A stretch of 32,000 nt of DNA from Promethearchaeota archaeon (GTDB lineage Archaea; Asgardarchaeota; Lokiarchaeia; Sigyniarchaeales; Promethearchaeaceae): NCBI GenBank assembly GCA_016933055.1, contig JAFGBS010000034.1, positions 144,727 to 176,726 on the forward strand. Direction: 5' to 3'. The notes under the pieces were generated by a model, which did no database searches, was not told the DNA's origin, and saw only the letters and a list, made by a program, of their open reading frames with translations. Of this stretch, positions 1 to 32,000 are shown one piece after another. The translations under genes and the position numbers were made by a program. Numbering within the stretch: position 1 is the stretch's first letter; every line of letters begins with the position of its first letter.

Positions 1-272
1 GAGACTGTTTTTGTCCCCGGATCATGAATGGGCACTCCTTGAGAATGAACTTGATTAAACAGAGAATTAAAGAAGCTAAAATAGATGGAATTATTTTGCA
101 AAGATTAGAATTCTGTGATCTCCATGGATGTGAAAATATGTTGATCCAACAGGAAATGGAAGAAATAAATGGTACTCCCATATTATCAATTGATCGAGAA
201 TACCTTTTAGGGGATACAGGACGTCTTAGAACGAGAGTTGAAGCATTTTTGGAGAGGTTAGAGAGATCTTGA
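1..272 (+). CDS. 2-hydroxyacyl-CoA dehydratase / benzoyl-CoA reductase family subunit (HgdB/BcrC/BzdN-like), C-terminal part; 5' end lies outside the window
   Basis: The frame is open from position 3 (DCFCPRIMNGH...), so the ATG at 24 is probably internal. It has the family C-terminal motif IDGIILQRLEFCDLHGCE...LSIDREY...GRLRTRVEAFLE. The TGA stop overlaps the TTG start of the next gene. Confidence 0.85.
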   Translation, partial: DCFCPRIMNGHSLRMNLIKQRIKEAKIDGIILQRLEFCDLHGCENMLIQQEMEEINGTPILSIDREYLLGDTGRLRTRVEAFLERLERS

Positions 273-1552
273 AAGCCAATGTGAAACCAGTGGAAATGCT
301 GTATGAAGCAAGTCAGACAACTTTAGGGCTGATTGAAGGCGCGGTGCCTAAACATGAAATGCAAATTCTTAAATCATTTTTCAGATGCATGGAAAGTAAT
401 TTACGGATTAAATTGGAACAGATCGCTGAAGGAAAACCGATAATTGGACATCATTTCGCGTTTCCTTCAGAAGTTTTTTCATGTTTTGATGCTGTTCCTA
501 TATGTGTAGAAGCAATTTCCTACCTTTTCTCTGCATTGTTTACAACTGGATCGGAAAAATATTATGATCTCGCTAACTCTTGGGGGCATCCATATCATAG
601 TTGTACATCACAGAAGGGAATGATAGGTATGGCTTTAGAGCACAATTTCATAGATTTTGATGTTATTGCAATCCCCAGTGCTCCATGCGACAATACTATT
701 GCAAGCTACCAGTTTTTTTCAGAACACCTGAACATACCTACCATCGTTGCTGACATGCCGTATTATCATAATTCTAGGGGATATGAATATTATAGCAATG
801 AATTAGAATCCATGATCCAAGAATTAAGTACCATTCTGAATCAAGAACCTAATTACGAGAGATTACGTCAATCTATTATATATAGTAATCATGCGGTGGA
901 AAACCTCGCGGAAATAAATAATTTACGACGCTCGATTCCTTGCCCAGTGGAAAGTGTCTTCAATCCAATCGGAAGTGCGGTTCAAAACTTTTTTTCAGGA
1001 CAAGTTGAGAAGGAAATTTTTTATAACGAGGTGCTAGAGATTGCACGTGAACGAGTACGAACTAAAAAGGCTTGGAGGGAAACTGATGAAAGGGTAAGGA
1101 GTTTCTGGCCATATATGTCGGTTTTCTTTGATATAACTTTCTGTGAATGGCTGGATCGTAAGCTAGGAATGCCAATCGTTACTGATATATTCAATTACTT
1201 CTTTTTTGGTCCAATCAAGAATATTGAATCTTTAGATACTAAAGGAATGATTGATGGGTTAGCCTATCAGAGTATGGAATATCCAATGGTTAGACAATCC
1301 GAATCCTTTGCATCAGTATTTTTTGAGGATGCTGTGAACTTAGCTCACCAATTCAGTGCAGATTGTGCGATATTTACAGCTCATATAGGATGTAAACAAT
1401 CTGCATCGATGATTCAACTCATGAGAGAAATATTAAAAGAAGAAGTCGGAATTCCGATGTTAACAATTGAAATGGACATCGGGGATAAACGTATGACCAG
1501 TTTAGAGACCATTAAGAAGAAAGTATTGGAATTCACTCAAACTCTACTATAA
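269..1552 (+). CDS. 2-hydroxyacyl-CoA dehydratase / benzoyl-CoA reductase family subunit (HgdA/BcrB/BzdO-like)
   Basis: 427 aa with Cys motifs CTSQKG, PSAPCD and HIGCK, and the C-terminal PMLTIEMD.GD.R segment typical of this Fe-S family. Confidence 0.85.
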   Translation: MKANVKPVEMLYEASQTTLGLIEGAVPKHEMQILKSFFRCMESNLRIKLEQIAEGKPIIGHHFAFPSEVFSCFDAVPICVEAISYLFSALFTTGSEKYYDLANSWGHPYHSCTSQKGMIGMALEHNFIDFDVIAIPSAPCDNTIASYQFFSEHLNIPTIVADMPYYHNSRGYEYYSNELESMIQELSTILNQEPNYERLRQSIIYSNHAVENLAEINNLRRSIPCPVESVFNPIGSAVQNFFSGQVEKEIFYNEVLEIARERVRTKKAWRETDERVRSFWPYMSVFFDITFCEWLDRKLGMPIVTDIFNYFFFGPIKNIESLDTKGMIDGLAYQSMEYPMVRQSESFASVFFEDAVNLAHQFSADCAIFTAHIGCKQSASMIQLMREILKEEVGIPMLTIEMDIGDKRMTSLETIKKKVLEFTQTLL

Positions 1553-1572
1553 GAAGAATAGGACGAAAACCG

Positions 1573-2364
1573 ATGATATGCGGAATTGATGTTGGCAGTA
1601 TTTTGATAAAAGCGATAGTTCTAGACGAAAAAAATAGCAATGATATTGTCTTACAAGAAATTGGAAAATCAATCGGGAATCCCGAAGAATCTGTTACAAC
1701 CTTGATCAATAATATTCGAAAGAAGCTGAGATTAAAAAAACGGGATCTACAAATCGCATTTACCGGTAGGAACTGTGAAAACCTCACAATGAATCCCAAA
1801 ATAGCGGAGTTGAATTGTTTAGCAGAAGGAATTCATACGTCTTCAGATCATAATCGAATCATTGTGGATATCGGGGGATTTACAAACAAGATTATTAAAA
1901 TCGATGAAACCGGGCGAATCATGGATTATCTGATGAATAATATCTGCAGTTCTGGGTCAGGTGTGTTTATTTCTTTAATCTGTAAATCTCTTGGCATCGA
2001 TATTATGGAGATAGATACCTATGCATTCAAATCTGAACATCCCCATCCTATCAGTAGTCAATGTTCTATTTTTGCCGAGACAGAAGTAATCTATCTCATG
2101 AATGAAGGAAAACAAATTGAGGATATTGTAGCAGGTGCGTGTAAATCAATAACTGGGAGACTGATACCTTTAATTCTTAAAATTGGAAGGGAAATTAATC
2201 AAGTTCTTATGTTAACAGGAGGATTAGCAAAGTCTGAATTCATTAAACAAGACTTAATGGAGCAGTTGCATATAGAAGTGAAGAACCCCTCCATCGATCC
2301 CATATTTACTTGTGCGTATGGATGTGCCCGTTCATTACAAAATACCAGCAAGGAGGAAATTTAA
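1573..2364 (+). CDS. Divergent ASKHA-fold CoA-substrate-specific enzyme activator (HgdC/BcrD/BzdP-like)
   Basis: 263 aa with GIDVGS, IVDIGG, MNNICSSGSG, SQCSIFAETE and LTGGLA. Both cluster Cys are retained, but the TGYGR and DxGGQD motifs are altered (TGRNCE, DIGGFT). Confidence 0.8.
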   Translation: MICGIDVGSILIKAIVLDEKNSNDIVLQEIGKSIGNPEESVTTLINNIRKKLRLKKRDLQIAFTGRNCENLTMNPKIAELNCLAEGIHTSSDHNRIIVDIGGFTNKIIKIDETGRIMDYLMNNICSSGSGVFISLICKSLGIDIMEIDTYAFKSEHPHPISSQCSIFAETEVIYLMNEGKQIEDIVAGACKSITGRLIPLILKIGREINQVLMLTGGLAKSEFIKQDLMEQLHIEVKNPSIDPIFTCAYGCARSLQNTSKEEI

Positions 2365-2368
2365 TAAC

Positions 2369-3142
2369 ATGTTATATGCCGGGATCGACATCGGAAGTTT
2401 AACCGGAAAAGCGGTTATAATGAAGGATGATGACCTAATTTCAAGTTCTATCATTCAAGTAAAGAGAAATCCCGTCTTGACCTCAGAACTGGTATATACA
2501 GATGCTTTATCAAAAACTGGATTCACACCCGATGAAATTGATTATTGCGTGGGGACAGGTTATGGACGGGAACGGATTCCTTATATCAACAAATCATTAA
2601 GTGAAATCAGTTGCCATGGAAGGGGAGCCTTCTTCCTAAATAATGCAATCCGTTCAATTATTGATGTGGGAGGCCAGGACTGTAAAGTTATTTCTATTGA
2701 TGAATATGGCGAGTTAGTAGACTTTCGAATGAATGAGAAATGTGCCGCAGGAACGGGTCGATATTTAGAAATCATGGCAGACTTATTAGGTCTCGCATTG
2801 CCAGAGTTGGGCGCCATCTCCTTAAAGTCCAAAACTCCAATCTCCTTATCGAGTGAATGCAGTATTTATGCACAATCAGAGGTTTTGAATTATATATCTC
2901 GAAAAATAAAAAAAGCAGACATTGCAGCGGGAATTAACCATGCAATGGCGCAGCGTGTCCATAAAATGACAGAAAAAATTAACTTGCAACCTAAATTCAC
3001 CATCACTGGAGGTGTAGCTAAAAATGTGGGAGTTGTGAAAGCGTTAGAAAGACTAATGAAAGTAGAATTTCAATCATTAAGTATAGATTCCCAATTAATT
3101 GGTGCATTGGGTGCTGCAATCTTTGCAAAATCTTATTGGTGA
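2369..3142 (+). CDS. CoA-substrate-specific enzyme activator (HgdC/BcrA/BzdQ-like ATPase, [4Fe-4S])
   Basis: Canonical motifs GIDIGS, TGYGR, DVGGQDCK, MNEKCAAGTG, SECSIYAQSE and TGGVAKN. I moved the start from 2312 to the ATG at 2369, which follows AAGGAGG (2350-2356) and directly precedes the GIDIGS motif. Confidence 0.9.
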   Translation: MLYAGIDIGSLTGKAVIMKDDDLISSSIIQVKRNPVLTSELVYTDALSKTGFTPDEIDYCVGTGYGRERIPYINKSLSEISCHGRGAFFLNNAIRSIIDVGGQDCKVISIDEYGELVDFRMNEKCAAGTGRYLEIMADLLGLALPELGAISLKSKTPISLSSECSIYAQSEVLNYISRKIKKADIAAGINHAMAQRVHKMTEKINLQPKFTITGGVAKNVGVVKALERLMKVEFQSLSIDSQLIGALGAAIFAKSYW

Positions 3143-3145
3143 TCA

Positions 3146-4141
3146 TTATTTTATATATCCATTCTCCCGATACCAATCAACTGCTTTCTCAATAGTATGT
3201 TTTATCGGAGTTTGGGGCAACCCTAATTCATCTATTGCTTTCGAACAATCAAAATGTTCTCCCATTTTTCCCAAACGTACTTGAGATACTGATACCGTAG
3301 GAGGTTTTTTTGTTATTCGGGATCCTAATTGGAATAAATACCCTAAGAAAATTGCAAGTCTATATGGAATTTTCAGTTTTGGAGGTTTTACTCCCGTAAT
3401 TTCTGCGATTAGGTTAAAAAATTCACCAACATATATATTATTATTTCCAAAGAGATATCTCTCTCCACTTCGTCCTTTCTTCGCTGCTAAGATGTGTCCT
3501 CGCGCAACATCTTCTACGTCTATGACATTAATCGCTCCTTCAATATATCCTGGCATATCACCGTTCGCAATGTCAACAATTAAGGCTCCTGATGGAGTAG
3601 GTTTACTATCCCCTACTCCAATTACTAACGTTGGATTCACAATGACCATAGGAAGTCCTTTTTCACAAATTTTCTTTGCTTCAATCTCTGCTAAATATTT
3701 AGAAATCGCATAATGATCCTTTGCCTTCCAACCGTTAAATTCGGCTTCCTCCGTGACATAGTTCCCAGCTCCATGAGAACCAATAGTATTTGATGTACTT
3801 GTATAGACTACTTTTTCAAATCCTTGAGATAAAGCTTCTTCGAGAAGAGTTTTGGTTCCTTCCACATTAATATCGTAAAACAATTGGGTATTTGGTGACC
3901 AATGCGCAAAATATGCAGCAACATGATATAGTGTATCGCATCCTTTCAACGCGTTTTTTACCGATTCTCTATTCCGAATATCACAATAAACTTTTTCTAC
4001 ATCCAAATCATTAATATTACGCGTATCACTATTCTTTCTAAGAGTAATTCGTATCTCTTCGCCATCCTTTATCAATTCTCTTACAACATTGGAACCAATG
4101 AAACCAGTTGCACCAGTAACTAGAGTTTTCAATTTAATCAC
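3146..4141 (-). CDS. Extended SDR, NAD-dependent epimerase/dehydratase (HpnA/dihydroflavonol-reductase-like)
   Basis: Motifs TGATGFIG, HVAA, YTST, YxxxK (YAISK) and VNPT..G.GD..PTPSG. GTG start; the substrate cannot be assigned. Confidence 0.85.
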   Translation of the reverse strand: MIKLKTLVTGATGFIGSNVVRELIKDGEEIRITLRKNSDTRNINDLDVEKVYCDIRNRESVKNALKGCDTLYHVAAYFAHWSPNTQLFYDINVEGTKTLLEEALSQGFEKVVYTSTSNTIGSHGAGNYVTEEAEFNGWKAKDHYAISKYLAEIEAKKICEKGLPMVIVNPTLVIGVGDSKPTPSGALIVDIANGDMPGYIEGAINVIDVEDVARGHILAAKKGRSGERYLFGNNNIYVGEFFNLIAEITGVKPPKLKIPYRLAIFLGYLFQLGSRITKKPPTVSVSQVRLGKMGEHFDCSKAIDELGLPQTPIKHTIEKAVDWYRENGYIK

Positions 4142-4301
4142 ATTATAGAGAAGGCTCTACAGAAATAAATCTTCAAAATTTCAGACTTAAAACTCCATAC
4201 CCTATTGAGGACATGAATTCGGAGTTAAAAGATAAATAATGATGATTGGGATATTCCTAGGAATTTAAATAAACCTTTAACCAAATCAAATTTTAGAATG
4301 G

Positions 4302-5081
4302 TTGATGAAGAGGATGAAAAAGGATCAGTACACTTTAGCGTACATCAATTTGAATGCTGTAATCAAAAGTATTGTACATTTGTATGAATTAGATAAAGAA
4401 ATCAAGGATTTAGTGGGAGACAGAAATATTGCTATTCAATTTATAGTTAGAAAGGGTCCCTCTGCTTTACTTAAGTTTGAAAATGGAAAGTGCACCTTCC
4501 TAGAGGGACGGCATAAAAATGATGTGTTATTATTTTTCGTTTCACCAATTCATTTCAATAACATGATTAATGGAAAATCTAACCCAATTCCTCTAAAAGG
4601 TTTCATAAAATTAGGGTTCTTGACAAAAGAGTTTAATACAATTACGAAGAAACTCGAATATTATCTTAGACCGACTAGAGATCTGTTAGAAAATGAGAAT
4701 TATGCTAAAATAAATACGATTCTAGCATTCTATACTGCTTTTAATGCCTTATGTCAGGTTGCTAATACCGATGAGGTTGGAAAATACACTGCTAAACGGT
4801 TAAGCGATGGAAATGCATTAGCTACGATAGGTACCTCTGAAAAAGTCTATATTGAAGTTAAAAAGCATACATTAAAAACGTATATTGGAGAACCAGAGAA
4901 AGTCCATGCAAGGATGGAATTTGTTGATTATGAAACCGCAAGTGGTATGTTAAACGATACAGTAGACGCTTATAGCTGTATAGGAAGTAAGAGGTTAAAA
5001 CTGTCAGGATATATTCCACTGCTTGAAGATTTGAATGCATTGTTGTATCAAACATCGATGTACTTGAAGGAGGATACATAA
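4302..5081 (+). CDS. Hypothetical protein with two SCP2-like (sterol-carrier-fold) segments
   Basis: 259 aa with two beta-rich halves ending in SCP2-like signatures (DVLLFFVSPIHFNNMING; ARMEFVDYETASGMLNDTVDAYSCIGSKRLKLSG). The fold call is by pattern recognition only, and the start could be 4305 or 4314. Confidence 0.55.
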   Translation: MMKRMKKDQYTLAYINLNAVIKSIVHLYELDKEIKDLVGDRNIAIQFIVRKGPSALLKFENGKCTFLEGRHKNDVLLFFVSPIHFNNMINGKSNPIPLKGFIKLGFLTKEFNTITKKLEYYLRPTRDLLENENYAKINTILAFYTAFNALCQVANTDEVGKYTAKRLSDGNALATIGTSEKVYIEVKKHTLKTYIGEPEKVHARMEFVDYETASGMLNDTVDAYSCIGSKRLKLSGYIPLLEDLNALLYQTSMYLKEDT

Positions 5082-5083
5082 AA

Positions 5084-6331
5084 ATGAAAACTAATGAATA
5101 TAATGAATCAATGAAACTATTCAAAAGAGCATTAAAAGTCATTCCAACTGGAGTTCCAAGTCATTTGGGACCAGTTAATGGGTGTTTTATACCGATTGAT
5201 GCTTTTCCACTATTCTCCGGGAAAGCAGAGGGATCTTACTTCTGGGATGTTGATGGCAACAAATTTATTGATTATATGTGTGCTTATGGACCAAACATCT
5301 TGGGATATAATGATCCGGATGTTGAAAATACCGCTAAAGAACAAATGCTGCTTGGCAACTGCGTTACTTTACCTTCAATAAAAAGCATCGAAATGGCTGA
5401 GTTGTTAGTAAATACCGTTGAAATGGCAGATTGGGCATTTTTTGCAAAGAATGGAGGAGATGTTACCAATTTTTCATTGATGATTGCTAAAGCCAAAACA
5501 GGTAGAACGAAGACACTTTTAATCAAAGGCGGATACCATGGAATCGCACCATGGACACAAAAACTAGGAATGCCGGGTGTCATTTATGACGATATAAAAA
5601 ATAATATTTATGTGGATTGGAACGATTATGAGCAAGTAGAACGTGCTATTGAAAAAAATAAAGATGAGATTGCATGTTTTCTGGCAACTCCCTATCATCA
5701 TCCGACATTCGAAGATAATCAAATGCCTAAGGATAAGTACTGGCAAAAAATTAGAAAGTTATGCACGGATAATGGTATAATTCTCGCTATTGATGACATC
5801 AGATGCGGATTTAGACTAGATTTGAAAGGAAGTGACCATTATTTCGGCTTTAAAGCTGATCTCTTATGTCTTTCAAAAACGCTTGGAAATGGTTGGAATC
5901 TCTCTGCAATTTTGGGAACCGATGAAATGAAATTAGCCGCTTCAAATGTTTTCTACACCGGAACTTACTGGTTAAGTTCAATACCATTTGCAGCCGGAAT
6001 TGCCACAATAAATAAGTTAAAACAGATTAACGCGACTGAGTTGATGAAAAAACTTGGTGAGAAGCTGACAAATGGATTGAATAAGGTTGCAAAGGATAAT
6101 GGATTTAATTTAAAGGTAACAGGGCATCCCTCAATGTGGTTTATGAGAATAGCAGATGATGATACTTTGAATTTACATCAAGAATGGATTGCTGAATGCG
6201 TAAAACGAGGTGTTTTCTTTACTAGCCACCATAATCAATTCATTAACTGTTCCTTAACTGAAGCTGATATAGAAGTAACTTTGAAGGTCGCAGATGAAGC
6301 CTTTAAAGTAGTGAGGAAAAATCATTCTTAG
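5084..6331 (+). CDS. Class III PLP-dependent aminotransferase, glutamate-1-semialdehyde aminomutase-like
   Basis: Motifs GSYFWDVDGNKFIDYMCAYGP, GGYHG, IDDIRCGFR and the PLP lysine in SKTLGNG. It starts 2 bp after the previous stop, suggesting an operon. Confidence 0.85.
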   Translation: MKTNEYNESMKLFKRALKVIPTGVPSHLGPVNGCFIPIDAFPLFSGKAEGSYFWDVDGNKFIDYMCAYGPNILGYNDPDVENTAKEQMLLGNCVTLPSIKSIEMAELLVNTVEMADWAFFAKNGGDVTNFSLMIAKAKTGRTKTLLIKGGYHGIAPWTQKLGMPGVIYDDIKNNIYVDWNDYEQVERAIEKNKDEIACFLATPYHHPTFEDNQMPKDKYWQKIRKLCTDNGIILAIDDIRCGFRLDLKGSDHYFGFKADLLCLSKTLGNGWNLSAILGTDEMKLAASNVFYTGTYWLSSIPFAAGIATINKLKQINATELMKKLGEKLTNGLNKVAKDNGFNLKVTGHPSMWFMRIADDDTLNLHQEWIAECVKRGVFFTSHHNQFINCSLTEADIEVTLKVADEAFKVVRKNHS

Positions 6332-6380
6332 ATTAGATTCTCGTTACATGGGATTTCGCTTAAAATTGAACATGTTCTGA

Positions 6381-6834
6381 TTACAAACTAAATGGAAGTT
6401 TATAGTCCCTTTTTTTACCAATCCCATAACCAATGAAACCACCGACAATGAACAATCCTATTATTGTGCTCTAAAGGATCCACGGTCCTGCAGGTTTGAA
6501 ATTCAATAATAATACCCCAAGACCAGTGATTCCACATATTAATGCAAACACAAAAAACAATCCAAACCCGATAGCGAAGGTTCCAAAAGCGATGTATACG
6601 ACTTTATTTACTATTTTAGAAGGTTTTACTCTGATATAATAGGCAACAAGCAATACTAAAAATAACATAATTTCGGAAAGAATGAATATAATTTTGTTAT
6701 CCGCAAAAAAATAAAAGGTGATACCCGAACCAATCATCGAAATAAAAATTACTATCCAAAACGGTTTCCACCATTTTAGTTTTGGTGGTTTTTCATCATG
6801 TGTGTGTAATATTTGTGCTGTGATTGTCACTCAT
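6381..6834 (-). pseudogene. Small multi-TM membrane protein gene interrupted by an in-frame TAG (6471-6473); disrupted or recoded
   Basis: The track ORF 6471-6830 stops at TAG, but the same frame continues with STIIGLFIVGGFIGYGIGKKRDYKLPFSL to TAA at 6381-6383. That is a further hydrophobic helix with a basic tail. The best ATG (6834) is out of frame with the body of the gene, across a short (CA)n tract at 6799-6807. Confidence 0.55.
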
Positions 6835-6937
6835 TTTTATTAATTATAACAATGTTCAATATTGTATTAAGTAAAATGGTTCTTCATTGCAAAACCAATG
6901 ATGTATGATCCTTTTTTATTTTAAAGACCAACAAAAT

Positions 6938-7711
6938 TTAGTTGGTTTCTAATAAATTCTGAGCGATCCTTTTGATTGCTTTAACAGCTACACTACTATC
7001 GTCAAGTATATCAAGTGATTCTCCCATTTGTTCAATTTTTATTAATTTCTCATCAAAAGGAACCACTCCAATGATTGGAATCCCGACTTGTTCGATTTTG
7101 TCTTTGAACTTCGCATCAAAATCTCCCATTTTTTTATTTACAATCAATCCAATCTTCTTAAAACCGATAAAATTGTTTGCTGATTTGGCAATGAACTCAG
7201 CAGTTTCTACACTACGAAGAGAATAATCCGTTATAATGATTATATAATCTACTTCACCCAAAACCTGGCGGTGAATCTGTTCCAATCCGGCTTCTGCATC
7301 AATTAAAATCAAATCATAGTCTTGAATCACGGTAGAAATCACATTGCGCAATAACGAATTTGTTGCACAAAAACAACCTTTAGAATCCGGTTGTCCCATC
7401 ACTAGTAGTGAATATTTATCTGTATCCATAATAGATTGCTCAATAATTATATCAATTTTTTCTGCCAGTTTTTGGTTTTCGTCCTCTTTTCCTCGTAATG
7501 CTACTTGAATAATTTGCTTTCGTACTGATTCCATCGAACGATTTGATTTTTGATTTAAAAGATGGGTCAGATGACTCATTGTAGGATCTGCATCGATTAA
7601 TAGGGGGTAATATCCTAAATCTATCATATTTTGAGCGAAAAGATATGTAAAAATTGTCTTGCCTGTCCCCCCCTTTCCAGTAACTGCCACTACTCTGATA
7701 TCACTTTTCAT
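6938..7711 (-). CDS. cooC: CooC/AcsF-type nickel-insertion ATPase (CODH/ACS maturation factor family)
   Basis: Deviant Walker A GKGGTGKT, plus IDADP, the GCFC metal motif and DAEAGLEQIHR. Confidence 0.85.
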   Translation of the reverse strand: MKSDIRVVAVTGKGGTGKTIFTYLFAQNMIDLGYYPLLIDADPTMSHLTHLLNQKSNRSMESVRKQIIQVALRGKEDENQKLAEKIDIIIEQSIMDTDKYSLLVMGQPDSKGCFCATNSLLRNVISTVIQDYDLILIDAEAGLEQIHRQVLGEVDYIIIITDYSLRSVETAEFIAKSANNFIGFKKIGLIVNKKMGDFDAKFKDKIEQVGIPIIGVVPFDEKLIKIEQMGESLDILDDSSVAVKAIKRIAQNLLETN

Positions 7712-8469
7712 TCATCCGCTCTCCGTATTTTATTCCTTTTTGCAATCATGTCCCGTATTTGATCACATATTGCTCGGTTATCACAAATATTGCACTCCGC
7801 TTCAAGATCACAATCAGGACGAAGTTTCTGAATTTCCTTTATTTTTTGCTGAAACTGCTTTATCGATTCCACCCTAGATATATCATGTAGCTTTTTGAAA
7901 TATGCAAGTAGTATATCAACATCCACAGCCATTAGTATTTCGATAGCTGTAATTCTACTTTGAAATTCCATTTTAACCAAATGAATCAAAGTTGAACCGA
8001 TATGGAACAAACTTAATCCGGATTCTACTAAATCACTACTTATTTGATACCAAGAAAGGCGGCCAATGCGTTTTTCAAAAAACCCTTCAACTGAATGAGA
8101 TAGAACGGAAATTCTTTGTATTTTTTGTATATCGGAGTTAGAGATAGTATTTCCTCCCATCAACATAAGAAATCCAAAATCACATCTCCTAAGGGGTATA
8201 TCGGATATATCTTGACCAATTACTGTAATTCTCAAGTTATGAATACCAGATGGATCCTCAAGACTAAGAAATGTTTTGATTATTGGACGCTCTCGGGATC
8301 CAAGTTCCATCCCTACATTCTCTTCTAATAATACCCCGTCCCAAATTCGTTTACCTATTTTTAAAATATTTGGTTTGTTGTTTCTATCCTCGCAGTTCCA
8401 AACATAATAATTCGGACTCTGCAATTTCTGCTTTTCAATCATAGTACGAATCTCTTGCAGATTTACCAT
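7708..8469 (-). CDS. CdhC/acetyl-CoA synthase beta-subunit-like standalone domain protein with a C-terminal Cys cluster
   Basis: 253 aa. The MELGS...ITVIGQDISDI segment resembles the ACS middle domain, and the C-terminus is C-x5-C-x2-C-x5-C (CDLEAECNICDNRAIC). It overlaps cooC by 4 bp. Confidence 0.55.
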   Translation of the reverse strand: MVNLQEIRTMIEKQKLQSPNYYVWNCEDRNNKPNILKIGKRIWDGVLLEENVGMELGSRERPIIKTFLSLEDPSGIHNLRITVIGQDISDIPLRRCDFGFLMLMGGNTISNSDIQKIQRISVLSHSVEGFFEKRIGRLSWYQISSDLVESGLSLFHIGSTLIHLVKMEFQSRITAIEILMAVDVDILLAYFKKLHDISRVESIKQFQQKIKEIQKLRPDCDLEAECNICDNRAICDQIRDMIAKRNKIRRADE

Positions 8470-8481
8470 ATGGCAAGCAAC

Positions 8482-9663
8482 TCACAATAGACATTTATCT
8501 AAAATCTCAATCAAATCCAGTACTTGCATATTAGATTTATGTAATTTATTAGCATCCTCTAAATTTGTTTTACAGAAGGGACATGTGGAAACGATGGTTG
8601 TCACTCCCGTTTCTCTTGCTTCTTCAATCCTCTCAAAAGCTACTTCTGTAGCCCAATCAGGATACCCTATCTTTACTCCTCCACCGCTTCCACAGCACCA
8701 TGCAAACTCTCGATTTCGTTTCATTTCAATTAAGTCTAGATTAGAAATTTTAGCAATTAGTTCACGAGGGGCTTCGTAAATCCCCATATGTCTTCCCAAA
8801 TGACAGGGGTCATGATAAGTAATCCAATGAACATTATTTTCCTTTTTTGGAATGGGATGTTCTTTAAAATATTCATTTAGAAATTCAGATGTATGCAGAA
8901 TCTTGATTTCTGGTGGAAAACCGAATCCATACTTGGGAAAATCTTTGAAAAGTGTGCGATAACACCCGGCACATGATGTTAATATCATAGTCGCGCCCGT
9001 TCGCCTAATTTCATCAACATTATGCTGCATAAGATTGGAAATTTTCTTTATTTGGCCTGTTCGAATTAAAGGTGATCCACAACAGTACTCATTAACGATT
9101 GTAAAATCAATTCCCAATTTTTTCAAAACTGACAATGTAGCATCACGAATTGTTTGTTGCCGATAAGTAGAGGTGCAACCGATAAAATATACAATATTGG
9201 CTTTATCCGGTAGGATGTATTTTCGTTTTATTAACTCCATATCAAAATGAGGTTCATTATATGGATTATGAGTGGTTTGTACACGTTCAAATATCTTCGA
9301 CGGTCTTTCCGGAGCTCCAATAGAATCCACGATGAGTTCTCTTAGACTTTCAATAATATTTACGATAGTGTCTTGATGGGGTGCTTGGCAACTCACTTCA
9401 CAAGCTCCGCAGGTGGGACACGCAAAAACTGCATCATACAATTCGTTCGTTATTGGAATATCACCATTCAGTATTCCTCGGGCAATTTTTATACGACCTG
9501 ATGCCCAAAAAGACTCAAATAAGAATTTTTCTCCTGAAGGACAAGATCTAAAAAATTCATCTTTTGCATATTTACAAGTATTACAGCGAATACATCTATC
9601 CAAAGTGGAGGGTAGAGCAAAATTTGCATTACTAGAAAGATGTTCGATTAGTTTTTCATTCAT
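8482..9663 (-). CDS. (Fe-S)-binding CCG-domain protein (HdrD/GlpC/GlcF-like)
   Basis: N-terminal CIRCNTC and CPTCGACEVSC ferredoxin motifs, followed by two CCG domains (GC...CCG...CAGC; HDPCHLGR...CCGSGGG...CPFC). The start is probably the ATG at 9663 overlapping the upstream TGA; 9672 is the alternative. Confidence 0.9.
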   Translation of the reverse strand: MNEKLIEHLSSNANFALPSTLDRCIRCNTCKYAKDEFFRSCPSGEKFLFESFWASGRIKIARGILNGDIPITNELYDAVFACPTCGACEVSCQAPHQDTIVNIIESLRELIVDSIGAPERPSKIFERVQTTHNPYNEPHFDMELIKRKYILPDKANIVYFIGCTSTYRQQTIRDATLSVLKKLGIDFTIVNEYCCGSPLIRTGQIKKISNLMQHNVDEIRRTGATMILTSCAGCYRTLFKDFPKYGFGFPPEIKILHTSEFLNEYFKEHPIPKKENNVHWITYHDPCHLGRHMGIYEAPRELIAKISNLDLIEMKRNREFAWCCGSGGGVKIGYPDWATEVAFERIEEARETGVTTIVSTCPFCKTNLEDANKLHKSNMQVLDLIEILDKCLL

Positions 9664-11105
9664 ATTCCCCATCTCCCTGGATTAAATATGTTATTGGGAT
9701 CCATGAATTTCTTTACATCAGTAAAAAATTTCACCCAATTCGGATCAATAATTTTCTCTTTTAGATATTCCGTGATCCAAATGGGAGTCTTATAAGGAAT
9801 TATCCCATAGTGAAGTCCCATTTCTAACAATTCTTTACATATTTCATGAACTTTCTTTTCTTCAGCATGTTTTTTGAAGCGAATAATGGGACGCCAGATG
9901 GCATAATGACTTCCTTTCATACTTTTCATATAAATGAAAGCGGGTACTTGGTATTTCTTGAAAATCTTTTCCCCCTCTTCCATTAGTGGTTTGAGCTTGT
10001 TTATCGGAGCATAGGAGCCTATCCAAGTTAAACCAGAATACTCTACAAGTGGGATTACAACATTTGGCAAATCTGCGAAGCATCTAACTCCTTCACCCAA
10101 AATTGCTGAAAGATAATTAAAATCTGTAAGAATGATTTTTCGTTTCACTCGGTTATTGATAATTTTTAGAGCCTCATTGAGTAATTCCATCTTTATTTTG
10201 AAATGCTTTTGAGAATGTGCTGAAATTGGGATAAGAATTGCATAATCGGGTTCAAAATCAAATTTCTTAGGTGTGGGAAAACCAAGACTCATCTTTGCTA
10301 CTTCCAAGGATACCGCTGATAGATCATCAATAAGCTCCAATCTTCCGAATTCCCTAATCAGTTCGGCTGTTGCGTCCCCTCCATAAGTCATTGCGATGAT
10401 AAAAGTTTGTATTTTCTTTCTCAACCATAATTGTACAGCACACTTTGTGACCAATCCAGTCATCCCTTGCCAGTTTACAAAAAGACCCATCAAATCCGGC
10501 ATGGGATATCTTGAATACCACTTGTCCCAATTTTCTTCCTCTTTAGTGAAACATGACCCAATTTTCACAATCGATCCATCATGCAATACGACTTCCAATC
10601 CATTAATCCAATCTCCCATACTTCCATGTGTAGCACTCAAGTTATTCATCCCTGATAAGATTGCATTTCCCACAACACCTGAATAAGGTGGTGCAAATGG
10701 GTAGCAATATCGCAAATTCGGATGGTGTTTCTTTAAGTACGCATCCAGTTGTCCGAATGTTACACCAGGTTCCAAAATTGCATACATCTGGTCCTCATCC
10801 ACATGAATTACCTTATTCATTTTCTTACTAAAATCAAGGATAATTCCCCCTTTTACAGGAATTGTGAGTCCTCCAATGTTATTACCTGTAATATATGGAA
10901 CGAGGGGGATTTTCTGCTCGTTTGCAAGTTTAATGACTTGTACAAGCTGTTTGGAGTTTTCAACTAAGCAGATGAAATCTGGAAGATGTGCTTCATTTTC
11001 AGTGGCATCGTAACTATGGAGATATAGATCGTGTTGTTTATCGGAGACAGAATCAGCTCCAAATATCTTGATTAACTTCTTCTTGATTGAGTTTTTATTT
11101 TCCAT
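9660..11105 (-). CDS. FAD-binding oxidoreductase (PCMH/VAO fold; GlcD/D-lactate dehydrogenase-like)
   Basis: Motifs P...G.NIGG, ILDF.KKMN.VI.VD, EPGVTFGQL, GLEVVL.DG, and C-terminal DPNNIFNPG. The start is probably the ATG at 11105; the track uses GTG 11117. Confidence 0.88.
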   Translation of the reverse strand: MENKNSIKKKLIKIFGADSVSDKQHDLYLHSYDATENEAHLPDFICLVENSKQLVQVIKLANEQKIPLVPYITGNNIGGLTIPVKGGIILDFSKKMNKVIHVDEDQMYAILEPGVTFGQLDAYLKKHHPNLRYCYPFAPPYSGVVGNAILSGMNNLSATHGSMGDWINGLEVVLHDGSIVKIGSCFTKEEENWDKWYSRYPMPDLMGLFVNWQGMTGLVTKCAVQLWLRKKIQTFIIAMTYGGDATAELIREFGRLELIDDLSAVSLEVAKMSLGFPTPKKFDFEPDYAILIPISAHSQKHFKIKMELLNEALKIINNRVKRKIILTDFNYLSAILGEGVRCFADLPNVVIPLVEYSGLTWIGSYAPINKLKPLMEEGEKIFKKYQVPAFIYMKSMKGSHYAIWRPIIRFKKHAEEKKVHEICKELLEMGLHYGIIPYKTPIWITEYLKEKIIDPNWVKFFTDVKKFMDPNNIFNPGRWGI

Positions 11106-11526
11106 ACTCTTCAGCACGCTCCTTCGCTCGGTGCATAGCTGGAATTAATATTCGTAGTAATTGGATGATACTAAGGAATTTCCACCATTGTCTACTTTTT
11201 ATCTTTCCTCTCACAAATGCACCGACTATGGAATAATCTCCCCTCATTATCGAAATCAGTGTATTGAGTGATATTTTCAATTTCAAATTATGAGATTTGC
11301 CGTTAAACGGAAGGATCTCAATTATGGGTTTCTGAAAATGAACCGATATGGGATAAAGATCCTCAAAATCAAACACAACAACTTGATTGAACTTCTCTAC
11401 GGCATTATGAAACTTGGGTTCCTCGTATCTATAATTAAGTAAATTCTTAATACCAATTCCAAGGATATCTTCTGGATTATTTATCCATGCAATTTCCATA
11501 TTTTCTTTTTTCTCCATTACATCCAA
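11095..11526 (-). CDS. SCP2 sterol-binding-domain protein
   Basis: 143 aa with the SCP2 signature LKLKISLNTLISIMRGDYSIVGAFVRGKIKS. It overlaps the FAD oxidoreductase start. Confidence 0.7.
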   Translation of the reverse strand: MDVMEKKENMEIAWINNPEDILGIGIKNLLNYRYEEPKFHNAVEKFNQVVVFDFEDLYPISVHFQKPIIEILPFNGKSHNLKLKISLNTLISIMRGDYSIVGAFVRGKIKSRQWWKFLSIIQLLRILIPAMHRAKERAEEYGK

Positions 11527-11616
11527 TCTCTTACTTTGGTTTTATATAATTTTTGGATAAAATGTAAAGCAAATCAAAAACACAATCGATATAAACCCAA
11601 GAATAATTACCAAATT

Positions 11617-12087
11617 ATGAAAACACTTGTTGTATTTTATTCCCTTACAGGGCACTCAAAGAAAGTCGCTGAAATTCTCAAAAAGAAACTTGATGCTGAC
11701 ATAGCCGCAATTCACCTAGTTAAACCTAGCAAAAAAGACGAACCTCAATATCTTAAGCTGGGTGGCGAAGCCATGCTAAAGATAAAACCACAAATTAAAC
11801 CACTCAATGTAGTGACTACCAATTATGATTTAGTTGTATTTGGAAGTCCAACGTGGAATTGGCGTCCAAGTTCTCCAGTTCGGACCTTTTTCAGCAGCTA
11901 TCCAGTGAAAAAAGCAGCTTTGTGGTTAACAGCCGCAGGTGATGGAGTAAAAGCTATGCGGAGGTTTAAGAAAGATGTTGCAAAAAAATCTGAAGTCATT
12001 GGAACTTTTATCGCACAAGACTCCAAAACAGCTAATCTTGAGGAAAGACTATCTAATTGGGTTAACGTACTGAGGAATAAAACATAA
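11617..12087 (+). CDS. Flavodoxin family protein
   Basis: MKTLVVFYSLTGHSKKVA (FMN phosphate loop) and YDLVVFGSPTW. I moved the start to the in-frame ATG at 11617 because the upstream 27 codons look non-coding. Confidence 0.88.
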   Translation: MKTLVVFYSLTGHSKKVAEILKKKLDADIAAIHLVKPSKKDEPQYLKLGGEAMLKIKPQIKPLNVVTTNYDLVVFGSPTWNWRPSSPVRTFFSSYPVKKAALWLTAAGDGVKAMRRFKKDVAKKSEVIGTFIAQDSKTANLEERLSNWVNVLRNKT

Positions 12088-12336
12088 GAAGTGCTACTGG
12101 TTAGTTGTATTCTTTTTTTAAACCAATATTTCCCTTTTTTCAATTTGAATTCATCATGTGTTTTTGGGTGATTATTTTTTAATGATAGAAGTTAATAATT
12201 TATGATCTATACCCATAATCAACCGATAATTTCTATTCCATTATAGTATTTGAATTCATAAAAATAAATACTGATACTTAAGAGACTGAGTATATTACAT
12301 TCAAATGTTAAACAACTATATACTGGAGAAAAAAAA

Positions 12337-13239
12337 ATGAATAAAGATGACTGGAAAGCATTAGGAACAAATATAATAGTAATTATTATTGCAGCTGGTT
12401 TAGCTTATGCAATCAGTTTGGGCGGGAAAACTATCTCTGGAACAAATTTTCCAATTTATGCTCTTGCAGTAATTATTGCGTTCGGAATCCAATGGATCGT
12501 GTTTATTCCCTCTTATATTTATAAAACCGAAAAATATTATGATTTAACAGGCTCTGCGACCTATACAACTGTAATTCTAGTTTCATTTTTCTTGAGCGGG
12601 AATTATAGTCCTCGAAATATCCTTATTACGATTTTAGTGTTAATTTGGACCCTGAGATTGGGAATTTTTCTATTCCGTAGGATTATGAAAGCTGGTGAGG
12701 ATCAGCGGTTCCGAGAAATGAAAAAATCCGGAATTCAATTCTTTCGTGCTTGGAATATTCAAGGACTTTGGGTCAGTCTGACTCTTGCAGCAGCCTTGAC
12801 AGCCATAACGGGAGATTTAAAGGGATCTTTGGAGCAGTATAATGCGTATGATTGGAGCATGCTTGTTCTAGGTCTAATAGTTTGGTTAATAGGGTTTGGA
12901 TTTGAAGTAATTGCGGACAGACAAAAGAAATTGTTCGTAAATAATCCCGATAATGAAGGTAAATTCATCAATGTTGGACTTTGGAAAATTAGCAGACATC
13001 CGAACTACTTCGGAGAGTTCACCTTATGGCTTGGTATGGCGCTTATTTGTCTACCCACTATGCAATCTTGGCGATATTTCGGTTTGATCTCACCCATTTT
13101 TGTATTTCTTTTGCTCAATTTTGTGAGTGGAGTACCAATTAACGAGAACTATGCTGATAAGAAATGGGGCGGACAACCTGATTATGAAGAATACAAGCGG
13201 AATACTCCGGTCTTTTTCCCTATAAAATTCAAGAAATAA
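12337..13239 (+). CDS. DUF1295 family membrane protein (steroid 5-alpha-reductase-like)
   Basis: Multiple TM helices with the motifs EKYYDLTGS, RLG.FLF.RI...GEDQRF, AD.QK..F, GLW..SRHPNYFGE and Y.EYKRNTPVF. Confidence 0.9.
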   Translation: MNKDDWKALGTNIIVIIIAAGLAYAISLGGKTISGTNFPIYALAVIIAFGIQWIVFIPSYIYKTEKYYDLTGSATYTTVILVSFFLSGNYSPRNILITILVLIWTLRLGIFLFRRIMKAGEDQRFREMKKSGIQFFRAWNIQGLWVSLTLAAALTAITGDLKGSLEQYNAYDWSMLVLGLIVWLIGFGFEVIADRQKKLFVNNPDNEGKFINVGLWKISRHPNYFGEFTLWLGMALICLPTMQSWRYFGLISPIFVFLLLNFVSGVPINENYADKKWGGQPDYEEYKRNTPVFFPIKFKK

Positions 13240-13418
13240 AACCAAATTTTATCTAAAATCTTTTTTTTACTCGCATAACTTACCCTTCGGTGCATCTGTT
13301 TAGTAATCAACAGCTATTCTGATCTATCCACCGAGTAGGTAACCGTTTGAACGTAATACTATCGTTAAATACCGTTGAACGTCAAATACATCATGTTTGG
13401 TAGAATATGTGGGGGAAA

Positions 13419-13545
13419 GGGAACACCTATGCTAAAACCTACAAAACTGTTATTAAAATAGTGGAGTTTGGCTTTAGCGTAGTTTACAGAACGAAAAGTG
13501 TTCCTATCCGACAGGATAGGTAGAACCCCCCGCCCTAAAGGATGG
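13419..13545. other. Structured, relatively GC-rich intergenic element; possible IS200/IS605-derived remnant or ncRNA
   Basis: Nested inverted repeats GGAACAC(13420-13426)/GTGTTCC(13498-13504) and CTATGCTAAA(13427-13436)/TTTAGCGTAG(13473-13482). A perfect hairpin CCTATCC-GACA-GGATAGG lies at 13503-13520 and an imperfect one, CCGCCCT-AA-AGGATGG, at 13530-13545. The element lies between convergent genes. Confidence 0.45.
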
Positions 13546-13694
13546 AATGAAAGTTTATTAATAAAATGGAAGACTGCCAGTTATTATGTGTGGGTATGAC
13601 TCGCAGAATTAAAAGATTAATTCTCTCAACGATTTCTAATACGAGTTTAGTAGAGAAAATTAAAGAAATCTTAAAAGATTTAATCTGGTCAAAT

Positions 13695-14795
13695 CTATAG
13701 ATTTTTTCGATTCCATAATTTGATAACCAGGAAGATTCCTCCTCCTAATACAACTGCACCTATAGGAATCACATAATAAAGATACCATGGAAAATATGTT
13801 TCTTTCGTATCACTAAGTTCCAATATCATCAATCCTCCCCCTAATGCGACATACACATAATCATTGTCGATATCAATATCATGAGCTGCTTCAATTCCAT
13901 TTGTTACTTCTGCAATCTCAATGGGTGATGAAGGGTTACTTATGTTGTAAGCTTCGACTCCATAATTATCTGCGACATACAGTAAATCATCGTCTGCAAC
14001 AACTCCTTGTGCTTCCCCTCCATTGTCTTCACTTAAGCTCCGAAGTAATGATGGATTGGATGGATTGCTAAGGCTATAAATCCGTATTCCTGCTCCATGA
14101 CACCCTACATACATTAGATCATTATGAATATCCATGTCCCATACGCTAGTAGAAGTGCTTAAAGTTCTTACATAAGCAGGAGAAGTGATTGTAGATATGT
14201 TAAAGAGTCTAACTCCAGAATTCGGGTTCCCAAAATAGAGCATATCATCCTTCACAGCTAAACTTTCCCCTCCTGAGTCGGAATAGAAATATAATAAATC
14301 CAAACCTGTGGATGTAAAATTGTAAATCCTGTATCCGACATCGCGATAGCTAACAAACACAAAAGTGCCAACAACAACAATTTTAGTGGGTATACCAAGA
14401 CCTGTACTAGATGAAATTGCATCTTGAGGATTAACTGGATCGTTAATATCGCTTATCAAAAATGTTCCGCTATTATAAGCGACGTAACAATATCCTCCTT
14501 TAACTGAAACGGCAAAAGGGGCTTGACTTGTCAAAATTTCAGATACTTTGTCAGGATTCTTTGGATTTGAAACATCTATGATCATCACGCCATCGTTATT
14601 AGTCACATAGGCATAATTACCTTCAACATCGACATCATACCCTACAACAAAATTACATTCCCCAATTTTATTGAGATAATGTGAATTTTGAGTTTGAGCT
14701 GAACCTGTCGAACCTAACAATAATGAGGAAAAAATGAAGAAAAGATGGAAACTACTGCGAAGTAGGGAACGTTTCATACTGAACATTACGATCAA
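13695..14795 (-). CDS. Secreted, C-terminally membrane-anchored LVIVD-repeat (beta-propeller-like) protein
   Basis: N-terminal signal-like segment, repeats of the type V.V.GNYAYV....G..I.DVS.P..P, then a C-terminal TM helix followed by KLWNRKNL. Confidence 0.85.
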   Translation of the reverse strand: MIVMFSMKRSLLRSSFHLFFIFSSLLLGSTGSAQTQNSHYLNKIGECNFVVGYDVDVEGNYAYVTNNDGVMIIDVSNPKNPDKVSEILTSQAPFAVSVKGGYCYVAYNSGTFLISDINDPVNPQDAISSSTGLGIPTKIVVVGTFVFVSYRDVGYRIYNFTSTGLDLLYFYSDSGGESLAVKDDMLYFGNPNSGVRLFNISTITSPAYVRTLSTSTSVWDMDIHNDLMYVGCHGAGIRIYSLSNPSNPSLLRSLSEDNGGEAQGVVADDDLLYVADNYGVEAYNISNPSSPIEIAEVTNGIEAAHDIDIDNDYVYVALGGGLMILELSDTKETYFPWYLYYVIPIGAVVLGGGIFLVIKLWNRKNL

Positions 14796-14807
14796 TTTGA
14801 TAAAAAA

Positions 14808-15776
14808 TTACTCAATATCAGTATAAACAAAAAATACCTTATCATGAAACTTTTTCTTTTCTATCTTTAATTCGGTCAATTGGTTAATGATTTCAAGTTT
14901 ATTTTTTATATATTTGTCTTCTAATACTTTATCAACTTGATCTTGTCGCATTGGATGCCTTTTAATGGTTTGTGCTAAGCTTTGGATAATCTCTCTCTCT
15001 TTTTCTCCCTCAATGTAAAAATCTCCCTCTTCAGAAAGATTTATTAGAAAAATGCCCTTTTTAGCAGATGGTCCCAACACTCGTTCGATTAAGTCCATAT
15101 TTTCCAAAGAGGGGGTTTTAACCCATACTTCTGCTGGAGGACGGATAGGAGTATTTACATAGATTCGATCTGGACGGATTTTTTCATACAGTTGGCGGGT
15201 TTTTTCTAAAGAATCAAAATGATCATTTATTCCTCCTACTGCCATAAATTCCATCCAGATTTTTCCATCAAAAGAATCTCTGAACTGAATCATTCCTTTC
15301 ACCATTTCATTAAAATTAATATGACGAATAGGGCGATTAATCAATTTGAACTCTTTTTCGATACCCGCATCTAAAGTTGGCATTATAATATCTACATTTA
15401 ATAATTCATCTCGCACTTTTTCGTCATATAATAATGCACCGTTGGTTATTACACATACCGAGATCCCCCAGTTATTCTTAATTCCGTTGATCAATTCTCC
15501 CATTTTCAGATATAAAGTGGGTTCTCCATCACCAACAAGTGTTAAATAGTCAATATTAGATTTTCCAACTGTTTCTACTCTCCTCTCTACTTCCTTAATT
15601 AGATTTGCTACCGGGAAAAATTCTCTTCTTTGATTAGTAAAATGACGTGTCCGACCTAATTGACAGTATACACAGTTGAAATTACATGTTTTGTTGGGGA
15701 GAGGAGGACAACAATCGATTCCAAGCGATTTACCTAACCTTCTTGATGGTACCGGTCCGTATACGTGGATACTCAT
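14808..15776 (-). CDS. Radical SAM protein (COG0731-type, TYW1-related Fe-S oxidoreductase)
   Basis: N-terminal VYGPVPSRRLGKSLGID, CNFNCVYC (CxxxCxxC), GDGEPTLY and ITNG.LL. Confidence 0.9.
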   Translation of the reverse strand: MSIHVYGPVPSRRLGKSLGIDCCPPLPNKTCNFNCVYCQLGRTRHFTNQRREFFPVANLIKEVERRVETVGKSNIDYLTLVGDGEPTLYLKMGELINGIKNNWGISVCVITNGALLYDEKVRDELLNVDIIMPTLDAGIEKEFKLINRPIRHINFNEMVKGMIQFRDSFDGKIWMEFMAVGGINDHFDSLEKTRQLYEKIRPDRIYVNTPIRPPAEVWVKTPSLENMDLIERVLGPSAKKGIFLINLSEEGDFYIEGEKEREIIQSLAQTIKRHPMRQDQVDKVLEDKYIKNKLEIINQLTELKIEKKKFHDKVFFVYTDIE

Positions 15777-15807
15777 GAAATTTCAGATCTTTCGATTAGT
15801 TCGTGAA

Positions 15808-15845
15808 ATGATAAAGTTATCATCTTTTTAAGGTGTTATGCATAA
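15808..15845. promoter_or_regulatory. Two palindromes in the divergent promoter between the radical SAM and NifX-like genes
   Basis: ATGATAA-AG-TTATCAT (15808-15823) and TTATGCATAA (15836-15845) are perfect inverted repeats in an 87-bp intergenic gap. An operator role is inferred. Confidence 0.45.
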
Positions 15846-15863
15846 TCATTCATAACCATAGAC

Positions 15864-16316
15864 GTGAAAATAATGAAAAATCAAAAAATAGTTATTCCAA
15901 GTATGAATCCTGGAGGACTAAATGCTCAGTTCGATTGGAGATTTGGACGTTGCTCCCATTTCACCGTAATTGAAAAAGAAGACGATAAGATCACTCAAGT
16001 GACCGTTCTAACGAATGATGCAGTAAATGCTATGGGAGGAGCTGGTATTGCAGCAAGCCAAACTGTTGGAAACCTTAGTCCATCTGATATAATTGTTGGA
16101 AATGTTGGACCCAATGCAATTTATGGATTAGGAAGTATAGGGGCAAATCTCTATCAAGTTGGTAATAATCAAGTGAATACTGTGAAAGATGTACTAGATC
16201 TATTTGAACAAGGAAAACTTCAACCAGTTAATACAGCTAATGTTGATAGTCACACTGGAATGGGGGGAGGGCGCGGTATGGGGCGCGGTATGGGGCGCGG
16301 TCAAAGTCGTTGGTAA
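15864..16316 (+). CDS. NifB/NifX family (dinitrogenase Fe-Mo cofactor biosynthesis-like, COG1433) protein
   Basis: Motifs FGRCSHF, GAGI and IVGNVGPNA, with a Gly/Arg-rich tail GMGGGRGMGRGMGRG. The start may be the ATG at 15873. Confidence 0.88.
   Translation: MKIMKNQKIVIPSMNPGGLNAQFDWRFGRCSHFTVIEKEDDKITQVTVLTNDAVNAMGGAGIAASQTVGNLSPSDIIVGNVGPNAIYGLGSIGANLYQVGNNQVNTVKDVLDLFEQGKLQPVNTANVDSHTGMGGGRGMGRGMGRGQSRW
16269..16301 (+). repeat. 12-bp tandem repeat GGGCGCGGTATG (about 2.75 copies) encoding the GRGM tail
   Basis: Exact copies at 16269-16280 and 16281-16292, and a partial copy at 16293-16301. Confidence 0.9.
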
Positions 16317-16355
16317 GAAAAACTAAAACATGTTACGTTCGTGAGGTAAAGAGTA

Positions 16356-17273
16356 ATGCAAATTATTTCAGTTTCAGGTGGTAAAGGAGGCACAGGTAAG
16401 ACATTTGTTGCAGTAAATTTAGCTCTTTACCTAGCCACTAAAAAGAAGAACGTACTCTTGATGGATTGTGATGTTGAGAATCCGAACACAAATATTCTAC
16501 TAGGTAAGACCGATCTTTCAGAATTTGAATCCGCTGAAATATCTCATTTTGTTCCCAAGTTTGATGAAAATAAGTGCACAAAATGCGGTAAATGCGCACA
16601 AGTATGCCGTCCCCATGCTATTTTTCAAATAATAAACCAAATTCCACTTTTAATGCAAAATCTATGTACTTCTTGTGAGCTATGTTATCGTGTTTGTCCA
16701 GATGATGCAATCATTCCATCATATGAACCTCTTGGAAAAATCTACCTTAAAACTATAAGAGTACAAGATACTTCCTTAGATTTAATGGTAGGAGAATTAT
16801 CTGTAGGACAAGTGCAAGCAGTAAAAATTCTTGAAAGAATGTATAAGAAATTAGAGAAATTGAACGCTACCCATAAATATGATTATATAATAACAGATTC
16901 TGCACCAGGAGCACATTGCGATGTGGAATTTGTTATAAAACAAAGTAAATATGTATTATGCGTAACTGAACCAACACCTTTTGGAATACATGATTTGAAA
17001 CGAATCCTAGAGTTATCTAACATAGTACAACGAAATACTTTTGTGATTATGAATCGTGCGACCATTACTGACTATCCATTGAATAATTTGGAAAAAGATC
17101 ATAATACACATATCATAGCATCTATCCCCTATGATCTACAAATTATGGAATCATATGCTCAAGGTATTCCCTTCCTGTTCTATAAATTGGCGGAAGAGAA
17201 ATCCTCTAGTAAAATTGCGATTGAAAGCATTGGACAATTTGTTGTACAAAAGGAGAAAAGTACATATGATTGA
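16356..17273 (+). CDS. MinD-superfamily P-loop ATPase with inserted 2x[4Fe-4S] ferredoxin (COG1149)
   Basis: Motifs SGGKGGTGKT, DCDVENPN, CTKCGKCAQVC, CTSCELCYRVCP, DSAPG and VTEPTPFG.HDL. Confidence 0.9.
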   Translation: MQIISVSGGKGGTGKTFVAVNLALYLATKKKNVLLMDCDVENPNTNILLGKTDLSEFESAEISHFVPKFDENKCTKCGKCAQVCRPHAIFQIINQIPLLMQNLCTSCELCYRVCPDDAIIPSYEPLGKIYLKTIRVQDTSLDLMVGELSVGQVQAVKILERMYKKLEKLNATHKYDYIITDSAPGAHCDVEFVIKQSKYVLCVTEPTPFGIHDLKRILELSNIVQRNTFVIMNRATITDYPLNNLEKDHNTHIIASIPYDLQIMESYAQGIPFLFYKLAEEKSSSKIAIESIGQFVVQKEKSTYD

Positions 17274-18198
17274 AAAAACGAAAAAAAGATCCACTTTCCA
17301 AATTGGGCTCATCTCTGGAAAGGGGGGGGTCGGTAAAACCTCCATTAGTTCCTCTTTCGGAGTAATATTTCATGAATTGGGAAAAAAGGTTTTAGTTGCT
17401 GATTGTGATGTGGATGCTCCAAATCTGGGGTTATTATTTCAATCCGGAGAGGTTTTGGAACAGAAAACTGTGCAAACGACCGAAAAATCCTTATTTCTCC
17501 CAGAATTATGTATACAATGTAAGAGATGTGTAGATGAAGAATTTTGTAAATTCAATGCTCTTAGTTGGGATTCCTCGATAAATATGCCCGTTGTAGATTC
17601 AATAGCGTGTGAAGGTTGCGGTGCATGTTATGAGTTATGTCCCGAACATGCTTTTGAAATTCATGCAATTGATAGCGGGACAATCTCTCATGAACGTACA
17701 AAATACGGATTTGATCTTGTTTGGGGGGAAACTCGATTAGGTGCGCAAACTTCAGGAAAATTAGTAACCGAAATCAAGAAAATTGTAAATCACACTATAG
17801 AAGCTAATAATCTTGAATTGGCAATTATTGATGGTCCTCCTGGAATTGGGTGTCCCGTGATAGCCACTGTGACTGATTTAGATTATGTTATCGTGATCGT
17901 TGAACCCACATCGACTGCATTGCATGATGCAGATCGCGCAATACAGATGCTCAACCAATTACGACGTAACTATGGAATTGTTATCAATAAAGCAGATATG
18001 TGGAAAAGTGGTTATGATATAATCGTGAATTACGCAAAGAAACATGATATTGAAATTTTAGGAGAAATACCAGTGGATATGACCATTCCTCAGGCGATTG
18101 TAAATGGACTTCCTGTATACACCTTTAATCCGCAATCCCCCTCAAGTAAAGCACTAAAAATAATCACTCGAAACATCGTAAACCATTTTCTATCGTAA
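17266..18198 (+). CDS. Second MinD-superfamily P-loop ATPase with inserted ferredoxin (COG1149)
   Basis: Motifs SGKGGVGKT, DCDVDAPNL, CIQCKRC, CEGCGACYELCP and DGPPGIGCPV. I moved the start from 17131 to the ATG at 17266, which follows AAGGAG and overlaps the upstream stop region. Confidence 0.9.
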   Translation: MIEKTKKRSTFQIGLISGKGGVGKTSISSSFGVIFHELGKKVLVADCDVDAPNLGLLFQSGEVLEQKTVQTTEKSLFLPELCIQCKRCVDEEFCKFNALSWDSSINMPVVDSIACEGCGACYELCPEHAFEIHAIDSGTISHERTKYGFDLVWGETRLGAQTSGKLVTEIKKIVNHTIEANNLELAIIDGPPGIGCPVIATVTDLDYVIVIVEPTSTALHDADRAIQMLNQLRRNYGIVINKADMWKSGYDIIVNYAKKHDIEILGEIPVDMTIPQAIVNGLPVYTFNPQSPSSKALKIITRNIVNHFLS

Positions 18199-18212
18199 TT
18201 ACTGATAAGGAA

Positions 18213-18692
18213 GTGAATACTATACCTCGCCCGAAGAGTAAACGAATCATTCGACATGAACCAGATATTCAATATTTTAATCCCCAACCACATCGAAATG
18301 TGAACTATCCCCTGGAAATTTTAACATTTGATGAATTAGAGGCAATGCGATTAAAGCATTTAGCAGGAAAAACTCAAGAGGAATCGGCGAGGTTAATGGA
18401 TATTTCTCAATCTACTTTTTCTCGAATCTTGGAAAGCGCACACACTAAAGTTACGGCTGCATTAGTAGAGGGAAAATCTATTCATTTAACAGGAGGAGAA
18501 TATAGTTTAAAGGAATTCAATTATGGATATGGGTGTGAGTGTGGTTTTGAATGGTTCATTGATATAGATCAAAACGATATAATGCTGGAACCAACTCAAG
18601 AAGATATGGAAATAATTCTTCCTCTAGATAGGGAATGTCCAAAATGTAAATCTAAGAATATTTACCGGTTAATTCGGGATTTCGAGAGGTGA
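18213..18692 (+). CDS. DUF134 (COG1342) predicted DNA-binding protein with a C-terminal Zn-ribbon-like segment
   Basis: PRPK...; LTFDELEAMRL.....TQEESA..M.ISQSTFSRIL..A..KV..ALVEGK.I...GG; then CECG...CPKC. Confidence 0.9.
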   Translation: MNTIPRPKSKRIIRHEPDIQYFNPQPHRNVNYPLEILTFDELEAMRLKHLAGKTQEESARLMDISQSTFSRILESAHTKVTAALVEGKSIHLTGGEYSLKEFNYGYGCECGFEWFIDIDQNDIMLEPTQEDMEIILPLDRECPKCKSKNIYRLIRDFER

Positions 18693-18933
18693 TATGTAAA
18701 AAAAGAATTTGGTAAAAAATACTAGATCGACTGATGATATATAAATTCAGTATATTAAAATTCTTGTTATATTATTCTACTTGCTAGAGTGGGAACTATA
18801 TCCCAATATTGCAACGAAGTCATATAATTCTCCTTGTTAATTAAATAAAATCCAGAAAGGCTTTAATATATTCAATATAACATTTTATTGTAGAACGAAA
18901 ATCTACTTTATTCAAAAAAAAAACGTGATTTAT

Positions 18934-19347
18934 ATGGGTGAATTTAAAACTGAAGCAACTCTTGTAAAAAGATACCAAACTGTTGTCACTGATACACGTG
19001 GACATGGAATGGTATGTGACCTCCCGCCTGAGAAAGGCGGTTATGACCAAGGAACTAGTGCTGTGGAATTAATGGTAATGGCACTAGCGGACTGCATAAT
19101 CACAATCTATGCCGTAAAAGCCATGGGTGAGAAGATTGATTTAAAGCACCTCTCCATTAAAATGAAGGCTAATATGCCGGATGGGGCACCAACTATAGAA
19201 TCCTTTTCTGCAACCGTAACGGTAAAGTCTCCTGCAAGTGAAGAAGCTTGCCAGAAATTATTGGATGAGACTCTAAAAGCCTGCCCAGTTGGTGTCTTAT
19301 GCAGTAAAGCATGTACAATGGATATTCAACTACGATATAAAGAATAA
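18934..19347 (+). CDS. OsmC/Ohr-like family protein
   Basis: D.P.EKGG.DQG.S.VEL...ALADC and KACPV, with both family Cys present. ATG 18934 is preferred over GTG 18925. Confidence 0.85.
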   Translation: MGEFKTEATLVKRYQTVVTDTRGHGMVCDLPPEKGGYDQGTSAVELMVMALADCIITIYAVKAMGEKIDLKHLSIKMKANMPDGAPTIESFSATVTVKSPASEEACQKLLDETLKACPVGVLCSKACTMDIQLRYKE

Positions 19348-19646
19348 ATTCTACTAATCTTAATTCCACTTTTTTCTTTTTTCTTTTTACCAGCGATTTT
19401 ATATGAGCATGAATTGAAGAAAATTCTGAATGTATAATTCGATGATTTAATCAAGATGGTGTGTTCATCTTTAAATCTCTACTTGTATTCCACAGAATCA
19501 AATGAGGGAGAGTAAAATTTAAAAAAATCGATTAAAATCATACACAATGCTGAATCAATCGACCATAAAAAAAATATCCAAAACTCATACACGGTTTGAG
19601 AACCCAATACTGGAATCGGAATTCATGGTTTAATGATTTATGATGG

Positions 19647-20984
19647 TCATTTCATTTGATGCTGTTTTTTTTCCTTTGCTAATTGTGTCTGTACATAAAT
19701 AACAGTATTTCCCTTTAAATCTCTTCCTGGATCTTCTCCAATTTCCCGTATTGCGGAGAGATAAATTGCCATAGCCATCGTAGAACTTTCAGATCTTGCC
19801 CGTTCAGCGTAGATTTGAGCGTAAGCTTTCTTAATGAAATCATTATTGGGATCCGATCTTAATGCCCATTCAATTAGATGACATGCGACTTTCACTTTCT
19901 TTTGTTTACAAAGGACCATCGCTCTATTTACCAAATTTTCCGATCCACCTACTAAATCGACAATTTCATTTGCGATATCCTGTTCTGCAGCTGGCTTTAA
20001 ATGCGAAGGGATTCCGTCATACCAACCCCCATATTTTGTCCATACACTTCGAATGAGAAATTCTGGTTCATCATAGATGGGTTGTAGATATGGTTTTTTC
20101 TTGAGATCTTCAGGAAATGTAACCTTTTCAATTATTTCTGACAATGATAATCTTTGATTCATGAGATCAATAGTCTGAGAATAGAGTAGATCTAAATATT
20201 CCGCAGTATCGGATAATGCCTTTTTTACGCGTTCCTTCCCTATGATTGGTACCCCATGGCCTGGAAGTAGAATTTCAGCATCTTTTTCTGCCATTTTCAA
20301 TAAATTTTCTGCCCATTCTTTTATATAACGCTGAGCTTTTTGTGGATTTCCCGCATTTGGAACCCCCCAGACAAAAAAATCCCCCGTACAAAGAACCTTA
20401 TCGTTTGGTAAATAGATCCATAATGCATCATCGGTCTCCCCCCTCCCATGAAATAAATTTACGGTGACTCCTCCAACATTCAGTTCGTAACTGTTTTCAA
20501 CCAATATTGTAGGATAGATAAACTCAATTGGAAAATAAGGTTGTCCTTGTCCTCCTAAAAATTGTCTTTGATTGATGAATGCGTTATATCCGTGAGTTTC
20601 TATGTACCTACCAAAGCGTTTGGGTACATTCACATGGCTGATTATATGAGGTTTTTTCCAATTCTTTCGTTTACATTCCCGATAGTAGGGTTTCACACCA
20701 AATGCATGATCAACATGACCGTGTGTAAATATAATACTGTTTGCTTTCTGCTTAGATATAGAGCGAACTTTAGTAAATCGTATTGCTTCATCAAATTGGG
20801 CAGCAGGGTCAATTAATATCAACCCATCGGACGTTTCTCGTATTATACTGTTAGAAAATCCTTTATAAAACCATAGACCATCAATAATTTGCTCAATGTC
20901 ATAAGGTTCTGCGAATGGATGGCATAGATATGTATTCGTTTGTCCTGTCCATAGTTTTTCCGCAAGATCTAAAACATTAACCAT
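19647..20984 (-). CDS. Metallo-beta-lactamase-fold hydrolase, alkyl sulfatase (SdsA/BDS1)-like with dimerization domain
   Basis: THGHVDH (HxHxDH), HGRGETDD, TGDF, PGHG and YGGWYDG.P..L.P motifs. Confidence 0.85.
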   Translation of the reverse strand: MVNVLDLAEKLWTGQTNTYLCHPFAEPYDIEQIIDGLWFYKGFSNSIIRETSDGLILIDPAAQFDEAIRFTKVRSISKQKANSIIFTHGHVDHAFGVKPYYRECKRKNWKKPHIISHVNVPKRFGRYIETHGYNAFINQRQFLGGQGQPYFPIEFIYPTILVENSYELNVGGVTVNLFHGRGETDDALWIYLPNDKVLCTGDFFVWGVPNAGNPQKAQRYIKEWAENLLKMAEKDAEILLPGHGVPIIGKERVKKALSDTAEYLDLLYSQTIDLMNQRLSLSEIIEKVTFPEDLKKKPYLQPIYDEPEFLIRSVWTKYGGWYDGIPSHLKPAAEQDIANEIVDLVGGSENLVNRAMVLCKQKKVKVACHLIEWALRSDPNNDFIKKAYAQIYAERARSESSTMAMAIYLSAIREIGEDPGRDLKGNTVIYVQTQLAKEKKQHQMK

Positions 20985-21155
20985 ATGGATTCAATCGTAA
21001 CACCAAGATTTATAGTCACTGCCAAAAACAATAATCTTCTCCTTTACATTTTCGATAATGCATTCATTCATTAGTACAGGATTTAAAGCGTACGAAATTA
21101 GGACGTTAACCTTATATATCTCCCATTGAATCTCCATAATAAGGTCTGAAATTAT

Positions 21156-21638
21156 ATGGGCAATCTTGAATTAGGAAAAACACTCTCTTATGTGGGAGGT
21201 GCATTATCACTTATTTCTGGCATATTCATCCTTTTTCCCTTAGTAGGATTCAGTGGGATCTTTGGTTATATAGAAGAAATACTTGATTTCAGGGTATTCG
21301 TTGCAATTTTTATCGTTTTATTTGTTATGATGATTACTGGTGGCATCATAACTATCATCGGCGCAGCACAAGTAGAAAAAGTAGATCCGGATAAAGCAGG
21401 AACAACTGTGATTATCGGAAGTGTTGTTGCAGGCGTTAACTGGATTTCCCTTATCGGGGGAATTCTCCTCAAGCAAGCCAAAGCAACATCTGGTATATTC
21501 GCTGGTCAATCTTATAGACAAGCAGCATCTTCAGACCAAAATCGTTCTCCAGCAAGGTATTGTAAGAACTGTGGTAAACCCCTCGAAGAAAACGAGCGAT
21601 ATTGTCGAATATGTGGTACGGAAAGTACTCAATGGTAA
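21156..21638 (+). CDS. Membrane protein with a C-terminal zinc ribbon
   Basis: Three or so hydrophobic segments followed by CKNCG...CRICG. Confidence 0.75.
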   Translation: MGNLELGKTLSYVGGALSLISGIFILFPLVGFSGIFGYIEEILDFRVFVAIFIVLFVMMITGGIITIIGAAQVEKVDPDKAGTTVIIGSVVAGVNWISLIGGILLKQAKATSGIFAGQSYRQAASSDQNRSPARYCKNCGKPLEENERYCRICGTESTQW

Positions 21639-21727
21639 AAAAATACTGACAAGAAGAAGAGTAAATTTCACTCTAAACTTAAAAAATTTTTAAGATTAAG
21701 GTAGATGAAAAAAAAAGGAAATTATAT

Positions 21728-21814
21728 GAAAATCAGACTTGAAAAACCCGGGCGGGTCGTCCACGTTCCCGTTCAGTTTAGGAAACGCTTCATCCCATTC
21801 CAAGTTTGATTTTC
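21728..21814 (-). promoter_or_regulatory. Eukaryote-like SECIS element (selenocysteine insertion sequence) of vhuU
   Basis: The minus strand reads A-UGA-A (21793-21789), then GCGUUUCC, a loop UAAACUGAAC, GGGAACGU and G-GA-C (21762-21759). This gives tandem G.A/A.G pairs, an 8-bp upper stem and an apical AAA. Below the core, GGG/CCC, ACUUGGAA/UUUCAAGU and a perfect GAAAAUCA/UGAUUUUC pair can form an extended lower helix. Confidence 0.85.
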
Positions 21815-21939
21815 TTGTCGTGTAGCACATCTCCGCTTTCATCTACAACGGTTAAATGTGCAGCACACGAAAGTCAAGGATCATAACAGCGTATGATCAT
21901 TTCGAGTAGATTTGTTATTTTTTCGTCTATTTCAACCAT
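21790..21939 (-). CDS. vhuU: VhuU: selenocysteine-containing small subunit carrying the C-terminal Ni-binding motif of the [NiFe(Se)] hydrogenase (49 aa precursor)
   Basis: Not in the ORF track. My translation is [49 protein letters not shown], with in-frame TGA at 21874-21876 in the first-Cys position of DPCxxCxxH. There is an AAGGAG upstream, the gene starts 17 bp after the vhuA stop, and a SECIS follows. Confidence 0.93.
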
Positions 21940-21956
21940 TTTTTCAACACTTCTCC

Positions 21957-23270
21957 TTATTTAACCCATGGATCGGGTAGTTTAATGCTTTTCAAGGCAT
22001 CTTGTTCAATAATTTGCTTTGCAACATGAGTCACCAGCTTATCAATACCACCGAGGTTGTGATTTGTGGCCACAAGAAGGTTTGCTTTGCGACATATTCC
22101 CTTTTCATCGCTTGTTAAATCGTAGATCAACGTTCCTCGGGGGGCTTCTACCATACCAACACCTCTCCCAGCTATTGGTTCGACATCCATTGTTTTAATA
22201 TCAGTCGAAACGATGTCCGGATCTTTTAAGAGATTTCCTATGTTCTCAATCGCAGCAACAGTCTCGATTATTCGAGCCCAGTGGAAAGCAAACACGTTGT
22301 GGATTGGATTAGTGCCAATTTTATCCCGCATTTCTTTTAGTGCGGCATCTGCTAATGGTGTATTCATCCGTTCTGCTACATTAATCATTCCCAACGGTCC
22401 GGTTTGGTATACTCCCTCTGGGTATCCCACCTCTTTTATGAAAGTGTGGGTACCGTAATTATGAGAAGTTACATGCTCCCCAATGACTTCCAAATATTTT
22501 TGGGGCTTGTATCGCTTTATTTTTCCCTCGGGATTACAAATTGAGAGCATTCCGTCATGTATATCATGAGTACCATCTTCTTTAGCAACGCCTAAATACC
22601 ATGTAGGAACTACTCCCACATTTGCTACAACGTCCCAGTAATCAGTAACTACCTTAAGTGCAATCTCAACGGTTTTTTTGGTATATTCTACCTGTCGCTC
22701 CCAGTCCTTAAGGAAGAAATCTCGGTGCTCTTCACTGAACGGATTCTTCAATCCACCAGGGATTGAGACGATTGGGTGTACGGATTTTCCTCCAATGGCA
22801 GCACAGAGAGCTTGACCATATTCCATCATTTCAAGTGCCATCTTCCCCTCAGCAGGGAGATCTTTGAGAATACTCACAACATTTCGTTTCGCAGGATCAG
22901 CAAAAGGTCCGTAGATAAAATCGGGTGCTGCTAAAGCATAAAAGTGCAATAAATGAGACGAGTATTGCTTAGCTTGGAGTAAAAGTTCTCGAACTTTAAA
23001 TGCTGCAGGCGGAATCTTCACATTCCATGCGTCTTCTACAGCTTTGGTTGGTGCAATGTGATGTGGAATTGGACAGATGCCACATATCCGAGGGGTGATT
23101 CGGGGCACATGCTCCATAAATCGTCCTTCCACAAATTTCTCAAAGAAACGGGTTGTCGTAACGTTGAATTGTGCATCTAGCACTTTTTTTCCATCATCAG
23201 ATACTTTGAGAATTAATCCACCATGTCCCTCAAGTCTAGTGACAGGTTCAACTTCGTATATTTTCGGCAT
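21957..23270 (-). CDS. vhuA: Group 3c-type [NiFe] hydrogenase large subunit lacking the C-terminal L2 motif (VhuA/MvhA-like)
   Basis: Has EPVTRLEGHG, RFFEKF..GR, the L1 motif RICGICPIPH, HPIVSIPGG and VEAPRGTLIY. It ends at ...KLPDPWVK with no DPCxxC. Confidence 0.93.
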   Translation of the reverse strand: MPKIYEVEPVTRLEGHGGLILKVSDDGKKVLDAQFNVTTTRFFEKFVEGRFMEHVPRITPRICGICPIPHHIAPTKAVEDAWNVKIPPAAFKVRELLLQAKQYSSHLLHFYALAAPDFIYGPFADPAKRNVVSILKDLPAEGKMALEMMEYGQALCAAIGGKSVHPIVSIPGGLKNPFSEEHRDFFLKDWERQVEYTKKTVEIALKVVTDYWDVVANVGVVPTWYLGVAKEDGTHDIHDGMLSICNPEGKIKRYKPQKYLEVIGEHVTSHNYGTHTFIKEVGYPEGVYQTGPLGMINVAERMNTPLADAALKEMRDKIGTNPIHNVFAFHWARIIETVAAIENIGNLLKDPDIVSTDIKTMDVEPIAGRGVGMVEAPRGTLIYDLTSDEKGICRKANLLVATNHNLGGIDKLVTHVAKQIIEQDALKSIKLPDPWVK

Positions 23271-23272
23271 TG

Positions 23273-24172
23273 TTATGCTGCTCCTCCTTCAAATCTCTCT
23301 TTTATGAGTTTGGGTTTTTGTGAATGCATTTTCAATTCAATTTCATCATAAGTGTATCCCATAGCCAGAGCAAGAAGTTCTGTGAGGTAGAATATTGGAA
23401 TATCATAATCCTTCTCGAATTTCTTCTTAAGACTACGCTGATTGAAATCCATCTGTGAAAAACAAGAGGGACAAATGACGCAGAATATCTCAGCTCCCGC
23501 ATTAATAGCACTATCGAGCTTTTTCTGCAATCTTCGTAATGATACATCCTCTTCCGCATTCATTATTGCATAACCACAACATAGGTGTTCCTCTTCATAA
23601 TCTATAATGGTTGCTCCAGTTGCAGCTACGACTTTACGTAAGTTTTGAGGATTCTCATGGTCCTCTTCAGATTGCATTATTTCGACTGGTCTCATATAGT
23701 GACAACCAGTGTGACAAGCCACCTTCAATCCGGTTAACGGTTTCGTTATTTTTGCTTTAATCGCCTCTACTCCAACCTCTTCCAGCAAATAGGTCAAGAA
23801 ATGTGACACATTAATACTTCCTTTGAATTCTCTACCAACTTCTTTAAGAATTCTATTGATCTTGTTACGCTTGGATTCACTATGTTTTAGTTCATGATTT
23901 ACTACAGTGAGTGTCTGAGTACATCCATTACATAGGGACACAATATCTTTTCCTTCTGCTTCTGCTAAAGTTAGGTTTCGCGCTCCTAGACTAAGCCAGC
24001 TAGTATAATCCGAGCATTGGATGCCAATAGGATCAGGACAGCATCCAAAGGCAGCGTCTTTTGGTTTTAATTCGAGTTTCTCGAAAACCAAGCGAGCAGA
24101 TTTCTCCAAATAGGGCAATCTTTGACCAATCATACATCCTTCGTATAATAAGAATTCTTCAGCATCTGTCAT
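23273..24172 (-). CDS. hdrB: Heterodisulfide reductase subunit B-like (two CCG domains)
   Basis: Motifs GC...GCCP...CNGC and HTGCH...CCG...CPSC. Its ATG overlaps the hdrC TAA. Confidence 0.9.
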   Translation of the reverse strand: MTDAEEFLLYEGCMIGQRLPYLEKSARLVFEKLELKPKDAAFGCCPDPIGIQCSDYTSWLSLGARNLTLAEAEGKDIVSLCNGCTQTLTVVNHELKHSESKRNKINRILKEVGREFKGSINVSHFLTYLLEEVGVEAIKAKITKPLTGLKVACHTGCHYMRPVEIMQSEEDHENPQNLRKVVAATGATIIDYEEEHLCCGYAIMNAEEDVSLRRLQKKLDSAINAGAEIFCVICPSCFSQMDFNQRSLKKKFEKDYDIPIFYLTELLALAMGYTYDEIELKMHSQKPKLIKERFEGGAA

Positions 24173-24693
24173 TATTTTTTCTCCTCCTTGGGTTCTTCAT
24201 ATCCGATTTTTTTATCGAAACCGGTTGCTTTAAGGATTTTTTGGATCTCCTTCACATTTGGTTTAGGAATTAGAGGTAAGCCCATTTTATCCCGTCTTCG
24301 AGCAATCGCATCTTGTAGGGGGATTGCTTGTCCCGTTTCCATCACCATTTTTGCTTGGGATATATACGCTTCAGGTGCTAATCCCATTCTCATACTTTGA
24401 TTTTTCAAGATTGTGAAAATATCCGTGAGTACAATGTCATTTGGGCAGATTTCATCGCATAAATCGCAGGTTTGGCATCCCCATAGATTGAATTGCTTAT
24501 CTGGTTGTAAAATCATATGAGAAAGACCTAATAACCCTTGCATCACTAACGTTCGTGGATCGTATCTCTCTGGTTCTAATTCTGAAACGGGACATATATC
24601 AGTACACCTGCCACATTGATAGCAATAGTGTACTTTCTCTCCCATATGGAGGTCTATAATTTGTTTCTTTACTTCATAATTCGGTACAAACAA
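24172..24693 (-). CDS. hdrC: Heterodisulfide reductase subunit C-like (2x[4Fe-4S])
   Basis: Motifs CYQCGRCTDICP and W.CQTCDLCDEICP. TTG start with a GGAGG SD upstream. Confidence 0.9.
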   Translation of the reverse strand: MFVPNYEVKKQIIDLHMGEKVHYCYQCGRCTDICPVSELEPERYDPRTLVMQGLLGLSHMILQPDKQFNLWGCQTCDLCDEICPNDIVLTDIFTILKNQSMRMGLAPEAYISQAKMVMETGQAIPLQDAIARRRDKMGLPLIPKPNVKEIQKILKATGFDKKIGYEEPKEEKK

Positions 24694-26103
24694 CTATTTC
24701 TCCTCCTCCTTCGTGTCTTCAACATGTCCACCTAATGTGCTAGCAGCAAGTGTGAATCGATTAAATAATCCAGCTGGATCCAAGATTTTATCCATCAGCG
24801 TCTTAGGATCAGGACCGAGAGATGCATAAGTGGATAGCATTTTTGCACCCTGATCTTTAATTTGCTCTGGCGGACCATAACATCCCAAACATGGGGCATT
24901 TGCTTTATTTGGACATATAGTGCCGCATCCTGCTTTGGTTACAGGACCAAGACAGACATATCCCTCCTCTAAGAAGCATTTCTTTTTATCGGGTAATCCT
25001 TCATAATCTCGCTTAATTTCCGTATAAGTTTTATCCACAACCGACCGTTCACAAGTAGAACAAACTGATGCTTGGCTGAATTTAAAGTGCTTACTTCCCT
25101 TTAATTTCATCAATAGTAAACTAATTGTATCATCAATGATTGCAGTCCCTGTTCCGGTAAATGCCAACACTTTTTGCTGTCCTTTTTTGGTCTTGATCGT
25201 TTTCTCTTCAAAAGTCTCGGGATGTTCTGCTAATTTTTGTAATACATCTCCCGCAAAATACATAAAATCAAAATTTGCCAACCCAAGATATAATTCGATG
25301 AATTTTTGTACTGTTATGGTATCCTCTTTACTCAAACTCTCCTTGGAAGCAATCAAGTCCAATAATTGCCCCGCTCGTTTCCCTTCTGGTTTAGAAGTTG
25401 CTTGGAAGCATCCCACACATGGACCTTCTCCAGATTCGGGACACATTAACGAACATCCTCCTGCAGTAACTGGTCCGAAACATAATTCTCCAGAATCCAG
25501 AAAACATCCACTCTTATTTAATGCACACTGTATACAGACGTTCTTCTCTGCCTTTACGGCATTTGGTTTCTTCGAGAGTAGGGTTATAACATATATAACG
25601 GCTGCAACGATATTATCTGTAGTTGGTGGACATCCTGGGAGTTTCACTTCAACATCAATGAGTTGAGGAACCGTGTATAGTCGATCTAAAATTTCGGGAA
25701 CGTCATTTGGCCATTTTCCTTTCACATCAGATTCAACAACACTTTCTGCATCAACAAATTTCCTCTTCAGTAGCTCCTCTTTTTTATAGAGATTTGCCAA
25801 ACCAATCACCGAACCATGATTTGCGCATGCACCAAAAGCTACTACAATCTTGCATTTATTTCGAATGAGATAAACCATTTCTTTATCTTTCTCAGTTCGA
25901 GCCGCACCCTCGATGAATCCGACATCGACCGATCCATCGGATCTATCCTCAAGAGATTTTAGTTTGAAATCTACCACAGCAGGCCAATAAACGATATCAA
26001 ACTCAGGAATTAATGCATAAAGCTTCAAATGTGCATTTAGGAGGGATTGATGGCAGCCCCAACAAGAGGATAACTGCATGAATGCGAATGTTAATTTTGC
26101 CAT
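24694..26103 (-). CDS. vhuG: Hydrogenase small subunit (VhuG/MvhG-like), elongated, with a duplicated C-terminal Fe-S module
   Basis: Motifs SSCWGCHQS, EGA, GACA and LPGCPP. Two copies follow of VCxxC...CFL..G..C.GPVT..GC...CP.....PC.GC (about 25408-25539 and 24880-25065). 469 aa. Confidence 0.88.
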   Translation of the reverse strand: MAKLTFAFMQLSSCWGCHQSLLNAHLKLYALIPEFDIVYWPAVVDFKLKSLEDRSDGSVDVGFIEGAARTEKDKEMVYLIRNKCKIVVAFGACANHGSVIGLANLYKKEELLKRKFVDAESVVESDVKGKWPNDVPEILDRLYTVPQLIDVEVKLPGCPPTTDNIVAAVIYVITLLSKKPNAVKAEKNVCIQCALNKSGCFLDSGELCFGPVTAGGCSLMCPESGEGPCVGCFQATSKPEGKRAGQLLDLIASKESLSKEDTITVQKFIELYLGLANFDFMYFAGDVLQKLAEHPETFEEKTIKTKKGQQKVLAFTGTGTAIIDDTISLLLMKLKGSKHFKFSQASVCSTCERSVVDKTYTEIKRDYEGLPDKKKCFLEEGYVCLGPVTKAGCGTICPNKANAPCLGCYGPPEQIKDQGAKMLSTYASLGPDPKTLMDKILDPAGLFNRFTLAASTLGGHVEDTKEEEK

Positions 26104-26398
26104 TTTATAAACTCCACTAAAAACTATTATTCACTAATTTGTGTATAAACCTAAATTCCACTTTAGTTACAGATTGGTCTATTTTGACTCCTTAAAAAAC
26201 TATTTCCACATAAAGTTGGAAAAATCTATAATACATTAATGGATTTACTAGCAAGGACTAAGAAAATGACAAAAAATTATGGATATAATGATATTTGATG
26301 ATGGGTGACGAGAGGTAGAATAAAACACAACACCTATTTTCTTATCTAAATTTGACCTGGTTATGCTTTATTGTCGGGAAAAAGAAAAAAAGGAAGAC

Positions 26399-28246
26399 TT
26401 AATCTAAGAAAGTTTCAAATAAAGGCGTATTATCGACAAATGGGGGAGTGCCTGCTGCTTGATCGGGTCTTAACAAGCCAATACTGTAAGGATCCTTTCC
26501 ATACACGTAATCATAGAGTTGAGTGATGTAGATCACAGGAATTTGAAAGGGTTCTTCGATCTGGTCTTTAAATATGTTGTTCACCTCTATTTGACCCAGA
26601 TCATACTGTAAATGACAGAAAGGACAGCAAGTAATAATTGCTTGGCTTCCAACGTTGCGTACATTTACCAGTTTTTCTCGTGTAAAATCCAGCGAAACCT
26701 CTTTCGCTGCTGTTCGAACTGCTCCACCAGCCCCGCAACACATATTTTTATCTTGATACGGAATGCTGTGTAATCCAATTAGATCTACAAGTTCATCAAA
26801 GAATCGTGGTTCTTCCGAAACATTATCACCCCACGGTTTAGTATCGGAAGGTTTCAATATATGGCACCCATAATGCACTGCTACGGGGATATTCTTCCAT
26901 TTCCTCCTTAAATGCTCTCGTAGCTTATCTTTCCCGATATCATAATACATTATTTCAATAATGTGTTTTACCTTTATGCTACCCTTGTATTCCATTCCGA
27001 TCTTTTTTAAATGCTCATTAACCATTTCTTTCTTCTTCGGTTGGTATTTCAACTTGTGATCGGCTTCTAGTAGTGTTCCATAGCATCCGTTACATAAAGT
27101 AATAATATCTGCCTGATTTTCCTCTGCGATGGCAATATTTCGTGCAGCTATAGTGAGCCATGTCGGGATGTCAAAAGAGCGGAATACACCTGGCGCGGGA
27201 CAGCAACTGGCACCATCCATTTCCTTGAGCTTTACGCCCAATTCATCCATAAATAAACGTGTAGCAGCCTCAATAACCGGATATCTATTGGGAATCACGC
27301 ATCCAAGATAAAGAGAGTATTCTAATTGCTCTTTATCTCCTAAATTCATTTTTGTATCCGTATGCTGCAAATTTTTATGGTTTTTAGGTGGAGATACCTT
27401 TTCGATGAAAATTGCTTTCATGTGTTCCCACCATGGCCATATACCAGGTTCCAATTCATTTGCTTTCTGATATGCGACCAAAGCGTTCTCATATTTTTTT
27501 GCTTTCTCTAACATTAGACCGTAGTTAACCCATGCATGGGGATTATCCTTTACATCAGTTTCCATAGTTTTTTTAAAAAATTCTTCTGCTTGATCAAATT
27601 TTTTTAAATCTGAATAGGCTAGGGCGATATTATGTAAAGCGGCAGGATATTTGCTAGAATCTTTAGGAATTGATTCAAGAATAGGGATGGCTTTAATGAA
27701 TAACTTCCTCTTTAATTCAATTAATCCCTTATAGAAATTTGTTATAGGAAGATATTTATTATCATCACCTATGATTTCAAGAATTTTTGTCGTTAATTCT
27801 TCTGCCCGTTCGAGTTGATTAGCACGGACTAAACATTGTAAAACAGAAATGAGAGCTTCAGGATTTTCGGGTGCTGAATCCATCGCAACAATGCAAGCTT
27901 TAACTAAATCATCTAATTCATTAAAATGCTCAAATACTTTGCTGATACCCATCCATCCCAGATAATTCTTTGGTTCGAGTTCCGTTGCTCTCTCAAACAT
28001 GCGAAATGCTTCTTGAAAATCCCCTCGTTCAATAAAAATTTCCCCCAATTTTAAGTAGGGTCCAATTTTTTTGGGGAATCTTTTATTAGCTTTGTTATAC
28101 CAGGAGAATGCTTCAATGAAATTTTCCAGACGGTGATAATACTCTGCGATTTCCATATGTGCTTCATAGTTTTGAGGATCTTTATCCACGAGGAATTCTA
28201 ATCGCTTTAGTTCCCCTTTTATAGTAGATTCAGATGCATTAGCCAT
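26399..28246 (-). CDS. TPR-repeat / HdrB-like fusion protein
   Basis: Residues 1 to about 290 are TPR-like helical repeats (A...Y.KA....P......LG). From about residue 300 there is a complete HdrB-like domain (YLGCVIPNRYP, SCCPAPG, CNGC, HYGCH, CCGAGG, CPFCHLQYD). Confidence 0.88.
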   Translation of the reverse strand: MANASESTIKGELKRLEFLVDKDPQNYEAHMEIAEYYHRLENFIEAFSWYNKANKRFPKKIGPYLKLGEIFIERGDFQEAFRMFERATELEPKNYLGWMGISKVFEHFNELDDLVKACIVAMDSAPENPEALISVLQCLVRANQLERAEELTTKILEIIGDDNKYLPITNFYKGLIELKRKLFIKAIPILESIPKDSSKYPAALHNIALAYSDLKKFDQAEEFFKKTMETDVKDNPHAWVNYGLMLEKAKKYENALVAYQKANELEPGIWPWWEHMKAIFIEKVSPPKNHKNLQHTDTKMNLGDKEQLEYSLYLGCVIPNRYPVIEAATRLFMDELGVKLKEMDGASCCPAPGVFRSFDIPTWLTIAARNIAIAEENQADIITLCNGCYGTLLEADHKLKYQPKKKEMVNEHLKKIGMEYKGSIKVKHIIEIMYYDIGKDKLREHLRRKWKNIPVAVHYGCHILKPSDTKPWGDNVSEEPRFFDELVDLIGLHSIPYQDKNMCCGAGGAVRTAAKEVSLDFTREKLVNVRNVGSQAIITCCPFCHLQYDLGQIEVNNIFKDQIEEPFQIPVIYITQLYDYVYGKDPYSIGLLRPDQAAGTPPFVDNTPLFETFLD

Positions 28247-28627
28247 ATTATTTGTTCAACTAGTTAAATTATAATCAGAATTATAATGGAATGAATTTAA
28301 AATATCCACTAACAAGATTTTGAAAATTTTGAAAAAAAATGAATCTGTTTCATAATTTATGAGATTGAAACTAGGTAAATAGACGTAAGATTTTTTTTTT
28401 ATATAAATTCTCCCTAGAAATCATTCTAATTACTAAAACTTGCTGTGTAGGATATGGTAAATTATGTCTACATTTTCTTAAAAAAAATCAACACTATAAA
28501 GTCTAGGTTTTGTGTAAAAAAAAATAGTAATATATGGATTAGTTTTAAGTCATTCTACGAATTCAAAGTTATGTAGATTTATTTATCGAAATTCTTGATT
28601 AGCAAATATAAAAAGGGAAAATAAAAT

Positions 28628-29914
28628 TTAGATCATTTTAAAGAATTGTCGGAAAGACATGGACATAACATACTGTTGAATCTGACGAGTTCCACCTATA
28701 ATTTCTTGGATCCGGCTGATTCCGAGCAAATCTTGCATTAAAGTGTTATCGCAAACACCCGCCCCCCCCATGACATTCGCAACCTCATAACTTATTCGTT
28801 CCGCTAAAATAGCTCCACGGTATTTCAATGCATGAGCAATGGGAATGAAACTGGTTTCAAGAGGTCTGGGCAATGTTCCGCCGTATTTTTCAACTGCTGC
28901 ATCGTATTTCTCACAAAATCGTAAGCATGCCATTGTGAAATTCATGGCTTTCGACCATGCCTCTGTGAGTAAGAAACCTACTCCTTGATGTTTAAGAATG
29001 ATCTGACCCATTTGCTCCCTCATATTAACATATATGAGACCATGGGTTAGAGCCGTCCAGATTTCTGCAACATCTAAGATTGCGATGCCCATTCGTTCTA
29101 AATTCAATCCTTCAAACATATGGGCTTTACCAGCACCAACCGGTCCTAACACATTTTCTTTGGGACATAGAGCATTCTCCATAAGTTCTTGTCCTAAGAA
29201 TAATTTCGGTACCCAAGGAATACCTACACGTTTGATGGTTATACCCTCAGTAGGAAATTGAAAATAACCTTGCATTACGGTTTTTGAGTTTCCTGGCTCT
29301 GTAGCAGCATAAAATACTCCATATTTGGATTTTGGTCCGTTTGTACTATAAATTTTCTCACCTGTAATTAAAAAAGATCCATCCTCTTGGGGATCGGCAC
29401 GAGTAAGTGGACGAACCGCGTCGGAACCAACCTCAGGCTCAGTGATCATAATGCACCCTATAGCTTGACCCGTAATCAATTCCTTTAATGCTTCCAACCG
29501 ATGAGGTTGATTTTCATGATGCTCTGCAAGGGGATTGACACACAAAACAGTAGCTCCTGCGCCCATATTAAATTGGGGATTGAATTGGTCCAGAGCGAGT
29601 GCCCTAATCAAATCTGCTGTTAATCCAGTGTACCCATCTGGACCGTTCCAGTCTAGATCGAACTCAGAAAACGCTCGTGAACGAGTGATATATCCCTGCT
29701 CTCCAAAGTCCGGAATCCAGTCGTAAACATCGGCTGTGGTATGATCTACCTTCTTATCATATTTTCTACAGAATCTCTCAACTTTATTTAAGAAATCCTT
29801 CTGTTTGTCGTCCAAAATACCCATAAACTGTGCGTTTAAGATCTCATATCGTTTTTTGAGATCCAACATTTTCAAAATTTCTTCATTAATACATCTAACG
29901 TCATATGATTTCAT
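28628..29914 (-). CDS. Acyl-CoA dehydrogenase family protein
   Basis: Motifs ITEPEVGSDA, ITGEKIYSTNG, G..G.G, LN.ER, REQ.GQ.I...QGV, GGAG and IIGGT.QIQ. Confidence 0.92.
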   Translation of the reverse strand: MKSYDVRCINEEILKMLDLKKRYEILNAQFMGILDDKQKDFLNKVERFCRKYDKKVDHTTADVYDWIPDFGEQGYITRSRAFSEFDLDWNGPDGYTGLTADLIRALALDQFNPQFNMGAGATVLCVNPLAEHHENQPHRLEALKELITGQAIGCIMITEPEVGSDAVRPLTRADPQEDGSFLITGEKIYSTNGPKSKYGVFYAATEPGNSKTVMQGYFQFPTEGITIKRVGIPWVPKLFLGQELMENALCPKENVLGPVGAGKAHMFEGLNLERMGIAILDVAEIWTALTHGLIYVNMREQMGQIILKHQGVGFLLTEAWSKAMNFTMACLRFCEKYDAAVEKYGGTLPRPLETSFIPIAHALKYRGAILAERISYEVANVMGGAGVCDNTLMQDLLGISRIQEIIGGTRQIQQYVMSMSFRQFFKMI

Positions 29915-30053
29915 GTTTCATTAACATCTCAAACAGTGATGTTATTGGATTGGTAGCCTATCAATTTAAATCTATAAGCACATTAATATCGAGAAAAGTG
30001 AAAAGGTCCAAAGTTGTCAAATCATTACGTTGTGAAGTGTCCTCATAATAATG

Positions 30054-30101
30054 ATCTATAGATGACTTTTTAATATATAGAAATGATTTTGACCTATAGA
30101 T
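30054..30101. promoter_or_regulatory. Array of three TATAGA boxes with 19-bp periodicity upstream of the PhoU-like gene
   Basis: TATAGA occurs at 30057, 30076 and 30095, and the first copy sits in the palindrome ATCTATAGAT (30054-30063). Function is inferred. Confidence 0.45.
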
Positions 30102-30154
30102 CTACTCTATATTTTCACATTAAAATATGGTCAGTTTATGTAAGGTTAATAAAG

Positions 30155-31201
30155 ATGGAAATACGAAGAATTCAAAAAACTGGGGGGGGTTCTTATGTAA
30201 TAACTCTTCCTAAAGAGTGGGTAACTAGTCTTGGTATCAAGGAAAAAGATCAAATATCAATTATTACCCAACCTGACTCTACCCTCATTTTAAGTGCAAA
30301 TGCAACATCTACAAAACAAGAAAAACGCGAAAAGATTTTCAATATCGATGAAATAGGTGATGAAGGAAATGGTCGTAAAACCGTGTTGTATCGTATGCTT
30401 ATCGGTGCATATATTATGGGCTTCGAAAATTATCGAATTTACAGCTCGGGTAAAATTTCATCGACAACAATAAAAACTGTTACTGATTTTGTGAATACAG
30501 CATTAGGACCTGTGATCGATGAACAAACGAAAAATACAATTATTCTTAAAGATATTCTTAATCCCACGGAAATGCCATTCGAAAACAATATCCGCCGAAT
30601 GCATGTGATAATCAAAACTATGCACGATGATCTTATGGATGCATTTCAATCTCAAAACGCAGATACCATTCATGAGGTGATAGCTCGTGATAAACAAATT
30701 AATCAACGTAACTGGTTAGTTGCACGCGAAACCAATATGATTTTACGAGATGTGATTATTGCTAAGAAGATGAATGTAACTTTAGAGGATGCCCATCATT
30801 ATTTTATGATTAGCAAACAGCTGGAACGTATAGGGGATCATGCGCGTTTGATTGGAAAGCAAATGCTGAATATTTTAAAAATGGATTTACCAGCTGAGTT
30901 GTATACTAAAATGAAAATTGCTAGTAAAGAATCAATGCATATCTTATCCGATTGTTTGAGAGCATGGGAAAGTAAAACCCGAAAAACCGCTCCCAGTCAA
31001 TCCATTAAGTTAGCTAATGAATCCATAGAAAGAAATCAGGTATTGAAACAACTGTGTGAAGAGATTACAAAAATCCATATTCAAGATGCCGAACTCTATG
31101 TTTCTTTAAACTATATTGCTGAAAGTTTACGTAGAACTGGTGATTATTCAGTAAACATCGCAGAAATCGTGATTGATAACCTTATCAAAGAAGTAGGATA
31201 G
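30155..31201 (+). CDS. phoU: Archaeal phosphate uptake regulator: AbrB/SpoVT N-terminal domain plus PhoU domains
   Basis: Starts MEIRRIQKTGGGSYVITLPKEW (AbrB-type) and has PhoU repeats with LERIGDHA and LRRTGDYSVNIAE. I moved the start from 30083 to the ATG at 30155. It lies upstream of pstS. Confidence 0.9.
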   Translation: MEIRRIQKTGGGSYVITLPKEWVTSLGIKEKDQISIITQPDSTLILSANATSTKQEKREKIFNIDEIGDEGNGRKTVLYRMLIGAYIMGFENYRIYSSGKISSTTIKTVTDFVNTALGPVIDEQTKNTIILKDILNPTEMPFENNIRRMHVIIKTMHDDLMDAFQSQNADTIHEVIARDKQINQRNWLVARETNMILRDVIIAKKMNVTLEDAHHYFMISKQLERIGDHARLIGKQMLNILKMDLPAELYTKMKIASKESMHILSDCLRAWESKTRKTAPSQSIKLANESIERNQVLKQLCEEITKIHIQDAELYVSLNYIAESLRRTGDYSVNIAEIVIDNLIKEVG

Positions 31202-31364
31202 GGTTTTAATCTTTTTTACGAATAAATATGAAGTTTAATTAATTTCACATCGATCTAATGCTAAGTAGGATTAGAAAATTGTTTTTGTCGGATTAATCAC
31301 CTAAAAACGGTATTTTATCTTTTTTAAGTTGGAATTATACTAATTATGTCGAATTATCATAGTT

Positions 31365-31391
31365 TCTATAGATCTCAGTGGGAAACATAGA
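31365..31391. promoter_or_regulatory. Two YATAGA boxes 19 bp apart upstream of pstS
   Basis: TCTATAGAT at 31365-31373 and CATAGA at 31386-31391, with the same motif and spacing as upstream of phoU. Confidence 0.4.
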
Positions 31392-31513
31392 ATCGGTGGA
31401 GTATCTTTATATTTTGAACTTCAAAATTTTCAAGTGATTCAAGTTTTCAGAATCAAAAATCTGAAACACGAATTTCAAATTAGAAACTAAAAATTTAAAA
31501 CGTGAAAAAAAAT

Positions 31514-32000
31514 ATGAAAAGATCTACATCATGGATAATTGGTGGATTTTTGATTGTTATTGTTGGCGGTGTAGTAATTACGGGCTATTTCACTAACTGG
31601 TTTGGATTAGTCCCTGAAAAACCCGAATATCAAACCTTATCTCTTAGAGGTTCGACTACTGTTACACCTATTGCTCTAGGAGCTGCTACTGCCTATATGA
31701 CAGCAAATCCACTCGTTGATGTTCAAGTGACTGGTGGAGGTTCCAGTGCTGGTGTCTCTGGGGCAGCTGATGGTGTTGTCGATATTGGTATGGCTTCAAG
31801 AGGTGTGAAAAATACTGAGTTTACTGCACATCCAGATTTGATCGAATGGCCTATATGCGCTGACGGTATTGCCGTAATTGTTCACCCAAATAATCCTATA
31901 GATCAATTAAACGCATCAACCATAAAGGGAATCTTTAATGGTACGATTACTAATTGGAGTAATTCATCCGCTTTCGGTGGGTCCGCTTGGGTGGATGCAA
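31514..32000 (+). CDS. pstS: Phosphate ABC transporter substrate-binding protein, N-terminal part (runs off the window)
   Basis: Not in the ORF track. My translation is MKRSTSWIIGGFLIVIVGGVVITGYF...LSLRGSTTVTPI...VQVTGGGSSAGV...VDIGMASR...ADGIAVIVHPNNPIDQL. It has an N-terminal membrane anchor and the PstS GSTT, GGGSS.G and DIG.ASR motifs. Confidence 0.93.
   Translation, partial: MKRSTSWIIGGFLIVIVGGVVITGYFTNWFGLVPEKPEYQTLSLRGSTTVTPIALGAATAYMTANPLVDVQVTGGGSSAGVSGAADGVVDIGMASRGVKNTEFTAHPDLIEWPICADGIAVIVHPNNPIDQLNASTIKGIFNGTITNWSNSSAFGGSAWVDA

Follow-up and report, generated by a model that had tools for sequence, protein, structure and literature searches.

The 32,000-nucleotide window, the whole stretch of DNA that was analysed, holds on its minus strand a hydrogenase operon of the order vhuG-hdrC-hdrB-vhuA-vhuU, the last and shortest gene of which contains an in-frame TGA. 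The genes and signals, from the 5′ end of the operon onwards, are:

24694-26103, minus strand: vhuG, hydrogenase small subunit of 469 amino acids (Pfam Oxidored_q6; NCBIfam VhuG, 241 bits)
24172-24693, minus strand: hdrC-like gene, 4Fe-4S dicluster (Pfam and NCBIfam)
23273-24172, minus strand: hdrB-like gene with two CCG domains (Pfam CCG; NCBIfam CoB_CoM_SS_B, 255 bits)
21957-23270, minus strand: vhuA, [NiFe(Se)] hydrogenase large subunit of 437 amino acids (Pfam NiFeSe_Hases), with its TAA at 21959-21957
21953-21958, minus strand: AAGGAG, Shine–Dalgarno-like, 13 nt 5′ of the vhuU ATG and overlapping the vhuA TAA
21790-21939, minus strand: vhuU coding sequence, 49 codons plus a UGA stop
21939-21937 and 21792-21790, minus strand: ATG and terminal TGA of vhuU (from sequence and translation)
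21876-21874, minus strand: UGA, codon 22 of vhuU, the proposed selenocysteine (Sec) codon

The protein encoded by vhuA has the motif RICGIC at residues 61-66, and its C-terminal end is without DPCxxCxxH. After a gap of 17 nt follows the vhuU ORF, which, with TGA read as U, translates through the motif D-P-U-L-S-C-A-A-H. The best PDB match of VhuA is a 418-residue chain, 9sfi_g (408 bits), and MvhA, a large subunit that is not split, scores 321 bits (5odc_F); residues 6-422 of VhuA align to residues 5-419 of unsplit MvhA. The short peptide continues this alignment, its residues 2-29 corresponding to MvhA 422-449 (the C terminus of the unsplit protein, PDB 9sw2_F residues 422-449; E = 1.8e-9), where D-P-C-L-S-C-A-T-H matches the VhuU motif column for column. 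It also aligns with a 27-residue chain, 9sfi_M, that has a non-standard residue (X) at the UGA column. VhuA and VhuU together therefore span one large subunit in order, and the split between them is kept in all relatives examined. The first-pass annotation had described a minus-strand ORF of 49 codons, 17 bp 3′ of vhuA and preceded by AAGGAG, in which UGA takes the place of a nickel-ligating Cys, and had suggested aligning VhuA and VhuU together against group 3c large subunits. All of its coordinates and motifs are correct, the UGA does fall on the first Cys of the C-terminal nickel motif (against both MvhA and 9sfi_M), and the pair is collinear with unsplit MvhA.

Among families, the peptide fits NCBIfam VhuU best (NF041786; E = 6e-17), at 61.2 bits, which misses the curated cut-off of 70 bits; the best model for VhuA is NCBIfam VhuA, at 457 bits against a cut-off of 800. 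In fact the matches of VhuA, VhuU, VhuG, HdrB and HdrC all fall below the NCBIfam equivalog cut-offs, which were set on methanogen proteins, and these scores indicate that VhuA and the VhuU peptide have diverged from the methanogen model proteins. On its alignments, the peptide is thus best classed as a VhuU homologue that lies outside the equivalog threshold, with an NCBIfam model that gives no pass at its own cut-off. That the ORF is not a product of chance follows from the NCBIfam and MvhA E values and from the homologous ORFs, with their TGA at the same column, that almost all genomes searched within the order contain. Beyond the motif His the peptide has 21 further residues (codons 29-49), which are predicted to form a cleaved extension. 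By analogy, trimming would occur after His28, as the first-pass annotation had it, with the exact point uncertain by about one residue because the deposited 27-residue VhuU chain of Methanococcus terminates one residue beyond the His.

Because its best PDB and NCBIfam matches are Vhu and Mvh proteins and hdrC-hdrB genes are linked to it, the enzyme is, judged by sequence, a group 3c (Mvh/Vhu-type) hydrogenase. The linkage of the hdrB-like and hdrC-like genes to vhuGAU is conserved in relatives, in two arrangements. The order vhuG-hdrC-hdrB-vhuA-vhuU is common to the source's family; the neighbouring family has vhuG-vhuA-vhuU-hdrC-hdrB, with hdrC-hdrB after vhuU and beyond the SECIS (loci L063-L072). 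Neither hdrA nor vhuD was found in the vhu-hdr operon in either gene order. Five FlpD/MvhD-like genes occur elsewhere in the genome, one of which contains an in-frame TGA and lies about 15 kb upstream on the same contig. The physiological partner of the hydrogenase would presumably be the HdrBC of the operon, with HdrA and VhuD encoded elsewhere. VhuG itself is unusually long: the PDB chain 9sfi_I aligns only to residues 4-201 and 346-457, on either side of an insert of about 145 amino acids with a second Cys-rich module, and solved VhuG and MvhG chains have 288-308 amino acids. The long form is conserved across the order.

Two further regions of the window are recorded here in their own right. 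A 615-amino-acid protein at 26399-28246 on the minus strand, 295 nt upstream of the vhu-hdr operon, joins TPR repeats at its N terminus to a double CCG domain like that of HdrB. At 16356-18198 on the plus strand lie two adjacent P-loop proteins of the ParA/CbiA type with inserted 4Fe-4S ferredoxin domains; their called ORFs share 143 nt, and TGA is the stop of the first.

The end of vhuU coincides with a eukaryote-like SECIS of the kind named lokiSECIS, which we identified from its fold and from covariation among homologous loci:

21738-21804, minus strand: the whole lokiSECIS
21804-21798 paired with 21744-21738, minus strand: lower helix, its 5′ strand in the last vhuU codons
21793-21790, minus strand: AUGA core, in the last codon and stop (GGA-UGA), including the vhuU stop
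21788-21781 paired with 21770-21763, minus strand: helix II, 8 bp plus A.G
21780-21771, minus strand: A-rich apical loop of 10 nt
21761-21760, minus strand: GA
about 21756-21747, minus strand: small conserved CCC/GGG hairpin preceding the 3′ strand of the lower helix

Across 28-29 homologous loci, helix II is 92-98% paired, with compensatory changes in 8 of its 8 or 9 pairs. The lower helix has such changes in four of eight pairs, one of which splits evenly between C-G (11 loci) and U-A (11 loci); in the MAFFT alignment the lower-helix strand of the window itself is shifted by two columns, and its pairing was checked by eye. Covariation also backs the small 3′ hairpin. The structure as a whole is 90.6% paired, and none of 500 shuffles matched the observed covariation score. 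A search with Rfam at gathering thresholds returned neither a SECIS nor any other family in the window. As Asgard SECIS elements are apparently absent from Rfam, we built a stem-loop model (R1) of our own from the homologous loci, and this model has a second, independent match in the genome, 35 nt 3′ of another UGA-containing ORF, which argues for general use of the signal by this organism. The overlap of signal and stop has a published precedent: in Lokiarchaeota VhuU.1, the UGA stop is itself part of the SECIS AUGA (Mariotti et al. 2016, PMC4989117).

The first-pass annotation had also proposed a search for the Sec machinery, and the genome proves to encode it. We found a tRNA-Sec with the anticodon TCA (66 bits, above cut-off), SepSecS (343 bits), a PSTK-like kinase (best family selen_PSTK, 124-133 bits against a cut-off of 290), an EFSec-like GTPase (best family selB at 230 bits against a cut-off of 242, with EF-Tu at 119 bits) and a selenophosphate synthetase, SelD (160 bits), that itself has an in-frame TGA, at G-U-S-C-K:

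contig 22, 156732-157523 (L011:1486-2523): SelD, with in-frame TGA

A cell so equipped could still fail to place Sec in VhuU. The UGA might be read through as Cys or Trp by near-cognate decoding, or act mostly as a stop that leaves a non-functional 21-residue peptide, with the cell using an unsplit Cys-type MvhA in its stead, and the genome does have a complete Cys-type MvhA, together with MvhD and a protease, on another contig:

contig 17, about 665.5-669 kb (L057, L062): unsplit Cys-type MvhA (R-A-Y-D-P-C), followed by a HycI-family endopeptidase, with MvhD nearby

We consider it very improbable that vhuU is decoded in this way. The SECIS, with its compensatory changes, is placed exactly as in published Lokiarchaeial selenoprotein genes; the Sec machinery is maintained, including a Sec-containing SelD; and the homologous position in methanogens is Sec, both biochemically and in a solved structure.

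The conservation of the codon bears on a second alternative, in which the gene is really of Cys type (VhcU-like) and the TGA arose through faulty sequencing or assembly or by recent nonsense mutation, or in which the ORF is a decaying remnant. One relative (G016) does have a split homologue of the Cys type, reading R-C-Y-D-C-C-L-S-C-A-A-H, and unsplit paralogues also have Cys at the Sec column, the copy in the source's own genome reading F-R-A-Y-D-P-C-L-A-C-A-T-H. However, when 60 genomes of the order were searched in six frames, about 55 of them (four families, 19 genera) had a homologous ORF with exactly one in-frame TGA, in an alignment that reaches codon 49, and the TGA stands in the same column in 30 of the 30 order-level loci that were extracted. 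A 120-genome sample of the phylum added 18 loci from five further Asgard families with a same-column TGA and a frame open to codon 49. The codon is also TGA in an independent assembly of the same genus which, with the roughly 70 other loci across the phylum, speaks against a local error.

The frame past the UGA appears to be translated, since pairwise differences 3′ of it are dominated by third positions (1855:573:5047 at codon positions 1:2:3), a pattern of purifying selection, and it is followed by the conserved SECIS in a genome that retains the full Sec machinery. This conservation effectively refutes an error or a decaying gene, to which we give a smaller chance still than to decoding without Sec. 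Two points on which the first-pass annotation had staked its reading, a TGA rather than TGY at this position, judged here across assemblies, and a reading frame conserved beyond it, are thereby borne out. A last alternative, genome-wide reassignment of TGA to an ordinary sense codon (genetic codes 4 or 25), has nothing in its favour except the in-frame TGA and is refuted by stop-codon usage, as TGA is the ordinary stop of 7 of the 30 long ORFs in the window, at positions that fit full-length homologues, vhuU itself ends in TGA, and the TCA-anticodon tRNA that was found is tRNA-Sec and not a Trp or Gly suppressor; its probability is negligible.

The distance from the Sec codon to the stop is also conserved, at 84 nt (27 codons) in all 29 loci from the order and all 18 from the other families. 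We considered whether this invariance reflects a distance rule for the SECIS, a view that is weakened by two of these loci in which the stop is TAA and the AUGA lies about 20 nt further on, with the spacing from Sec codon to stop still 84 nt. Their unchanged spacing implies that constraint acts on the length of the peptide extension and not only on the spacing of UGA and SECIS. Separately, the vhuU of one relative (L040, G015:C49:18802-18945) has an extra in-frame TAA six codons past the motif His, and the GGAUGA start of its SECIS comes later and out of frame, which points to a frameshift or faulty assembly there.

With these alternatives weighed, we hold with high confidence that the ORF is the vhuU of a Lokiarchaeial genome and encodes, as a separate peptide, the C-terminal part of the large subunit of a cytoplasmic group 3c [NiFeSe] hydrogenase, with its UGA decoded as Sec, and we infer from this the incorporation of selenium into the enzyme. 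The [NiFeSe] reading, put forward in the first-pass annotation, is upheld by homology, by collinearity with the unsplit protein, by conservation of the UGA and of the frame, by covariation in the SECIS and by the Sec machinery. In the mechanism that we propose, vhuG-hdrC-hdrB-vhuA-vhuU would probably be transcribed as one mRNA, on which ribosomes would start vhuU at its own Shine–Dalgarno sequence and ATG. The UGA at codon 22 would be read as Sec from Sec-tRNA(Sec) delivered by the EFSec-like factor, and this recoding would be directed by the eukaryote-like SECIS, the AUGA core of which holds the terminal UGA 84 nt downstream. The peptide would then dock onto VhuA, which would contribute the N-terminal Cys pair of RICGIC to the Ni–Fe centre, with Sec22 and Cys25 of VhuU as the other two ligands. 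After metal insertion, an endopeptidase of the HycI family would remove the extension of about 21 residues past His28, the presumed cleavage site. The sole HycI-family protease found in the genome adjoins the Cys-type unsplit MvhA, on another contig than vhuU.

A further structure is formed by the coding sequence itself, starting at the Sec codon:

21814-21878, minus strand: long hairpin from the Sec codon, 24 bp, -24.9 kcal/mol (fold)

The hairpin is more stable than expected (z-score -4.53), none of 200 shuffles folding as well, and a similar hairpin at the Sec codon is present in a relative of the same genus. A conserved hairpin 3′ of the Sec codon found no support across the order, for which the RNAalifold consensus was -2.7 kcal/mol with one compensatory pair. 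In a hairpin drawn by hand for the neighbouring family, pairing reached 85.7%, compared with 84.0% in shuffles, so amino-acid conservation accounts for most of the pairing. The hairpin at the Sec codon could enhance recoding locally, or it could simply result from the codons that specify C-A-A-H and V-L-H. Sec redefinition elements have been described for some eukaryotic selenoprotein mRNAs. We regard as unlikely, though worth recording, the more speculative suggestion that the hairpin at 21878-21814 is a Sec redefinition element working with the 3′ SECIS, or alternatively that the flanking Cys residues act as a selenenylsulfide switch to protect or gate the [NiFeSe] site. If true, a redefinition element would give Asgard archaea one more eukaryote-like trait of recoding.

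As for the flanking cysteines, the first-pass annotation had remarked on R-C-Y-D-P in place of the usual R-A-Y-D-P. Cys does replace the usual Ala here, but the substitution is not special to this locus and is common in Asgard VhuU: the residue after Arg is Cys in all but one of the 40 order-level VhuU sequences listed, and of five other Asgard families sampled, three have R-C-Y-D-C-U, one R-S-Y-D-C-U and one R-A-Y-D-C-U. What is more generally peculiar to Asgard VhuU is that Cys immediately precedes Sec (D-C-U), and the source's genus keeps the canonical Pro at this site (D-P-U).

The second match of the SECIS model in this genome points to another candidate selenoprotein:

contig 17, 287985-288275 (L055:1176-1466), plus strand: candidate CC/Se-motif selenoprotein ORF of about 97 codons, with one in-frame TGA

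This ORF reads Y-S-S-U-C-G-S around its TGA and is followed 35 nt 3′ by the lokiSECIS match (L055 about 1501-1548, 30 bits). It fits NCBIfam NF041239, ‘CC/Se motif family (seleno)protein’, best, with a score below cut-off (E = 7e-8), and we dropped an assignment as HesB-like (Pfam, E = 0.12) in favour of this match. Within the source's family, 12 of 13 genomes have homologues, and all 21 matches, the source's own copy among them, have one in-frame TGA. Because the CC/Se motif family is not among the seven selenoprotein families given for Asgard archaea (PMC11227280, PMC13188914), it may be uncatalogued in this group.

Recognizing vhuU corrects the annotation of this operon. The hydrogenase without it looks catalytically dead, two of its four metal ligands being missing, and metabolic reconstructions that omit vhuU would accordingly understate both the hydrogen metabolism and the selenium dependence of this Asgard archaeon. 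Selenoprotein genes of this kind in Lokiarchaeota have been reported as wrongly annotated at NCBI (PMC4989117), which agrees, as does the low score of the peptide against the NCBIfam VhuU model, with the expectation in the first-pass annotation that standard gene callers would overlook vhuU.

Among known systems, the closest is the VhuU of other Lokiarchaeota. Both lokiSECIS and VhuU were described in Lokiarchaeota by Mariotti et al. (2016; PMC4989117), and the survey of Asgard selenoproteomes by Huang et al. (2024; PMC11227280) lists FrhA/MvhA/VhuU; a review covers the same published kind (PMC13188914). The gene described here resembles these in having about 50 codons and one Sec, and in a SECIS near the gene end with the stop inside its AUGA, as in VhuU.1. 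Published lokiSECIS elements comprise AUGA, a stem of about 9 bp, an A-rich apical loop of about 11 nt and GA or AA after the stem, and the same elements occur here, with a helix II of 8 bp plus A.G and a loop of 10 nt instead. The gene differs in belonging to a different genus and in its D-P-U, whereas nearly all other Asgard copies examined have D-C-U.

The VhuU of Methanococcus voltae and M. maripaludis shares the site at which the large subunit is split, a small peptide with D-P-U-x-x-C-x-x-H, in which Sec takes the place of the first Cys in the nickel motif at the C terminus, and an extension after the His. In the solved Vhu of M. maripaludis (9sfi/9t1s; 9sfi is an entry code in the paper on the Hdr-Vhu-Fwd assembly, PMC13518236), a 418-residue chain (g) is accompanied by a 27-residue chain (M) with X at the Sec column. 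In contrast to the methanogen proteins, MvhA and VhuU, which have R-A-Y-D-P, the peptide here has R-C-Y, and whereas the methanogen SECIS is of the GAA_A type (PMC4989117, PMC13188914), that of vhuU is eukaryote-like. The operon differs from Methanococcus Vhu as well, in its order vhuG-hdrC-hdrB-vhuA-vhuU, in its 469-residue VhuG and in being without vhuD or the polyferredoxin gene vhuB. The presence of Sec-type Vhu and Cys-type MvhA in one genome parallels the Vhu/Vhc pairs of Methanococcus.

Unsplit Cys-type MvhA (5odc_F, 9sw2_F) has the same fold and active-site motifs, and VhuA and VhuU cover it in order; it is unlike them in being one polypeptide with Cys for Sec, in R-A-Y-D-P-C. More distant is HysA of Desulfovibrio and Desulfomicrobium, which, by a weak alignment, has Sec at the equivalent nickel-ligand position but is unsplit, uses a bacterial in-frame SECIS, belongs to the periplasmic enzymes of group 1 and matches VhuA at only about 100 bits.

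That a split, Sec-containing VhuU occurs in Lokiarchaeota and also in Methanococcus, as the first-pass annotation stated, is documented (PMC4989117, PMC11227280). Nothing here is conceptually new, as the combination of split Sec-containing VhuU and a SECIS with the stop in its AUGA was published in 2016 and catalogued across Asgard archaea in 2024. To these accounts the present analysis adds the invariant 27-codon distance from Sec to stop, the Pro before Sec in the source's genus, the association of hdrCB with vhuGAU in two gene orders, and the CC/Se motif family as a lead.
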